Of a DNA stretch of 64,000 nucleotides, positions 1 through 64,000 are shown piece after piece. Where the stretch lies: NCBI GenBank assembly GCA_047602425.1, contig JASGHG010000001.1, positions 352,001-416,000 of the forward strand. Direction: 5' to 3'. The notes beneath the pieces are model-generated. The model saw only the letters and a program-made list of their open reading frames with translations, searched no databases and was not told where the DNA came from. Every line of letters begins with the position of its first letter. Within the stretch, counting starts at the first letter, position 1. Source of the stretch: Nibricoccus sp. GTDB lineage: Bacteria > Verrucomicrobiota > Verrucomicrobiia > Opitutales > Opitutaceae. Position numbers and translations under genes: made by a program.

Positions 1-140
1 TTATCAGCATCGATATCGAAGAGCCTGTATTTGTCCTTGAAACCAAAGGTGGTAAATACCGGTTCGTTATCGCCCTCAGTGAGGACCACGTATTCTGCTT
101 CGACGAGTTAAACTTCTTCACGCCGCAAAAGAAGAAGTAA
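1..140 (+). CDS. 3' end of an unknown CDS running in from the left edge
   Basis: Open frame from position 3 (ISIDIEEPVFVLETKGGKYRFVIALSEDHVFCFDELNFFTPQKKK) ending at TAA 138-140; convergent with purM. Confidence 0.45.
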   Translation, partial: ISIDIEEPVFVLETKGGKYRFVIALSEDHVFCFDELNFFTPQKKK

Positions 141-202
141 CGCAACCGATGCTGCCAGCACTTTGGCGTTTTTAGCTCAAGCTAATCCAAACCGCGGCAG
201 GC

Positions 203-1309
203 TCAGCGAACTTGCAGCGTGTCGCCTTCGTAAGCCAAGCCGAGCGACGGAATGACGACCGCTTTGCGCGCGCCTTCTTTTTTTACGCGGCCGGCCAGCC
301 ACGCATCGTATCCTGCGGCTTTCGCGGCTTCGAGCACGGGCTCAGCCAACTCGGGCGCCACGTACGCGGCAAAACCTATGCCTTGGTTAAAGGTGGCATA
401 CATTTCGCGCTTCGAAATCGGGCCGGCCTTTTCGAGAAATTGAAACAACGCCGGTTCCTGACGCACGTTCGTGATTTCGTAGACGAACGGCTCTTCAAGT
501 CGCATGAGTTTGCGCCAGCCGTGGCCGGTGACATGCGCAACGTAATTGAGCTTCAATCCACGCTGCTGGCATTCGCGCACGAACTCGACGTAGATCACCG
601 AAGGCGCGAGCAGTGCCTCGCCGTAAGTGCGCGAGTCGCCAAAGCCAATTGGCGTCTGATATCCTTGCGGCAGTTGATCGGCGATTTTGCGGCAAAGCGT
701 GAGGCCGTTGGTCTGCACGCCGGAGGAAGCGAGGAAAATAATCGCGTCGCCGTCCTTCACGTCACCGGTGATGCGAAGGTTCTTTGGCGAGATTTTTCCG
801 ACCGCTGAACCGGCAAGCACGATGGTATTCGGTTCCACAATACCGCGCAGCGTCGGAGTCTCGCCTCCGCCCCAGACCGCGCCGGCCTGCTTGCAGCCCT
901 CGGCAAATCCGTCGACGAGGCCCTGCATGCGCTTTTCGTCTGAAAACCAGCCGGAATCGCCAACCGCCGCATGCATCGCGACGGAAATCGGCAGCGCGCC
1001 GCAGGTCGCGAGGTCATTCACGATGGTCGCAACGGTGTCGATCGATATCTCGCGATAAAAACATTTCCTAGTCTGCGCATAAACCGCGTCCGCAACCAGA
1101 TTCTTGGTGCCAAGGCCTTCCTCGACGTGAGCGAGGTAGTGATCCTCGGCCTCCATCAAATAGGCGCTTTCGCCGCGCGTGGTCGCGGGCTCGCTATAAC
1201 CATGATCCGCCAGCAATCCGGCGGTGGTGCGGGCGGCGCGCTGGCAGGCGCGTTTGAATGCGTCGAGTTGATCGTAACGGACACCGGAGGATTCGTAGGA
1301 AAGTCCCAT
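203..1309 (-). CDS. purM: Phosphoribosylformylglycinamidine cyclo-ligase (AIR synthase)
   Basis: YESSGV N-terminus, EGLGTK, VNDLATCGA, GGET, SSGVQTNG, AHVTGHG and TFNQGIG motifs; directly downstream of purF. Confidence 0.93.
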   Translation of the reverse strand: MGLSYESSGVRYDQLDAFKRACQRAARTTAGLLADHGYSEPATTRGESAYLMEAEDHYLAHVEEGLGTKNLVADAVYAQTRKCFYREISIDTVATIVNDLATCGALPISVAMHAAVGDSGWFSDEKRMQGLVDGFAEGCKQAGAVWGGGETPTLRGIVEPNTIVLAGSAVGKISPKNLRITGDVKDGDAIIFLASSGVQTNGLTLCRKIADQLPQGYQTPIGFGDSRTYGEALLAPSVIYVEFVRECQQRGLKLNYVAHVTGHGWRKLMRLEEPFVYEITNVRQEPALFQFLEKAGPISKREMYATFNQGIGFAAYVAPELAEPVLEAAKAAGYDAWLAGRVKKEGARKAVVIPSLGLAYEGDTLQVR

Positions 1310-1324
1310 GATTTGTCGGCGCGC

Positions 1325-3242
1325 TCAGTAGCTGCGGCCTTCGCTTTTTTCAAAATAGTTGATGAACGCCTGATTCACGACGCGGTAACCGCCAGGCGTC
1401 GGGTAGTTGCCGGTGAAATACCAGTCGCCACGATGGTTCGGCACGGCGATGTGAAGGTTTTCGACGGTTTGGAAAATGATTTCAATCTCGCCCTTCCACT
1501 CGATGTTTTTCGGCCGCACGAGTTCGACGATGCGTGTAGAAAGCTGCTCGGCGGAGAATGGCTCGTAGATTTTGCAGACGTGGTTCGTTCGTGTACCGCC
1601 GGCCGGCTTGGCGACTTCAGCGCGGCAAAGATTATAGACTTCCTCGATCAGGCCGCCCCGACCGTGGTCCTTGAGCAACGAAATCGCGGCTTCGAAGGCG
1701 ATGAATTTGCCAAGTTCCGACATGTCGATGCCATAGCAGTCGGGATAACGGATCTGCGGCGCGGTCGAAGCGATGACGATTTTGCGCGGGTTCAAGCGCG
1801 AAAGGATGCGCAGGATCGAGCGGCGCAGCGTGGTGCCGCGAACGATGGAATCGTCGACGCATACGAGAGCGTCATCGGGCTTTACCGAACCATACGCAAT
1901 GTCATAAACGTGGCTCGCGAGCTGGTTTCGCATCGCTTCCTGCCCGATGAACGTGCGGATTTTAATATCCTTGCTCACGACTTTCTCCGCGCGCGGCCAG
2001 TTGCGCAGGATGAGATCATCGATGAGCTGCTCGCTCAAATTACCCTCGCGCGCGGCTTTCATGATGGAGCTTTTTACCTCGTCGCGGCGGCGGGTTCGGA
2101 GCTGTTCCATCAGGCCGTAGAAGGCGATTTCAGCGGTGTTCGGGATGAAGCTGAAAACAGCGTTCCCAAAATCGCCGCCGACGGACTTAATCACCTGATC
2201 GACCATGCGACCGCCGAGGGCTTTGCGCTCGCGGTAAATGTCGAGGTCGTTGCCACGCGAAAAATAAATGCGTTCGAACGAACACGAGGACCGCGGCAAT
2301 GGCTCGGTGAAACGCGTGCTGGTGATCGCGCCGCGTTTTTTGATCACGACAACGTGGCCGGGCTCGACCTCTTTGACTTGATCGACGCTCAGATCGAACA
2401 CCGTCATGAGTGGTGCACGTTCGGAGGCGAAGGCGATCACCTCGTCGTTTTGGAAATAGTGACATGGACGGATACCGGACGGATCGCGCGCGACAAACGC
2501 GTCGCCATTGCCAACCATGCCGACCAAGGAATAACCTCCATCCCACTTTTTTGCGGAACGCGTGATGACACGGGCAATGTCGAGTTCGTCGTTGATGCGG
2601 CGGGTGATCTCGGCACCAGGCAGGTTTTGGTTACGCAGATTGCGGTAGAGGTCCTCGTGTTCCTCATCGAGGAAGAAACCGATTTTTTCGAGCAACGCCT
2701 GCGTGTCGGTGGCAAAAATCGGATGCTGGCCCATCGCGATGAGGCTGTCGTTCAGCTCCGCGGTGTTGGTCATGTTGAAATTTCCGCAGAGCGCGAGATT
2801 GCGCGTCGGACCACGAACTGCGGCGGAAATAAGGATGGCACGAACTCATGTTGTAGCCACCCGAAGTGCCGTAGCGGAGATGGCCCATGAAAAGTTCGCC
2901 GCCAAAGTCGAAGTGCTGCTTCACCGTGTCGGCGAATTCGGGATGAATTTCGCCGGTGGAAACTTTTTCGTTATAGGCGGACAGAAGCGTCCTGAAGATC
3001 TTGTCCAGCGGGTTGGTCTTCACGCAACGCTCGCGGTACATGTAGGGCTCGCCCGGAGCCATATCGAGTTTCACACAGGCCACGCCCGCGCCGTCCTGGC
3101 CGCGATTGTGCTGCTTTTCCATGAGCAGAAAGAGCTTCGTGAACCCCCACAGTGGCGAGCCGTATTTTTCCTGGTAATACGACAGCGGTTTGAGCAAGCG
3201 GACCAAGGCGATGCCGCACTCGTGGGTGATCTTATCGGACAT
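1325..3242 (-). CDS. purF: Amidophosphoribosyltransferase, split by an apparent +1 frameshift at ~2810
   Basis: N-part MSDKITHECG (propeptide plus Cys nucleophile), QHNRGQD, GHLRYGT. C-part FERIYFSR, VDDSIVRGTT, PQIRYPDCYGIDM. Deleting base 2810 joins the parts as RRSSWPTRNLALCGNFNMTN. Confidence 0.92.
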
Positions 3243-3463
3243 AGACAGATAGATAACGCAATCCGACGCGCGCGCAATCCGACGCGTGCCCGGCAGCCAC
3301 CCCCGGCGTTTTCAACGCTTGGTTTTCGAAGGTGACGTGGTTGTTAATTTTCACAGCCGTTAAAACCATGGGATGACGTCGTGAAACAAAATCTGGTCAA
3401 GGGTTTTCACCGGCTTCCCAAACCGCGCCGCAGTTCACAGGGAGCGCACCATCCGCCAGCGGC

Positions 3464-3493
3464 TTGACACCTCTCTCGGCACTCCCTTAATCC
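3464..3493 (+). promoter_or_regulatory. Putative sigma70 promoter of efp
   Basis: Perfect TTGACA at 3464-3469; TAAT-containing -10-like element at ~3486-3493; ATG at 3530. Confidence 0.45.
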
Positions 3494-3529
3494 AACACCC
3501 TTTCACAACTCAAAAACCCGTCTTCTGTC

Positions 3530-4087
3530 ATGCCCGCAGCCAACGATATCCGTAAAGGCCAAGTCATTAAATTCAACGGCGAGCCCCACCTCGTCATGGA
3601 AACCCAGCACCGCACCCCGGGCAACCTCCGCGCCTTTGTGCAGATCAAGATGCGCAACCTTCGCTACGGCAAAGCCCTCGATCAACGTTTCGCCTCCACC
3701 GACACCATCGAAGTTCTCCCGACCGAGAAGAAGTCCCTAGAGTTCAGCTACGCCGATCGCGACACGTACGCTTTCATGGATCCCGAGACCTTCGAGCAAA
3801 TCGAGCTCAACGCCACCACGCTCGGCGACGTGAAAAATTATCTCACCGCGGGTGGTAAAGTCGACGTCCTCTTCGTCGATGAAAAAGCGCTCACCGTCGA
3901 AGTCCCTTCCGCAGTCGCCCTCAAAGTCATCGAGAGTGCCGAAGGCATCAAAGGCGACACCGCCTCGAACGTTCAGAAACCGGCAAAACTCGAAACCGGC
4001 CTCGTTGTTCAAGTCCCCCTCTTCGTCAAGGAAGGCGAAATCATCCGCATCAACACCACCGACGGCACCTACCTCGGTCGCGCCTAA
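3530..4087 (+). CDS. efp: Translation elongation factor P
   Basis: 185 aa; HRTPGNLRAF loop, GIKGDTA, KPAKLETG, VPLFVKEGE, YLGRA C-terminus. Confidence 0.95.
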   Translation: MPAANDIRKGQVIKFNGEPHLVMETQHRTPGNLRAFVQIKMRNLRYGKALDQRFASTDTIEVLPTEKKSLEFSYADRDTYAFMDPETFEQIELNATTLGDVKNYLTAGGKVDVLFVDEKALTVEVPSAVALKVIESAEGIKGDTASNVQKPAKLETGLVVQVPLFVKEGEIIRINTTDGTYLGRA

Positions 4088-4114
4088 TCACCCCGGTAAG
4101 CCTCCTTCATTTTC

Positions 4115-4144
4115 AAACGCGGCCCACACGGGCCGCGTTTTTTT
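4115..4144 (+). terminator. Intrinsic terminator after efp
   Basis: AAACGCGGCCC-ACAC-GGGCCGCGTTT followed by a T run. Confidence 0.8.
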
Positions 4145-4535
4145 GTCGTCCGAGCGGAGCAGGGGCCAGTTCCTCCGCCTGAGGGTTGTTACAAAGACGA
4201 CCGCTTTCTCGGCGCGCGTTCTAGGTTTAAAAGTGAGCACTTAGCTGAACAATTTTTCGCCGGATAGTTTGTCATTTAATACGTTACAAACTATCCGCCA
4301 GAGCCAAAACGATTCAGATTCTACGCGTCGTTCATAGGGATCCGCGTAAAGTGAGCTTTGGCGTCCAGCGATTGGCAACACAGTCGTTTCGGTCCCTTGG
4401 CAGTTTAGACAAGGCTTGTAGGGTTTCTTCGACCGGGCCTTCGGACTTCCCTATCGCGGCGCCAAAGCGCCCTCTTCCAACTGTCAGGCAAGCAACCCCG
4501 TTGAACAGTATGACGGCGTTTTCCTAACTCGCTTC

Positions 4536-5732
4536 ATGCGAACCCCGTTCCGCCCATTTCTTACCGCAATTTGCCTGGCCGCTGTCACCCCTTCGATTTT
4601 TGCGGCCGACACCACCGCCCACGCTGTCGCCGGTACGCCCGCCAGCGCTCATTTCGCCAACTGGCCCAAGGGCGCCTCGCCCCAGGAAGTCGGCAAGCTT
4701 ATCGCGGAAAATTTCGTGGTTCGTCCGCACGGCAACTTGGGACGTCCTCGCAACCCACGCTTCATCATCTATCCCGAAGTCTGCGCGTGGTATGGTTCGC
4801 TGACCTTCGCCCAACTCACAGGCGACAAAGACCTCACTCAACGCCTCATCACCCGCTTCGATCCGTTGCTGACGCCGGCCGAAGCCAAGCTCATCCCAAA
4901 CCCCATCCACGTCGACCTCTCCGTTTTTGGCGCTCTCCCTCTTGAAATTTATCTTCAAACGAAGGACACCCGTTACCTCGCGCTCGGCCAGTGGGCAGCC
5001 GATACCCAATGGGCTGTGCCGAACCCAAATCTTACCGCCAATTGGGAGGATCTCACCGAGCAAAATGGCGATGCCGCCGCCTTGATGGCCCAGGGTTTGT
5101 CGCCGCAAACCCGCTACTGGATCGACGACATGTACATGATCAACATCCTCCAGGCGCAGGCTTTTCGCGCGACTAAAAATCCCGTTTATCTCGATCGCGC
5201 CGCCCGGGAAATGGTTTCGTACCTCGACAAGCTTCAACAGCGCAATGGACTCTTCTTCCACGCGCCCGACGCTCCGCACTTTTGGGGCCGAGGCAATGGC
5301 TGGTTCGCCGCCGGCTTCACCGAAATCCTCCGCGCGATGCCGGCCAACCACCCCCTTCGCAGTCAAATTCTGGCCGGATACCGTACCATGATGGCCTCCT
5401 TGCTGAAGTTCCAAGGCGAGGACGGCATGTGGCGCCAACTCGTCGACCGTCCCGAGTCCTGGCCGGAGACTTCTGGCTCCGCCATGTTCACCTTTGCCTT
5501 CATCACTGGCGTAAAAGAAGGCTGGCTCGACGAAAAAACCTACGGCCCCGCCGCCCGCAAAGCCTGGCTCGCGCTCGTCGGCTACCTCGACGAAAAAGCC
5601 AACCTCCGCGACGTCTGCGAAGGCACCAATAAAAAAGACGACTACGACTTCTACATGAAACGCGCAAAGGTCCTCGGCGACCTCCATGGCCAATCTCCCA
5701 TGCTTTGGTGCGCCTCAGCCCTCCTGCGCTGA
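4536..5732 (+). CDS. Secreted GH105/GH88 family unsaturated rhamnogalacturonyl hydrolase
   Basis: Signal peptide; WIDDMYM, GLFFH, FWGRGNGW, GMWRQL, ETSGSAM motifs. Confidence 0.88.
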   Translation: MRTPFRPFLTAICLAAVTPSIFAADTTAHAVAGTPASAHFANWPKGASPQEVGKLIAENFVVRPHGNLGRPRNPRFIIYPEVCAWYGSLTFAQLTGDKDLTQRLITRFDPLLTPAEAKLIPNPIHVDLSVFGALPLEIYLQTKDTRYLALGQWAADTQWAVPNPNLTANWEDLTEQNGDAAALMAQGLSPQTRYWIDDMYMINILQAQAFRATKNPVYLDRAAREMVSYLDKLQQRNGLFFHAPDAPHFWGRGNGWFAAGFTEILRAMPANHPLRSQILAGYRTMMASLLKFQGEDGMWRQLVDRPESWPETSGSAMFTFAFITGVKEGWLDEKTYGPAARKAWLALVGYLDEKANLRDVCEGTNKKDDYDFYMKRAKVLGDLHGQSPMLWCASALLR

Positions 5733-5763
5733 CCGAATCAGTCAAAGTATCCAAAATTTCCCC

Positions 5764-5795
5764 GCCCCGGCCGCCAATATGCGCCGGGGCTTTTT
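5764..5795 (+). terminator. Intrinsic terminator after the GH105 gene
   Basis: GCCCCGGC...GCCGGGGC stem followed by TTTTT. Confidence 0.65.
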
Positions 5796-6025
5796 ATTGG
5801 CCACACGAGGCCTTCGCGTTTTCGCTCCTCGGCTTTTCAAGTAGCCGGTCGCCGGCCCCCAAAAAAACGGCGAGCTATCAAATCCAGCCGCTGACAGGGC
5901 TGGCTGACGGCATCGACGACCGCAATAATTTCCGCGGCATGATGCTTTTTATGGGAAGTGGGTGTAGCGTATTACCGTAAACGGGGGCTTTGCCACCAAA
6001 CCGTTCCATCCACACCAAAACTGCC

Positions 6026-6490
6026 ATGGACCAAGCCACGTTGATCGCAAAATTCCTCTTCTTCGCGTCGCTGGCGGGACTGCTCGGAGCGGCGGCGATG
6101 ACCGTGACGATGTGGGCCATCTCCAGTACACGCTGGGCACGGACGAACATGATTGTCGCCGTGGGCAGCCTGCTCACCAAATCGCGCGACAACGCTTTTC
6201 TCGTCGGCCTGTTCCTTCACGGCATCTCGGCGGTCGTTTTTGGCATCGTCTACGGTTTACTCCTTCTGGCCGTTGGTTTGGCAAATTGGCCCGCCGCGCT
6301 CTTTGCCGGCGGAGGACTCGGAGTCTTTCACGGGCTCGTCGTGAGTCTTTCGCTTTGCTGGCTGGTCGCCGAGCAGCATCCCGTGGAAGAATTTCGCCAC
6401 GTCAGCATAGCGGTGGCATTCACGCATTTTGTCGGGCACGTCGTCTACGGCGCGGTGGTCGGTTTGGTGGTTGCACTCGTGCCGTTGTAA
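6026..6490 (+). CDS. Four-helix integral membrane protein of unknown function
   Basis: Four hydrophobic segments with intramembrane His residues (LFLHG, VFHG, THFVGHVVYG); ATG 6026 preferred over the ORF-track start 5990. Confidence 0.7.
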   Translation: MDQATLIAKFLFFASLAGLLGAAAMTVTMWAISSTRWARTNMIVAVGSLLTKSRDNAFLVGLFLHGISAVVFGIVYGLLLLAVGLANWPAALFAGGGLGVFHGLVVSLSLCWLVAEQHPVEEFRHVSIAVAFTHFVGHVVYGAVVGLVVALVPL

Positions 6491-6505
6491 AATCGGCCCG
6501 CTCCG

Positions 6506-6994
6506 CTAAAAAATATCCATCAATGCCCGCAAATCCGGATCCTTATCCCATTCGTCCTCGAAGCCTTTGTCCAATTTGATGGCGCGTTTCAGTCGCTTGC
6601 CCGCCTCCTCCATGTAGCCCAAAAGGCAGGCGTAGCAGGCGAGGTTGTAGTGCAGGATCGCCGATTTGTGTCCGTACATTTTTTCAGCCCTCAGCAGGAC
6701 CGCCTCCGCTTCTTTGACACGCTGTAATTCCCGCAGTGCGTAAGCCCAGGAAATCCACAATTGCTCGTCCTCCGGCGTGAACTCGGCGATGGCCTCCGCG
6801 CGCCCCACGACGCCCTCCCACTGCTTCGCCTCCATTGCCAGGTCGACCCACACCCGTTGCACATCCAATGTTCCGTGGTCCTCCTTGTCGATAGCGTTAA
6901 GTTCGTCCTCCGCTTCCTTGATCATGCCAAGCCCAATGTAGCCTTTTGCATACTCGAGCCGCTTACCGGTGGAAATGGACGATCGAGAACTCAC
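6506..6994 (-). CDS. Tetratricopeptide-repeat protein
   Basis: TPR-like helices; C-terminal HYNLACYAC...A..L..AI.LD...DPDL motif. Confidence 0.8.
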   Translation of the reverse strand: MSSRSSISTGKRLEYAKGYIGLGMIKEAEDELNAIDKEDHGTLDVQRVWVDLAMEAKQWEGVVGRAEAIAEFTPEDEQLWISWAYALRELQRVKEAEAVLLRAEKMYGHKSAILHYNLACYACLLGYMEEAGKRLKRAIKLDKGFEDEWDKDPDLRALMDIF

Positions 6995-7219
6995 GACAAA
7001 TTCAATGGAAACGAAAAACCGACGGACGCAAGAACCGCTTATAGCTCTGCGTCATGGGGCGGCAAAACCAGATCCGGCATTTCTGCCCGGCTCCAACCCG
7101 GCGGGTTTCCTTGCGCGAGAGTCCGGAGAACTCCTACAGCTCTCCCAACAAGTGGCTGAAACAGAAGCCCGCGCCCAGTCTTGTCTTCGACGCAGCTTTC
7201 GGCTGTGCTCTTTGGCGTC

Positions 7220-7399
7220 ATGGCTCGGAAGCCTACTCGCGAAGAACAGCAACGCATGTGTACCGGCAAACGTCGTTACGCCTCCGATGTCGACGCCCTC
7301 GATGCCGCCCTGATGATCGGTGTCGAACGCACCCGCAAAGCCTACCGCTGCCCCCTTTGCCTGCGCTGGCACCTGACGACGACCCGGCCAAGTCGGTAA
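7220..7399 (+). CDS. Small putative Zn-binding protein (59 aa)
   Basis: MARKPTREEQQRMCTGKRRY...AYRCPLCLRWHLT; C...CxxC...H ligand set. Confidence 0.65.
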   Translation: MARKPTREEQQRMCTGKRRYASDVDALDAALMIGVERTRKAYRCPLCLRWHLTTTRPSR

Positions 7400-7687
7400 C
7401 TAAGTCGCCGGAAGTGGCGTTGTGGATTGACCGCCACCTTCCATCTCACGATTAAAATCTGCGGCGGCTGTGAAGGCTATTTACGACCATCGATTTCATT
7501 GCCGGACATGAGCGCCACCAGCGGCGAACGCCCGCCGCCACGTTGTGCGTCTCCGCCCGCGTTCGCCGATTCTTATCCCTTAAATCATTTTGCATAAGCC
7601 TGGCGAATATCCCAGCGCGCCTGAGGATTTTCCGGCCTTTTCCGCGTCAAGGCCCATGAGTTTTGTGACGAATAAAGCCATGCACTC

Positions 7688-9610
7688 ATGCATCACCATG
7701 GTTCCATCCGTTTCACTATTTCTCGTCGGCTTCTGCTGCTTACACTCATTCCTGTAGTAGGCTTGCTAAGCTTGGGGGGCTTCGCCTTCCAGTCGCTCTA
7801 CAAGTCTTTCAAAAACTTCGAGGACGACGCGGCCACTCTTGCGCTGTTTCAACAAGAGATCGTCGACCTCAATGCGTTCACCGCGCCGCTTCAGCGCGAA
7901 CGCGATGCCGCACTCGCCGTCTACGCCCATCGCGACGACCCGCAAGTCCTCGCCGCTTACCGCGCCACGTTTGCCGCCACCGATCGGACCATCGCCGATT
8001 TTCTCCGCCAACTTGACCAACTCGCCGACTCTCCGCGCAAAACTTTCTTCGCCGATAAAATCGCCGAAATCCGCATCCGTTTCGCCTCGCTCCTCCCCGA
8101 GGCCCGCGCCAACACCGAGGGCAATAAGGCCACCTCCGGGAAAACCTTCGGCATTTACCTACGCCTCGCCTTCGGCCGACTTCTTCTAACCGAATGCTAT
8201 CGGCCCATGCTCCTCACTTCCGATGGCATCAATGTCTTCGATGGTCTATTCACGCTGTTGAAAATCCAGCAGCAGGAAATCCTTGTCTGCTCGCTCCTCC
8301 TCCACGGCACCGCCAATGGAGGACTCCAGCGCGACGAACTCGTCAACCTTCGCAAACAATTTTTCGCCATCACCGAAAGCGAATACTACCTGCGCAAATA
8401 TCAGCCCGAAACCCGCGCCTTCTGGGACGACTCGGCCCGCAAATCCGCCGACGACGCGCCCTTCTACATCTACCTAACCAATCTCGCCGGCTCGCTCGCC
8501 GAAAACACTCCGCTTCCACCCTTCAAGCCGCAAGCCCGCACACTCCCCGACTACGTCGCCGACCACCTTTCCGTTTTCCCTAAGGTCTACGATTTCGGTT
8601 TCAACGTCGCACTGAACGCTCTCAACGCGAGCGCCAGTCAAAATCTCGGCCGCGCTGAAATCATTGGCGCTGTCATGGGTGCCGTCGTCCTCGCCAGCCT
8701 CGCAGCCGCGTTCCTCATCGTGCGCAGCACAAAGACGAACCTTGTCAACGTCTCCAAAAATATCGACGAAGCCTCCGACGACGTGCAGGCCGCCTCCGCC
8801 CAGCTCAGCGTCGCCGGCGACCGCATCTCGCGCGACGCCACCAGCTACGCCGCCGCCATCGAGCAGATCGGCGCCTCGCTCAACGAACTCTCCGCCACCG
8901 CCGAAACCAACCGCCGGCAAAGTGAAAAAGCCGCCGCGTCCACCACGCAAATCCGCACCTCCGTCGATACCGGCCTCGGCACAATCCAGGAACTGGATAC
9001 AGCCATGAACTCCGCCCGGGTTTCAGGTCAGAAAATCGTCCAGATCATTTCCCGCATCAACGACATTTCTTTTCAGACCAACCTCCTCGCGCTCAATGCC
9101 GCCGTTGAAGCCGCCCGAGCGGGAGCCGCTGGAGCCGGTTTCGCTGTCGTCGCCGACGAAGTCCGCCAACTCGCCAAACGCGCCGCCGAAGCCGCCAAGG
9201 AAACCGAACAGCTCATCAACGAATCCAGCCGCGACACCGCCACCGCCATTGGCAAATCCGACGAGCTCTCCAAAAATTTCAAGAGCCTCTCCCTCGGCAT
9301 TCACGAAGTGAACGAGATCGTTGCCGTCATCAACGCCAACATCGCCCAACAAACCTCCGGAATCGCCGACATCAACAACGCGGTCTCAAAGCAGGGCGAG
9401 ATCGCGCAAAGCATCGCCGCCGCCGCTGAGGAAACCGCCAGCACGGCCTTCTCGATGGAAAACCAGGTCGAAAGTCTGAAGCAAACCGTCGGCCGCCTCG
9501 ATTCCCTCCTTGGCACCGCAAAGGCTACCATCGGCGAACAAGCCACCGAAACCGAACCGCTCTCCCCCGCCACACCCCTGCCAGCCCGCGCAACCGCCAG
9601 CGCCCGCTGA
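7688..9610 (+). CDS. Methyl-accepting chemotaxis protein with NIT-like periplasmic sensor
   Basis: Two TM segments; LQRERD resembles the NIT-domain LQxERG motif; signalling hairpin [31 protein letters not shown]. Confidence 0.88.
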
Positions 9611-9705
9611 CCGCCCCAATTTGTAGCCGCGGTCGTCGGCCACAATCGCTCATTCTACTCGCGTAATCTTGCAGCAAGCCCTCATCCGTACACTTCAACG
9701 AGAGC

Positions 9706-11487
9706 TCACGGTTCGATTTCGGAAACCTGTTCGATTGCTGTCAGGAACGCACTGACTTCGGGTGCAATTTCATCTAGTGTCATTTCTGCAGCTAACGCAG
9801 CAGCCGAAATAGAGCAGTTGAATTTTTCCGAGGTCCACCGGGAAAGCGCAGCGATCAATTCCGAACCGCAAACACGGTCTACTGCTCTCCCCTCCGACCA
9901 CTCTCGGTCAATGTACTTCACTGCGGTCGTTGCTGCGAGCCCTGCATTGAATTTTTCGCGATCCCACTTTTTGGCTTCTGCCATGTGAGCCTCAACAGTC
10001 GCTTCCTCAGTGGCCCGACGTAAGTCATCGCACGCTTTTCGAATAGCTTCTTCGACTGCCTCGATAGTAACGGCCTTACCAGATTTCCTTTCGATGAGTC
10101 GTTGGATCGTAGACGGCACAACTAAATAATTTTCGATCTCTTTCCGTCTCCAAATATGCAAGCAAACTCCGGAGTCCTTTGCCTCGTCGTATCGCGCATC
10201 GATTTCTTTTCCCGAATGAAAATCAGAGTCGAGAAGACAGTATATCTTGATCGTTCGATCCGTTACCTTGCGCATCATCATGCCAACACCTTTCGCAGAC
10301 GACCAACCTGTCCATCCGCCAACGGACATCCGTGGCAACCCACCGATTGGGCAATGTGAATGCGGGAAAAGTGTGTCGTGCCAACGACGAAGATACTGCT
10401 CATCCTGCCCTTCAAGCATAAGGAAAAGGCGAGAAGAGGAAAGCCGCGCCAAAGAGATATTGTGAATACTTCCGAGCAGCTCTACAACCTGCTGCAGTCC
10501 CGGAAGTGTATCAGCAAATGGGGACTGCCGCTCTCTACGATCAACGAGGAGCACATCACTAGGTTCAACCTCCGCCATAATTTCGGTGGAATGTGTAGCC
10601 ACTAGTAGTTGTCTCCCAGCTTGCGACTTTAGGTTACGAATTAAACGGCGTTGCACGTCGGGATGCATGTACACGTCCGGTTCGTCGAGAACGATACATT
10701 CCGCCTCCGCATTTCGCGCGAGAAACCAAGCCATCTGTAGCCAGACCTGTAGTCCGTGCCCCATGCAATCAATCTCGTCCGAAAAATCGTTGTCGCGGAC
10801 GATCAGAGAGATTTTTGACTTTGAGGGGTTTAACGTAGAGCGATCTTTCTCAAGAGCGATAATCTGCAGTGATGGCCACCCAAGTTCAGCTATCCTTTTG
10901 AATTCTCCAAAACTTTCATCGTAAAGTAGACTCAGTTGGTTCCTAAAGTGCAGCGAAGATCGATTGGTATCGATGCAGTTTCGAACGTACTGTTCATCTA
11001 ACTCTCGAGTTTCGGATCTTAACGGGCCAATCGAGCCCATAGTGCTAACTAACGGCAGCACTAGCTTCCGTAGCTGGCTATTACGCTGCACCAATTTTTT
11101 CGAGCTGTCCCTAAGCAAAGCATGCATTTCAATTTCTCCACGGTGGTCGCCCAAATAGATGGTCACGGAAGTTCCTGTCGTAAACTTCGCCGTGAGGACT
11201 GCTGGCGCTTCACGCCGCTGGAAATGTAGCGGACCACCATTCAACTGGAACCCTGTAAGTGATGGCGAGATTCCTACTCCAATCAGAGGAATATTGTCCA
11301 ACCACGGCGGAGCATCTCGCAAATTTTGGTTTCGATATTTTCGTGTCACCAAACTAACCAACCTCAATGCTTCGACTATCGTCGATTTACCGGCGTTATT
11401 CCGGCCTACGACAATCGTCCGGTTTCGAAAAGGAACAATATGATCCTCGAACCCTCGAAAATTCTGGAGGCGGAGCGACTCGATCAT
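9706..11487 (-). CDS. OLD-like ABC-ATPase/TOPRIM ATP-dependent nuclease
   Basis: LQNFRGF, Walker A GRNNAGKS, signature MGHG, Walker B VLDEPD, ATHS; TOPRIM LEGQDE...LDSD...KEIENY. Confidence 0.82.
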   Translation of the reverse strand: MIESLRLQNFRGFEDHIVPFRNRTIVVGRNNAGKSTIVEALRLVSLVTRKYRNQNLRDAPPWLDNIPLIGVGISPSLTGFQLNGGPLHFQRREAPAVLTAKFTTGTSVTIYLGDHRGEIEMHALLRDSSKKLVQRNSQLRKLVLPLVSTMGSIGPLRSETRELDEQYVRNCIDTNRSSLHFRNQLSLLYDESFGEFKRIAELGWPSLQIIALEKDRSTLNPSKSKISLIVRDNDFSDEIDCMGHGLQVWLQMAWFLARNAEAECIVLDEPDVYMHPDVQRRLIRNLKSQAGRQLLVATHSTEIMAEVEPSDVLLVDRRERQSPFADTLPGLQQVVELLGSIHNISLARLSSSRLFLMLEGQDEQYLRRWHDTLFPHSHCPIGGLPRMSVGGWTGWSSAKGVGMMMRKVTDRTIKIYCLLDSDFHSGKEIDARYDEAKDSGVCLHIWRRKEIENYLVVPSTIQRLIERKSGKAVTIEAVEEAIRKACDDLRRATEEATVEAHMAEAKKWDREKFNAGLAATTAVKYIDREWSEGRAVDRVCGSELIAALSRWTSEKFNCSISAAALAAEMTLDEIAPEVSAFLTAIEQVSEIEP

Positions 11488-11609
11488 CAGTTATCGATGG
11501 AATGTGGAAGCCGTGAAAAAACGCAATGTCGCTTTGTCAAAATTCAGGAGTAAGGGTTAACAAAATGATACTAGATATCGCCTCCTGATGAAATGCCATC
11601 ACACCGCCT

Positions 11610-12320
11610 ATGACCCCACCCTCCCCTCCGCCTGACTATCCACGCGTCAAGCGGGTGCAGAGTTTTCATGAGCTGGTCACCACGCGGTTCGCGGATGGCG
11701 TCAATGCCCTTTGCTGGGCGCGCACGTTACCGGGCAATTTCGGCGAGGTCCTGCAACATCTGGACGACACCGAGGCCATCGTCACGCTCGACGAGGCACG
11801 GCTTTTAGCTCTTCCCGTGAGTTCGTCCGGACGGGTAGCCATCGATATTCTCCTCGCCGACCTACGGCGGCTCCGCGAGTACGACCTCGCTCCCGTGCTC
11901 AACTGCATCAACGCCTACCCACGCGACGAACAGCCGGGGCCTGTGCGCACGGACGTGTTTTCCTACCACGCCGACAGCGCCACGACCGAGGCCGACACGT
12001 ACCTTTGCACGTACCACGGGCCGTCGAGCGAAGGCCTGCGCAACGAAGAAGCGCGACGCCGCGTGGACATCCCCGAAACGCGCGCCGAACTCCTCAAACT
12101 CCACGGCGGAGAAGACGACGATGACTTCCGCGCCTTCCTGAAAGAAAACTGCTACGATCTGCACTACGCCCCGCTTCCGTCGGCCCAGCCATATTCCTTT
12201 GGCCTCGGCAACCTCTGGCGCATCGCCTGCGAATATCCCGGCAGCCCCGTCCCGCCCTGCATCCACCGCGCTCCCGAAACCATTCACAACCGGCAACGAC
12301 GGCTGCTGCTCATCAGTTAG
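11610..12320 (+). CDS. DUF1826-like protein (double-stranded beta-helix / 2OG-Fe(II)-like His-x-Asp...His)
   Basis: SYHADS, LCTYHG, IHRAP, RRLLLIS match the DUF1826 motif pattern as recalled. Confidence 0.6.
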   Translation: MTPPSPPPDYPRVKRVQSFHELVTTRFADGVNALCWARTLPGNFGEVLQHLDDTEAIVTLDEARLLALPVSSSGRVAIDILLADLRRLREYDLAPVLNCINAYPRDEQPGPVRTDVFSYHADSATTEADTYLCTYHGPSSEGLRNEEARRRVDIPETRAELLKLHGGEDDDDFRAFLKENCYDLHYAPLPSAQPYSFGLGNLWRIACEYPGSPVPPCIHRAPETIHNRQRRLLLIS

Positions 12321-12359
12321 GGCAACTCCGTTGTGCATTTCCGTTGGAATTAGCGTCCC

Positions 12360-12499
12360 TCAGCGTTCATTAGCGGTCCCTAAAAGATCGTCTTACTCGA
12401 ACCAGCGCGCCGGGACGGCCCGCTCCACCTTACAATCAGTGCCAACAAGCGCTAATCAGTGGTTCCCCCTCTCCGTTTCCTCCGTTACCTCCTGTAAAA
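12360..12499. repeat. Cluster of REP-like intergenic repeat fragments
   Basis: GCGTTCATTAGCGGT, GGGACGGCCCGCTCCACC, AATCAGTG x2; CTCCGTTTCCTCCGTTACCTCCTGTAAAA (12471-12499) resembles the element at 13654-13737. Confidence 0.55.
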
Positions 12500-12674
12500 T
12501 GGTTCGATATGTTCGATTGATCGCTGAGTCCGCAAACGCCCTTTCCCGTCCCCTCCAATGCAAGCCAAAGTTATTCACCGGCGGCCCACAACTTACTCAC
12601 TTAGCGTTGTCGGTGAACAAGTTGTGAGGAAGAAATCCTTTCTTTTTCGAGGCAAATCGCGGATACTCATTCCC

Positions 12675-13551
12675 GTTCCTTGATAGAACAGCCGCAAGCG
12701 CGGCGGACCTGAAAAACCCGCCGATGGCACGACTGGGATAATCCCGGGCAACCGGGGAAAAGAGCGTCGAAGCTGGTTCGGCCCTCTCCTCCGCAGGCGA
12801 GTGATCGCCGCGAGAAGGCATATATCACCAGCTCCTCTGGTCGGGGTCGTGCCCGCACCAGTTAACAACACGAATCAGGAGCTGAGCGGCGAGCCGCGAA
12901 CTAAGAAACCGCGTGCGAGTCGAGTCAGGTTCGGAGACCGTTTCGATCTCCGCACTGATACCGTCACCCAGAGGGTTATGGCTGCTACGGTAGCACCAGC
13001 ACGCGATGGCGTTTCCCGGCGGGACCACCCCGCCAAAAGGCCCCGGTCTCTCGCAGGATCGGGGCGCGCAAAGGAAACGAAATCGCGGGGAATGAGCGAA
13101 CCTGGCAAAGTTCGTAAACGTTCCTGATTGGGGCGGCGTGAAAAACCACGTCACCCAACTGCAAAACGAAAAAGCAGCCTGAGAGTTAAGAGGTCAGACC
13201 CGTCCCGCGAGGCCAACGTACAGCCAAAAACTGCAGCCGTCCTCGTGGAATCGGTGCCGACGCGAAAGTAACCATTGCAGGCGTGTCAGCACCCTGTCCG
13301 GCGCGCGGCTCTCGGCAGAGAGCTTCCGAACCGGGCAAAGAGGCCTCACTCGAAAAACAGCGGCCGGCAACGGCCGATGCGGTCCCGCCATGAGACCGAA
13401 ACCTTCGCACTGCCGCGAAGAGTGGCGTCGGGGAACTTGCGGCCCGCGAAAGCGAGGCGCCCAACGCAAGTGCACGGGAAAGAGAGCGTGGCGAGCTCCA
13501 ACCCCCAATTAGGGCCCGCAGGACTTCGGTTCTGCGGGCCTTATTGTTTTT
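12675..13551 (+). ncRNA. Large (~880 nt) highly structured non-coding RNA, candidate MISL-class motif
   Basis: Near-continuous hairpins with GCAA, GUGA, GAAA, c(UACG)g and c(UUCG)g loops; nested long-range helices; A-rich linkers; 3' intrinsic terminator; no credible ORF. The MISL assignment rests on size, architecture and inferred phylum, not on a search. Confidence 0.78.
13510..13551 (+). terminator. Intrinsic terminator closing the large RNA
   Basis: AGGGCCCGCAGGAC-TTCG-GTTCTGCGGGCCTT then ATTGTTTTT. Confidence 0.85.
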
Positions 13552-13653
13552 AGACATAAACAAGTGGTTCGGCGAGGCCCTCGCTTCCACTCCTTCATCT
13601 TTATCGTTCTCTTTATCTTTCCCCCAATCGCAACTCTCCTAAAAGCCAAAACC

Positions 13654-13737
13654 TTTTTACAGAAGGAAACAGAGACAACAGAGCAATCCATCCGAAATTC
13701 CGACTCCTCCGTTTCCTCGGTTTCCCTTCCGTTCAAA
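13654..13737. repeat. REP/MITE-like imperfect inverted repeat
   Basis: TTTTTACAGAAGGAAACAGAGACAACAGAG ... CTCCGTTTCCTCGGTTTCCCTTCCGTTCAAA; related to 12471-12499. Confidence 0.6.
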
Positions 13738-13930
13738 CCGGGGCCGCCGCTTCATCCCGCCAAATAGCCTGTTTGCCCGCAAGTGGACCCTTTCTCTACC
13801 CAAAAATCTCCTCGCGACGCGGAACGGGGCTTTTATGTTTAGGTCTCATTGCAAGGGCGTGTAACAATCCCTAGGCGAACTTGGTCTGGGGGAGTTATCG
13901 CCCGGTCAGCCTAACTACACAACGAACACT

Positions 13931-14630
13931 ATGAAACTCCCCTCGCTTACTCTTCGCATCAGCGCTTTGCTGGCTCTGCCTTGGCCTTCCGCTGATTGCT
14001 CAAGCCCGCTCCGGCATCATTCCGTCACCCCGCGGCAGCGAAACCGAATTCCACGTCGAGGTCGGTTTAACTTATGTCTCAGGCGTGGATAATGTTATCG
14101 ATCAGTTGAAAACAAACTACCGTTTCGAAGACGACGGATCCTTTCCCGTCGGCCTGAAGATCAGCGGTTACGCCAAACTCGCCAATGGTTTCGCCTTCGG
14201 CGGCGGCATCGGACCCAGCCAGTATTTCCGCGTTCGCACCGGCCATCCCCGCGGTTATTATTACTACGATGGTTATTACTACGACGGATATTATTACCAA
14301 GGCGGCTACTACTATTACGATGATTACGAAACCAGTTACATCGTTCCGATATTCGCCGACGTCCGCTATTACTTTCCTAAAAACGACATCCTGACGCCGT
14401 ACGTTCGCGCTGGCATCGCTTATCCGATTTCCGGTGGCGATCATCTTAACGGCGGCGTGCCCGGCGCCATCGGTGCGGTCGGCGCCAGCTTCCTCGAAAC
14501 CCGTTATTTTTCGATGGGCGTGGAACTCGGTTTCGACTCTTCCCGCGTGGAAGTGAAGTCCGGCCCCTTCCATCCCAAGGAAAAAGTTCGCCCTACCGAG
14601 TGGACGCTCGGCGTCTTCGCGACGTTCTGA
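13931..14630 (+). CDS. Small outer-membrane beta-barrel protein with Tyr-repeat loop; apparent +1 frameshift in the signal peptide (~13979)
   Basis: ATG 13931 MKLPSLTLRISALLAL joins LGLPLIAQA.RSGIIPSPRGSETEFHVEVGLTYVSGVDNV after removing one base; VPIFADVRYYF, PYVRAGIAY; C-terminal LGVFATF (BAM-type terminal Phe). Confidence 0.78.
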
Positions 14631-14646
14631 AAAATCTCCTAACCAC

Positions 14647-14680
14647 AGCCCGGCCGCGTGTTGCGCAGCCGGGCTTTTTT
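14647..14680 (+). terminator. Intrinsic terminator after the OMP gene
   Basis: AGCCCGGC...GCCGGGCT followed by a T run. Confidence 0.75.
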
Positions 14681-14793
14681 ATTTCCTTACGCCAAAGTGA
14701 CGTTCCTGCGGCATTCCCGCCTTCGGCCTTGCCAAGCAGGCCGGCCCCACGCACGTTCTACCCTTTTTCCGAAATCGAAAGCTCGTCCGAGAT

Positions 14794-16626
14794 ATGAACC
14801 AGAACATCCGTAACATCGCCATCATTGCCCACGTCGACCATGGCAAGACCACGCTCGTCGACCAACTTCTCAAAGAAGGCGGCGTCTTCCGCGCCAACCA
14901 ACAGGTCGCCGAACGCGCCATGGATTCCATGGATCTCGAACGCGAAAAGGGCATCACGATCAAAGCCAAGAACACGTCGGTTCACTGGAAGGACAAAATC
15001 ATCAACATCGTCGACACCCCAGGACACGCGGACTTCGGCGGCGAAGTCGAACGCGCCCTACGCATGGTCGATGGTGTGCTCCTCGTAGTTGACGCTTATG
15101 ACGGTCCTCAGGCCCAGACTCGTTTCGTGCTCCGCAAGGCTCTCGCGCATGGCCTCAAGGTCGTGATCGTCATCAACAAGATTGATCGCGAAAACGCCGA
15201 CCCGAAGAAGATGTACGAAAAGGTCCTCGAACTCCTTCTCGAACTCAACGCCACCGAGGAACAGTTCGACGCCCCGGTCGTTTACGGTTCCGGCCGCGAC
15301 GGCTACATGATGCGCAAGCTCGACGATGAAAAGAAAAACATGGCACCACTCTTCGAGTGCATCCTCGAGCACGTTCCGCCTCCGTTCGCCCGCCCGAACC
15401 AGCCGTTCCACATGCTGGTGTCCAACATCGACTGGAGCGACTACGTCGGCCGTATCGCCATCGGCAAGGTCCTTGGCGGTAAAGCCCGGTTGGGCGATCC
15501 CGTATTCGTTATCCGCCATTCGGACGGCAAACGCGCCCGCGCCAAGATCACCCAGGTTTTCGAATACTCCGGCCTCGGCACCGTCGGTTCCGAAGTCGCT
15601 GACGCCGGCCACATCGTCGGCCTCGCCGGCTTCGAGGATATCGACATCGGCGACACCATTGCCGCCAACGAAGACGCCCACGCGCTGCCCTTCACCCAAA
15701 TCGACCCGCCGACGCTCGAAATGCAGTTCTGCGTCAACGACGGTCCGCTCGTCGGCCAGGAAGGCAAGCTCGTCACCTCACGCCAGCTTCGCGAACGTCT
15801 GATGCGCGAACTGAAGACCAACGTTTCCATTCACATTGAAGACTCCGACAAAGCCGGCGTCTTCAACGTCAAGGCCCGCGGCGCCATGCAGGTTGCCGTG
15901 CTCGTCGAAACGATGCGTCGCGAAGGATTCGAACTCCTCGTCTCCCGCCCGACCGTCATCGAAAAGAAGGGCCCCAATGGCGAACGTCTCGAACCCTACG
16001 AAACCGTCTGGATCGAAATTCCCGACGAATGCGTCGGCGCCATCATGCAGAATCTGGCCAACCGCAAAGGCCAGATGACGAACATGGAAAAGCTCCCGCA
16101 CTCGACCATGATCGAGGCCACGATCACCACCCGCGGTTTGATCGGCATGGAAATCGACGTCGTCAATGCCACCAGCGGCCGCGGCGTGCTCAGCCATCTC
16201 TTTAAAGAATACGGCCCCTACGCTGGCGAAGTCCTCACCCGCATCACCGGCACCCTCATCGCCACCGACGCTGGCGAAACCACGGCTTACGCCTTGGTGA
16301 TGGTTCAGGAACGCGGCAAGCTCTTCGTCAGCCCGGGCGAACAGGTCTACGAAGGCATGATCGTTGGCGAAAATCCGCGTAACGAAGACATCGCCTGCAA
16401 TGCCGTCCGCGAAAAGAAGCTGACCAACTTCCGCTCTCAAGGCGAAGGTGTTGCCGCGAGCCTCACGCCCGCGACGAAGCTCTCGCTCGAACGCGCGATC
16501 GAGTACATTGCCTCCGACGAATTCGTCGAGGTCACTCCGAAAAATCTCCGTCTGCGCAAGCGCATCCTCGACAATGGCGCCCGCCAAAAGGCGATGAAGT
16601 CGCTCAAAGCCCAAGCCGCCGAGTAA
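14794..16626 (+). CDS. typA: Translational GTPase TypA/BipA
   Basis: [37 protein letters not shown]-terminal [14 protein letters not shown]. Confidence 0.96.
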
Positions 16627-16663
16627 TTGTAGCCGCGGCCTTAAGCCGCGATTCACCTCTTCC

Positions 16664-16693
16664 AAGCCCGCACTGCAACGTGCGGGCTTTTTT
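16664..16693 (+). terminator. Intrinsic terminator after typA
   Basis: AAGCCCGCAC-TGCAAC-GTGCGGGCTT plus TTTT. Confidence 0.8.
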
Positions 16694-16758
16694 GTTCGTG
16701 TCGTTGACCAGCGAGCAAAACAACTCGAATCGCCCAAACATTCCGACAATATGCCGGC

Positions 16759-19344
16759 ATGCGTACCCTTATCGCTCCCCTGACGGTCTGTGTCGTTGCC
16801 CTTGCGTCCGCTCTTTTCGGCCAAGCCGAACCAGCCGCTCCCTACCTTGACATCTCGCTTCCCGTAGAAACTCGCGTCGCCGACCTTGTCTCACGTCTGA
16901 CGCTCGAGGAAAAGGCCGCGCTCATGATGAACGGTTCGCCCGGCGTCGCGCGCCTCGGCATTCCGAAATACGATTGGTGGAACGAGGCGCTTCACGGCGT
17001 GGCTCGCGCCGGCGAGGCCACTGTTTTTCCCCAAGCCATCGCCCTCGCCGCCATGTGGGACGAGCCATTTATGCAAACGGTCGCCGACGCGATCAGCACC
17101 GAGGCTCGCGCGAAGTATCACGACGCGATTCGACAGGGCAAACATGCACAGTACTACGGGCTCACCTTCTGGACTCCCAATATTAACATTTTCCGCGATC
17201 CGCGCTGGGGCCGGGGCCAGGAGACCTACGGCGAAGATCCTTTTCTTACCGCACGTCTCGGCGTCGCTTTTGTGCGTGGCCTTCAGGGCAACGACCCCCG
17301 CTATCTCAAGACCGCTGCCTGTGCCAAACACTTTGCCATCCACAGCGGTCCGGAATCGTTGCGCCACAATTTCGACGTGTCGCCCAGTCAGGTCGATTTC
17401 CACGATACCTATCTGCCGGCTTTCGAGGCGCTCGTGCGCGAAGCCCGCGTCGAATCCGTGATGACCGCCTACAACGCCGTCTATGGTTATCCCGCCGCGA
17501 TCAGCCCGGTGCTTTACGACATTTTGTATAATCAGTGGCATTTCGATGGCCACGTCGTTTCCGATTGCGGTGCAATCTATGACCTCTCGCGCACCTATAA
17601 AGTCGCGCGCAACGACGCCGAGGCTGAAGCCTTGTCGATCAAGGCTGGTTTGTGTCTGCGTTGCGGCGAAGACAAGCCGGCACTCGCCGAGGGCGTGAAA
17701 AGCGGTTTCATCGCCGAAGCCGATGTGGACCGTCGCCTCGGCCAGCTCCTCCGCACCATGTTCCGCCTCGGCTTCTTCGATCCCGCCGAAAAAGTCGCGT
17801 ATTCAAAAATCCCCTTCAGCGAAAACAACTCCCCCGCCCACGCCGCGCTCGCTCTCGAAGCCGCGCAAAAATCCATCGTCCTGCTCAAAAACGATGGAAC
17901 CCTTCCACTTCGTGCCGAGAAGTTGAAACGGGTCGCCGTCATCGGTCCTAACGCGGCCTCCCTTGCCGCCCTCCTTGGCAACTACAATGGCACGCCTTCC
18001 GCGCCGGTGACTATTCTCGACGGATTCAAATCTGCGGTGGGCAACCAAATCGCCATCGACCACGTCGAGGGCTGTGACTATGTGGCCAGCGATTCCAAAA
18101 TGGTCGCCATTCCGCGCACCTATTTGAGCGCGGGCGAGTACACCGGCCTCAATGGCGAATATTTTCCCAATGCCACGTTTTCCGGCGAGCCGGTCAAACG
18201 CCGTCGCGATCGCCCGGTGGAATTCGATTGGAGCAAAAAGCCGCTTCCCGAAAACATGCCCGCCGAAAATTTCTCCGTGCGCTGGCAGGGCTGGTTGTTG
18301 ACCGGCATTGAAGGTGACTACCAGCTCTCTCTCGAATCAAGTGGCGGCATCCGTTTGTACCTCGGCGAAAAACTGCTGATCGACGATTGGACGCCTGGCA
18401 CAAAAACCAAAACCATCACACAGAACCTGCAAAGTCAGGCGCGCCTGCCGATCCGCGTCGAGTATTTCCACACAGCCGGTCCCGCGCACGTCGCGCTCAA
18501 GTGGCGCGTGCCTGCAGCCACTTCCGGTTTTGCCACCGCCCTGGCCAAGGCCCGCGCCGCCGACGCGATCGTTTTTGTCGGTGGCATCACCGCCCAACTC
18601 GAGGGCGAGGAAATGCAGGTCGATTTCGACGGTTTCGCCGGCGGTGATCGCACCAAGATCGAACTCCCGGCCATTCAGCAGCACTTACTCAAGGAACTAA
18701 AAGCCACCGGCAAACCCATTGCGCTCGTGCTCATGTCGGGCAGCGCCGTTGCGCTTCCTTGGGAACATCAAAACCTCAACGCCATTCTCCAAGCCTGGTA
18801 TCCAGGACAAGCGGGCGGCACCGCCGTCGCCGATGTTCTTTTCGGAAAAACCAATCCCGCCGGCCGTCTCCCCCTCACTTTCTACCGCGCCACCACCGAC
18901 CTGCCTCCTTTCGAAAACTACGACATGGCGGGTCGAACCTATCGTTATTTCAAAGGCCAGCCGCTTTACGCTTTTGGTCACGGGCTCAGTTACACGCGCT
19001 TTGATTACAAAAATCTGCGAGTCGTCAAAACCGCCAATCCCGGCGAACTTTCCGCAACCATCGAGATCGCCAACACCGGCGAGCGCGACGGCGACGAGGT
19101 TGTACAATTCTACGCCCAGGAACCCGCCTCCGCCAAAGCGCCTGCCCTGCGGTCCCTCTGCGGCTTCAAACGCATAACTTTGAAGCGGGGCGAAACCAAA
19201 ACGGTCACGGTCACCCTTCCCGCCACTGCGCTGCGCCGCTGGGATACCGCGAAGAACACTTACGTCATTCACCCGGGCGAATGGAACATCCTGGCCGGGG
19301 CTTCCTCGGCTGACATTCGCGAAACGGTCAAGATCGGCCTGTAA
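16759..19344 (+). CDS. Secreted GH3 beta-xylosidase/beta-glucosidase with PA14 and Fn3-like domains
   Basis: WWNEALHG, WTPNINIFRDPRWGRGQETYGEDP, KHF, VSDCGA nucleophile, PA14-like insert (NFSVRWQG), WYPGQAGG. Confidence 0.92.
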   Translation: MRTLIAPLTVCVVALASALFGQAEPAAPYLDISLPVETRVADLVSRLTLEEKAALMMNGSPGVARLGIPKYDWWNEALHGVARAGEATVFPQAIALAAMWDEPFMQTVADAISTEARAKYHDAIRQGKHAQYYGLTFWTPNINIFRDPRWGRGQETYGEDPFLTARLGVAFVRGLQGNDPRYLKTAACAKHFAIHSGPESLRHNFDVSPSQVDFHDTYLPAFEALVREARVESVMTAYNAVYGYPAAISPVLYDILYNQWHFDGHVVSDCGAIYDLSRTYKVARNDAEAEALSIKAGLCLRCGEDKPALAEGVKSGFIAEADVDRRLGQLLRTMFRLGFFDPAEKVAYSKIPFSENNSPAHAALALEAAQKSIVLLKNDGTLPLRAEKLKRVAVIGPNAASLAALLGNYNGTPSAPVTILDGFKSAVGNQIAIDHVEGCDYVASDSKMVAIPRTYLSAGEYTGLNGEYFPNATFSGEPVKRRRDRPVEFDWSKKPLPENMPAENFSVRWQGWLLTGIEGDYQLSLESSGGIRLYLGEKLLIDDWTPGTKTKTITQNLQSQARLPIRVEYFHTAGPAHVALKWRVPAATSGFATALAKARAADAIVFVGGITAQLEGEEMQVDFDGFAGGDRTKIELPAIQQHLLKELKATGKPIALVLMSGSAVALPWEHQNLNAILQAWYPGQAGGTAVADVLFGKTNPAGRLPLTFYRATTDLPPFENYDMAGRTYRYFKGQPLYAFGHGLSYTRFDYKNLRVVKTANPGELSATIEIANTGERDGDEVVQFYAQEPASAKAPALRSLCGFKRITLKRGETKTVTVTLPATALRRWDTAKNTYVIHPGEWNILAGASSADIRETVKIGL

Positions 19345-19385
19345 TCTCTTCCGCACTTCTGCCGTAAACGGCGGTCCATGTTTCC

Positions 19386-20348
19386 ATGCACCGCCGCGCC
19401 CTCGTCTTCGTTCTCTGCCTGGCCAATCTCGCCAAGGCCGATACCCCTCCGGCTGCCAAAAGCGAACCGTCCGCTCCGCCCCAAAAACGGTCCTCCGAAA
19501 GCGATGCGCTCTTCGACCTCGGGAAATCCCTGTTCGACGAATATGCGCCACCCGAGATTAAGGAACAGTTCGAATTTCCTTCGAAACAGCAGTGGGATCT
19601 CTTTGCCGCGAAATTGCAGCGTGCGCTCGATGGCGACTCGTTCGAGGATTTGGCCGCCTTCGAACCCCAGGCCCGCGCCGCCCTCCTCGCCCTGCGCACG
19701 ATTCCTGATTGTGAAGATTACGCCGACTGGCTTGAAGAAAAACTCGAACTCATCACCGCCGCCAAACAAATCACGCAACCTGCCCCTCCTCCGAAGCCGG
19801 ACCAACCCAAGCCGCCTGAGCCGCGGGCCGATCTGCCGCAATACGACCTCTGGCTGCAACGCATCAGCGCCCGTCCGCTGCCGCCCAACGCAGAGCGGCT
19901 TCTGCCCATTGTCACCGAACAATTCTCCGCCGTCGGCTCGCCACGCGAACTTGTCTGGGTTGCCGAGGTGGAGTCCACCTTCAATCCTGCCGCCCGCAGT
20001 CCGGCCGGGGCGCGCGGCCTTTACCAACTCATGCCCGAAACCGCCAAGGGTCTCGGCCTGAGCGTCTTTCTGCCCGACGACCGAACCGACCCGAAAAAAA
20101 GCGCCGATGCCGCCGCCCGCTTGCTCAAACGCCTGTATTCAAAATTCGGCGACTGGCCGCTCGCCCTTGCCGCCTACAATGCCGGTGAAGGCCGCGTGAG
20201 CCGCACGCTCACCGCGCGCAAAGCCAAGACCTTCGCCGAAATCGCGCCCGCCCTTTCGGTCGAAACACGCCTTTACGTTCCCAAAGTCCTCGCCACCATC
20301 GCCCACCGCACCGGCACCAAACCCGAGGCGTTATCGGCCCCGCGTTAG
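19386..20348 (+). CDS. Lytic transglycosylase (SLT domain)
   Basis: VESTFNP.ARS.AGARGLYQLMPETA, LALAAYNAGEG, ETRLYVPKV. Confidence 0.9.
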   Translation: MHRRALVFVLCLANLAKADTPPAAKSEPSAPPQKRSSESDALFDLGKSLFDEYAPPEIKEQFEFPSKQQWDLFAAKLQRALDGDSFEDLAAFEPQARAALLALRTIPDCEDYADWLEEKLELITAAKQITQPAPPPKPDQPKPPEPRADLPQYDLWLQRISARPLPPNAERLLPIVTEQFSAVGSPRELVWVAEVESTFNPAARSPAGARGLYQLMPETAKGLGLSVFLPDDRTDPKKSADAAARLLKRLYSKFGDWPLALAAYNAGEGRVSRTLTARKAKTFAEIAPALSVETRLYVPKVLATIAHRTGTKPEALSAPR

Positions 20349-20349
20349 C

Positions 20350-20417
20350 ATGGAGGGCCGACTTTCACGTCGGCATGCCGCTGGAGTAAATGGCCCACGT
20401 GGAAGTCGGCCCTCCAT
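20350..20417. repeat. REP-like inverted repeat
   Basis: ATGGAGGGCCGACTTTCACGT / ACGTGGAAGTCGGCCCTCCAT; one arm recurs at 21256-21281. Confidence 0.7.
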
Positions 20418-20443
20418 CGGGAAAACAGAAAACCATACACGCG

Positions 20444-20474
20444 AAAAGCCCGCACCGTTTTCCGATGCGGGCTT
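20444..20474 (-). terminator. Intrinsic terminator after tonB
   Basis: AAAAGCCCGCA...TGCGGGCTT; gives the U-tract on the minus strand. Confidence 0.65.
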
Positions 20475-20500
20475 ACTACCCCTGCTAGACCAAAAACCGT

Positions 20501-21190
20501 TTATTCGCTTAGGCTAAAAACAACCGGCAGACTCATTCGGAAACGCACCGGCAGGCCTTTGTGTTTACCCGGAACGAATCGCCACTCCGAAACCGCAGCG
20601 ACCGTCGCGTCATCGAAACCGCGGTGCGTTGACTTGATCACCTTCACGTTCTGCACGCGGCCGTTTTCCATAACGATAAACTCAACCCAAACCGTGCCGG
20701 TCGCGCCGGAGCTCCGCAGCGCGGCGGGATAAACCGGCTCCTTCTGATAGCGCGTGGCTGGCGGCGCATCGAGTGAAGTTGGATTGAAGATGCCATTGCC
20801 TGAACCCGAACCACCACCATCGCCCCAGCCACGCAGTTTTCCTGGAATTTTGTCGCCCGGGCCGATGGGGACCGGATCGTAGGTCTGGCGCATGCGTCCG
20901 TCGTCAATGCCGTAGTCGGTAGGCGGAAGTTCGGGGATTCCCGGCGGATGCAATACTTCTTCGGTCGTTTCGCCCCCACTCTCTTTATTGTCAGCTATAT
21001 TCTTAACCTCTTCGTTCACCACCTGCACAACACGGTCAAAAATATCCTTTTCGGGCGGCTTGGGTGAGTCCTTCGGCGTAGACGTAATTGCAACAGTGCC
21101 GGCCGGCGGCGGCTTTCCCGAACCAACGAAAAAGATTAAAGCATGGACGGCCAGGGCCAGCGCGGCGGGAAGTGCGTATTTGCGGTTCAT
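20501..21190 (-). CDS. Energy transducer TonB-family protein
   Basis: N-terminal TM anchor with His (ALAVHALIF), Pro/Gly-rich linker, PVYP..LR..G..G.V.VEF, WRFVPGK TonB_C motifs. Confidence 0.87.
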   Translation of the reverse strand: MNRKYALPAALALAVHALIFFVGSGKPPPAGTVAITSTPKDSPKPPEKDIFDRVVQVVNEEVKNIADNKESGGETTEEVLHPPGIPELPPTDYGIDDGRMRQTYDPVPIGPGDKIPGKLRGWGDGGGSGSGNGIFNPTSLDAPPATRYQKEPVYPAALRSSGATGTVWVEFIVMENGRVQNVKVIKSTHRGFDDATVAAVSEWRFVPGKHKGLPVRFRMSLPVVFSLSE

Positions 21191-21255
21191 GGGGTTCCTT
21201 TGGTTGAGTGTTCATAAAGGAAACGCGCGACCGCGGCGTTTATTACTGAAAACTT

Positions 21256-21314
21256 ATGGAGGACCGACTTTCATGTGGGCCCTTGCCGAAGGGCCTGAGC
21301 AAGCTCAGGCCTAC
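21256..21314. repeat. REP-like repeat copies
   Basis: Copy of the 20350 arm plus palindrome GGCCTGAGC-AA-GCTCAGGCC-TAC; a related GTAGGGCCTGAGCTTGC occurs at 45490-45506. Confidence 0.6.
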
Positions 21315-21349
21315 CACAAACCGCCCTCCCGTCGGGCGCGGCCTTGGTC

Positions 21350-22048
21350 CTACTCCGTAACACCGCTAAACGGATGCGCCGAGACGCGATCGACTATGAC
21401 ACGGGCCTTTTCCCAGGCGGCGATGAAACGCAGTCCCGCCGCCGAACCATCGAATTGGAGTACCAGGTCGTCGAGATCCCGGAGTTGTTCGATCAATGCA
21501 GCGGTGTCGGTTTCGAGTTCGCGCAAGAGGGTGCTACGGGTGATGGCTGGTCCCCGAGGTTTCCGACGAAGGGCGTCGAATGCCTCGATGGCTTGCGTTA
21601 ATCCCTCGATCCGCAACGTCGTTATTCCTAAAAATGCCGCCTTTTCTTCGGCTTGGGCGACACGCGCCAAATCGCGAATGGCGGTGGCCCTGGCGATCAG
21701 TTCGTTTTCCCGCAGGCGCACGATTTGCGTCAGCGACAAGTCGGCCTCCGCATGTCGGTCGAGGTCGTTGGATTTCCGAAAGTGGACCGCCAGCGCGCGG
21801 GTGAGCACGTAAGCCGCGTTTTCCAAGGTTGTTTCAGCCTGCGCCCTGACATCGCTCGCGCCACCTTTGGCGGTATCGGCGAGTGCGGCTTTCCCCAGCG
21901 CGATTTTATATCCAGCCTCAATGGAGGTGAGATCGACGCCAAAATGGCTCGGATCCCTCCCGAGCCAAACCAAGGAGTGCCCGCGGCTCTGAGCGACGCG
22001 CAGGCAGGTGCCGATCATATTGAGCTGATTCGACAGACGAATATTCAT
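21350..22048 (-). CDS. Hypothetical alpha-helical protein
   Basis: 232-aa ORF with ATG start and amphipathic helical composition; no motif recognised. Confidence 0.7.
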   Translation of the reverse strand: MNIRLSNQLNMIGTCLRVAQSRGHSLVWLGRDPSHFGVDLTSIEAGYKIALGKAALADTAKGGASDVRAQAETTLENAAYVLTRALAVHFRKSNDLDRHAEADLSLTQIVRLRENELIARATAIRDLARVAQAEEKAAFLGITTLRIEGLTQAIEAFDALRRKPRGPAITRSTLLRELETDTAALIEQLRDLDDLVLQFDGSAAGLRFIAAWEKARVIVDRVSAHPFSGVTE

Positions 22049-22272
22049 GTGTGGTGATGTGTGGTTGCGTGGTCCTCCGGTTGCGCGCTGCCTTCTTTTT
22101 TCTCAAACAAGCAGAAGAACCTCGCCGCCACCGGGAGTGTTCGCATCGACCGGGTTTGGGAGGGTTGGTTCCAAGCGAGCGGTTATTGTAAACGCTTTGC
22201 TGACGGGGAAGTTAATTTCCCGCAGACAAAAATTTTCCGTACGCAGCCTTTACGCTTTTCCCGCAAGGCCGC

Positions 22273-23184
22273 TTAAAGCGCCTCAAGTTCCACCGCCGCC
22301 ACTGCGCGGTTGCGTCCGCGAGCTTTGGCCTCATAGAGCGCTTTGTCGGCCACTTTCACCAATGTTACGGTATCGCCCGCGTTTTTCGGCATCGAGGCCG
22401 AACCAGCGCTCAGAGTCACCAGTCGCGCCGTGCCGTCGGCCAAGATGACGGGTTTTCCCGACATCATTTCCACCAAGCGGCGCGCCACTTCGCCCGCCGT
22501 GACATGGTCGACTTCGGTCAAAACCACAGCAAATTCCTCGCCGCCGATGCGCGCGCAGCGATCCACGCTCCGCAATTGTTGCCGGATGCGTTTCGCCACG
22601 GTTTGAAGCACGAGGTCGCCCGCAGGGTGCCCGTGGGTGTCGTTGATGCTTTTGAAGTGATCCAGATCGAGCATCACGATCGCATACGAGCGGCCAAAAC
22701 GTTTCGCGCGTTCGTGCTCTTCGCTAATGATGCGGTCGAATTCGCGACGATTCAGCAGACCCGTCAGTTGATCGTGCGTGGCCAGTTGCCGCATGGCCTC
22801 AAGTGTATCACTGAGCTTGAGCGCGTACCGCAGGGTGCGTTCGAGCGTGCGGGTGTTGATTTCGCCTTTGATCAAATAGTCGATCGCGCCGGCTTCCATG
22901 GCCTGCATATCCACTTTTTCGTCTTTTTCGGCCGTGAGAAAAATAATGGGCACGCGGCAACCAGCCGCCTGAGCCGCGCGCAGGAGCATGAGGCCATCGC
23001 GTTCGCCGAGTTGATAATCGAGCAGACAAACCGAGTAGTCGCCATGCAGCAGTTTTTGCAGGCCGGCTTCGTAATTATCGACCCAGTCGACGACGAACTT
23101 CTCCAGCCAGAATTGTCCAAGGCTGGCCGCAGTGAGTTTGCACTGCAAACGATCGTCGTCGATGAGGAGAACACGCCGGGGCAT
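22273..23184 (-). CDS. Response-regulator diguanylate cyclase (REC-GGDEF)
   Basis: VLLIDDD...LLDYQL receiver; DQLTGLLNRR, DLDHFKSINDTHGH.AGD, RSVD I-site, GGEEF. Confidence 0.92.
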   Translation of the reverse strand: MPRRVLLIDDDRLQCKLTAASLGQFWLEKFVVDWVDNYEAGLQKLLHGDYSVCLLDYQLGERDGLMLLRAAQAAGCRVPIIFLTAEKDEKVDMQAMEAGAIDYLIKGEINTRTLERTLRYALKLSDTLEAMRQLATHDQLTGLLNRREFDRIISEEHERAKRFGRSYAIVMLDLDHFKSINDTHGHPAGDLVLQTVAKRIRQQLRSVDRCARIGGEEFAVVLTEVDHVTAGEVARRLVEMMSGKPVILADGTARLVTLSAGSASMPKNAGDTVTLVKVADKALYEAKARGRNRAVAAVELEAL

Positions 23185-23202
23185 GGCGGAGCTATGACGG
23201 TT

Positions 23203-24006
23203 TTATCTGCGCAGGCCCAGCGCAAAATCCACGGCTTTTGAGGCCAACGCCGGAGCGATGCGGTCGCGTTGTGTAAGGTTGTCGCGGATACAATTCACCA
23301 ACGCGCTGCCTATCACCACGCCGTCGGCATGTGCGGCGATCTGAGAAACATGAGCGCGGGTCGAAACACCAAAACCAACCACCACCGGCAAGCCTTTGGC
23401 TGCGGCTTTGATGCGGGCCACCGCCTCGGGGACGTTTGCGGCAACTTGGTCGCGCACCCCCGTCACGCCTTCGCGCGAAACATAGTAGATGAACCCCGTT
23501 GCCACCGCTGTAATCTTCGGCAGACGCGAATCGGGCGTGGTCGGTGCCACGATGAAAATGGTTTTCATATCATGCTTGCGGCAGGCTTCCATGACTTCGC
23601 CCGCCTCTTCCGGTGGCAAGTCCAGCGTGAGCATGCCGTCGACTCCGGCTTCACGCGCGGCGCGGACGTAGGCTTCGACGCCATTGGCGAAAACAAGATT
23701 GTAATACGTATAGAATACAATCGGCACTTGGCTGAAGGCGCGGATGCGTCGAACCAGTTCAAAAACCTTCGCCGCATTCATCCCGCTTTCAAGCGCCCGC
23801 TGGGCAGCCAGCTGATTTGTCAGTCCATCCGCCAGAGGATCAGAAAAAGGCACGCCGAGTTCGAGCACGTCGACGCCGTTTTCCAACAACGCGCGGCAGG
23901 CGGCAAGCGATGTCTCCAAATCCGGATCGCCCGCGCAAAGATAGGCCACGAAACAGGCGCGGTTTTCAGAGCGGGCACGGGCGAAGGTTTGGGCGATGCG
24001 ATCCAT
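23203..24006 (-). CDS. trpA: Tryptophan synthase alpha chain
   Basis: AGDPD, ELGVPFSDPLADG, DLPPEE, GFIYYVSREGVTG, VGFGVS, ADGVVIGSA; start MDRI at 24006. Confidence 0.95.
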   Translation of the reverse strand: MDRIAQTFARARSENRACFVAYLCAGDPDLETSLAACRALLENGVDVLELGVPFSDPLADGLTNQLAAQRALESGMNAAKVFELVRRIRAFSQVPIVFYTYYNLVFANGVEAYVRAAREAGVDGMLTLDLPPEEAGEVMEACRKHDMKTIFIVAPTTPDSRLPKITAVATGFIYYVSREGVTGVRDQVAANVPEAVARIKAAAKGLPVVVGFGVSTRAHVSQIAAHADGVVIGSALVNCIRDNLTQRDRIAPALASKAVDFALGLRR

Positions 24007-24211
24007 GGATTTTAAAAATACGCCCGCAGTGGGCGCAGAGGCGACAACTGACAAAAGACCGGCCCGGCGCAAAGCGATTTTTTCGTCGCAGGCCCAGTGA
24101 GCGGTTTTGGCCTCGGGCACAGTTGCGAAGCAACTGCCGCGTCAGAGGGAAACGCGTTCCCGGAAATGGCCTGAGGAGAGGTAGTCGGCTCTCCCCGGCG
24201 CGTCGGTCCGT

Positions 24212-24976
24212 TCACTTCATCAGCTCTTTTACCGTGGGAGCGATCGCTGCGGTCCAACGACGGTAACCTTCCTCGGTGAGATGCAAGGCATCCTCCGATA
24301 CGGCCTTCGAAAGCGTGCCATCGGGCTCAAGAAAAACTTTCCCTATATCGCGCACGAAAACCGTTTTCCCGTCATCCAATTTCATGAGGTTGGCATTGAT
24401 CTTCGCGATGGTTGCCCGCACCGGCGCGTCGGCTTTTTGGTCACGCGGAAAGATTCCCAAAAGCAAAACTTTCGCCGACGGGTACCCCGCGCGCAATTTT
24501 GCCACCACGGCCGACACGCCACGCGTGATATCGCCGACATCGTCTGGCGTGGTCCAAAGGTTGTTCGTCCCGATCAACAAGACCACCAGCTTCGGCTTCA
24601 ACGCGCCGACTTCGCCGTTTTCGAGGCGCCAAAGCACATTTTGCGTGCGGTCGCCACCGATGCCGAAGTTCACGTATCGATAATCGCCGAAGGTCTTTTG
24701 CCAGCTTTCGCTCCAGCGCGCCATCTCCGTGATCGAGTCGCCTTGAAAGACCAAATCAGCCTCGCCCTTCGCCGCCAACGCGACGCTGGCCGCATGCATT
24801 TCGTTCCAGCGTTCGAGCGACATCCAGGGATAACTGCGGTCGCGCGGCACAGGTTTGACTGGATCGCTAGAGGGAGGCGGTGGTTCGGTGACGGGCTTGT
24901 TCTCGGCCAGCGAAATGCCGGCCGCGCTGAGGCAAAAGGTCATGATAAAAATCTTTCCGATTCGTGAATGGGGCAT
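24212..24976 (-). CDS. Secreted SGNH/GDSL esterase (PAF-acetylhydrolase-like)
   Basis: FQGDSIT, NFGIGGD, LIGTNN, DALH blocks; signal-peptide-like N-terminus. Confidence 0.88.
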   Translation of the reverse strand: MPHSRIGKIFIMTFCLSAAGISLAENKPVTEPPPPSSDPVKPVPRDRSYPWMSLERWNEMHAASVALAAKGEADLVFQGDSITEMARWSESWQKTFGDYRYVNFGIGGDRTQNVLWRLENGEVGALKPKLVVLLIGTNNLWTTPDDVGDITRGVSAVVAKLRAGYPSAKVLLLGIFPRDQKADAPVRATIAKINANLMKLDDGKTVFVRDIGKVFLEPDGTLSKAVSEDALHLTEEGYRRWTAAIAPTVKELMK

Positions 24977-25164
24977 GACGGTGAAATGACAGACCGCGCG
25001 CTTCACCGCCAGCCTTTCAAAAACCCGGGCCTTAAGAATGCCGCGCCAGTATTTGAGTTTGTTTGCCCGCACCTCTGAAATCGCCAAAAATCACGCCATC
25101 GACAACCGGCCCGCAACCGCGCTCAATTTTCCCCGCGCTTAATCCCCTCCTCCGTATTGTTGCC

Positions 25165-26376
25165 ATGAAAAAACTTCTCGCACTCTTCCTCTGCTTCGCC
25201 GCGCCTGCCTTCGCGCAAAAATTCGAAGGGCTCGCCCTCACCCCTCCGATGGGTTTCAACACTTGGAACACTTTCGCCAAGGACATCAACGAGGTCCTCA
25301 TCATGCAGACGGCCGACACCATGGTGAAAAATGGCATGCGCGACGCCGGTTATACGTACATCGTGCTCGATGACTGCTGGTCGCTCAAGGAGCGCGACGC
25401 GCTAGGGAACCTTGTGCCAGATCCAACCAAATTTCCGTCCGGCATGAAAGCCCTCGGCGATTTCCTGCACGCCCGCGGTTTCAAATTCGGCATTTATGGC
25501 TGCGCTGGCTCCAAGACCTGCGGCGGGTATCCCGGCAGCCAGGGCCATGAATATCAAGATGCGCTCCTGTTCGCTTCTTGGGGCGTCGATTATCTCAAAT
25601 ATGATTGGTGCTACACCGCCACGCGCGATCCCCGTGAAGCTTACACGACCATGCGCGATGCCCTCTATGCCGCGAAGCGTCCGGTCGTTTTCAGTATTTG
25701 CGAATGGGGCGGAAGCAAACCATGGGAATGGGCCAAAGATGTCGGCCATCTCTGGCGCACCACCGGCGATATCACGGATTGCTATGATTGCGTCCAACGC
25801 TGGGAGCGCGGCTGGAAAGTCATTCTCGATCTTCAGCGCACCCTTGTGCAGCCGAACGACGGACAGAATAACGGCATCGGCAAATTCGCCGGCCCCGGCC
25901 ATTGGAACGATCCCGACATGCTCGAAGTCGGCAACGAGGGACTGACCTTCGCCGAATCCCGCGCCCACTTTTCGATGTGGTGCATGCTCGCCGCGCCGCT
26001 CATGGCCGGCAATGACGTGCGCAAAATGTCCCCCGAGATTCTCGCCCTCATGACGGACAAGGAAGCGCTCGCCATCGATCAGGACTCGCTCGGCAAGGCC
26101 GCCTGGCCCTTCCGCACTGAACCTGGCCGCGAAATTTGGGTGCGCGAACTTTCCAATGGCGACTGGGCGCTCGCCCTCCTCAATACCGGCGACAAACCCG
26201 CCGATCTCACGGTCGACTTCGGCCCCATGTGGTTCCTCGGCGGCAAATGCCAGCTTCGCGATATCTGGGATAAAAAGGATGCCGGCACGACCGAAAAGCA
26301 TTTCATCAAGCGCCTCGAGTCCCACGACGTTGCCCTCCTCCGGCTCAAGCCGATCAAAGAGCCAGCGGTAAAATAA
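25165..26376 (+). CDS. Secreted GH27 alpha-galactosidase
   Basis: MKKLLAL signal; TPPMGFNTWN, LDDCW, WGVDYLKYDWC, WRTTGDI, WNDPDMLEVGN. Confidence 0.93.
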   Translation: MKKLLALFLCFAAPAFAQKFEGLALTPPMGFNTWNTFAKDINEVLIMQTADTMVKNGMRDAGYTYIVLDDCWSLKERDALGNLVPDPTKFPSGMKALGDFLHARGFKFGIYGCAGSKTCGGYPGSQGHEYQDALLFASWGVDYLKYDWCYTATRDPREAYTTMRDALYAAKRPVVFSICEWGGSKPWEWAKDVGHLWRTTGDITDCYDCVQRWERGWKVILDLQRTLVQPNDGQNNGIGKFAGPGHWNDPDMLEVGNEGLTFAESRAHFSMWCMLAAPLMAGNDVRKMSPEILALMTDKEALAIDQDSLGKAAWPFRTEPGREIWVRELSNGDWALALLNTGDKPADLTVDFGPMWFLGGKCQLRDIWDKKDAGTTEKHFIKRLESHDVALLRLKPIKEPAVK

Positions 26377-26437
26377 CCACCAGCAAGATCCATCCGCCTT
26401 TGCCGCGCTTCTTTTAACGCTGCGTCGCCGTCATTGG

Positions 26438-27118
26438 CTATTTGTCGGTCGTCACCCGCGTACTGCCCTCGATGACACCCGTGGCTATTGCGTGGCGGGT
26501 CAGTCCGGCGGTGTGGTGAATATCAAGCTTGTCCATCAGCCGTTGCCGGTGTTTTTCCACGGTTTTGATGCTAATGCCTAGTTCGGCCGCGACTTGTTTG
26601 TTGGCGGCACCCTCGGCGACGAGTTGCAGAACTTCGACCTCGCGTGAGGTCAAGGGTCGTTTCGACTTGGTTTTGGCCGCGCCGCTTTCGGGCCGGCTTC
26701 GCCCGATGGTTCCTATCCTGCCGGCAATCGATGAACTGAAAAAGGAGCGCCCGTCGGCGATTTCCCGCACGGCTTGAACAAGTACTTGGCCGGAGTTTTG
26801 TTTCAAAAGATAACCGGATACACCGATCGAGATCATATGGGCGACGTATTCGTCGTCGCTGTGGGCGGAGAGTACGAGAATCTTCGTTTCAGGCGCCGAA
26901 AACAGGATCTGGCGAGCGGCTTCGAAGCCGTTGAGCAAGGGCATGGCGATGTCCATCACAACAATGTTGGGCCGAAGTTTTCGCGCCAATTCCACCGCCT
27001 GACGCCCATTTGCCGCTTCGCCGACTACTTCAAAATTTTTGTCCATCTCCAACAGTGTCCGCAGTCCTTCACGGACGATGGCGTGATCTTCTGCCAGCAA
27101 CACCGTTGTTTTTTTCAT
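26438..27118 (-). CDS. NarL/FixJ-family response regulator (REC + LuxR HTH)
   Basis: VLLAEDHAIVREG, MDIAMP, LTSREVEVLQLVAEG..NKQVA..LGISIKTVEKH. Confidence 0.93.
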   Translation of the reverse strand: MKKTTVLLAEDHAIVREGLRTLLEMDKNFEVVGEAANGRQAVELARKLRPNIVVMDIAMPLLNGFEAARQILFSAPETKILVLSAHSDDEYVAHMISIGVSGYLLKQNSGQVLVQAVREIADGRSFFSSSIAGRIGTIGRSRPESGAAKTKSKRPLTSREVEVLQLVAEGAANKQVAAELGISIKTVEKHRQRLMDKLDIHHTAGLTRHAIATGVIEGSTRVTTDK

Positions 27119-27398
27119 GCGCGTACCCTTCGGCGGTTCTCGCCAAACGGAACATCGCTGGGAGCGAAAGAACTGCCGCGTTGAGCTCTTCGCCGCTGTA
27201 GGCGATGTTGCGACGCTGCTTGGCAACGGGTGACGGTTTTTATTTGTGGGGTATGGGCCATGGCAGCTGTTTTTCCAGCGCGCCAGGTGACTACGTAGCA
27301 CCTTGCGACTCTCGCCCAGCGATATTTAGCGAAAATCGACTCAATACCTGCGCAAGCGAAAACTATTCAAACCAAGAATCGTTTGCGAGCCCTCGTTT

Positions 27399-27466
27399 AT
27401 GGGGTAAAGACCTACCGCTATGTTAGCTCTCCTGCCTGCAAGAAGATCGGTGGGTTAATACCCCAT
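27399..27466. promoter_or_regulatory. Two inverted copies of an RTGGGGTA..CC operator-like motif
   Basis: ATGGGGTAAAGACCTA (27399-27414, +) and ATGGGGTATTAACCCA (27451-27466, -) between divergent regulator genes. Confidence 0.55.
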
Positions 27467-27563
27467 ACTACTTCCTGCTCATGAAGAGTATGGTCGCGGC
27501 GCGAGGGAATATTCCATGCCGCTCCTCTTGGAGCAGCGCCTTCAACGAACGCTTCACAACAAC

Positions 27564-27743
27564 ATGAAAAAAACTCCCATCATCACATATCTCGTTCTCG
27601 AAACCGCGCCCCGCACTGAAACCGGAGCTTACAACATCGGCTGGCCTCCCGCTCCCGATTTGGTTGAGGCGTCCGAACAGAGTAGCTGGCCCGAAAACAT
27701 CACAGCCTTCGTCAACGCCGCTGACAGCCCCTCTGCCTCATGA
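27564..27743 (+). CDS. Small hypothetical protein
   Basis: 59-aa ORF MKKTPII...; its stop overlaps the next start (ATGA). Confidence 0.4.
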   Translation: MKKTPIITYLVLETAPRTETGAYNIGWPPAPDLVEASEQSSWPENITAFVNAADSPSAS

Positions 27744-28279
27744 GTATTTGCGAATCGAATTCCGTTCCTCCCTTTGGCTCCGAGTCGTTTTCAACCGCGA
27801 ACGGTGACCTTACCAAACCGCCAAAAATTCTGCTCAACATATTGGTGGTGGACGACGATGACGCCGTGCGAAATGTATTGGCCAGCGTACTACGTCGGGC
27901 CTCGTACACGGTGGACTGCGCGAGTGATGGCGAGGAGGCCTGGCGCTTGCTCACCACCGGCGACTACGATGGCATGGTGACCGACAACGAAATGCCACGG
28001 ATGTCCGGTTTGGAACTTGTGCGACGCTTGCGGGCCCTTCCGTCAAACCTGCCGGTCATCCTGATTTCCGGTCGCATGCCCGGTAGTGAGGAGGAATTGG
28101 AAGAGTTGATCTCGCCCGGCATGGCCTTGGACAAACCTTTTTCTTTCGACAAATTACTCGCCGCGGTTTGCACCGTCTTCACGCAAGAACGTCTTGCGAA
28201 CCCGGTTTTCAACGGACACGTCCCACAGCACGGCGCTCACGCCCGTTTTGCCGCCAACCGAACAACGATAAACCGCTAG
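27740..28279 (+). CDS. Single-domain response regulator (receiver)
   Basis: ILVVDDD, VTDNEMPRMSGLE, ILISG, DKPF. Confidence 0.87.
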   Translation: MSICESNSVPPFGSESFSTANGDLTKPPKILLNILVVDDDDAVRNVLASVLRRASYTVDCASDGEEAWRLLTTGDYDGMVTDNEMPRMSGLELVRRLRALPSNLPVILISGRMPGSEEELEELISPGMALDKPFSFDKLLAAVCTVFTQERLANPVFNGHVPQHGAHARFAANRTTINR

Positions 28280-28411
28280 ACGACAGCGTTTCCAGAGGGA
28301 GCAGAGCTAAAATTTTTCCTATCGCGGGAGCGGCGCAGCGAGGTTGTCACGAGGGATGTGCGATGACGCGCTGGTCCGTTGCAGCTTTGCGGCAAGGTGT
28401 CATATTGTCCG

Positions 28412-29791
28412 ATGAGAAACGAACGAGACTCGATGGGAGAAATGTCCGTGCCCGACTCCGCGCTCTACGGAGCCTCGACGCAACGCGCCGCACTGAATTT
28501 CCCGATTAGCGGCCACAGGATGCCCGAAGCGTTTATCCGCGGCCTTGGACTGGTGAAGTTTGCCTGCGCCTCCGCAAATGCGGAACTCCGGTTGCTCAGC
28601 CCGGAAAAAACCCGCCTGATCCAGCAGGTTTCGCAGGAAATCGTCGCAGGCGGACTTCACGAACATTTTCCCATCGACATCTTTCAAACGGGCTCCGGCA
28701 CTTCGACCAATACCAATATCAATGAAGTGATCGCCAATCGCGCGAGCCAGTTAAGTGGCCTGCCGATCGGTTCGAAAAAGCCCCTGCATCCCAACGATGA
28801 CGTGAACCTCGGCCAATCGTCGAACGATGTCATGCCGACCGCCCTCCATGTGAGCGTGGCGCTCGCACTCAAAGAGACATTGCGGCCGGCCCTGGAATAC
28901 CTGAAGAACGAATTGGTTTGGCGCTCCTGGGCTTTCAACGGCGTGGTGAAAATCGGCCGGACGCATCTCATGGATGCCACACCACTGACATTGGGACAGG
29001 AGTTTTCCGGTTACGCAGCCCAGGTTGGAAAAGCCGTCGAACGCGTGGACAAGGCAATGGCCGCCCTGCTGGAACTCGCCCTCGGAGGCACCGCGGTCGG
29101 CACGGGACTGAACTGTCATCCGGAATTCGCCGCAAAAACCTGTCACATCCTCCGGGAACAGACCGGCCTCCATTTTGTGGAAGCGCACAATCACTTTGAA
29201 GCACAGGCCGCGCGCGACGATGCGGTGGAGGTTGCCGGCCACCTTGCCACCATCGCCGCAAGTCTGACGAAAATCGCGAATGACATCCGCCTGCTCGGTT
29301 CGGGCCCGCGCAGCGGAATTGCCGAAATCCGTCTGCCCGCGACCCAGCCCGGGAGCTCCATCATGCCCGGCAAAGTGAATCCGGTGATGAGCGAAATGCT
29401 CGTGCAAGTTTGCCTCTATGTCCAAGGTTTGGCGCAAACGGTGGTGATGTGCGGACGCGACGGACATTTCGAGCTCAACGCGACCATTCCTCTCATCGCA
29501 TACTCCCTGCACGAGGCAATCCGTTGCCTGGGCCGCGGAGCCCGCATTTTTGCCGAAAAGTGCGTCCACGGCATTGAGGCCGATGCAGAACACTGCGCCC
29601 AACTGGTGCAGCGCTCCCTCATGCTGGTGACAGCGTTGAATCCATATATCGGATACGATCAGGCGGCGGCGGTGGCCAAGGAGGCCTTCAATACCAATCG
29701 GACCTTGCGAGAAGTCGTGCTCGAAAAAACGTTATTGGATGCCGCCACGCTCGACCGCGCGCTTGATCCCAAAAACATGACCAAGGCGTAA
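28412..29791 (+). CDS. fumC: Class II fumarate hydratase
   Basis: RNERDSMGE, FQTGSGTSTN, HPNDDVN.GQSSND, KIGRTHLMDA, GSSIMPGKVNP. Confidence 0.92.
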   Translation: MRNERDSMGEMSVPDSALYGASTQRAALNFPISGHRMPEAFIRGLGLVKFACASANAELRLLSPEKTRLIQQVSQEIVAGGLHEHFPIDIFQTGSGTSTNTNINEVIANRASQLSGLPIGSKKPLHPNDDVNLGQSSNDVMPTALHVSVALALKETLRPALEYLKNELVWRSWAFNGVVKIGRTHLMDATPLTLGQEFSGYAAQVGKAVERVDKAMAALLELALGGTAVGTGLNCHPEFAAKTCHILREQTGLHFVEAHNHFEAQAARDDAVEVAGHLATIAASLTKIANDIRLLGSGPRSGIAEIRLPATQPGSSIMPGKVNPVMSEMLVQVCLYVQGLAQTVVMCGRDGHFELNATIPLIAYSLHEAIRCLGRGARIFAEKCVHGIEADAEHCAQLVQRSLMLVTALNPYIGYDQAAAVAKEAFNTNRTLREVVLEKTLLDAATLDRALDPKNMTKA

Positions 29792-29866
29792 TCGTCCGCC
29801 GCCGGCCGTACGTTCGCGCCAGAGCTGTTCCGGATCGCCGGTCAATCGATTCCCGCTGATTCAGGG

Positions 29867-29882
29867 ACGGGTAATACCCCAT
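29867..29882 (-). promoter_or_regulatory. RTGGGGTA..CC motif copy upstream of the PKS trio
   Basis: Reverse complement reads ATGGGGTATTACCCGT. Confidence 0.5.
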
Positions 29883-29978
29883 GGCCGGTTTGCGCTGGGT
29901 AAGTGATACTCAATCGGCATCGAAGAAACTGGCGGCGGGTTTCTGCAATGAAACATGTAAATTCCAAAACCAACCGCC

Positions 29979-30668
29979 ATGTCTCCAAGCACCGCACCTG
30001 CCCTCTCCCGCTCCCTTGTCCACGCAGGCCGTGTCGTCCGACCGGAACTTCTCGATCGACTGCCGCAGGATTCATCCGCCGCCATCAGTTCGCGGCGCGA
30101 TTTGCGGATCATCAACCGCGTCCTTGGGAATATCGCCTGGTTCCGGCAAACCCTGCGGCAACAACATCGGTCGGGCGAAAAGCTTTTGGAGATCGGTGCG
30201 GGAGATGGGACGCTGGGGGAAACCCTCCGGCCGATCGTCTCCGGGCTGGCCGGCCTTGACCTGGTTCGTCGGCCGAGTGCCTGGCCGCTCGATGCAAGTT
30301 GGTTCGAAACCGATGTGTTCGATTTTGCAGGCTGGGCCGATTTCCCAATTGTGATCGGTAATCTGTTTTTTCATCACTTCGACTCGTCGGAGCTTTCGCG
30401 TCTCGGCGTATTTTTGAATGAGCATGCCCGGCTGATCGTCGCGAGCGAGCCCCTGCGTACTCGCCGCACCCAGCGACTTTTTTCGCTTTTATGTACCCTC
30501 GTTCGGGCTCATCCGGTAACCCGGCACGACGGACATGTGAGCATCGAAGCAGGTTTTCGCACGGATGAACTGCCACGCCTCCTTTGTATCGATTCCAAGG
30601 TTTGGGAGTGGACTGTGGAGGAAACATCGATTGGTAGCTGTCGAATGGTTGCGAAGCGATGTCCATGA
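29979..30668 (+). CDS. SAM-dependent methyltransferase-domain protein
   Basis: ELLD..., DLRIIN, LLEIGAGDG motif I, NLFFHHF, TRHDG.VSI.AGF. Confidence 0.8.
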   Translation: MSPSTAPALSRSLVHAGRVVRPELLDRLPQDSSAAISSRRDLRIINRVLGNIAWFRQTLRQQHRSGEKLLEIGAGDGTLGETLRPIVSGLAGLDLVRRPSAWPLDASWFETDVFDFAGWADFPIVIGNLFFHHFDSSELSRLGVFLNEHARLIVASEPLRTRRTQRLFSLLCTLVRAHPVTRHDGHVSIEAGFRTDELPRLLCIDSKVWEWTVEETSIGSCRMVAKRCP

Positions 30669-31693
30669 GTACGCCGCAGCCAGTTAGAATCGTCGGCGGC
30701 GGAGTGGCCGGACTCTCGCTTGGCATCGCCTTGCGCCGAGCAGAGATCCCGACGGAGATCTTCGAGGCAGGTGACTATCCGCGCCATCGTGTTTGCGGCG
30801 AATTCATCGCCGGATTAAGCGACGATACGATCAAACTGCTGGGAATAAGGCCTATCTTCGCCGGGGCCGTGGTTCATAGGAGCGTGACTTGGTTCGTGCA
30901 GGAACGCCCTGTCGGTCGACAGAAACTTCCCTCTCCCGCCCTGGGTCTCAGTCGTTTTGCCCTGGATGACAGGCTGGCAACCCTTTTCGTGGCAGAGGGA
31001 GGAATTCTCTCGGTTAAAACACGTTTCAAATCCACAACTCCTGAAGAAGGCGTGGTGTGGGCGTGCGGCCATCGGAACGGCGAAGGGTCACCTTGGCTGG
31101 GACTAAAACTACATGCGCGCGATTTAACGGTGGAGGGTGGACTCGAACTTCACCTTGGAGAAGGCGCGTACGTCGGCTTGTCGTCGGTCGAGGACGGTTG
31201 GGTGAATGTCTGCGGACTATTTCGCCGCCGGCGCTGTCTCTCGTTCGCCCGCGGCGATGCCTTATCCGCGTATCTGGTCGCGTGCGGACTGGATGCCTTA
31301 GCCGAACGCCTTGAAAGCGCCAAAATTCGGCCCGAATCGAGATGCGCGGTTGCGGGGCTGAGTTTCGACCAACGAGTCAAAGAAGATGTGCACTTGCGGC
31401 TCGGGGACGCGTGCGCGATGACACCGCCTTTCACCGGGAATGGCATGGCCATGGCTTTCACGAGTGCATCCCTGGCGGTTGCACCGCTTGTCCGCTGGGC
31501 ACGAGGAGAACAGACCTGGGCCACCACCAAGCACAAGATCCACGAACTCCTTCGTGATAAATTTCGCGTGCGGCTGGTCAGTGCGGCGACGCTGCATCCC
31601 TTCCTCACGAATCGCACCCTGCAATCTCCCTTGAAGCGCATCAAACACGCCGAGCTGCTTCCTCTAACCACGCTGTATCGTCTCACGCATTGA
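30665..31693 (+). CDS. FAD-dependent oxidoreductase/monooxygenase
   Basis: IVGGGVAG Rossmann motif, PRHRVCGE, LGDA...PPFTGNGMAMA; ATGA overlap with the methyltransferase. Confidence 0.85.
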   Translation: MSTPQPVRIVGGGVAGLSLGIALRRAEIPTEIFEAGDYPRHRVCGEFIAGLSDDTIKLLGIRPIFAGAVVHRSVTWFVQERPVGRQKLPSPALGLSRFALDDRLATLFVAEGGILSVKTRFKSTTPEEGVVWACGHRNGEGSPWLGLKLHARDLTVEGGLELHLGEGAYVGLSSVEDGWVNVCGLFRRRRCLSFARGDALSAYLVACGLDALAERLESAKIRPESRCAVAGLSFDQRVKEDVHLRLGDACAMTPPFTGNGMAMAFTSASLAVAPLVRWARGEQTWATTKHKIHELLRDKFRVRLVSAATLHPFLTNRTLQSPLKRIKHAELLPLTTLYRLTH

Positions 31694-31706
31694 CGATCCC
31701 CCCGCC

Positions 31707-32750
31707 ATGTACCTGCACGCCCTCGCCACCGCCCTCCCTCCGGCAAGATTCACCCAAGAGGAATGCTGGGCCATGTTCGAGCGGTCCGAGGCGAAGCACC
31801 GGTTGACGCGCCGCTCCGCGCTCATCCTCCAAGCCATCCTCCGGCATGACAGCGGCGTTTCCACGCGGCATTTTGCCCTGCCCGATCTCGAGCGTGTTTT
31901 TTCGCTCACAGCCGACGAACTTAACGAGGCCTTTCGCATGGAGGCTCCGCGTCTGGCAGCCCGTGCGCTAACCTCCGCACTGAACCAAGCCGCGCTCACT
32001 GCCAAGGACGTCGATGCCTTGCTCATTTGCACGTGCACCGGTTATCTCTGCCCAGGGGTGACAAGCTACGTGGCCCAGCAACTCGGCCTGCGCAGCGATA
32101 CGTTTCTCCAGGATCTGGCGGGGCTGGGTTGCGGCGCGGCAATCCCGAGCCTGCGGGCTGCGCATGCGCTTCTTGCCGCCCAACCCGACGCTGTAGTGGC
32201 CCTCGTGGCGGTAGAGATATGTTCGTCAGCCTTCTATATCGACGACGACCAAGGTGTGCTGGTCAGCGCCTGCTTGTTTGGCGACGGCGCCGCCGCCACA
32301 ATTCTGCGTTCAACGCCGGGCAGCCGAGGTCTGAGATGCGGCTATTTTTCCACGATGCATCAGCCGGAAAATCGTGATCGCATCAGATTCGAGATGAGGG
32401 AGGGAAAACTGCGTAATTTACTCCATTCCTCGGTGCCCGAATTGGCCGCAGCAGCGGTAAAACAGCTGCTCACGGCCGAACGTTCCCGTCCGGGAGCTCG
32501 CTCGATCTCGCGCATCGTCGCCCACACCGGTGGTCGCGATGTGCTGGACGCGATCGAACAAAACTGCGCCGAATGCGATCTCTCCGCGAGCCGCGAGGTG
32601 CTGCGCGCGTGCGGCAACATGAGCAGCCCGTCAGTGCTTTTCGTTTTGGAGAAAATGCTGCGCGATGATGCGCCGAATGAAAAAAACGACTGGTGGATGA
32701 CGAGTTTTGGCGCGGGCTTCGGCGCCCATGGTTGTCGGATCGGGCTTTGA
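31707..32750 (+). CDS. Type III polyketide synthase (chalcone/stilbene synthase family)
   Basis: Cys-His-Asn triad (GLGCG, AHTGG, GNMSS), LFGDGAAA, FGAGF. Confidence 0.92.
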   Translation: MYLHALATALPPARFTQEECWAMFERSEAKHRLTRRSALILQAILRHDSGVSTRHFALPDLERVFSLTADELNEAFRMEAPRLAARALTSALNQAALTAKDVDALLICTCTGYLCPGVTSYVAQQLGLRSDTFLQDLAGLGCGAAIPSLRAAHALLAAQPDAVVALVAVEICSSAFYIDDDQGVLVSACLFGDGAAATILRSTPGSRGLRCGYFSTMHQPENRDRIRFEMREGKLRNLLHSSVPELAAAAVKQLLTAERSRPGARSISRIVAHTGGRDVLDAIEQNCAECDLSASREVLRACGNMSSPSVLFVLEKMLRDDAPNEKNDWWMTSFGAGFGAHGCRIGL

Positions 32751-32896
32751 AAAACAACCTCAGAACACTTTCGGCGATGGCTCGGACGTCCGGCCGCATT
32801 TCCAATGGAAACCTCATACGCCTCTGAAAAGCACCGATCCTTGCCGTAGCACTAATCCCGATGGTTGGAACTTGGGTTTTGCGCTAAAATTTCCGC

Positions 32897-33310
32897 GTGA
32901 AAACGCACAAATTTCGCATTTCAACGATTGCCGGGAGCGCGGCGCTCTTTTCCATTCTCACTGGAAACGCCCACGCAACTTCGTTTCCAACCCGAGATAT
33001 GTTGATCTCCGCCAGTCACTGGACCGCTCGATACGATAGTCCCAGCGTCGCTGAAAGGACGGTTGTGATCTATATCGACGATCAGCCCAGGCTGTGTGTT
33101 TGTCCGGCCGAGATTTATCCCGTAGGCACAGCTCAAGGCTACGATCTAGCGAAGATCGACGGCGTGGCACCGGCCAGCAACCTCCCGACGTCGACGGCAA
33201 CCGAAATATCCAATACCGTCACCCCTGTACCGGACCATGGATTTACCGCCGCGTTCGTGGGCTTCGCTCTGATGGGTTTGGCTTTCGTGCGCAAGCGGCT
33301 CGCCGTTTGA
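32897..33310 (+). CDS. Short secreted protein with VPDSG/PEP-CTERM-type sorting signal
   Basis: Signal peptide ending AHA; C-terminal VPDHG + TM helix + RKR. Confidence 0.75.
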   Translation: MKTHKFRISTIAGSAALFSILTGNAHATSFPTRDMLISASHWTARYDSPSVAERTVVIYIDDQPRLCVCPAEIYPVGTAQGYDLAKIDGVAPASNLPTSTATEISNTVTPVPDHGFTAAFVGFALMGLAFVRKRLAV

Positions 33311-33380
33311 GAGGTCTCCGTCGGACGAACTATTCACCATCGCTACGATTGAAATCGAATGCCTGAGCACCATCTAAATC

Positions 33381-34442
33381 TTAGTAGGCACAGGAAAGCG
33401 TAACGGACCCGAACGAATCGTATTTGTCTCGCTGGGATTTGAATTCTCGCGTCCGCCATACCTGCGTATAGGTAACCTGCCAGCGTCCGGGAACCAGTCC
33501 AACGCCAGCGCTAAGATCGGCCACGAAGCGTTTTTTCTCCACTGAACGACTGTCGCGAAAAGTATTTCCATCGAGAAAAATATCGCGGGCAACCGCGCGA
33601 CCGTCGGCAGCGCCGAAAATGAACAGACTGAAATTGCGGCGCACCGATACTCGAGGATCCAGATCATCGGTGGGAGTTTCGCCCACACTGCCCGGACGGG
33701 CAAGCTGCACGCCGAAGTCGCTGGGTAGATTAAATCCGAGCCGTATCGTACCGCCGGCGTTGGCATAAGTCTGGACGTTACCGAGACTCGCGCCGGCGTG
33801 AGGAACGAGGTCGACGCCGAGAATGCGCGACAGGGCGCGTCCATAAAGGCGCCAACGCCGTTCGAAAATGACATTGAGACCGAATTCGTCGCGGAGTTGA
33901 TAGTCCCAACCACGTGGTTCGGCACTGGCGGTCCAACGGTGCACAATCCGCTGCGAATCCTCAGCCATGCTGTGCGGCCCGACCACACCCGCTTGTATCG
34001 AAAGGATATCGGCAATCGACGGCGTCTTGCTCACAAACGCCATTTCCAGATAAGTCCAGCCGGCAAACGGCCTGTCGGTCGGATCCGGATTCCTCGCCTC
34101 GACATCGCGTGGGGCATAAATGTTCTGTCCCAGAGCGAGCCCGAAATTCTTCTGACCCTCGGGTCGATTCACGAAAGGAAGCATCCCGACCAGCGTTTTC
34201 CGCCAGCCTTCCTGTCCCCACCCGGCAAGATCCGCTGAAAGCCACGAAAATTTCAGGCCATTGGTGTAGTGCTGATCGGTTCCGGTGAAAAGATCGTTCT
34301 CAAAATACACGGTGAGAACCGGCGCCGAACGAGCTCGATCCGTCGCAGGAACAGCTTCCTCACTCGATCGCGCTGGGCAACCACAACCTATCGCCAGCGC
34401 GAGACCGACGATTTTTAAAATTGATAATTTCGAATGATTCAT
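33381..34442 (-). CDS. Lipid A deacylase LpxR-family outer-membrane protein (DUF2219)
   Basis: FENDLF..TDQHYTNG, GQNIY.P, DRPFAGW, GW.YQL, DIFLDGN. Confidence 0.85.
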   Translation of the reverse strand: MNHSKLSILKIVGLALAIGCGCPARSSEEAVPATDRARSAPVLTVYFENDLFTGTDQHYTNGLKFSWLSADLAGWGQEGWRKTLVGMLPFVNRPEGQKNFGLALGQNIYAPRDVEARNPDPTDRPFAGWTYLEMAFVSKTPSIADILSIQAGVVGPHSMAEDSQRIVHRWTASAEPRGWDYQLRDEFGLNVIFERRWRLYGRALSRILGVDLVPHAGASLGNVQTYANAGGTIRLGFNLPSDFGVQLARPGSVGETPTDDLDPRVSVRRNFSLFIFGAADGRAVARDIFLDGNTFRDSRSVEKKRFVADLSAGVGLVPGRWQVTYTQVWRTREFKSQRDKYDSFGSVTLSCAY

Positions 34443-34648
34443 TGTCCGGGAAAAATACTAGCGGAAGGTGTGAGTTGCTGTGACTCCGCTCTTGGCGAAG
34501 AGCACAAATTGAATGCGTAACTATGCCTCCTAACCTGTCGCCATGCCATGGGGCGGTTCACCATGCGCACGCTCTGCTGTTTGTTGCGAAGCCGATTCGC
34601 TGACGGACGACTCCTGTTGTCCGGCGAAAAACCGATCATTCAAACGCG

Positions 34649-34960
34649 TCACCGTGAGTGGCGCTTGAAATACAGCCGTGTGCCTTGTAGGGCGGTAAAA
34701 GCAAGCGGTCCCCAGCGCCAGGCCAGACGTAGAATTCTCAATGGCCGCAAAGCTCGCTTGAGCATAAAACCCAAAGGCAAGGCGGCGACGATGGCGAGTG
34801 GCGTGAGCCTCAACCGGAGCGCAAGTGCCCTGTCGATCCATCGGAGAGGTTGAGTCACGCGGCGCGCGGTGGCTGCGCAGAGCGCGCGTTCGTGAGCGAT
34901 GTCACGCAACAGGTCGGTTTTGTATGCCGACAGCCGATTCAACTCTCGCTGCGGATACAT
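34649..34960 (-). CDS. YqjK-like small protein
   Basis: MYPQREL... basic/hydrophobic; third gene after DUF883 and YqjE-like genes, as in yqjDEK. Confidence 0.6.
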   Translation of the reverse strand: MYPQRELNRLSAYKTDLLRDIAHERALCAATARRVTQPLRWIDRALALRLRLTPLAIVAALPLGFMLKRALRPLRILRLAWRWGPLAFTALQGTRLYFKRHSR

Positions 34961-35328
34961 GTACGGTCCTTCTCCAGTTCCCCACGCGTACCGGAAAACG
35001 GCCGGGGCTGCCGCGCGAGGAAGCGACGTAACGCAACGATAATCGCGATCAGCAGGCCGGCATAGAACAATGTGAGTCCCGCCAGCACCGCCACCCGCGC
35101 GCTTTCCCAAAAAAGATAGACGAGGGTTAGACTGGCGAAGGACACGGCCATCATGCCCATAAAAACGGCGGCGGTGATCCAAATAAACGTAAGAATCAGC
35201 CGGTATTTTTCCTCCTGCAACTCGACCGAAAGGAGTTCGAGCCGGTCATGAGCCATGGCCAACAAGCCATCACCAAGCGACCGGAGTGCGCTCAAAAGGC
35301 CCGCCGGGCTGGATCTGGCTGTTTCCAT
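34939..35328 (-). CDS. YqjE-like (phage-holin superfamily) membrane protein
   Basis: RLELLSVELQEEK, two TM helices, PFSGTRGELEKD. Confidence 0.8.
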   Translation of the reverse strand: METARSSPAGLLSALRSLGDGLLAMAHDRLELLSVELQEEKYRLILTFIWITAAVFMGMMAVSFASLTLVYLFWESARVAVLAGLTLFYAGLLIAIIVALRRFLARQPRPFSGTRGELEKDRTCIRSES

Positions 35329-35339
35329 GGTATGGTTCG

Positions 35340-35657
35340 TTACGTGCCCCTGCGACACAGGAGCACACCGGCAAGTAAACCGGCGCCCGCGGCGATGGCT
35401 AACGCTTGATAAGGTTTTTCGCGGATGGCGGCGTCGGCGCATTCCGCACCGGCGACGACCTTGCGACGCAGACCACCGTATAGTTCCGCCAGGCGATCGT
35501 AAGTTTTCTCGAACCGCGCGCGAAGTGCACCGACCGCCTCGGCCGTGTATTCGGACACGGAATCGGCTGCCATCTGTTCGGCTTCCGCGACGAGCGCGCG
35601 GAGTTCGTCAAGAAGTTCCCCGGGAGTCTGGGCCGTTTGAGCATTTGTGTGTTTCAT
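35340..35657 (-). CDS. DUF883 / ElaB-YqjD family tail-anchored protein
   Basis: Helical N-terminus; AD..IREKPYQALAIAAGAGLLAGVLL.RR C-terminus. Confidence 0.88.
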   Translation of the reverse strand: MKHTNAQTAQTPGELLDELRALVAEAEQMAADSVSEYTAEAVGALRARFEKTYDRLAELYGGLRRKVVAGAECADAAIREKPYQALAIAAGAGLLAGVLLCRRGT

Positions 35658-35694
35658 AGTTATGGAGATAGTTTTTGGTTTAGAAATAATTCGG

Positions 35695-35802
35695 CTAAGT
35701 CAATGACCTGAAGATCAACACGGCAGTACTGGCGATGACGCCAAATCCCAAAATACCCGCCATTAAAATGACGAGCAGAAGAATAATGGCGTACGCCAGC
35801 AT
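35695..35802 (-). CDS. DUF1328 (YtjA-like) membrane microprotein, possibly truncated
   Basis: Hand translation MLAYAIILLLVILMAGILGFGVIASTAVLIFRSLT; too short for the ORF track. Confidence 0.65.
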   Translation of the reverse strand: MLAYAIILLLVILMAGILGFGVIASTAVLIFRSLT

Positions 35803-35816
35803 AGGTGTATCGCACC

Positions 35817-36023
35817 TCAGGGAATCTTTGACCCCCGCATCAGACCGGCCAATCCGATCAGCGTGGCCACCGCGCCGCCAATGAGCAGCCAGATGGTTTT
35901 GTCGGTCGGAGATCCGGTGAAAAACCGGGAGAAGCCCGAAGCCACGGAGTCGGACGCCATGGCGCCGTAAACGAGGAGCGTGATACCGCAGACGAGCAGT
36001 ACGACTGAGATCATTTTATTCAT
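35817..36023 (-). CDS. DUF3185-family small membrane protein
   Basis: MNKMIS...ASDSVAS.FSRFFTGSPTDKTIWLLIGG. Confidence 0.8.
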   Translation of the reverse strand: MNKMISVVLLVCGITLLVYGAMASDSVASGFSRFFTGSPTDKTIWLLIGGAVATLIGLAGLMRGSKIP

Positions 36024-36051
36024 AGTATTGTGTATTATTGATTGGTTTGGC

Positions 36052-36627
36052 TTAAGCGGAAGCCTCGTCGCTGTTTTCCAGCTGTGCGCGCAGCATCCAT
36101 GCGATTTTTTCGTGTTTTTCCATGAGCGCGGTGAGGAAGTCCGCAGTGCCGGCATCGTTGAATTTTTTTGCGCAGGCACTGCTGTCGGTGCGGAGTTGCA
36201 CGATCAATTCCTCGTGCAGAGCCAGCAGCTCCGAAAGCATATGCTCGGCCGGAGTATCGTTAGTGGGATCAGGCGTGCAGCGTGCGGCGCTCGCCAGATC
36301 ATACCAATTTCCCCGGGCCCGTACACCGATGGCCCGCGTTCGTTCGGCGACTTGGTCGATCCATTCCGCAATCTGCTCATACTGTGCTTCGAATTGCTTG
36401 TGCAGGGCATAGAAGGCAGGTCCAGTCACATTCCAGTGATAGTTTCGCGTGGTCACGTAGATCACATATTCGTCCGCGAGGAGCAAATTGAGCATCTGGC
36501 CCACTTCCAGCCGCGCTTCCTCACGAAGACCGATATTTGTTAGCATGGTGGAGTCAGTTGAAGACGAACCGGTTGGTTTGGACCAAAGATTTTTCTCGGG
36601 GTCATGGCCGATGTTGATGGGGTACAT
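36052..36627 (-). CDS. dps: Dps DNA starvation/stationary-phase ferritin-like protein (alternative start 36546)
   Basis: NYHWNVTGP.F..LH.QFE.QY, DQVAER, GTADFL, HEK.AWML. Confidence 0.92.
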   Translation of the reverse strand: MYPINIGHDPEKNLWSKPTGSSSTDSTMLTNIGLREEARLEVGQMLNLLLADEYVIYVTTRNYHWNVTGPAFYALHKQFEAQYEQIAEWIDQVAERTRAIGVRARGNWYDLASAARCTPDPTNDTPAEHMLSELLALHEELIVQLRTDSSACAKKFNDAGTADFLTALMEKHEKIAWMLRAQLENSDEASA

Positions 36628-36716
36628 ATTGGCTTCCTGGATCGTCTGATTTTTTTATTTCGGGCAAAAGGGGCGCGCGACCAACCCGATTTGGCCGCGC
36701 GGTTACGCTAACAAAT

Positions 36717-37473
36717 TCACATGCTCGCCATTTCCCTCACGGTCATGTTGTTTTTCACCGATGTGACGCCGCGGACGCTCTCCGCGAGTTTGGAGACGAG
36801 CGATTTCTCAGCGTCGTTGGAGGCTTCGCCGGTGATCATCACGACACCGTTTTCGGTCGAAACCCTCGTCTTGAGAGCACTGGTTGCCTTGTTGTTGAGC
36901 AACGCGAATTTCACCTGGCTGGTGATGGAAGCGTCGTCAATTTTTTCGCCGACGGTTTGCGCGGTCGCGGGCCGCTCCCTGACGACGATGTCGTTCTTGA
37001 CCGATTTTACCTGATCAATCTCCTTGGCATAAATTTCGGTGAGTTCCTTTTGCGCGAGATTTTCGGCCGTACCGCTTAGAGTAACGTTGCCATCGTTGAC
37101 GGCGACTTTCGTGTGCGCCGCGCTCACATTCGCTTTTACCAGAAGACGCGTGCGGATTTTGAGCGCAATCCAGGCGTCGGAACGCTCCGCGTAGGGCGAT
37201 TCGACTTTGATTTCGTTTTTCACGCTCACGACGCCGGGGAGGTTTTCCACCGTGTCGGACCGCGAGATCTTTCAGGTCCTTGTCCGCCACGGTGCCGGTC
37301 AGGGTGACGACGCCGTCTTCGGCTTTCACCTTCACGTGATTTTCAAGAACCGTTTGATAATTGTACGACGCCTTGGCCGCATCTTCGATTTTCCGGTCGG
37401 TGGAAGGCGAAGCGAACAGCGCGATCGGGCCTGCGAGAAACGCGACGAAGAGGGATAGATTTTTTATTTTCAT
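36717..37473 (-). CDS. OsmY-like periplasmic protein with three BON domains; apparent +1 frameshift at ~37259
   Basis: Signal MKIKNLSLFVAFLAGPIALFA; BON repeats GVVTLTG, GNVTLSG, GVVMITG; removing 37259 gives DLKDLAADTVENLPGV. Confidence 0.85.
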
Positions 37474-37521
37474 AAGACGGTGATGTGGGGGAAACATATC
37501 CCATCTCCACAGTCGCCGATA

Positions 37522-37537
37522 TCGGGGGTTGCCCCAC
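37522..37537 (-). promoter_or_regulatory. Motif copy upstream of the BON gene
   Basis: Reverse complement reads GTGGGGCAACCCCCGA; a weaker copy lies at ~37489-37504. Confidence 0.45.
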
Positions 37538-37607
37538 CCGATCAACCCGTTCCTCCCTATGGATGCGGCCGAAAAAAACCGACTGTGGCGCACGCGTTAA
37601 AAGCCGC

Positions 37608-37763
37608 TCAGATCCGATCGGTGATCATCAACACAAGCACGACAATGAACAGCACGCCGAAACTCCGGCTCGGGAAATAACTCCATTCACGGCTATGCGG
37701 CCAGGCTGGAAGCGAGCCGAGCGCGAGTAAAAACATGAGAATTAAGAGAAATACCCCAAGCAT
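37608..37763 (-). CDS. DUF3309-family membrane microprotein (51 aa)
   Basis: Hand translation MLGVFLLILMFLLALGSLPAWPHSREWSYFPSRSFGVLFIVVLVLMITDRI; LPxWPHSRxWxYxPS motif. Confidence 0.8.
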   Translation of the reverse strand: MLGVFLLILMFLLALGSLPAWPHSREWSYFPSRSFGVLFIVVLVLMITDRI

Positions 37764-37903
37764 GTAAAACCTTTCAATATAGATAAAACAGACCTATGAG
37801 CAGGCCGCGATTGGCCCGCCGCGTCTTGCGCTTCCGGGCTGGAAGTCGTGGCGGCCTTCTACTTGCCCAGCGAAGAATACTACTGGAAGCCCACATTGCC
37901 GCT

Positions 37904-37919
37904 ATGGGGTGTAACCCGA
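37904..37919 (+). promoter_or_regulatory. Motif copy between the divergent DUF3309 and glycosyltransferase operons
   Basis: ATGGGGTGTAACCCGA. Confidence 0.5.
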
Positions 37920-38223
37920 CCACGGCAATGCGTGAGCTAATCGTGGAATGACGAGGCCGCAGACGCGCTTCGATACGCAAGGAAGCGACGGCAAAATCGG
38001 ACCGTGAATATAGAGGTTATATAACAATATTACTCGAGTCCGTGCCTGCCTCGGAAAACGCCACCATATCATACAACTAATGTTCTCCCATAGATTTGAA
38101 CCACCCGCTGCTATATCCTACGGAATCGCCACTCTCCACCGCTCTAGCGACGACATTTGACTGGCACATGCCGTCTGCGTCGCACCGCTGAGCTTCACAA
38201 AAAATCCGCCAAATCTCGACGCC

Positions 38224-39522
38224 ATGTCTTTCTCTCCTCTCACCGGTTCCTGCGCTCCAGTCCGCAATCTCGTCTCACGCACTTCAGCCCGTTCGGTCCG
38301 AACGGCATTGCGCCGGAGCGAGCCCTCCCTTGCTCAATCGGCCGCTCCGCTGGTGGCCTTTTGTCATCTCGGGTGGAACGGTGTCTGGCAGAGGCCGCAG
38401 CAATTTCTTTCGCGGTTCTCCCTCACGAGACCCGTGCTGTTCGTCGAAACTTACTGCAGCGACGTAGCCTCCAGTCGTCTGAAGATTCGAAATCCCGCGG
38501 CGTACGCGAACGTCACTGTTTTGGAAATGCACCTGCCGTCCTGTCGCTGGGCGGACGGTACTTTCATCGATCTCGAACGCCGTCGGATGTTGCGCAAATT
38601 TCGAGCGGCGGACGAAGGCCGTTTCGACCATCCCGTGCTTTGGTTTAACGATCCGATGGCCGTGACGGCTTTCGCCGGCCACTGCGACGAAATCGCCATC
38701 GTCTACGACTGCATGGATGAACTTTCTCAATTCAAGGACGCGCCCCCTCAACTCATCGAGCGCGAACGCGAGCTCATCCGGGTTGCAGACGTGGTCTTCT
38801 GCGGCGGTCGAAAAATGCGGGACAAGCGCCTTCCTTTAAACGCCAATACCCACTTCTACGGCACGGGAGTCGATTGCGCGCACTTCGGCGGTACCCGGTC
38901 GCCGACGCTAGCCGTCCATCCAGACATCGCCAAACTTCCCGGGAAAGTGCTCGGCTATTTCGGCGTGATCGACGAGCGCATTGACTACGAATTGCTGGCA
39001 AAACTCGCCGATGCGAATCCTCGTTGGAGCATTGCGATGGTTGGTCCCGCCGCAAAGGTCGATCCGGCCGATTTCCCCCGGCGGAAAAATCTCCACTGGC
39101 TCGGCGGCCGTTCTTATCAGGAACTTCCAGCCATCACCAAAGGTTTTGCCGTTTGCCTGATGCCTTTCGCGATCAATGCCGCGACGGAGTACATCAACCC
39201 CACAAAAGCGTTGGAGTATATGGCGGCGGGACGCCCGATCGTGTCGACCGCACTCGATGAAGTTAAATCGAACTTCAGCTCAGTCGCGCGCGTCGCGAAC
39301 TCGCACACTGAGTTCATCAAGCAATGCGTGGAAGAAAGCGCCAAACCGGATGTATCCCGCATAGTCCGCGGCATCGATCTCGCTTCGCAGAACACTTGGG
39401 AGGCGATCGTGGAAAAAATGGATGCGCACATGCGCAAGGCGATTGCCACGCGGTTGGTGCAAAGAAACGCCGCTCCTCGTTCCCATCGGCTCATCCTCAA
39501 CGGACAATATAATCATGTTTGA
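38224..39522 (+). CDS. GT-B fold glycosyltransferase (GT4-like)
   Basis: CHLGWNGVWQRPQQ, VYDCMDELS, GYFGVIDERID, INPTKALEYMAAGRPIVST. Confidence 0.87.
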   Translation: MSFSPLTGSCAPVRNLVSRTSARSVRTALRRSEPSLAQSAAPLVAFCHLGWNGVWQRPQQFLSRFSLTRPVLFVETYCSDVASSRLKIRNPAAYANVTVLEMHLPSCRWADGTFIDLERRRMLRKFRAADEGRFDHPVLWFNDPMAVTAFAGHCDEIAIVYDCMDELSQFKDAPPQLIERERELIRVADVVFCGGRKMRDKRLPLNANTHFYGTGVDCAHFGGTRSPTLAVHPDIAKLPGKVLGYFGVIDERIDYELLAKLADANPRWSIAMVGPAAKVDPADFPRRKNLHWLGGRSYQELPAITKGFAVCLMPFAINAATEYINPTKALEYMAAGRPIVSTALDEVKSNFSSVARVANSHTEFIKQCVEESAKPDVSRIVRGIDLASQNTWEAIVEKMDAHMRKAIATRLVQRNAAPRSHRLILNGQYNHV

Positions 39523-40636
39523 CTATCTTATCGTCGGCGCCGGCTTCGCCGGCAGCGTGCTGGCCGAAAGGCTGGCGCGAGGTCTCAACAAAAAAGTTCT
39601 TATCGTCGATCGCCGCCCCCACATCGGAGGCAATGCTTATGACTGTTACGACCAGCATGGCATTTTGATCCACAAGTACGGGCCTCACATTTTCCACACC
39701 AATTCGGAAGAAATTTTTGCCTACCTCAGTCGGTTCACGGAATGGCGGCAATATCAGCATCGCGTGCGCGCGTCGGTGGACGGACGCCTTCTGCCGATTC
39801 CAATCAATCTCGATACCATCAACGAAATGTATGGCCTGCATTTGGAGGGCGCGCAGGAAATGAAGGCCTATCTGGCTGCAGTCGCCGAGAGGCGCCAGGA
39901 CATTTTGACCTCAGAAGATGTCGTTGTGAACAGCGTCGGCCGCGAACTCTATGAGAAATTTTTTCGAGGCTATACGCGCAAGCAATGGGGTTTGGATCCC
40001 TGCGAGCTCGACGCTCAAGTCACCGCACGGGTCCCTGTACGCCTCAATCGCGACGATCGCTATTTCCTCGATAAGTTTCAGGCGATGCCGGCGCGCGGTT
40101 TTACGCACATGTTTGGAAACATGCTCGATCATCCGAACATCAAAATCATGCTCAACTGCGACTATTCCGAGGTCGAAAAAGAAGTCGCCTATGAGTCGCT
40201 GATTTTTACCGGGCAGATCGACCAGTATTTTGACTATCGCTTCGGTGAACTCCCTTACCGTTGTCTGGAGTTTAAACACGAGACACACCACAAGCCCGTT
40301 TTCCAATCGGCGCCGGTCGTGAACTATCCCAACGAATATGCGTACACCCGCATCACGGAATTCAAATACCTGACGGGACAGGAACACCCGCTGACCAGTA
40401 TCGTCTATGAATTCCCGAAAGCAGAAGGAGACCCATACTACCCAATCCCGCGTGCTGATAACACGGCGCTGTATAAAAAATATCAGGAGCTCGCCGCCGA
40501 AACGCCCAATGTGTACTTCGTCGGCCGGCTTGCCACCTATAAATATTATAATATGGACCAGGTCGTCGGGCAGGCTCTCGCCACATTCTCGCGGTTGAGC
40601 GGCGTCAGACGCGCCCCGGCGGCGGCTCTGGTTTGA
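39515..40636 (+). CDS. glf: UDP-galactopyranose mutase
   Basis: FDYLIVGAGFAG, HIGGNAYD, HKYGPHIFHT, YTRKQWG, YTRITEFK, PYYP, GRLATYKYYNMDQ. Confidence 0.95.
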   Translation: MFDYLIVGAGFAGSVLAERLARGLNKKVLIVDRRPHIGGNAYDCYDQHGILIHKYGPHIFHTNSEEIFAYLSRFTEWRQYQHRVRASVDGRLLPIPINLDTINEMYGLHLEGAQEMKAYLAAVAERRQDILTSEDVVVNSVGRELYEKFFRGYTRKQWGLDPCELDAQVTARVPVRLNRDDRYFLDKFQAMPARGFTHMFGNMLDHPNIKIMLNCDYSEVEKEVAYESLIFTGQIDQYFDYRFGELPYRCLEFKHETHHKPVFQSAPVVNYPNEYAYTRITEFKYLTGQEHPLTSIVYEFPKAEGDPYYPIPRADNTALYKKYQELAAETPNVYFVGRLATYKYYNMDQVVGQALATFSRLSGVRRAPAAALV

Positions 40637-40654
40637 GGTTTTGTTTCATTCACA

Positions 40655-43462
40655 ATGCTCTTATCGCCGATACCGCGACCAGAGTACCCGCGTCCCGACC
40701 GCCAGCGCGGTTTGGTCGAAGGCATCGATTGGCTCAATCTAAATGGACCCTGGCAGTTTCGCTTCGATCCGTTGCGCCGGGGCGTCGAAGAGCAATGGTT
40801 CGCTCCGGGCGGCGAGTGGCGCGAACAAATTATCGTGCCGTTTTGCTGGGAATCGCTGGCGGCGTGGGGCGAAGGCACCGCTGCCGGGAACGAGAATTAT
40901 TATTCCACCCGCGCCTTCATCGATCCGATTTCCGTCACGAGTGAAAACTACCGCAGCGCCCCGCGCCATGAAGTGGGCTGGTATCGCCGCGTGATCGATA
41001 TCCCCGAATCCGGAGCGTGGTCAGGCAAACGCGTTTTTCTCACGATCGGCGCGGCGGATTTCTTTACCGAGGTTTGGTGCAATGGCATTTCCGTCGGAAA
41101 ACACGAAGGCGGTTACGTGCCGATCGAGTTCGATCTCACTGAAGCGCTGGCGAAATCTGGCGACCGGCGCGCGCTTCTCGTCGTGCGCGTCGAAGATCCC
41201 ATGGACAATCACGAGCAACCCGTCGGGAAACAATGGGGCTGGTACACCCCGACGAGTGGTATCTGGCAAACGGTTTTCCTCGAACCGCGCGGGCAGGCCA
41301 GCATCGATTATTTTCGTATCATTCCCGACATCGACACCCGCACGGCGACATTCGAAATCTTCTGCGTCGGCTGCGGTGACACCGCCAAAGTGATTGCTGA
41401 GATTTCACCGCCCGAAGCGCCGCGTTTCGATGAGAGTTTCTCCCTCGTAAATGGCGTGGCCCGCCGCGAAATAAAGATCGATCCTTTGTCCCTGTGGGAT
41501 ACTTCGGCACCCCGCCTCTACCATGTGATTTTTCGCTTGCACGACGACGGACGCGAGCAGGACGTCGTCCGAAGCTATTTCGGAATGCGAAAAATACACA
41601 CGGCCCCCGCTGAGCTGGCCGAAAAATCTCCGGCGCGCCTCTGTCTCAACAATCAACCGATTTACCTGCGCGGGGCGTTGTATCAATCTTATCATCCCGA
41701 CGGGGTCTATACAGCGCGAGATGCAGCGACACTTCGCAATGATATTAGTTTTGCGCGCAATGCCGGCTTCGATTTCTTGCGCGTGCATATCAAACTCGAT
41801 GACCCGCTTGTGCTCTACTATGCGGATACGCTGGGGATGATGCTCATGCAGGACTTCCCCAACTTTGGCGAAGGTGGCGATACGCCACTGGGGCGACAAC
41901 GTTTCGAACAAATGATGCGCCTCGGGTTCAAACGCGATTTTAATCACCCTTCGATCATCGCCTGGTGTTTGTTCAATGAAACCTGGGGCTTCGGCGGGCA
42001 GACGGAGCTAATGCGTTTTATCGCGCCCAAGCTCGGTCCAAAGGAAAGACGCGACGTCGCCAACAAGATGGCCAACACGCCTTCGTTCCGCTGGGTGCAC
42101 GAAATGTGGCAAGTGGCAAAATCGATCGATTCCACCCGGCTGATCGAAGACATGAGCGTCGTGGTCTGGGAGCACCTTGCCGCGTACGGCCATATCGATA
42201 CCGACATAAACTCGTGGCATTTCTATATAGACGACTACGCACGCGCAAAATCTCACATTGAAAACGTCGTGGCCAATACCTACCGCGGGTCGACGTTTAA
42301 TTATATAGAAGGCAGTCTGCAAAAAGATGCACCGCTCATCAACAGCGAGTATGGTGGCGTTGGCGCGCTCGATGGAGATCGCGACATCAGCTGGACCTTC
42401 AAATTCCTAACCAATGAATTGAGGCGTCATGGTCAGCTCTCGGCATATATTTTCACGCAATTGACCGATGTCGAATGGGAATACAATGGCCTGCTCAACT
42501 ACGATCGTACTCCAAAGCAGCTTGGTTACGCGCCCACCCTCATCAATCAAGGTGATGTGTTGCCGATCAACGCCGCGCCGATCTCGCAAATTGCCCCAGG
42601 TGACTCTCTCGATGTCGAAGTGTATTCTTCGCATTTCTCGCGGCGGCCCCGGAGCGGAGTGACCTTGCAGTGGCATTATACGGGAATCGACGATCTCGGA
42701 TTAATGCATCCAGATTTGGGCCGGGGGTGGGAGCAAATTCCCTTTACTCAAAATCGTGTGGAGTTGGCCCAGCGCATCACGATAAAAGCGCCTTCGGAGC
42801 CGATGGTCTGCACGCTTTGGGTGACGGCGATTTGCGACCGAGGCGATACGGTGGCGGCGAATTTCATTCAGCATTTTATCTCCGCCGGAGAGCCCTTGCG
42901 GCGCGAGGAGCGGGACAGCCGTGTTATCCTCCGTCGGCGTCCCGACGAATGGGCGGCGGCCGCGTGGAGCGGCGGGTATTGCACCCGCGAGGAGGCCCGT
43001 GCCGCTCGCTGCGCCTACGGACGAGGCACGGGGTTTTTTGAATGGCATTTCTCGGACGAAGCCATTGGGCAACTCGGCGAAGCCCGCCGCGTGCGCATTT
43101 TGTGCGAAATGTCCTCACGTAGAAACAACACGCCACAAACCGACCCGCACGTGTATGCGTCGGCCATCGATTTGCTCGTCAATGGCCTTCCCGTCCATCG
43201 CGGAATGCTGCCGGATCATCCTCACGATTCGCGCGGCTCGCTCAGCTATTTGCGCGGAGGCCGCGGGGCATACGGCTACATGATCTCTGTCACACTGGAG
43301 GACGAACTGCTTCGCCGCGTCATAAACGCTTCGACAGAGCCAAATCTCCTACGAATGCAATGTGCCGTGCCTCGAAGATCGGAGGCACGCGGCGGACTCA
43401 CGGTCTATGACTACGACTGCGGCCGCTTTCCCATTTGTCCGACGGTCGTGATCGAAACCTGA
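40655..43462 (+). CDS. GH2-family glycoside hydrolase, no obvious signal peptide
   Basis: PRPEYPRP, LNLNGPWQF, HEGGY, SGIWQTV.LE, NHPSIIAW.LFNE.WG, NSEYGG. Confidence 0.87.
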   Translation: MLLSPIPRPEYPRPDRQRGLVEGIDWLNLNGPWQFRFDPLRRGVEEQWFAPGGEWREQIIVPFCWESLAAWGEGTAAGNENYYSTRAFIDPISVTSENYRSAPRHEVGWYRRVIDIPESGAWSGKRVFLTIGAADFFTEVWCNGISVGKHEGGYVPIEFDLTEALAKSGDRRALLVVRVEDPMDNHEQPVGKQWGWYTPTSGIWQTVFLEPRGQASIDYFRIIPDIDTRTATFEIFCVGCGDTAKVIAEISPPEAPRFDESFSLVNGVARREIKIDPLSLWDTSAPRLYHVIFRLHDDGREQDVVRSYFGMRKIHTAPAELAEKSPARLCLNNQPIYLRGALYQSYHPDGVYTARDAATLRNDISFARNAGFDFLRVHIKLDDPLVLYYADTLGMMLMQDFPNFGEGGDTPLGRQRFEQMMRLGFKRDFNHPSIIAWCLFNETWGFGGQTELMRFIAPKLGPKERRDVANKMANTPSFRWVHEMWQVAKSIDSTRLIEDMSVVVWEHLAAYGHIDTDINSWHFYIDDYARAKSHIENVVANTYRGSTFNYIEGSLQKDAPLINSEYGGVGALDGDRDISWTFKFLTNELRRHGQLSAYIFTQLTDVEWEYNGLLNYDRTPKQLGYAPTLINQGDVLPINAAPISQIAPGDSLDVEVYSSHFSRRPRSGVTLQWHYTGIDDLGLMHPDLGRGWEQIPFTQNRVELAQRITIKAPSEPMVCTLWVTAICDRGDTVAANFIQHFISAGEPLRREERDSRVILRRRPDEWAAAAWSGGYCTREEARAARCAYGRGTGFFEWHFSDEAIGQLGEARRVRILCEMSSRRNNTPQTDPHVYASAIDLLVNGLPVHRGMLPDHPHDSRGSLSYLRGGRGAYGYMISVTLEDELLRRVINASTEPNLLRMQCAVPRRSEARGGLTVYDYDCGRFPICPTVVIET

Positions 43463-43487
43463 GTCAGAAAAACCACAACCATGCCTA

Positions 43488-45410
43488 ATGAATTTCTTCC
43501 GCTCCCATGTTTTACCGCCCTTGGAAATCTGGGGTGGAGTCGAATGTTCCTTCGTCCGTCTGCAGAACCATTGCAACGACCAACTGGCCCACACGGGCCA
43601 CGCCGACCGCCTCGACGACCTTGACCGTTTCGCCGCGCTTGGCCTGCGCACGCTACGCTATCCGATCCTGTGGGAACGCCACGCGGGAAATCCCATCGAT
43701 TGGCGCTGGGCGGACGAACGTTTGAATCGGCTGCGCGAACTCGGAATCCGGCCGATTGTTGGCCTGCTGCATCACGGCTGCGGCCCGCTCGCCGATGGTT
43801 TTCTCGATCCCGATTTCATCGGCGGCTTCACGCAATTTGCGCGCGCCGTAGCCGAACGATTTCCATGGGTCGATGCCTATACGCCCATTAACGAACCACT
43901 CACCACCGCCCGATTTAGCGGAATGTACGGGCTTTGGCATCCGCTGCGGTGCGATCTGCCGTCATTCGCGCGGATCTTGCTCAACCAATGCAAAGCGATA
44001 CGGGCCGCGATGGCAGCGATCCGCGAAATCAATCCGACAGCACAGCTCATCCAAACCGAAGATGTTGGAAAAACACACAGCACGCCGCTGTTGGCGTACC
44101 AAGCCGATTTAGAGAATGAGCGTCGCTGGCTCAGCTTCGATTTTCTCTGCGGTCGCCTTCGCGCAGGTTCCCCGATGTTCGAGCATTTGCTCAACGCCGG
44201 GCTGGAATATGAAGAACTGGAGTCTTTCGCCGAAAATCCGTGCCGGCCCGATCTGATAGGGATGAATCACTACGTCACTAGCGAACGTCTCCTCGACGAA
44301 AACCAAGGTCGATACCCACGCGCTTTTCACGGCGGCAACGAGCAACATGCCTATGCGGACGTTCCGGCGGTCCGTGCCCGCGCCGAGGGAGCGGTGGGTC
44401 CGGCGCAGTTGCTTCGCGAAGTCTGGAAACGCTACCAAATCCCCATCGCCATCACGGAAGCCCAACTTGCCTGCACGCGCGAAGAACAACTGCGCTGGCT
44501 CCAAGAGATGTGGGCGGCGGCGGAAGCCGCTCGGGCGGCCGGCATGGAAGTTCGCGCCGTCACCGCGTGGGCACTGCTCGGAGCCTACGATTGGGACTCC
44601 CTCCTCCTCGAAACCAACGGGCATTATGAGAACGGCGCTTTTGACGTGCATGATGGTTCGCCTCGGATCACCGCGGTCGGTCAAGCCATTCGCAGTCTCG
44701 CTGCAAATGGCCGCTTCGAACATCCCGCGGCAACTGGACCTGGCTGGTGGAGACGGCCTGTGCGGTTAATTTTTCCGCGCATTTCCTGTCCACGCACGGG
44801 TCACGGCACGGCCGCGTCCGAGTCCCAGTTCCCCGCGGCACAATGCCCGCTCCTTATCGTTGGCGCAACCGAACGCTTGCAGGAGCTTCTTCGGCGCGCC
44901 TGCCGAATCCGCGGCTTGTCCGCCGTCTTCCTCGCCGATGATGCGATCGATTTCGCCGATCCCACGAGTCGCGACCGCCAATTCCGCCGCTACCACCCGT
45001 GGGCGGTTCTAGTAGTGATACCGAACCACTCCAACGATACCGCGCCGTCTTCTCCCCTAGCCGATGCGGCGTTGGTCGAGCATCTTCGCGTCGTGTCAGA
45101 AAGTGCGCGCATTGGGGTCGGTATTTTTTCGGAGGAACCCGTTCTGGTGGACGACGAGGGATGGAGTTTTCTGACCACGCGAGGAAGCTGGGACGTGCTG
45201 GGGCCGGATCAATCCGGAAGCCTTGAATCGGCCATCAATATTCGCGCCGGCGCCCGCCCCGTCCGTCGCGAAAACCGCCCGCCCGATGCCACGGCGGAAA
45301 TATATTTCCCAACGCGAATCGATGCCGCGCTCAACATTCTGATCGATGACTACGGCAGCGGCGGCTTGGTCTTTGTGCCAATGGGAGAAATGCAACTGCT
45401 ATCGTCTTAG
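43488..45410 (+). CDS. GH1-like beta-glucosidase fused to a degenerate RmlD/SDR-like C-terminus
   Basis: WGGVEC, LRYPILWE, LLHHG.GP, TPINEP acid/base, IAITE nucleophile; PLLIVGATERL resembles a decayed Rossmann GxxGxxG. Confidence 0.78.
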   Translation: MNFFRSHVLPPLEIWGGVECSFVRLQNHCNDQLAHTGHADRLDDLDRFAALGLRTLRYPILWERHAGNPIDWRWADERLNRLRELGIRPIVGLLHHGCGPLADGFLDPDFIGGFTQFARAVAERFPWVDAYTPINEPLTTARFSGMYGLWHPLRCDLPSFARILLNQCKAIRAAMAAIREINPTAQLIQTEDVGKTHSTPLLAYQADLENERRWLSFDFLCGRLRAGSPMFEHLLNAGLEYEELESFAENPCRPDLIGMNHYVTSERLLDENQGRYPRAFHGGNEQHAYADVPAVRARAEGAVGPAQLLREVWKRYQIPIAITEAQLACTREEQLRWLQEMWAAAEAARAAGMEVRAVTAWALLGAYDWDSLLLETNGHYENGAFDVHDGSPRITAVGQAIRSLAANGRFEHPAATGPGWWRRPVRLIFPRISCPRTGHGTAASESQFPAAQCPLLIVGATERLQELLRRACRIRGLSAVFLADDAIDFADPTSRDRQFRRYHPWAVLVVIPNHSNDTAPSSPLADAALVEHLRVVSESARIGVGIFSEEPVLVDDEGWSFLTTRGSWDVLGPDQSGSLESAINIRAGARPVRRENRPPDATAEIYFPTRIDAALNILIDDYGSGGLVFVPMGEMQLLSS

Positions 45411-45525
45411 CGCATTTTAAATCGGGCGCAGTCGTAACGTTCGAAGTCAACATCCGCTCAAGGGCGAACATCGAGAAGGCGCGGCTTGCGTAGGGCCTGA
45501 GCTTGCTTGGTTCGCAATTCAACCC

Positions 45526-45554
45526 TTGCCAAACAATAAACCGTTACGTAACGT
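45526..45554 (+). promoter_or_regulatory. Sigma70-like promoter overlapped by a perfect 12-bp palindrome
   Basis: TTGCCA (45526-31), 17 bp, TAACGT (45549-54); palindrome CGTTACGTAACG 45542-45553; ATG 7 nt after the -10 element. Confidence 0.6.
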
Positions 45555-45560
45555 TTTATC

Positions 45561-46109
45561 ATGCCATACGAAGCTTTAAACCAAGGGCGAATCACCCAGG
45601 CGCTGCGCCGCTTGGGCGAGCTTGCCCGCGATCAAGGCGTGACGCTGGAAGTTTCACTGTACGGCGGTGCCACCTTTACGCTGGTGTACGGTTCACGCGA
45701 CGCGACCAAGGATGTTGATGCACTGGTCCAACCCGCAGCCGTCGCGCAGAAGCTGGCAAAAAAAGTCGCGACGGAACTCGATCTGCCGGAGGACTGGCTG
45801 AACGATAACGTGAAGCAATTTCTCGCCGAGAAAGAGGCCAAGCGCGAATTAGCCGGCGACGAATTCGGTGAAGGACTGCGGATCAGTGTTCCCACCGCGC
45901 AATATCTGCTCGCGATGAAACTCCGCGCCTGCCGCCCTCCTCTGCCGGGCTACGCCGGTGACTACGCCGACATCCGTTTTCTGGTCACAAAGATGAACCT
46001 CAAATCAGTGGACGCCGCCGAAGCCATTCACGACAAATTCTTCCCGCACGACGCGCTCTCGAAAGCGGCCAAAGAGGTCGTCGCATCCGCGCTGAAACCG
46101 TCAAAATGA
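45561..46109 (+). CDS. Nucleotidyltransferase (DUF6036/AbiEii-like), putative toxin
   Basis: LYGGA...RDATKDVDA (GG...DxD), DWLND, YLLAMKL.A.R, D.ADI. Confidence 0.75.
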   Translation: MPYEALNQGRITQALRRLGELARDQGVTLEVSLYGGATFTLVYGSRDATKDVDALVQPAAVAQKLAKKVATELDLPEDWLNDNVKQFLAEKEAKRELAGDEFGEGLRISVPTAQYLLAMKLRACRPPLPGYAGDYADIRFLVTKMNLKSVDAAEAIHDKFFPHDALSKAAKEVVASALKPSK

Positions 46110-46631
46110 ACCAACGCCCATCCACGCTCAAAGCCGTCGCCGAACAATCGGAGTCACTTGCTGACTTCGGACGGCACCTGCGTGACTGGCTCCACGAGTT
46201 GCGACTTGTCTCGTCACGTCGCGGTGCCGCCATTGCAGTCGCTGAGGAACCGCCACGCTTGAGCCGCAAGTTCGCCCAAGGAAAAGTCGCCGACGCCTGG
46301 CTCACCGCCTATGCAGAACACCTGGCGGTAAAAGCGGGTATCCAGCCACCCAACTGGGTCTTCGCTTCCTCACGCGTCCTCGCCGAACCAACCTTTAACG
46401 AGCAAAACGAAAGCCCCGCATTGCGAGCGCTCGCGCTTGCTCATGCCCCGCTGGCCTTCAAGCGCCGCAACATATACACGTCGTCAGTGGATCTGCCGCT
46501 TTCGCTGCATGCAGCGTCGCCCCCGCAAATCAGCGGCCGAAAAACGCCAAACCAATGCCGAACGCCAGCGCCGATTCAGGGAAAAGCGCGCTGCAGAGTT
46601 CAAAGCGCTGCGCAAGCTGTTGCGGAAATAA
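46106..46631 (+). CDS. Putative antitoxin partner with a basic DNA-binding-like tail; apparent frameshift at ~46515
   Basis: ATGA overlap; EEPP, DAWL.AYAEHLA, PP.W, P.AFKRRNIY; removing one base gives LHAGRPRKSAAEKRQTNAERQRRFREKR, stop 46631 (the unshifted frame stops at 46648). Confidence 0.65.
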
Positions 46632-46842
46632 TCATAGCAGCGTGGTAGAGGCTGCCAGGCGAGTTTCGGCCACCGGTGCCCGGAGCAACAGATGCCACAA
46701 GTGGAATGGGAATCCGCAATGCTCGCTAATGCGCGATTTACTTTTGCTTTAGTGGTCAGCGTCAGGTGGGGGTCAACTACTGACGCAGCCAGTCTTTCAG
46801 AGCCTTTTTCGCAAGCCGCTGATTCTATCATATTTAGATACG

Positions 46843-46876
46843 AAAAAACCGCCGGATCTTAGTCCGGCGGTTTTTC
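46843..46876 (-). terminator. Intrinsic (bidirectional) terminator after tRNA-Gly
   Basis: AAAAAACCGCCGGA-TCTTAG-TCCGGCGGTTTTT. Confidence 0.8.
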
Positions 46877-46881
46877 CAAAA

Positions 46882-46957
<76 letters not shown>

Positions 46958-47009
46958 AAAAGCGTGTGAGGGGGATGAGAAGTAAGGTTCGCTGCGCGCT
47001 CGTCAACAG

Positions 47010-49211
47010 CTATTTTTTAGGAATTGGCGGACGGCTCGCCCCACCCTTTTCCGCATAAGCAATCTTCTCTTCGCGCGGCTCCTTGTTTCCCGAGGAGGAA
47101 CGGGGTTTTTCCGAGCGATTCGGCCGGTTGCTGTAGTACGAATAATTTTGCGTGTAGTAACCGTAATCTTCGCCGGAATTTTGCGGCACGCGGTTAAGGA
47201 CGACACCGACGAGATGCTTGTTGTTGAGACTTTCGATGATCTGCTGCGCGCGCAGGACCATGCTTTGCGGATTGCGGCGGTGTTGGATAAGGAGCGCGGT
47301 GTCGTCGACCACGCTGGCCAGAACGGAGGCATCGCTCACACCGATCACGGGCGGAGCATCGAAAACGATGCGGTCGTAACTGCCGCGCAGTTCCTTCAGG
47401 AGGGCTTTCAGGCGGTCAACGTAGAGAAGACTCAAGGTGAAGCCGCTCGTCGCGCCGGAAGGGATGAAATCGAGGTTCTTGGCCACGCCGACTTGGATAA
47501 CCGTTTTCAGGTCGGCTTTCCCCAAGAGGAGTTCAGTCAGGCCGGGTTCTTTTTTCCAGCCGGAGAGTTGGTGCTGCGTGGGGCGACGAAGGTCGGAATC
47601 GATGAATAGCACGCGTTCGCCGGCCTCGGCCATGGCGCGTACCAGCCGGAGCAGCGTGGTGGATTTGCCCTCGCCGGGCCCGGCCGAAAGCATGACGAGA
47701 CTGCGGCCACGCTCGTTGGTTTTCAACGCGAGGTTGAGGTTTGTGTGGAGTACGCGGAAAGGTTCGGTATCGGCCGGATCTTCCTCGCCGGGTTTGTCTT
47801 TGAACGGATCTTCGCTGAAAGGAATCACCCCGAGCACGGGACGCTGGATGCGGCTTTCAACTTCGGAGACGTTGCGGAAGCTGGTGTCGAAATACTCGAC
47901 TAGCACGGCGGTGCCAACGCCCAGGACCGTGCCGAAGAGGAGCGCGAAGATAAAATTGAGCGTCCAACTGGGTTTTTTGGGATAACGGGCAGGTTCGGCT
48001 TGGTTGAGGATTTCGGTGGTGCGCTTCGGCACTTGGAAATCGATTTCGCGCTGGCGTAGGGTGACTTTGAGCGAAGACAGAATGCGGGTTTCGTCATCGA
48101 GTTTTTGAGCGGCTTCCTCGAAGGGACGCATCCGGTCACGCGCAGAAAGAATCTGGTCAACCTTGGCTTGGGAGAGTTGGTTCTTGAGTTCGGCCACGCG
48201 GGCCTCGGCTTCCTTGTACGCGATTTCGAGACCATTCTCGTAACCGCGAAGCTGGGCGTCGAGTTGCTCGCGGATTTTCGCACGATTATCGACTGCGGCG
48301 ACTAGATCGGGATGCGCTTCGCCGAGGCGGGAACGAAGCTTGGTGACGTTCTGGTCGGCGAGGAGATAGGCCTGGAGGAGGTTTTGGATGTTGGGATCCT
48401 GAATGAGCTCGGAGTTGACGAGGTTGACGCGTTCTTCGGGGGGAATGCTCTTGAAGCGTTCGTAGCGGGTTTTGCGGCCGATGGTGTCGACGCTGAGGGC
48501 GATCAGCGAATTTTGCATCTGGCGAAGGGTTTCGATTTCGATGTCGCTGTAGCGCGCATTGAGATCGACGCCGGAAATGTTGAGGTCCTTGCGGAGTTTT
48601 TCGACGAGATCGCGCTGGGCGGAGACGTTGCGCTCCTGTGACTCAAGTTCCTTGCGAAGCTGGGAGAGGCCCTCGCGCTGCGAGGAAGTGGCGAAATTAA
48701 TGCGGTCGTCGGAGTACACGCGGCCGATTTCATTCGCGATCTCGGCGGCAAGGCGGGGATCCTGGGCGAGCACGGCGATCTCGATCACGGAGGAACCGCG
48801 GGACGACAGGTCGACCCGGAGCATTTTCCGGCGGAGGTAATCGATGGTGATGTCGGTTGGCAACGAACCACTGGCGCCGTACGGTGCGGCGAGTTTTTCG
48901 TTGAGGCCCAGTTTTTGAATGACGGGGTAAAGAATTTTGGCCTCCTGCATGATCTTCATTTGATCCTGCAAGAAGTTTGGATCGTAGTAGCCACTCTGCT
49001 GCGTTTGAAAGAGCTTCACCTCGCCCTCGGGTTTTTCCACGCGGACATTGGTCTTCGATTCATACCAGCGGGGCATGAAGGCGGTGACGGCCAAGGTCGT
49101 CGTCAATACGAGGCCTACAATCAGAAAGATCAGGGCCTTGCGCAGACGCAGCAGTGAAAAGAATTCGGCGAGTGAGGCGCCATCTTTTCCGAGGTGATGG
49201 GTATGAACCAT
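47010..49211 (-). CDS. Wzc/GumC-type polysaccharide co-polymerase with BY tyrosine kinase domain
   Basis: Two TMs flanking a coiled coil, HPD motif, Walker A GPGEGKS, IDSDLRRP, FDAPP, C-terminal Tyr cluster DYGYYTQNYSYY. Confidence 0.9.
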   Translation of the reverse strand: MVHTHHLGKDGASLAEFFSLLRLRKALIFLIVGLVLTTTLAVTAFMPRWYESKTNVRVEKPEGEVKLFQTQQSGYYDPNFLQDQMKIMQEAKILYPVIQKLGLNEKLAAPYGASGSLPTDITIDYLRRKMLRVDLSSRGSSVIEIAVLAQDPRLAAEIANEIGRVYSDDRINFATSSQREGLSQLRKELESQERNVSAQRDLVEKLRKDLNISGVDLNARYSDIEIETLRQMQNSLIALSVDTIGRKTRYERFKSIPPEERVNLVNSELIQDPNIQNLLQAYLLADQNVTKLRSRLGEAHPDLVAAVDNRAKIREQLDAQLRGYENGLEIAYKEAEARVAELKNQLSQAKVDQILSARDRMRPFEEAAQKLDDETRILSSLKVTLRQREIDFQVPKRTTEILNQAEPARYPKKPSWTLNFIFALLFGTVLGVGTAVLVEYFDTSFRNVSEVESRIQRPVLGVIPFSEDPFKDKPGEEDPADTEPFRVLHTNLNLALKTNERGRSLVMLSAGPGEGKSTTLLRLVRAMAEAGERVLFIDSDLRRPTQHQLSGWKKEPGLTELLLGKADLKTVIQVGVAKNLDFIPSGATSGFTLSLLYVDRLKALLKELRGSYDRIVFDAPPVIGVSDASVLASVVDDTALLIQHRRNPQSMVLRAQQIIESLNNKHLVGVVLNRVPQNSGEDYGYYTQNYSYYSNRPNRSEKPRSSSGNKEPREEKIAYAEKGGASRPPIPKK

Positions 49212-49366
49212 GAAGCGTATCTAAGAAATCGTTCTGTGACCGGGCTCAGCAAGCACTTTGTTACAGGTATTTGTGCGAACACCTTGCGTGAAGAAGTTGT
49301 TTTTAGCAACGGGCAAGCCCTCAAAGCGACGCCGGGGCCGCAAATGGGTTACGCGACGCGGCCCGG

Positions 49367-50551
49367 CTAGAAAACGTATTTCGTGCTCAGGCCAGCGCGG
49401 GTGCGTTTGAGCGCGCGGTCCCGATCGTCAGACGAGATGCGATCGTAATCGACCGTGAGCGAGACCGACCAGCGTCGCGTCGGCCGGTAAACAAAAGCAC
49501 CGCCGAGTTGGGTGTTGGTTTCGCTTTGATCGGGACGCACGCCCTGCCGACCGTGCAGACGTGACGGCTCCCAGGTGAGCGAGCCCGTCAGGGCGAATTT
49601 CGGCGTGAGCATCTGCTGCAGATTGAGAAAACAGCGGTTCACACTCATGTCCGTGTACAGTTCGGTGTTTGAAGTTTCCTCGACCGAGTAACCGTATCCA
49701 ACCGAAACATACGAGCCTTGGCCGTAGTCCAGTTTCAAACCGAGTTCAGCATAAGGCAGGGTATCGCTGCGCTCGCTGGCGCGGCGACGTTGTTCGACAC
49801 CAAGCCGCCCACTGACGGAAAAACGGGCATTGAGCGCACGATCGAGACCCAGCAGGAAAAAATCCGAGCGTTTGTTTTTCGTGCGGCCTTCGGTGTCATA
49901 ACGAATATCGAGATGGCGGTACTCCAGCATTGTCTGTAACAAAGGCAGCACTGTCTGGCTCGCCGTGACACCGACAAGCAATTCGGAGCGGTCGAGACTG
50001 TCCGCCAACACGTCGTCGGCAAAAGCGTAGCGCGTGTGGCGTCCTTTAAAAGTGAGCCCCGTGCGTTTGGTCAGGCTCATGGCAAAGCGCGAATCGAACT
50101 GGTTGCGACTAAACGACTGATCGGTGTTCACCACCGTGGCCAAGCCGGGCAGAAGCGATTCGGGATTTTTCGCGATCTGATACGTATCGCTAAAATCCAA
50201 TTCCATTTGCGGAGTGAAGGTATGCGCCAGGCGCGCCATGAATTCATGACTATCGAGCGACTTTTTCCCCGGTCGGTCGGGCATGTAGTCGTACGAAAGC
50301 CGGTAAGCCGCCGAGGCCAGCGTGCGGCCATCAATCGAGGCATTGAACGCAATATTCGGATTCAACTGATAGACGTAGCTGCTGACTTCATTCACCGAAC
50401 CACCAAATATGTTCGAATCGTAGAAAACCCCGGTGGACAAATAAACCGTGAGCGCCTTCCCCTGCTCCACCTCGGGAATCGGCGCGTAAACCGCGCCCAG
50501 GCGCAAGACGGGCAGAAGGCAGAAAGCAAAAATGATTCGCAGGGCACGCAT
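49367..50551 (-). CDS. Outer-membrane beta-barrel associated with polysaccharide export
   Basis: Signal peptide, YDSNIF, alternating beta-strand pattern, terminal YVF; adjacent to the Wzc gene. Confidence 0.75.
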   Translation of the reverse strand: MRALRIIFAFCLLPVLRLGAVYAPIPEVEQGKALTVYLSTGVFYDSNIFGGSVNEVSSYVYQLNPNIAFNASIDGRTLASAAYRLSYDYMPDRPGKKSLDSHEFMARLAHTFTPQMELDFSDTYQIAKNPESLLPGLATVVNTDQSFSRNQFDSRFAMSLTKRTGLTFKGRHTRYAFADDVLADSLDRSELLVGVTASQTVLPLLQTMLEYRHLDIRYDTEGRTKNKRSDFFLLGLDRALNARFSVSGRLGVEQRRRASERSDTLPYAELGLKLDYGQGSYVSVGYGYSVEETSNTELYTDMSVNRCFLNLQQMLTPKFALTGSLTWEPSRLHGRQGVRPDQSETNTQLGGAFVYRPTRRWSVSLTVDYDRISSDDRDRALKRTRAGLSTKYVF

Positions 50552-50575
50552 GGAATTAAGAATCGTTGGCGATAG

Positions 50576-52342
50576 CTACTTTCCCGGCGCCGTGTTGGCA
50601 TACACCGCCCGTGGATCGAACAGAACGTAGAGGTCGTCCGTGAATTTCTGCGCGACGGTCAACGGAAAGCGAGGTGGCGGCCGGTTCGTCACCAACCACG
50701 TATAGACCTGAGCCCATTCGCCCAGGCGGCTCGGGTCGCTGCCGATCCGATTGAGACCACCAAAAAAAGGCCGGCTGAGCGTTTTCGGGCCCAGCACCAA
50801 CGCGTACGGCGGTTGATCGACCCCGATTTCATAAAACTCCCGCAGCGTCGCCGGCTGCGACCACACGCACTGGCCGCTATACCATGCGGCGCCCGCCGGC
50901 ACGTCGGCCATCCAGGCAGCTCCACCGCGCCGGTTGGAATCGTCGCGCATGCCGCAGTAAATATTAGGATAATACGGCGGATAACTAAAATGGCCGCGAT
51001 AGGGCTCCAGAACGTCATGTGCCAGCGGCAATGCCTGCAAACCCAGCAACGCCGCGGCCAGCCAGCGTCCAGCGAGCGCAAATTTTTCGTTGCTCGCGAC
51101 CAGCACGGCGAAAAAGCCCGCGCCAAACACGGTCACGATCGGCACCGCGTAAAATGCCGGGAAACGCTCTCCTTCTCCCGAATCGAGAAAGGCAAACGAG
51201 ACAACCAATACCACTAAAATTGCGAGCAGCGCCCACCGCATCCGGTTCACCAGCGAGGAACGGAAACGGTAAAGGAGGCTGACAACGAAAAGCGCGGTGA
51301 AGAGCAGCCCACCCGCCCAGATTTGCCCGCCCAGCGCAACCTGCAAAGCCGTCAGGCCCTTGTTGCCGATCTTGTTCAGGAGAATGGCCGGGCTTTCCGC
51401 GGAGAGTGTGTTGCGCACGATTTCGGGCTCGGCCGTCGGGTCGCCCGCCTTCAAGGCGACGCTCTGCCCTCCCAGCCCAAAAGGGTTGTCGGTCAGTCCG
51501 ACGTTGCGCGACATCCAGGGATAGACGACCAGGATAAAACCAATCGCCACGCCTAAGATCGCCGCCATGCGGGCTCCACCGCGGCAACGCAGTCCGGCGT
51601 AGGCCAGCACCGGAAGCACCACAAGGCAGGCGGTGTAATCGCAAAGACACATCAGGCCGCAAGTCACGCCCGCCATGAAAAACCAGGGACGCAGCGGCTT
51701 GCCTGTCGCAGCCGCACCATCGCCCCGCACCAAAAAATGTGCCAGCCCCAGAAGCAACAGCATCATGAGCGGCGTTCCGTTGACCGCCACGGTCTGCGCC
51801 CAGATCGTGGAACAAAGCAACAAGCCCAACATCGCCAAAAGGCCTACGTTCGCGTCGAACAACTTGCGTCCCAACAACCAGGTCAGCACCGCCGCGATCC
51901 ATAGCAGGACCACATTCAAAACGAGTAAAAGGTAGTCCGCGCGGAAGCCGTCGATGCCTTGCGGCGCGTTTTGAAACAATGCATGCCGCATCCTCGCCGG
52001 CAGAATGGAGAGCGCCCCGCCGATCACTGTCGGATAGAGCGGCGCCTGGTGCAATTCGGGCCACGCCCGCTCGAAATCGGGTTTATGTCCGCGCGCGCGC
52101 AGCACCGCGAGCGACTGGGGATAGCGCACCAGCGTTGTGAAACCCTCGCCCGCCGCGACCTGTCGGCCCACCACCGCCTGGGCGAGTGTCGTCTCTGTGC
52201 GCGGGCCGCGGAATTGCGTGTATCCAATCCGCAATGACAACAGCAGGACGCCCACCAGCAACGCCGCAATCCGGATCCAGCGCGCGCCCGGACCGATCTC
52301 CAACCAGTGCACCCATTCTTGTGGCGAACGTGAAGTTTTCAC
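50576..52342 (-). CDS. GT-C fold (ArnT/PMT-like) polytopic membrane glycosyltransferase
   Basis: Many TM helices; AVVGRQVAAGEGF, PLYP, PWMSRN...NPFG. Confidence 0.65.
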   Translation of the reverse strand: MKTSRSPQEWVHWLEIGPGARWIRIAALLVGVLLLSLRIGYTQFRGPRTETTLAQAVVGRQVAAGEGFTTLVRYPQSLAVLRARGHKPDFERAWPELHQAPLYPTVIGGALSILPARMRHALFQNAPQGIDGFRADYLLLVLNVVLLWIAAVLTWLLGRKLFDANVGLLAMLGLLLCSTIWAQTVAVNGTPLMMLLLLGLAHFLVRGDGAAATGKPLRPWFFMAGVTCGLMCLCDYTACLVVLPVLAYAGLRCRGGARMAAILGVAIGFILVVYPWMSRNVGLTDNPFGLGGQSVALKAGDPTAEPEIVRNTLSAESPAILLNKIGNKGLTALQVALGGQIWAGGLLFTALFVVSLLYRFRSSLVNRMRWALLAILVVLVVSFAFLDSGEGERFPAFYAVPIVTVFGAGFFAVLVASNEKFALAGRWLAAALLGLQALPLAHDVLEPYRGHFSYPPYYPNIYCGMRDDSNRRGGAAWMADVPAGAAWYSGQCVWSQPATLREFYEIGVDQPPYALVLGPKTLSRPFFGGLNRIGSDPSRLGEWAQVYTWLVTNRPPPRFPLTVAQKFTDDLYVLFDPRAVYANTAPGK

Positions 52343-53760
52343 CGGTCAATCACGTCGAGTTCGGGCCATTGTGAAATCTTGCGGTGCAGCGTGCGACGGC
52401 TGATCCCCATGAGCTCCGCCGCCTTCGTGCGATTGCCACGCGCCTTGTGCAAGGCTTCGCGCAATAGGCGTTTTTCGTTGTCCTCCACCAGAAGCGAGGA
52501 ACCGGCAGCCGAACTATTGGCCGGAGCCACAGCACCATCGTCCGCAACCGGCGGCGTGGCGCTTCCGGCGGCGAGCACGGGCGTTTCGCCGCGGAATTTG
52601 GGTTCCAGTTCGAACTCGGTGAGCCGCCCGCCGCGATGCAGCACGACAGCGTTTTCGACAAAGTTGCGCAGCTCGCGGATGTTGCCCGGCCACGAATAAG
52701 TCTGCAGGTGCTTCATCGCACCCGGCTCGATCGTCAGCGGCTGGACGCCGTTTTCGTCGCTGAAGAGCTTGTTGAAATGCGCGAGCAAAAGCGGGATGTC
52801 GTCGGTGCGCTCGCGCAGTGGCGGCATCGCGATGCGCACGACGTTGAGCCGGAAAAAAAGGTCTTCGCGGAATTTCCCAGTGCGCACCATCTGTTCGAGG
52901 CTGCGGTTGGTCGCGGCCACGAGGCGCACGTCAAGTTGAAGCGGCTTCGAACCGCCGACACGCTCAATCGATTTCGTTTCGAGAAAACGCAGCAGCTTCA
53001 CCTGCGTGGATTGGGAAATCTCGCCGATTTCGTCGAGGAAAAGCGTGCCGCCGTCTGCCGCTTCAAAACGGCCGATTCGCCGCTCCATCGCGCCAGTGAA
53101 AGCGCCGCGTTCGTGGCCGAAGATTTCGCTTTCGAGCAGATTTTCCGAAAGCGCCGCGCAATGCACCGCCACAAATGGCGCACGCGCACGCGGACTCGCC
53201 TGGTGAATAGCCTGTGCAATAAGTTCCTTGCCCGTGCCCGACTCGCCTTCGATCAGGATCGTGGCTTTGGAGGGAGCGACGAGTTTTACCCGGCCGAGCA
53301 TGTCCTGCAATTTTTCCGAATGGCCCACGATGCCGGTGCCGGAGATGTTGAACTTTTCGTCGAGGCGTTCGTGCAACTGCTTCACTTCGACTTCGAGTGT
53401 CTTGGATTTCAACGCGCGCTGGATGAGCACTTCGAGTCGCTCGATGTTGACGGGCTTCGTCAAAAAATCCACGGCACCGCGTTTCATCGCTTCGACCGCG
53501 GTCTCGATGTTGCCGTAAGCGGTCATCATCAGGACGGCTGGGTGGTTCGGCAACGTGAGCGCCTTGTCGATCACTTTAAGTCCGGATTTCCCCGGCATAC
53601 GGAGATCGGTCAGGATGACATCGAACTCCTGCGCATCGAAAAGGTTGAATGCCTCATCGGCGCTGCTGGCCACGGTGACGTCATAGTTGTCTTCCAAGGC
53701 CTGTTGCAGGCCCTCGCGGGTATGCTTCTCGTCGTCGACTATGAGTACGCTCGGAACCAT
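52339..53760 (-). CDS. Sigma54-dependent response regulator (NtrC/AtoC family)
   Basis: Receiver [37 protein letters not shown], Fis-type HTH. Confidence 0.93.
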
Positions 53761-53859
53761 GCCCTAAGTCACACGCTGGAAAGCCCTCACGTCAAGCACT
53801 GCGCAACTTTGGCACAGTCGGTGATTCGAACATTGAGTTCGATCCAGCCGATCTCGTGG

Positions 53860-54300
53860 TCGACACTTTTTCGGTTCAATCCAACACTCACTCCATTGAA
53901 GCCGACACTCTTCCAACCGGTACCGACGTCGAATCACTCTAGGCCAACGGTATTTCAACCGGCGCCAACACTTGAAGTGAGCAAATGGACACTTCGCGTG
54001 CCCAAGCCGACATCTCAGGTGCCCACTTGCTCGGTCAAAGTGTCGACGCCGACATTTGGAGTAAGAAAGCCGACATTCAGAGTGCTCAATTCAATAATTC
54101 GACTGAGCAAAAGCGCACTCGGCGTGTTCAAGCCAGCACTTCAGATGCGCAAGCCGATGCAAAAACCATCGGCTCCGACACTCAAACTGTCGACTTGCAT
54201 GCAAAAACCATCGGCGCGCTCACTTAAAGTGTCGGCTTACGCATAAAAACCGTCGGCTTGGATACTCAGAGCGATAAAGCCGACACTCCGTTTGCCGAAC
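53860..54300. repeat. Degenerate tandem array, 21 units of 21 bp
   Basis: CCGACA/CCAACA-like heads recur in exact 21-nt register (53860, 53881, 53902 ... 54280) with variable remainders. Confidence 0.8.
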
Positions 54301-54371
54301 TTCTCCTCGCGGGTGCCAAATTTGCCATCCGCGACCCAAATTCCCCTCGGGAATCATAAAAAGGCACAGCC

Positions 54372-55568
54372 TCACTCCCCGCCGCTCAGCATCCGCACCC
54401 GGCGGTTTTTTTGCGGGAATTGCAATGTCACGATTGTGCCGACGCCTTCCTTGCTTTCGATGCCGACCTGGCCGCCGTGTTCGCGCATGATGCGCTGCAC
54501 GATCATCAGGCCGAGGCCGTGGCCGCCGGGTTTGGTGGTATGATACGGTTGGAATAGCCTGACCAGATCCTCCTGCTTGATGCCCGCGCCGGTGTCCCCG
54601 AAGAGCAGATAAACGTTGTCGTCGTCGACCCGCGTCTTGATGCGCAGGCTGCCGCCGGGCTCCATCGCCTCCATCGCATTTTTCACGAGGTTGAAAAATA
54701 CCTGTTTGATCTGGTTTCGGTCGGCCATCACCAACGGCAGGTTGGCCGGGATTTCAGCCTCCACGGTCACGCTGCGATCCGCGATTTCCTGTTGCTGAAA
54801 ACGCAGGACTTCGTCGAGTAGCTCCGCGAGGTTGGTGTCGGCGAGATCGGGGGGCTGCGGGCGGATCGCGTCGAGAAAATTGCTGATGATACCGTCGAGG
54901 CGCCGCACTTCGTCCTGACAAACCTTGATCGAATCGGCCAGCGCGTCCGAGTCTTTGGATTTGGCGGCTTTGAGTTTTTTCAACCGCCGTTCGATCAGCT
55001 GCAGGTGAATGGTCAGCGAATTAAGCGGGTTGCCCAATTCATGCGCCACGCCAGCTGCAAGCAGGAGAATCGAGGACGTTTTTTCGTTCTCAATGCGCTC
55101 CTCAGTCGTCTGTTTGTCGCGGGTAATGTCGCTCAGGATCACCGCGAAACGCCGCTCGGCGCCCTGCCCTTCGTTTTGGAACGGCACCATGTATAAACGC
55201 ACCGATTTTGGCTCCGGATAGGACAGTTCGATCTCGCGCGCTACCACCGGCAGCGTCGGCACGGAATCGTCGTCCAAGGCGGCTTCCAGCGAAGGCCGCA
55301 GCCCCGGAACCAGTCGCCAGAGGATCGCACCGCTTAATTCATCCTCGCGCAGGCCGATAATACGGTGAGCAGCATGATTCGCATATTCGATCACCCCGCC
55401 CGCGCTGATCACCAGCACGCCCTCCTGCAGGGTGTTGAAAATGTTTTCGAACAATCCGCGTTCGCGTGCGAGACGCTGGACAAGGTTGGTCAGATTGACC
55501 GTATCGAGCGTGTCGATACGCCCAAGCACGCGATCAAGCGAGGAGTGTTTCTTGACTGCCATGTGCAC
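54372..55568 (-). CDS. PAS-domain sensor histidine kinase
   Basis: PAS (EGVLVI...YAN), H-box AHELGNPL, N-box [21 protein letters not shown]. Confidence 0.92.
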
Positions 55569-55638
55569 AGGAAAACAAACCTGCGGCGCGTTGCAACCCG
55601 TCGTCTCGCCATCTCGCAGGAAACTGAAAAACGAAATA

Positions 55639-55800
55639 GTTACACAGAGAACACGGAGGAAAAACCGGAGGTCACAGAGGCGTTCCGGTTCATCCCGAAT
55701 CTACTCCGCATTCCTGCCCTTTTGGCTCTAAGCCGTGTATGGGGATTTTCTTTTCAACTCTCTGTGACCTCCGTGTCTCCTCTCGTGCCCTCTGTGTAAC
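55639..55800. repeat. REP/MITE-like element with ~41-bp imperfect terminal inverted repeats
   Basis: GTTACACAGAG.ACACG.....CGGAGGTCACAGAG (55639-55679) vs CTCTGTGACCTCCG...CGTGCCCTCTGTGTAAC (55758-55800). Confidence 0.72.
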
Positions 55801-55878
55801 AACTGCTCATTCATCCTAAAACCAACCGCCTGCAACAAAGCTTGTTCAACCTCCAAAACCTTCCTACCCTCCCCAACC

Positions 55879-56966
55879 ATGAACCCCGAACGTATTGGCA
55901 TTCTTACCGGTGGCGGCGATTGCCCCGGCCTTAACGCAGTCATTCGCGCGGTCGTCAAAGCCGCCTCGCGGCTCGGTTGGGAAACCCTCGGTTTCCTCGG
56001 TGGCTATGAAGGTCTGCTTTCCCCCGTTGCCTACCGCTCGCTCGACCATCGCGAAATGGGCGCGCTGCTCACCGCCGGCGGCACGGTGCTCGGCACCACC
56101 AATCGCGGGCGTTTCGCCGCCAAGACCGGCCATGGCGAAAAAGCTCAAATCCCGCGCGACGTTCTCGATCAGGCCAAACTCAATTTCGAAAGCCTCGGCC
56201 TGCGCGCACTCATCTGCGTCGGCGGCGATGGATCGCTAACCATTGCCCAGACCCTTTTCGAACACGGCATCCCCGTCGTCGGCGTGCCCAAGACGATCGA
56301 CAACGACCTCGAAGCCACAACCATTACCTTTGGTTTCGACTCCGCCGTGGCCTGCGCGACCGATGCGCTCGATCGCCTGCACACCACTGCCGCCAGCCAC
56401 AACCGCGTGATGGTCCTCGAAGTCATGGGCCGCTACGCCGGATGGATTGCCGCTCACGCCGGAATCGCGGGCGGCGGCGACATCATTTTGATCCCGGAGA
56501 TCCCGTTCAACTACGAATCGATCTGCAAAAAAATCGCCGAACGCGAAGCGATGGGCCGGCTTTTCACCTTGATCGTGGTTGCGGAAGGTGCACGCGAGGC
56601 CGGCCATGATTTCGTTTCGCAAGAACCCAACGCCAAAGATCGCGAGGCCCGCCTTGGCGGCATCGGCGCCGTCGTCGCCTATGAAGTCGGCAAACGCACC
56701 GGCAAGGAATGCCGCACCGTCGTCCTCGGCCACTCCAACGCGGTGGCGGTCCTACGACGTTCGACCGCTTGCTCTGCACCCGCTTCGGCGTGAAAGCCGT
56801 GCAATTAGTCCAGGAAGGCCGGTTCGGCCAAATGGTGGCCCTGCGCCCACCCGACACTGTCGCCGTCCCCATCACCGAAGCCATCGGCCGCCTCCGCACC
56901 GTCCCGCCCGACGGTGATATTGTCCGGACCGCAAGAGCGCTGGGGATCAGTTTTGGGGCGGAGTGA
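55879..56966 (+). CDS. pfkA: 6-phosphofructokinase (PfkA, group III-type GGDG/PKTIDND); apparent -1 frameshift at ~56733
   Basis: TGGGDCPGLN, GGTVLGT, GGDGS, PKTIDND, EVMGR; adding one C restores LGHLQRGGGPTTFDRLL...LGISFGAE. Confidence 0.9.
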
Positions 56967-57031
56967 GTATGACGATTCTTTGGCCATGGTTGTCTCAATG
57001 ATCTCCTGCACCGCTAAATTCTAAATTTTCG

Positions 57032-57460
57032 ATGACAGAAATAACAATTGCTCTGCTTTCATTACTCAGCGCCGCAATAAGCGCTTTTCTCGCCTATATT
57101 TTCACAACTCGGGCAACGCGGACTGAAGCAATGCTTCGATTCAAAGAGGAGAAATACGCAAAGTTGTTGGTAAAACTACAAGGATTTGTAGGCGTTACGA
57201 CTTCAGCCCAGTTGAAAAAAGAATTCTTCGAGGAACAATATCAGGCGTGGCTCTACGCATCAGATGAAGTCATCCAAGCTCTAAACAGGATGGTCCGTTT
57301 GGTCATCGAAAGCAAAGGAGTTGAACCAAGCCCCGAAGCCGGGCACAAAGCGGTTGGAGACATCGTGGTCGCAATGCGCCGAGATCTCCTTGGCAAAACC
57401 ACCCTCGACCATACGGCATTTAAGTACATCGATGTTATTGAAAGAACAAAAGGTCATTGA
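57032..57460 (+). CDS. Hypothetical membrane-anchored protein, AT-richer than its neighbours
   Basis: 142-aa ORF; N-terminal TM helix; WLYASDEV...MRRDL. Confidence 0.7.
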   Translation: MTEITIALLSLLSAAISAFLAYIFTTRATRTEAMLRFKEEKYAKLLVKLQGFVGVTTSAQLKKEFFEEQYQAWLYASDEVIQALNRMVRLVIESKGVEPSPEAGHKAVGDIVVAMRRDLLGKTTLDHTAFKYIDVIERTKGH

Positions 57461-57476
57461 TCCGTAAGGCAGCAAA

Positions 57477-58409
57477 CTACTTCCCCTCCCCCAATAACTC
57501 CTTCACATCTTTCTGTTTTGGATACTTGGGGCGCTTCGGGTTGGGGTTGACTTGGTGAATCCAGACGCCGGCGATGCGGTCGGGATATTTGGTCAGAATG
57601 GTGTGGTAAATCTCGGGGTCACGTTCTCCGTCGTCGCCAAAGAGGAAGAATTTCAGCTGCGGAAATTCGGCCAGAATCGTCTCGATGCGACGGAGTTTGT
57701 AATTCTCGTGTTCGCCCATCGAGTCGCCCGAACCAGAACCTATCTCTTTCAACTGCAGCACGCCCCGGGGAAAACCGTTGAGTTGGAGAAAGCGCCGGAG
57801 ATTGTCCGTCAGCTGGCGGGGCGATGAAGAAACATAAAAGACCGCGGAGGCCTCGGGCGCGGGGTTGCTTTTCAGCATGCGCGCATAAAGCGCGGCCATG
57901 CCCGGCACGGCTTGGCGCAACTCCGGAGGCACGGCGAGGCTGTTTTTAAGGAGCGTCGTCGTGCTCAGCACCTCACTGACCAGAATCGTGTCGTCGATGT
58001 CGGAGATAAGACCGACGGTATTGCCAGGATCGGCGACTAAAAAACCGGCCTGACTGCTGGCGGCTGGTTCGGCTTCGATGTCATACCAGCCGGGTTTCAA
58101 GTCGAGCGACTGGCTGGCGGCGATCGCCCAGTAACCCTTGTCGCCGACGCGCAGCGACCAGCCGTAACCCGGTATCCGCCAGGCCACGATACCATTCTCA
58201 CCACTGGTAAGCAGCAGCCTCGTGTTGCGATAAATGGATTGAAGCGAACCGCTGTTTTTATCCGGACCGTGATGCACTTCCGTTAAACGCCCGGAAAAAT
58301 GATAACCTTTTGCTCCCTGCCAGGCGTCGTCCATGACGGTCTGCAGAGCTTCTTCGCCATGCAGCGGAAGCGAAAGCAAAGCGACGAAAAGAAGCGCGCA
58401 AAATTTCAT
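57477..58409 (-). CDS. App1-family (DUF2183) phosphatidate phosphatase
   Basis: ISDIDDT (DxDxT), FYVSSSP, FPRG, LFGDDGERDPEIY; signal-like N-terminus. Confidence 0.83.
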   Translation of the reverse strand: MKFCALLFVALLSLPLHGEEALQTVMDDAWQGAKGYHFSGRLTEVHHGPDKNSGSLQSIYRNTRLLLTSGENGIVAWRIPGYGWSLRVGDKGYWAIAASQSLDLKPGWYDIEAEPAASSQAGFLVADPGNTVGLISDIDDTILVSEVLSTTTLLKNSLAVPPELRQAVPGMAALYARMLKSNPAPEASAVFYVSSSPRQLTDNLRRFLQLNGFPRGVLQLKEIGSGSGDSMGEHENYKLRRIETILAEFPQLKFFLFGDDGERDPEIYHTILTKYPDRIAGVWIHQVNPNPKRPKYPKQKDVKELLGEGK

Positions 58410-59557
58410 CGCGCGGTTTTGGCCAAAGTTTCGACCAGCATCGAGGCAATTTCCCGCGCCGCAAACGGCTTGGCGATCGCCTGCGCGGCAGCGGACATGC
58501 GCCTGATGCGGACCGGATCGGCCAGCCAGCGTCGCAGATAATACGCGGCGTCGGCGGTATCGTAGAGTCGCACAGCAGCGCCTTCCTCAAGGAGATATTC
58601 GGCGTTGCGTTGTTCCTGGCCGGGGATCGGCGCGACCAGCGCGAGAGGCTTTCCTTTGGCGAGCACTTCCATCGTGGTGAGGCCGCCGGGCTTCGTTACT
58701 ACAAGGTCGGCAGCATCCATGAGTTCGTGCATGTTGTTCACGAAGCCGTAGACCTTCGCGGGAACGGGCAAATTTTCAGCGACGACGCGGCATTCCTTTT
58801 CGAGTGTGGAATTTTTCCCCGCGACAACGACCAACGAAAGCTCATCGCGGCAATCGGCAAACGACGCGAGCATCTGCTTCATCGGTCCCACGCCGAAACC
58901 ACCCGAAAGAAGTAAGATTGTCGGCTTTTCCAAAAGGCCGAGTTTGGCACGCGCTTCGGGGCCAGGCGTGCGGTTGGCGAAGATCGGATCGACCGGGATG
59001 CCCGTGACGCTGATGCGCTCCGGTGGTACACCTTTGCGGAGGAGTTCGCGCGCCGCGGCGGGCGTGGCCACGTGATAGTGCTCAATATGAGGATAAATCC
59101 AAAATGCATGCGGGCTCACATCGGTCACGACGGCATGCACAGGCATCGAAAGTTTTTTTCGCCCTTTGAGATCGGAAAGCAATTCGAGCGGCAGAAAATG
59201 CGTGCACAGGATCACGCGGGGCTCCACTTCGTCGATGCATTTGCGAAAAGAGCGGCTGTTGAGCTTGTCAAAAGCCAGACGTGCGCGGGCGCGTTTGCTG
59301 GCAGGCGACACCACCACGTCAGAACGATCATAGAAATATCCCCAAAGCTCGGGCGCTTTTTGTACGAGCGAAATATAAGATTTCACGTACATGCGGCGAA
59401 AAAACGCAGTCGTGCATTCGAGCGTATCGACCACGCGATGGTCCTGATTGGTGGCTTGGAGTGCGGCTGAAATCGCCTCCGCCGCGCGTTTGTGGCCAGC
59501 GCCGGCCGTAGCATGGAGAATCAGAATCGGAGAGCCTGCGGGCCTGGGATTTTTCAT
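58406..59557 (-). CDS. MGDG-synthase/UgtP-like diacylglycerol glycosyltransferase (GT28)
   Basis: GAGHKRAA, CTHFLP, VVTD, TGIPV, GGFG, TKPGGLT..E, PGQEQRNA. Confidence 0.87.
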   Translation of the reverse strand: MKNPRPAGSPILILHATAGAGHKRAAEAISAALQATNQDHRVVDTLECTTAFFRRMYVKSYISLVQKAPELWGYFYDRSDVVVSPASKRARARLAFDKLNSRSFRKCIDEVEPRVILCTHFLPLELLSDLKGRKKLSMPVHAVVTDVSPHAFWIYPHIEHYHVATPAAARELLRKGVPPERISVTGIPVDPIFANRTPGPEARAKLGLLEKPTILLLSGGFGVGPMKQMLASFADCRDELSLVVVAGKNSTLEKECRVVAENLPVPAKVYGFVNNMHELMDAADLVVTKPGGLTTMEVLAKGKPLALVAPIPGQEQRNAEYLLEEGAAVRLYDTADAAYYLRRWLADPVRIRRMSAAAQAIAKPFAAREIASMLVETLAKTAR

Positions 59558-59728
59558 CGGGGAAACAGGGCCGCACTCTGGCAGGAACAAACCGCGTGAG
59601 GCAAGCCATTGGAGCACGTTAAAACCTAAGCAGTGGCCATGTGCTCAGATCTAGCGATTTGTTTTCGAGACGCGTGATGCGCCGCTAGAACCAAACACCG
59701 CGTTGAGGTCAACGCGGTCCACCGTTTG

Positions 59729-60895
59729 TCAGCCGCGCTTGATCTGCGTGCCGCGCACGATGGCCGAACCACCTCGCTGCGCCTTCAAGGAGTCGACCGC
59801 ATTCGCGAGGCGTTTTCGCTTTTCGTCCGAAGCGCCAAACATCTCCAATTGTTCCGGCCGGTCGTCGACGCTGGAAAACCGCACACTCACGAGGCGCAGC
59901 GGACGTTTTTTCAACCACGCCTTTTTCAACAAAGGCGCGACCCACGGATAAAAAGGCGTCTCCAAATCGGTCGCCACGTCGAGACTATGCCCGGCCGACA
60001 TCTGCTCAAAATCGGGATAACGCACCTTCAACGTCAGTGTGCGCACGCGTTTCCCGTCGGCCCGGATCTTCGGCATCAGGTCATCGATCATGCCTTTGGC
60101 GATACGCTCTATTTCGGTAAAATCCGAAATATCGGTGAAAAACGTTTCCTGCTGCGAATAGGATTTTGCGTCTTCGAAGTCGGTCTCCACCACGCCGTCG
60201 TCCTCGCCGCGCGCCATGCGCAGCATGTCAGCCCAGCCGTTGCCGAAGGCGGCTTTGGCCTGCGTTTCAGACAAAGCCAGAATATCGGCCACGCGTTTCA
60301 GCCCGCGGGCATTGAGCGCCTCCTCGGTTTTCGTGCCGATGCCCGGGAGCTTACCGATGGAAAGCGGTTCAAGAAATGTTCGTTCCGCGCCGGGAATCAC
60401 GACGGTAAAGCCGCGCGGCTTGTTGAGCTTGCTGGCGATGGCCGAGACGAGCTTGTTGGACGCGAGTCCGAAGGAAACCGTGATTTGCAGATCGTTCCAA
60501 ATGCAGGCCTGCAAGCGCCGGATCGCGGCTTCGACCTCTGCGACGGTCTTGAAGCCGCATGGCCCAACATCGAGAAAACCTTCGTCGACCGAACGCCGTT
60601 CGACCAATGGCGTGATGGTTTCACAGAGGTCGAAAAGCTTGCGCGAATATTCGCCGTAACGTCCGCCCGAGTGCGAAACGAGAATCAAATCCGGACACAC
60701 CTTCAGCGCCCGTTGCGACGGCATCGGCGTGTAGACGCCACAGGCCCGCGCCTCGTAGCTCGCCGACGATATGATCCCGCGTTCACGACCGCCCACCGCA
60801 ACTTTCTTTCCGCGCAGCGACGGATCGAGCGCCTGCTCAACCGACACGAAAAACGCGTCGGCATCGAGGTGAACGATCGTGGGCAGCGTGCGCAT
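59729..60895 (-). CDS. dinB: DNA polymerase IV (Y family)
   Basis: VHLDADAFFVSVE, SASYEAR, SVDE, SKLNKPRG, LPGIG. Confidence 0.93.
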   Translation of the reverse strand: MRTLPTIVHLDADAFFVSVEQALDPSLRGKKVAVGGRERGIISSASYEARACGVYTPMPSQRALKVCPDLILVSHSGGRYGEYSRKLFDLCETITPLVERRSVDEGFLDVGPCGFKTVAEVEAAIRRLQACIWNDLQITVSFGLASNKLVSAIASKLNKPRGFTVVIPGAERTFLEPLSIGKLPGIGTKTEEALNARGLKRVADILALSETQAKAAFGNGWADMLRMARGEDDGVVETDFEDAKSYSQQETFFTDISDFTEIERIAKGMIDDLMPKIRADGKRVRTLTLKVRYPDFEQMSAGHSLDVATDLETPFYPWVAPLLKKAWLKKRPLRLVSVRFSSVDDRPEQLEMFGASDEKRKRLANAVDSLKAQRGGSAIVRGTQIKRG

Positions 60896-61029
60896 GCACC
60901 TAGCTGAATCAGCCCTGTTCACGCGTCAATCCACCGACACATTCCGCCTGACAGTCATTTTTACCGAATAGCGCGTTGCCGGGCTGCGGCCGTTGGCGTC
61001 TATTTCAAGACCAACTTCCCGCGCCCTCC

Positions 61030-63402
61030 ATGAAATTCCGCCCACTTCTTCTCTGCGTCGTTTGCCTCTGTTCCGCTCTGCTCGCCGTCGGCCGTGAGCC
61101 ACCGACCTCCGCTCGAAAAACCCACTCGTTCGATGCGACGTGGCAATTTCTCAAGAGCGATGCTGCCGGGGCTGAAAAGCCAGAGTTCGACGACGCCAGT
61201 TGGCGCACGCTCAATCTCCCGCACGATTGGAGCATCGAAGGGCCTTTCGACGAAAAAAATCCCACGGGTGGCGCGGGTGGATTTCTGCCCTCGGGCGTCG
61301 CGTGGTATCGCAAGCAGTTCAAACTCGACGACCTATCCGCAAACTCCCGCTATTTTATCGAGTTCGATGGCGTGATGGAAAATAGCGACGTCTGGATCAA
61401 CGGAATCCATCTCGGCAAACGGCCCAATGGTTACGTGAGTTTCCGCTACGAACTGACGGAGCATTTGAAAAAAGGCATGAACATCATCGCGGTCCGCGCC
61501 GACACTTCCGCTCAGCCTGCGTCGCGTTGGTACAGCGGCGCTGGCATCTATCGCCATGTTCGGCTGATTGAGATGCCGAAGGTGAGCCTGGTTTTAGGCG
61601 AAACCCAGATCGTCACTTCCGAAATTTCCGAGAAATCGGCCATGATTACGGTACACGCAAAGGCGACGAACCAGAGCGGCAAAGAAGCAGTCGTTTCCAG
61701 TGTACTAAAGATTCGCGACCCTGCCCAAACCGATCTCGCAACACAAAAGCTAGACGATATCCGCGTCAAAGCAGGTGAATCGGTCGATTTGAATTTCAAG
61801 GTTACCCTGAAAAATCCCGCGCTCTGGAGCATCGAGCAGCCCCATCTTTTAACCGCTGTCGTCACCTGCAACACCGACCGCGAAACGGTTCGCTTCGGCG
61901 TACGCGACGCTCGCTTCGAAGCTGACACCGGCTTCTGGCTCAATGGGAAAAACCTCAAAATCAAAGGCGTCTGCCTGCATCACGACGCTGGGGCCTTTGG
62001 TGCCGCCGTGCCGCTGGAAATTTGGCGGGAGCGGTTGGCTCGGCTGAAGTCACTCGGCGTGAATGCGATTCGCACCGCCCACCATCCGATGGCCCCGGAA
62101 TTCCTCGATCTCTGCGATCAGATGGGCTTCCTCGTGATGGACGAATTTTTTGACTGCTGGACGGTCGCTAAAAATCCCCACGACTACAGCAAAAGCTTCA
62201 AAGATTGGTGGGAGCGCGATCTGCGCGACACCGTGCTGCGCGACCGCAACCACCCGAGCATCATCCTCTACAGTGCGGGCAATGAAATCAAAGATACGCC
62301 GCAGGAAAAACTCGCGTACGGCATTCTTTCCGACCTCGTCGCCGCCTACCACAAATACGATCCGACACGCCCCGTCACGCAGGCGCTTTTTCGCCCAAAT
62401 CACAGTCACGACTTTGACAATGGCCTCGCCGACCTGCTCGATGTGATCGGCACCAACTACCGCGACGTCGAACTCCTCGCCGCGCAGAAAGCCAAGCCGA
62501 CCCGCAAGATCATCGGCACCGAACAGTCCCACGACCGCAAGGTTTGGCTCCGCTGCCGTGACAATCCGCAGCACGCTGGCCAGTTTCTCTGGACGGGCAT
62601 CGACTACGTCGGCGAGTCCCGCAAATGGCCAATCATGGCAAGTGGTTCGGGTTTGCTCGACAAAACCGGCACCATTCGCGCCATGGCCTGGGAACGCGCC
62701 TCGTGGTGGAGCGACCAGCCCGTATTGAAAATCGTGCGCCGCAAGGGTGAATGGAAATTCGCGCCCGCCGATCCTGGCTTCACGCCGCTTGATCGTTCGC
62801 AGGTTGTCTTTGCGGATTGGACGTCGCGCAACGCCGAACCGCATGAGGAAACCGTGGAAATCTATAGCAATTGCGAAACTGTCGAACTATTCCTCAACGA
62901 CAAATCGCTCGGCGCACAGAACCTCCCGGCCGACGCGTCTCCTCGTGCTTGGAAAGTCGCTTACGCGCCCGGTACGCTCAAGGCCATCGGTCGCAACGGA
63001 AACAAGATCGTCGCCAACGACGAACTCCGCACGGCGGGTCCCGCCGCCGCGATCCAACTCACAACCCATCGCGCAAAACTCACGCCGGGTTTCGACAACG
63101 TTGCCATCGTCACCGCCACCGTAGTCGATGCCAACGGCGTCCGCGTGCCAGATGCCACGCCGCTCGTCCAATTCAACGCCGAGGGCCCGGGTAAAATCGT
63201 GGCCGTCGACAATGCCGATATCACCAGTCACGAGCCGTACCAGTCCACCCAGTACAAAGCCTTCGAAGGCACTTGCGTCGCTTACGTGCGTGCCACCGAC
63301 AGCAAGGGTGCCATCACAATCAAGGCTGAAGCCGAGGGCCTCAAGGCCGGCTCGATTCAGATCGAGACGGCGCGTCCAGCAATCTTCCAACTCAAACCGT
63401 AG
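61030..63402 (+). CDS. Secreted GH2 beta-galactosidase-like hydrolase
   Basis: Signal peptide, LPHDWSIE, SRWYSGAGIYR, KGVCLHHD, NAIRTAH, RDRNHPSII..S.GNE. Confidence 0.9.
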   Translation: MKFRPLLLCVVCLCSALLAVGREPPTSARKTHSFDATWQFLKSDAAGAEKPEFDDASWRTLNLPHDWSIEGPFDEKNPTGGAGGFLPSGVAWYRKQFKLDDLSANSRYFIEFDGVMENSDVWINGIHLGKRPNGYVSFRYELTEHLKKGMNIIAVRADTSAQPASRWYSGAGIYRHVRLIEMPKVSLVLGETQIVTSEISEKSAMITVHAKATNQSGKEAVVSSVLKIRDPAQTDLATQKLDDIRVKAGESVDLNFKVTLKNPALWSIEQPHLLTAVVTCNTDRETVRFGVRDARFEADTGFWLNGKNLKIKGVCLHHDAGAFGAAVPLEIWRERLARLKSLGVNAIRTAHHPMAPEFLDLCDQMGFLVMDEFFDCWTVAKNPHDYSKSFKDWWERDLRDTVLRDRNHPSIILYSAGNEIKDTPQEKLAYGILSDLVAAYHKYDPTRPVTQALFRPNHSHDFDNGLADLLDVIGTNYRDVELLAAQKAKPTRKIIGTEQSHDRKVWLRCRDNPQHAGQFLWTGIDYVGESRKWPIMASGSGLLDKTGTIRAMAWERASWWSDQPVLKIVRRKGEWKFAPADPGFTPLDRSQVVFADWTSRNAEPHEETVEIYSNCETVELFLNDKSLGAQNLPADASPRAWKVAYAPGTLKAIGRNGNKIVANDELRTAGPAAAIQLTTHRAKLTPGFDNVAIVTATVVDANGVRVPDATPLVQFNAEGPGKIVAVDNADITSHEPYQSTQYKAFEGTCVAYVRATDSKGAITIKAEAEGLKAGSIQIETARPAIFQLKP

Positions 63403-64000
63403 CGCCGCCGTTTTTCTTGATCTCGTCGTTGTGGCGAATATCGCGCGCTTGGAAGAGAAAAACCATTTCCTCGGCGATGTTCGTCGCATGATCGGCAATA
63501 CGCTCGATTGATTTGGAGATAAACATCAGTTCGATTGCGCGTGAAATCGTGCCCGGGCTCTCGACCATGAAACTGGTGAGCTCGCGATAGAGTTGCTTGT
63601 TGATCGCATCGACCTCGGCATCGCGCTGGACCACTGCCACGGCCTTCGCGGCGTCGCCGTTTAGGAAACAGTCGAGGGCATCGCGCAGCATTTCCAGGGC
63701 AATTTCCGCCATGCGGGGAACGTCGACGTAGGGCTTAAGCTGTGGTTCGGCCGCCAGGCGCACCGCGCGCCGGGCAATGGACGTTGCTTCGTCCCCCACC
63801 CGCTCCAGATCGTGCGAGGCTTTCATGCCGACGATCACCAGCCGGAGATCGGTGGCAATCGGAGCGCGCAGGTTCATATATCGCACGGCTTCGTCGTCGA
63901 TTTCGACCTCAAGCCGGTCGAGTTCGTCGTCAGCCGCGATGACCTGATCGGCCAAAGAAATGTCTGCATCGACCAGGGCTTTGAGTGCACGACGGACCTG
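63392..64000 (-). CDS. phoU: Phosphate signalling/transport regulator PhoU (5' end outside the window)
   Basis: DDELDRLE..ID, APIATDLR, DLERVGDEA, IERIADHATNIAE. Confidence 0.92.
   Translation of the reverse strand, partial: QVRRALKALVDADISLADQVIAADDELDRLEVEIDDEAVRYMNLRAPIATDLRLVIVGMKASHDLERVGDEATSIARRAVRLAAEPQLKPYVDVPRMAEIALEMLRDALDCFLNGDAAKAVAVVQRDAEVDAINKQLYRELTSFMVESPGTISRAIELMFISKSIERIADHATNIAEEMVFLFQARDIRHNDEIKKNGGATV

What the first reader, a model, noticed from the sequence alone, without database searches (positions are those of the whole stretch)
12675..13551. ~880-nt ornate non-coding RNA with its own terminator (MISL-like large RNA)
Seen: an ORF-poor interval made almost wholly of stems joined by A-rich linkers. 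Tetraloop hairpins: CCCGG-GCAA-CCGGG (12743-56), GGCGA-GTGA-TCGCC (12796-809), GCTGC-TACG-GTAGC (12981-94), CGGCCG-GCAA-CGGCCG (13361-76), CGC-GAAA-GCG (13445-54). Enclosing helices forming multi-branch domains: CAGCTCCT/AGGAGCTG (12829/12877), CGCGTGC/GCACGCG (12910/12999), CGTTTCC/GGAAACG (13010/13073), CCGCGAGG/CCTCGTGG (13205/13241), ACTTGCG/CGCAAGT (13435/13465). It ends in a c(UUCG)g terminator. GNRA/UNCG loops and G-U pairs read correctly on the + strand, as expected for selection at RNA level. A -10-like GATACT at 12662-67 would put the start near 12673-75. Established (from memory): MISL (Mostly Independently Structured, Large) is a roughly 800-nt Verrucomicrobia RNA motif of unknown function. 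Inference: this is a MISL member or a new class of giant ncRNA. No hallmark of RNase P, tmRNA, rRNA or group I/II introns was found, and no RT or endonuclease is adjacent.
Basis: partly seen in the sequence, partly recalled or inferred. Interest (0 to 1): 0.92.

Follow-up and report, generated by a model that had tools for sequence, protein, structure and literature searches.

The report
Known MISL RNA gene, rRNA-style start
The flagged stretch is a complete gene for MISL RNA, a large folded non-coding RNA of Verrucomicrobia that is already catalogued but has no known job; it starts with the same short signal as the cell's ribosomal RNA and is knotted together by three long-range pairings.

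Summary
Window 12736-13499 (+) matches Rfam MISL (RF03079) over the whole model at 521.7 bits, against a cut-off of 274.6. This scan has already found MISL on other genomes several times, so the RNA is known, not a new class.

- A -10 GATACT lies at 12662-12667.
- A conserved 5' domain of about 60 nt lies outside the Rfam model.
- An intrinsic terminator lies at 13510-13551.

Points tested here beyond membership:
- The RNA begins with GTTCCTTGATA. The genome's only rRNA operon carries the same BoxA-type word in its leader and spacer.
- DnaA-box-like 9-mers sit at fixed places upstream in 40-44 of 89 family promoters.
- Three long-range pseudoknots are supported by covariation.
- There is no coding signal and no universal neighbour gene.
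- 6S, RNase P, tmRNA and SRP RNAs all lie elsewhere in the genome.

The function remains unknown. My best reading is a stable, compact, trans-acting RNA made rRNA-style.

The parts
12571..12579 (+). DnaA-box-like 9-mer TTATTCACC, forward, 1 mismatch to TTRTNCACA, 104 nt before the RNA's 5' word
   Evidence: A forward box stands at this position (-104) in 5 of 89 family promoters.
12593..12601 (+). Weak DnaA-box-like 9-mer (2 mismatches) at the family's forward-box position, about -81
   Evidence: Read. In the family a forward box with at most 1 mismatch stands at -82 to -79 in 40 of 89 promoters.
12612..12620 (-). DnaA-box-like 9-mer GGTGAACAA, reverse orientation, 1 mismatch, at the family position -63/-62
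   Evidence: 44 of 89 promoters at -63 to -61; profile T T R T T C A C C.
12623..12631 (-). DnaA-box-like 9-mer TGTGAGGAA, reverse orientation, 2 mismatches, at the family position -52/-51, next to the -35 region
   Evidence: (42 of 89 promoters at -52 to -50).
12640..12645 (+). -35-equivalent hexamer TTCTTT, a poor match to TTGACA
   Evidence: Placed by geometry from the family consensus (TT at -35/-34 from the anchor). Distant lineages have TTGACA-like hexamers at the same place.
12662..12667 (+). -10 hexamer GATACT
   Evidence: The family consensus has A at -12 and T at -8 from the anchor. The strict sigma-70 scan listed no promoter.
12675..12689 (+). 5' word GTTCCTTGATAGAAC. It is a BoxA-type word (12675-12685) that can also close into a 4-bp hairpin (GTTC/GAAC).
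   Evidence: G, T, T, C, T, T, G are invariant in 69 of 69 sequences. G-U wobbles in 5 sequences fit pairing on the + strand. The same word class stands in the own rRNA leader and spacer.
12690..12734 (+). 5' domain P0, outside the Rfam model: helix 12690-94:12730-34 around an inner hairpin 12702-06:12718-22
   Evidence: Own-partner helices average 6.45 bp against 4.16 bp for cross-lineage partners, with many compensating variants.
12736..13499 (+). Body of the RNA: full-length match to Rfam MISL (RF03079)
   Evidence: 521.7 bits, model 1-751/751.
12773..12777 (+). Pseudoknot A, 5' half (hairpin loop CUGGU)
   Evidence: Pairs with 12995-12999. Standard pairs in 80, 80, 80, 80 and 75 of 80 sequences, with variants such as CGAAC/GUUCG and CAAAU/AUUUG. 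Tool count.
12995..12999 (+). Pseudoknot A, 3' half (ACCAG in a junction strand)
13010..13079 (+).
   Evidence: 6 of 7 pairs standard in at least 33 of 37 Opitutaceae-type sequences, with covariation.
13159..13164 (+). Pseudoknot B, 5' half (CUGCAA)
   Evidence: Pairs with 13275-13280. 97.3% standard pairs against 20-45% when slid, with variants such as CUGUGA/UCACAG, UUGUGA/UCACAA and CUGUAA/UUACAG. Tool count.
13165..13203 (+). Most conserved core of the family (CCUGAGAGUUAAGAGGUCAGACCCGU and its flanks)
   Evidence: Invariant columns. It carries the largest summed depth of RNA-library contigs.
13275..13280 (+). Pseudoknot B, 3' half (UUGCAG in a hairpin loop)
13386..13390 (+). Pseudoknot C, 5' half (CGCCA in a hairpin loop)
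   Evidence: Pairs with 13423-13427, 80 of 80 at all five pairs. Pair 13389:13424 is C-G in 40, U-A in 21 and U-G in 19 sequences. Tool count.
13423..13427 (+). Pseudoknot C, 3' half (UGGCG in a junction strand)
13510..13551 (+). Intrinsic terminator: 15-pair stem, UUCG loop, U-run
   Evidence: A hairpin plus T-run is present in all 20 loci. Covariation.

Best explanation
Window 12674-13551 (+) is the single-copy gene for a full-length MISL RNA (Rfam RF03079) in an Opitutaceae-type verrucomicrobial genome. It is an independent transcription unit.

Shown here:
- Membership of the family.
- The extent of the unit, including a conserved 5' domain.
- Three pseudoknots.
- Identity of the first word with the own rRNA BoxA-type word.
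- Fixed positions of the DnaA-box-like sites across the family.

Inferred:
- A sigma-70-type promoter with a weak -35 is flanked upstream by DnaA-box-like sites.
- The first 11 nt of the transcript recruit NusB/NusE and the other Nus factors. The long untranslated RNA is then made, like rRNA, by a Rho-resistant, folding-friendly elongation complex.
- DnaA, or a protein with the same site, sets the promoter's output.
- The roughly 800-nt body is a compact object, not a string of independent hairpins, and ends at a strong intrinsic terminator.
- The product acts in trans as a stable folded RNA. Most likely it is the core of a ribonucleoprotein or an RNA-only assembly. It is not a leader, an antisense RNA or a messenger.
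For: Membership: 521.7 bits against a cut-off of 274.6, model 1-751/751.

Copy number: one copy in the 5.16-Mb genome.

Structure:
- Fold z-score is -8.81 on the + strand against -2.68 on the - strand.
- The 5' domain is invariant or covarying in 69 sequences.
- The three pseudoknots form 96.9% standard pairs against 19.7-51.9% when the partner is slid. Eight of 16 pairs change on both sides, and 0 of 500 shuffles reach any of the five measures. On 80 sequences the result is the same.

Independent unit:
- A terminator is present in all 20 loci.
- Neighbours differ between lineages: typA downstream in 9 of 20 loci, all of one family, and accD-folC, rseP, asnS/aspS-type or cysS elsewhere.

BoxA-type word:
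- GTTCCTTGATA stands at the RNA's start.
- In the only rRNA operon, GTTCCTTGAGA lies 251 nt and GCTCTTTGAAA 130 nt before 16S, and GTTCTTTGAAA 70 nt before 23S.
- Of 44 genome-wide hits of the word class, 4 lie in sense within 500 nt upstream of a stable-RNA gene: these three and MISL. None lies at RNase P, tmRNA, 6S or SRP.
- The published gamma-proteobacterial BoxA consensus is GYTCTTTAANA (PMC5725501, passages read).

DnaA-box-like sites:
- In 89 unique promoters, 9-mers with at most 1 mismatch to TTRTNCACA stand at -63 to -61 in 44, at -52 to -50 in 42 and at -82 to -79 in 40.
- The background is 39 hits in 76,848 positions. Control positions -30 and -130 have none.
- The genome's own dnaA gene is preceded by two perfect boxes.

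RNA libraries: contigs from three studies hold the RNA body, among them a 777-nt contig over 12731-13486 with 10 differences.
Against: - No experiment bears on function. 'Trans-acting scaffold or assembly' is an argument by exclusion and by analogy with other large bacterial RNAs.
- Binding of Nus factors and of DnaA is not shown.
- In this genome the boxes are weak (two with 1 mismatch, two with 2). The promoter window ranks only in the top 3.1% of the genome for box density. The case rests on positions conserved among related, non-independent genomes.
- The BoxA-type word can also close into a hairpin with the conserved GAAC, which might compete with NusB/NusE binding.
- Contigs cannot show starts, ends, strand or level, and DNA can be present in RNA libraries. 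One run (X6) has low-depth contigs that run into the flanks.
- MISL was not found in 12 of the 24 other genomes of the same family, including two complete ones, nor in 142 of 151 genomes sampled across the phylum. It is therefore not a universal housekeeping part.
Confidence: 0.8

Rival explanations
1. MISL is a cis-acting leader of the downstream translation GTPase gene typA/bipA (14794-16626 +) and controls it by termination or read-through.
For: typA lies downstream on the same strand in 9 of 20 loci, as close as 69 nt after the Rfam match in G015. typA is ribosome-linked (Pfam), which would fit an rRNA-style start.
Against: All nine loci are in one family. Other lineages have accD-folC, rseP, an asnS/aspS-type synthetase or cysS beside MISL. 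A strong terminator follows the RNA in all 20 loci. In the window 1.2 kb and another ORF separate it from typA.
Confidence: 0.04
2. The RNA is a base-pairing or protein-titrating regulator (an sRNA or a sponge of the CsrB or 6S kind), not a structural RNA or RNA machine.
For: Rfam types the family 'Gene; sRNA'. It has many hairpins joined by A-rich linkers and a terminator with a U-tail. Expression under a regulated promoter would suit a regulator.
Against: The conserved single strands are taken up by pseudoknots. No repeated short binding motif was seen in the loops. A canonical 6S RNA gene exists elsewhere. A length of about 880 nt with phylum-wide invariant junctions is unlike known sponges (recalled, not tested).
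Confidence: 0.12
3. The locus matters mainly as DNA. It is a DnaA-titrating or DnaA-reactivating site, like datA or DARS, whose boxes are kept for replication control, and the RNA is secondary.
For: DnaA-box-like sites stand at fixed positions in 40-44 of 89 promoters.
Against: The boxes keep a fixed distance (plus or minus 1 nt) to the -35/-10 and to the RNA's first word, as expected for promoter control. The RNA body is far more conserved than the boxes and covaries. The gene lies about 325 kb from dnaA.
Confidence: 0.05
4. It is a mobile-element or phage-borne ornate RNA of the GOLLD/ROOL kind.
For: Its size and ornateness. A defence-type ATPase (AriAB/OLD-like) lies 1.2 kb upstream. Short palindromic repeats flank it.
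Against: No Rfam match to GOLLD, ROOL, OLE or HEARO. It is single-copy at a syntenic core-genome site between housekeeping genes in related genomes. The ATPase is not conserved beside MISL. No tRNA or integrase is adjacent.
Confidence: 0.02
5. The interval encodes a protein or small peptides.
For: ORFs of 92-134 aa exist on both strands.
Against: The five ORFs tested are open in the same frame in only 4-20 of 80 relatives. Length mod 3 is evenly spread, and column entropy shows no periodicity (0.863, 0.874, 0.893). Pfam found nothing for the two ORFs it was given, 13186-13590 (-) in the interval and 12199-12627 (+) just upstream.
Confidence: 0.01

Closest known systems
MISL RNA (Rfam RF03079)
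   Same: Full-length match over the whole model above the curated cut-off. The helices are the same, the host phylum is the same, and it is a stand-alone gene with a terminator.
   Different: Nothing that excludes membership. The real RNA is about 125 nt longer than the model, through the 5' BoxA-type word, the P0 domain and the 3' tail with the terminator. It has three pseudoknots and one junction-closing helix that the nested consensus printed by cmscan does not show. I could not check whether the original description already drew them, because the supplement was unreadable.
rRNA leader and spacer BoxA with the Nus-factor antitermination complex (NusB, NusE, NusA, NusG, SuhB)
   Same: The RNA's first 11 nt belong to the same word class as three sites in the genome's own rRNA operon, and match the published consensus GYTCTTTAANA at 9 of 11 positions. 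Like rRNA, the product is long and untranslated.
   Different: The word stands at the very 5' end, followed by a conserved GAAC that can pair with it. I did not look for boxB or boxC. Binding was not tested. PMC5725501 states that its survey did not consider non-coding RNAs.
DnaA-controlled promoters (dnaA autoregulation, nrdAB in E. coli; recalled)
   Same: Several 9-mers fit TTRTNCACA in both orientations just upstream of and next to the -35. The genome's own dnaA gene has two perfect boxes upstream.
   Different: The target is a non-coding RNA gene. In this window the boxes have 1-2 mismatches, and no binding data exist. This scan noted the same thing earlier on other genomes.
Large ornate bacterial RNAs: OLE, GOLLD, ROOL, raiA
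   Same: A size of hundreds of nucleotides, many junctions and pseudoknots, strongly conserved nucleotides and an unknown biochemical role. Cryo-EM showed GOLLD, ROOL and OLE to form RNA-only assemblies (10.1101/2024.12.08.627333, abstract seen).
   Different: No sequence or model similarity. There is no phage or tRNA context as described for GOLLD and ROOL (PMC5737381, passage). There is no conserved partner gene as recalled for OLE. MISL is restricted to Verrucomicrobiota.
6S RNA, RNase P RNA, tmRNA, SRP RNA
   Same: Stable, stand-alone housekeeping RNA genes.
   Different: All four have their own genes elsewhere in this genome, and none has the BoxA-type word upstream. MISL does not replace any of them.

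Membership tests
MISL RNA (Rfam RF03079) | Score at or above the curated gathering score against the family covariance model, over its full length | tested here: met
   521.7 bits against 274.6, model 1-751/751, E 2.1e-157.
MISL RNA (Rfam RF03079) | The family's helices are present and kept by compensating changes | tested here: met
   The alignment to the consensus structure has few non-standard pairs. Helices are kept in 80 relatives with two-sided changes.
MISL RNA (Rfam RF03079) | Host range: Verrucomicrobiota | tested here: met
   Found in 19 of 41 relatives and 9 of 151 genomes sampled across the phylum. The 120 named records are almost all titled Verrucomicrobiota, Opitutaceae, Lacunisphaera, Nibricoccus, Pedosphaera and the like. 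The window's 5' word is the type seen in records titled Opitutaceae.
MISL RNA (Rfam RF03079) | Stand-alone gene, not a leader of a fixed downstream gene | tested here: met
   Own -10, terminator in all 20 loci, and neighbours that differ between lineages.
GOLLD / ROOL / OLE / HEARO large RNAs | Match to the family covariance model | tested here: not met
   No match at gathering score in the whole window, and none up to E 1 in 12400-13800.
rRNA-type BoxA element | Sequence of the BoxA word class, shared with the organism's own rRNA leader and spacer | tested here: met
   GTTCCTTGATA against GTTCCTTGAGA, GCTCTTTGAAA and GTTCTTTGAAA in the rRNA operon. It matches GYTCTTTAANA at 9 of 11 positions. 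The word is invariant in 69 of 69 family members.
rRNA-type BoxA element | Binds NusB/NusE and confers resistance to Rho | not testable with these tools
   Needs EMSA or ChIP, and boxA mutants with and without a Rho inhibitor.
DnaA-box cluster | 9-mers fitting TTRTNCACA, clustered and conserved in position | tested here: met
   Boxes with at most 1 mismatch stand at three fixed places in 40-44 of 89 promoters, against a background of 5e-4 per position. In the window itself there are two boxes with 1 mismatch and two with 2, and box density is only in the top 3.1% genome-wide.
DnaA-box cluster | Bound by DnaA | not testable with these tools
   Needs DnaA ChIP-seq or footprinting. Another factor with a similar site is not excluded.

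The most novel reading that the evidence does not exclude
MISL is not a string of independent hairpins. It is a compact, triply pseudoknotted RNA that the cell makes like a fourth ribosomal-type RNA. A BoxA word at its 5' end recruits the Nus antitermination and folding complex. DnaA bound at fixed promoter sites ties its synthesis to the replication state. The product is the core of an undescribed ribonucleoprotein or RNA-only assembly, possibly catalytic, that links replication or growth state to an RNA-based function in part of the Verrucomicrobiota.
Probability: 0.2. Interest if true: 0.75.

Novelty: already known. Interest (0 to 1): 0.3.

Why it matters
The RNA itself is catalogued, so the finding adds no new class. 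MISL is nevertheless one of the largest bacterial non-coding RNAs without any known function. In the library searched it is mentioned only as a chemical-mapping example.

Three features make it testable:
- An rRNA-style BoxA start.
- DnaA-box-like sites fixed at the promoter.
- A pseudoknotted, compact fold.

They predict Nus-dependent, Rho-resistant synthesis, DnaA-dependent expression, and a defined three-dimensional object suited to cryo-EM. A published survey of BoxA targets expressly left non-coding RNAs out (PMC5725501). If the inferences hold, MISL would be a new kind of target for both regulators.

Tried and rejected
Literature
- The supplement of Weinberg et al. 2017 could not be read. 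The origin of the name, the published drawing and any published pseudoknots remain unchecked.
- The searches 'MISL RNA', MISL with GOLLD/ROOL, and MISL with Verrucomicrobia/RNA motif found only the Ribonanza preprint.

Structure
- RNAalifold on the MAFFT alignment of the 5' region did not call the P0 helix, because the variable arms were misaligned. I tested it without an alignment instead.
- A loose all-against-all covariation screen was mostly noise, so I tightened it.
- Long-range pairings considered and dropped:
  - Loop 12771-77 with 12827-33 fails in distant lineages.
  - GNRA loop 12748-51 with 13275-78 fails because that partner is taken by pseudoknot B.
  - 13411-16 with 13488-93 fails in G037.
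  - Loop 12940-45 with 13391-96 or 13180-84 is weak.
  - The 3' tail CCCC with GGGG at 13430-33 has both sides nearly invariant, so there is no test.

DnaA boxes in the own genome
- The MISL promoter is not an outlier (top 3.1% of 300-nt windows), and no oriC-like cluster stood out.
- The rRNA leader has no box cluster.

Promoter
- The strict sigma-70 scan found no promoter.

RNA libraries
- In runs X1, X2 and X8 no contig covers 12400-12681 or 13528-13800. The flanks are not conserved among relatives and contigs cannot show ends, so this is not evidence for the boundaries.
- Summed word depth is not a measure of expression.

Neighbours
- No gene is a universal neighbour.
- Several 'conserved ORF' clusters were alternative frames of the same high-GC DNA.

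Earlier notes
- None exist for this genome.
Full report
**What is there.** The whole-window Rfam scan gives one strong match in the flagged interval: MISL (RF03079) at 12736-13499 on the + strand. It scores 521.7 bits against a gathering score of 274.6 and covers model positions 1-751 of 751. A permissive scan of 12400-13800 adds only chance-level matches, with E 0.66-0.82 and far below their cut-offs. The + strand of 12675-13551 folds at -401.4 kcal/mol against -343.3 +/- 6.6 for shuffles (z -8.81). The - strand reaches only z -2.68. A 15-pair UUCG-loop hairpin followed by a T-run stands at 13510-13543. The genome, 5.16 Mb in one contig, holds one copy.

**Not coding.** The window's five longest ORFs in the interval are open in the same frame in only 4-20 of 80 relatives. 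Aligned lengths are spread evenly over mod 3. Column variability has no 3-base period. Pfam finds nothing in the ORF at 13186-13590 (-).

I tested the ten listed helices on a MAFFT alignment of 80 unique full-length family members.
- Seven are kept across the whole set.
- The helix 13010-16:13073-79 is kept with covariation in the 37 Opitutaceae-type sequences. The Rfam consensus does not draw it.
- GCTGC/GTAGC at 12981-94 is not conserved, because the family pairs 12960-63 with 12988-91.
- CGCGTGC/GCACGCG (12910/12999) is not conserved, because 12910-16 pairs with 12893-98.
- The proposed -10 GATACT (12662-67) falls exactly on the family's TAnnnT, 7 nt before the conserved first word.

**Extent.** The RNA is longer than the Rfam model. 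In 20 loci aligned with flanks and in 69 sequences of the 5' region, a word GTTC-N-TTGA-N-AGAAC precedes the model by about 60 nt; in the window it is 12675-12689. Its G, T, T, C, T, T, G are invariant in 69 of 69 sequences. A helix follows (12690-94:12730-34) around an inner hairpin. Sequences pair with their own partner over 6.45 bp on average, against 4.16 bp with partners from other lineages, and there are many compensating variants. Distant lineages place a TTGACA-like -35 and a -10 directly upstream of the word. All 20 loci end in a hairpin and T-run.

**Distribution and context.**
- MISL was found in 19 of 41 relatives, counting the window's genome. Within the same family it was found in 12 of 24 other genomes, and not in two complete genomes of that family.
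- It was found in 9 of 151 genomes sampled across the phylum.
Nearly all are titled Verrucomicrobiota, Opitutaceae, Lacunisphaera, Nibricoccus, Pedosphaera, Limisphaerales or Chthoniobacteraceae. Four carry titles of other phyla. The three of those that I rescanned (L063, L080, L091) carry Pedosphaera-type MISL at 582-611 bits, so I read them as binning errors.
- All 20 of 20 such loci rescanned with Rfam are full-length MISL at 364.6-614.2 bits.
- typA/bipA follows on the same strand in 9 of 20 loci, all in one family.
- An HrpB-type helicase gene lies upstream on the other strand in 19 of 71 further loci.
- Other lineages have accD-folC, rseP, an asnS/aspS-type gene or cysS beside MISL.
- No partner gene is universal.
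- 6S, RNase P, tmRNA and SRP RNAs have their own genes elsewhere.

**RNA libraries.** Twenty runs from 16 studies hold part of the stretch, and 12 are on record as RNA. I laid four of them. Sediment, sludge and freshwater metatranscriptome contigs cover the RNA body. One is a 777-nt contig over 12731-13486 with 10 differences, and 977 contigs of one sediment run lay on the stretch. This fits transcription. However, contigs show neither ends nor level, and one leaf-litter run has low-depth contigs that reach into the flanks.

**BoxA-type start.** Earlier notes of this scan on other genomes said that MISL starts with an rRNA-style signal, and I tested that here.
- The genome's only rRNA operon was located by Rfam on L170.
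- It carries GTTCCTTGAGA 251 nt and GCTCTTTGAAA 130 nt before 16S, and GTTCTTTGAAA 70 nt before 23S. MISL starts GTTCCTTGATA.
- The word class has 44 hits genome-wide. Four lie in sense within 500 nt upstream of a stable-RNA gene: the three rRNA sites and MISL. None lies at RNase P, tmRNA, 6S or SRP.
- The published gamma-proteobacterial BoxA consensus is GYTCTTTAANA. The same paper says its survey did not consider non-coding RNAs (PMC5725501, passages read).
- I infer that NusB/NusE and the other Nus factors load here and protect the long untranslated transcript from Rho, as on rRNA. Binding is not shown.
- The conserved GAAC that can pair with GTTC, with G-U wobbles in 5 sequences, is specific to MISL.

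**DnaA-box-like sites.** This was also a lead from earlier notes.
- I anchored 89 unique promoters on the first word and looked for 9-mers with at most 1 mismatch to TTRTNCACA.
- They stand in reverse orientation at -63 to -61 in 44 promoters and at -52 to -50 in 42. They stand in forward orientation at -82 to -79 in 40.
- The background is 39 hits in 76,848 flank positions, and control positions -30 and -130 have none.
- The window has GGTGAACAA (12612-20) and TTATTCACC (12571-79) with 1 mismatch each, and two further sites with 2 mismatches. Its -35 equivalent is poor (TTCTTT).
- The own dnaA gene is preceded by two perfect boxes.
- Within this genome alone the MISL promoter is unremarkable, in the top 3.1%. 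The related genomes are not independent. The sites are real conserved elements, but that DnaA binds them is an inference.

**Pseudoknots.** A covariation screen of the 80 sequences gave three long-range pairings that cross the nested structure.
- A: loop 12773-77 with 12995-99. Standard pairs in 80, 80, 80, 80 and 75 of 80 sequences, with variants such as CGAAC/GUUCG and CAAAU/AUUUG.
- B: 13159-64 with loop 13275-80. 97.3% standard pairs against 20-45% when slid, with at least eight compensating variants.
- C: loop 13386-90 with 13423-27. 80 of 80 at all five pairs, and pair 13389:13424 is C-G in 40, U-A in 21 and U-G in 19 sequences.

On the independent 20-sequence alignment A1 the tool counts 96.9% paired cells against 19.7-51.9% when slid. 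Eight of 16 pairs change on both sides, and 0 of 500 shuffles reach any measure. The RNA is therefore compact, not a chain of independent hairpins. I could not check whether the original description shows these pairings.

**Verdict.** This is a real, full-length gene of a known RNA family that this scan has met repeatedly, so novelty is low. The function is unknown. The best-supported account is an rRNA-style-made, promoter-regulated, compactly folded RNA that acts in trans. The added features make that account directly testable.

Noticed in passing
window 9706-11487 (-): A 593-aa ATPase (Pfam AAA_15/AAA_21) whose best PADLOC matches are AriAB (fused PARIS), AriA and Old. It is a defence-type gene 1.2 kb upstream of MISL, and it is not conserved beside MISL in the relatives.
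   Followed up: partly
window 12471-12500 and 13648-13740; genome C1: The 12-mer CTCCGTTTCCTC occurs 10 times in the genome against about 0.8 expected. Two copies flank MISL on either side. Several copies are part of a longer palindromic element ending in CCTGTAAAA. This looks like a REP-like intergenic repeat family.
   Followed up: partly
window 14085-14630 (+), repeats at 14252-14335: A 181-aa ORF between MISL and typA contains a tandem 15-18-nt repeat coding for a Tyr-rich run (GYYYYDGYYYDGYYYQGGYYYYDDY). It has no Pfam match. Similar ORFs stand at the same place in two genomes of the same genus.
   Followed up: no
L034 (G019:C87) and L029 (G019:C46): One relative carries two MISL genes, one typical at 518.5 bits and one diverged at 401.8 bits, on different contigs.
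   Followed up: no
window 13170-13218, runs X1, X2, X8: Many RNA-library contigs match only the universal core and then continue with a different, mutually consistent sequence. Loose ends before 13170 appear in 35, 4 and 5 contigs. This suggests a more distant MISL-like subfamily in sediments, sludge and fresh water.
   Followed up: no
L046 529-625 (-): In one named record the SRP RNA gene lies about 420 nt upstream of MISL on the other strand. This is a single case.
   Followed up: no
genome C1: Cumulative GC skew peaks near 20 kb, close to dnaA at 39.7 kb, and bottoms at about 2.24 Mb of 5.16 Mb. That is the opposite sign to the usual origin-at-minimum pattern, with unequal arms. No clear DnaA-box cluster marks an origin.
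   Followed up: partly
window 46885-46957 (-): A tRNA gene, the only other Rfam match in the window.
   Followed up: no
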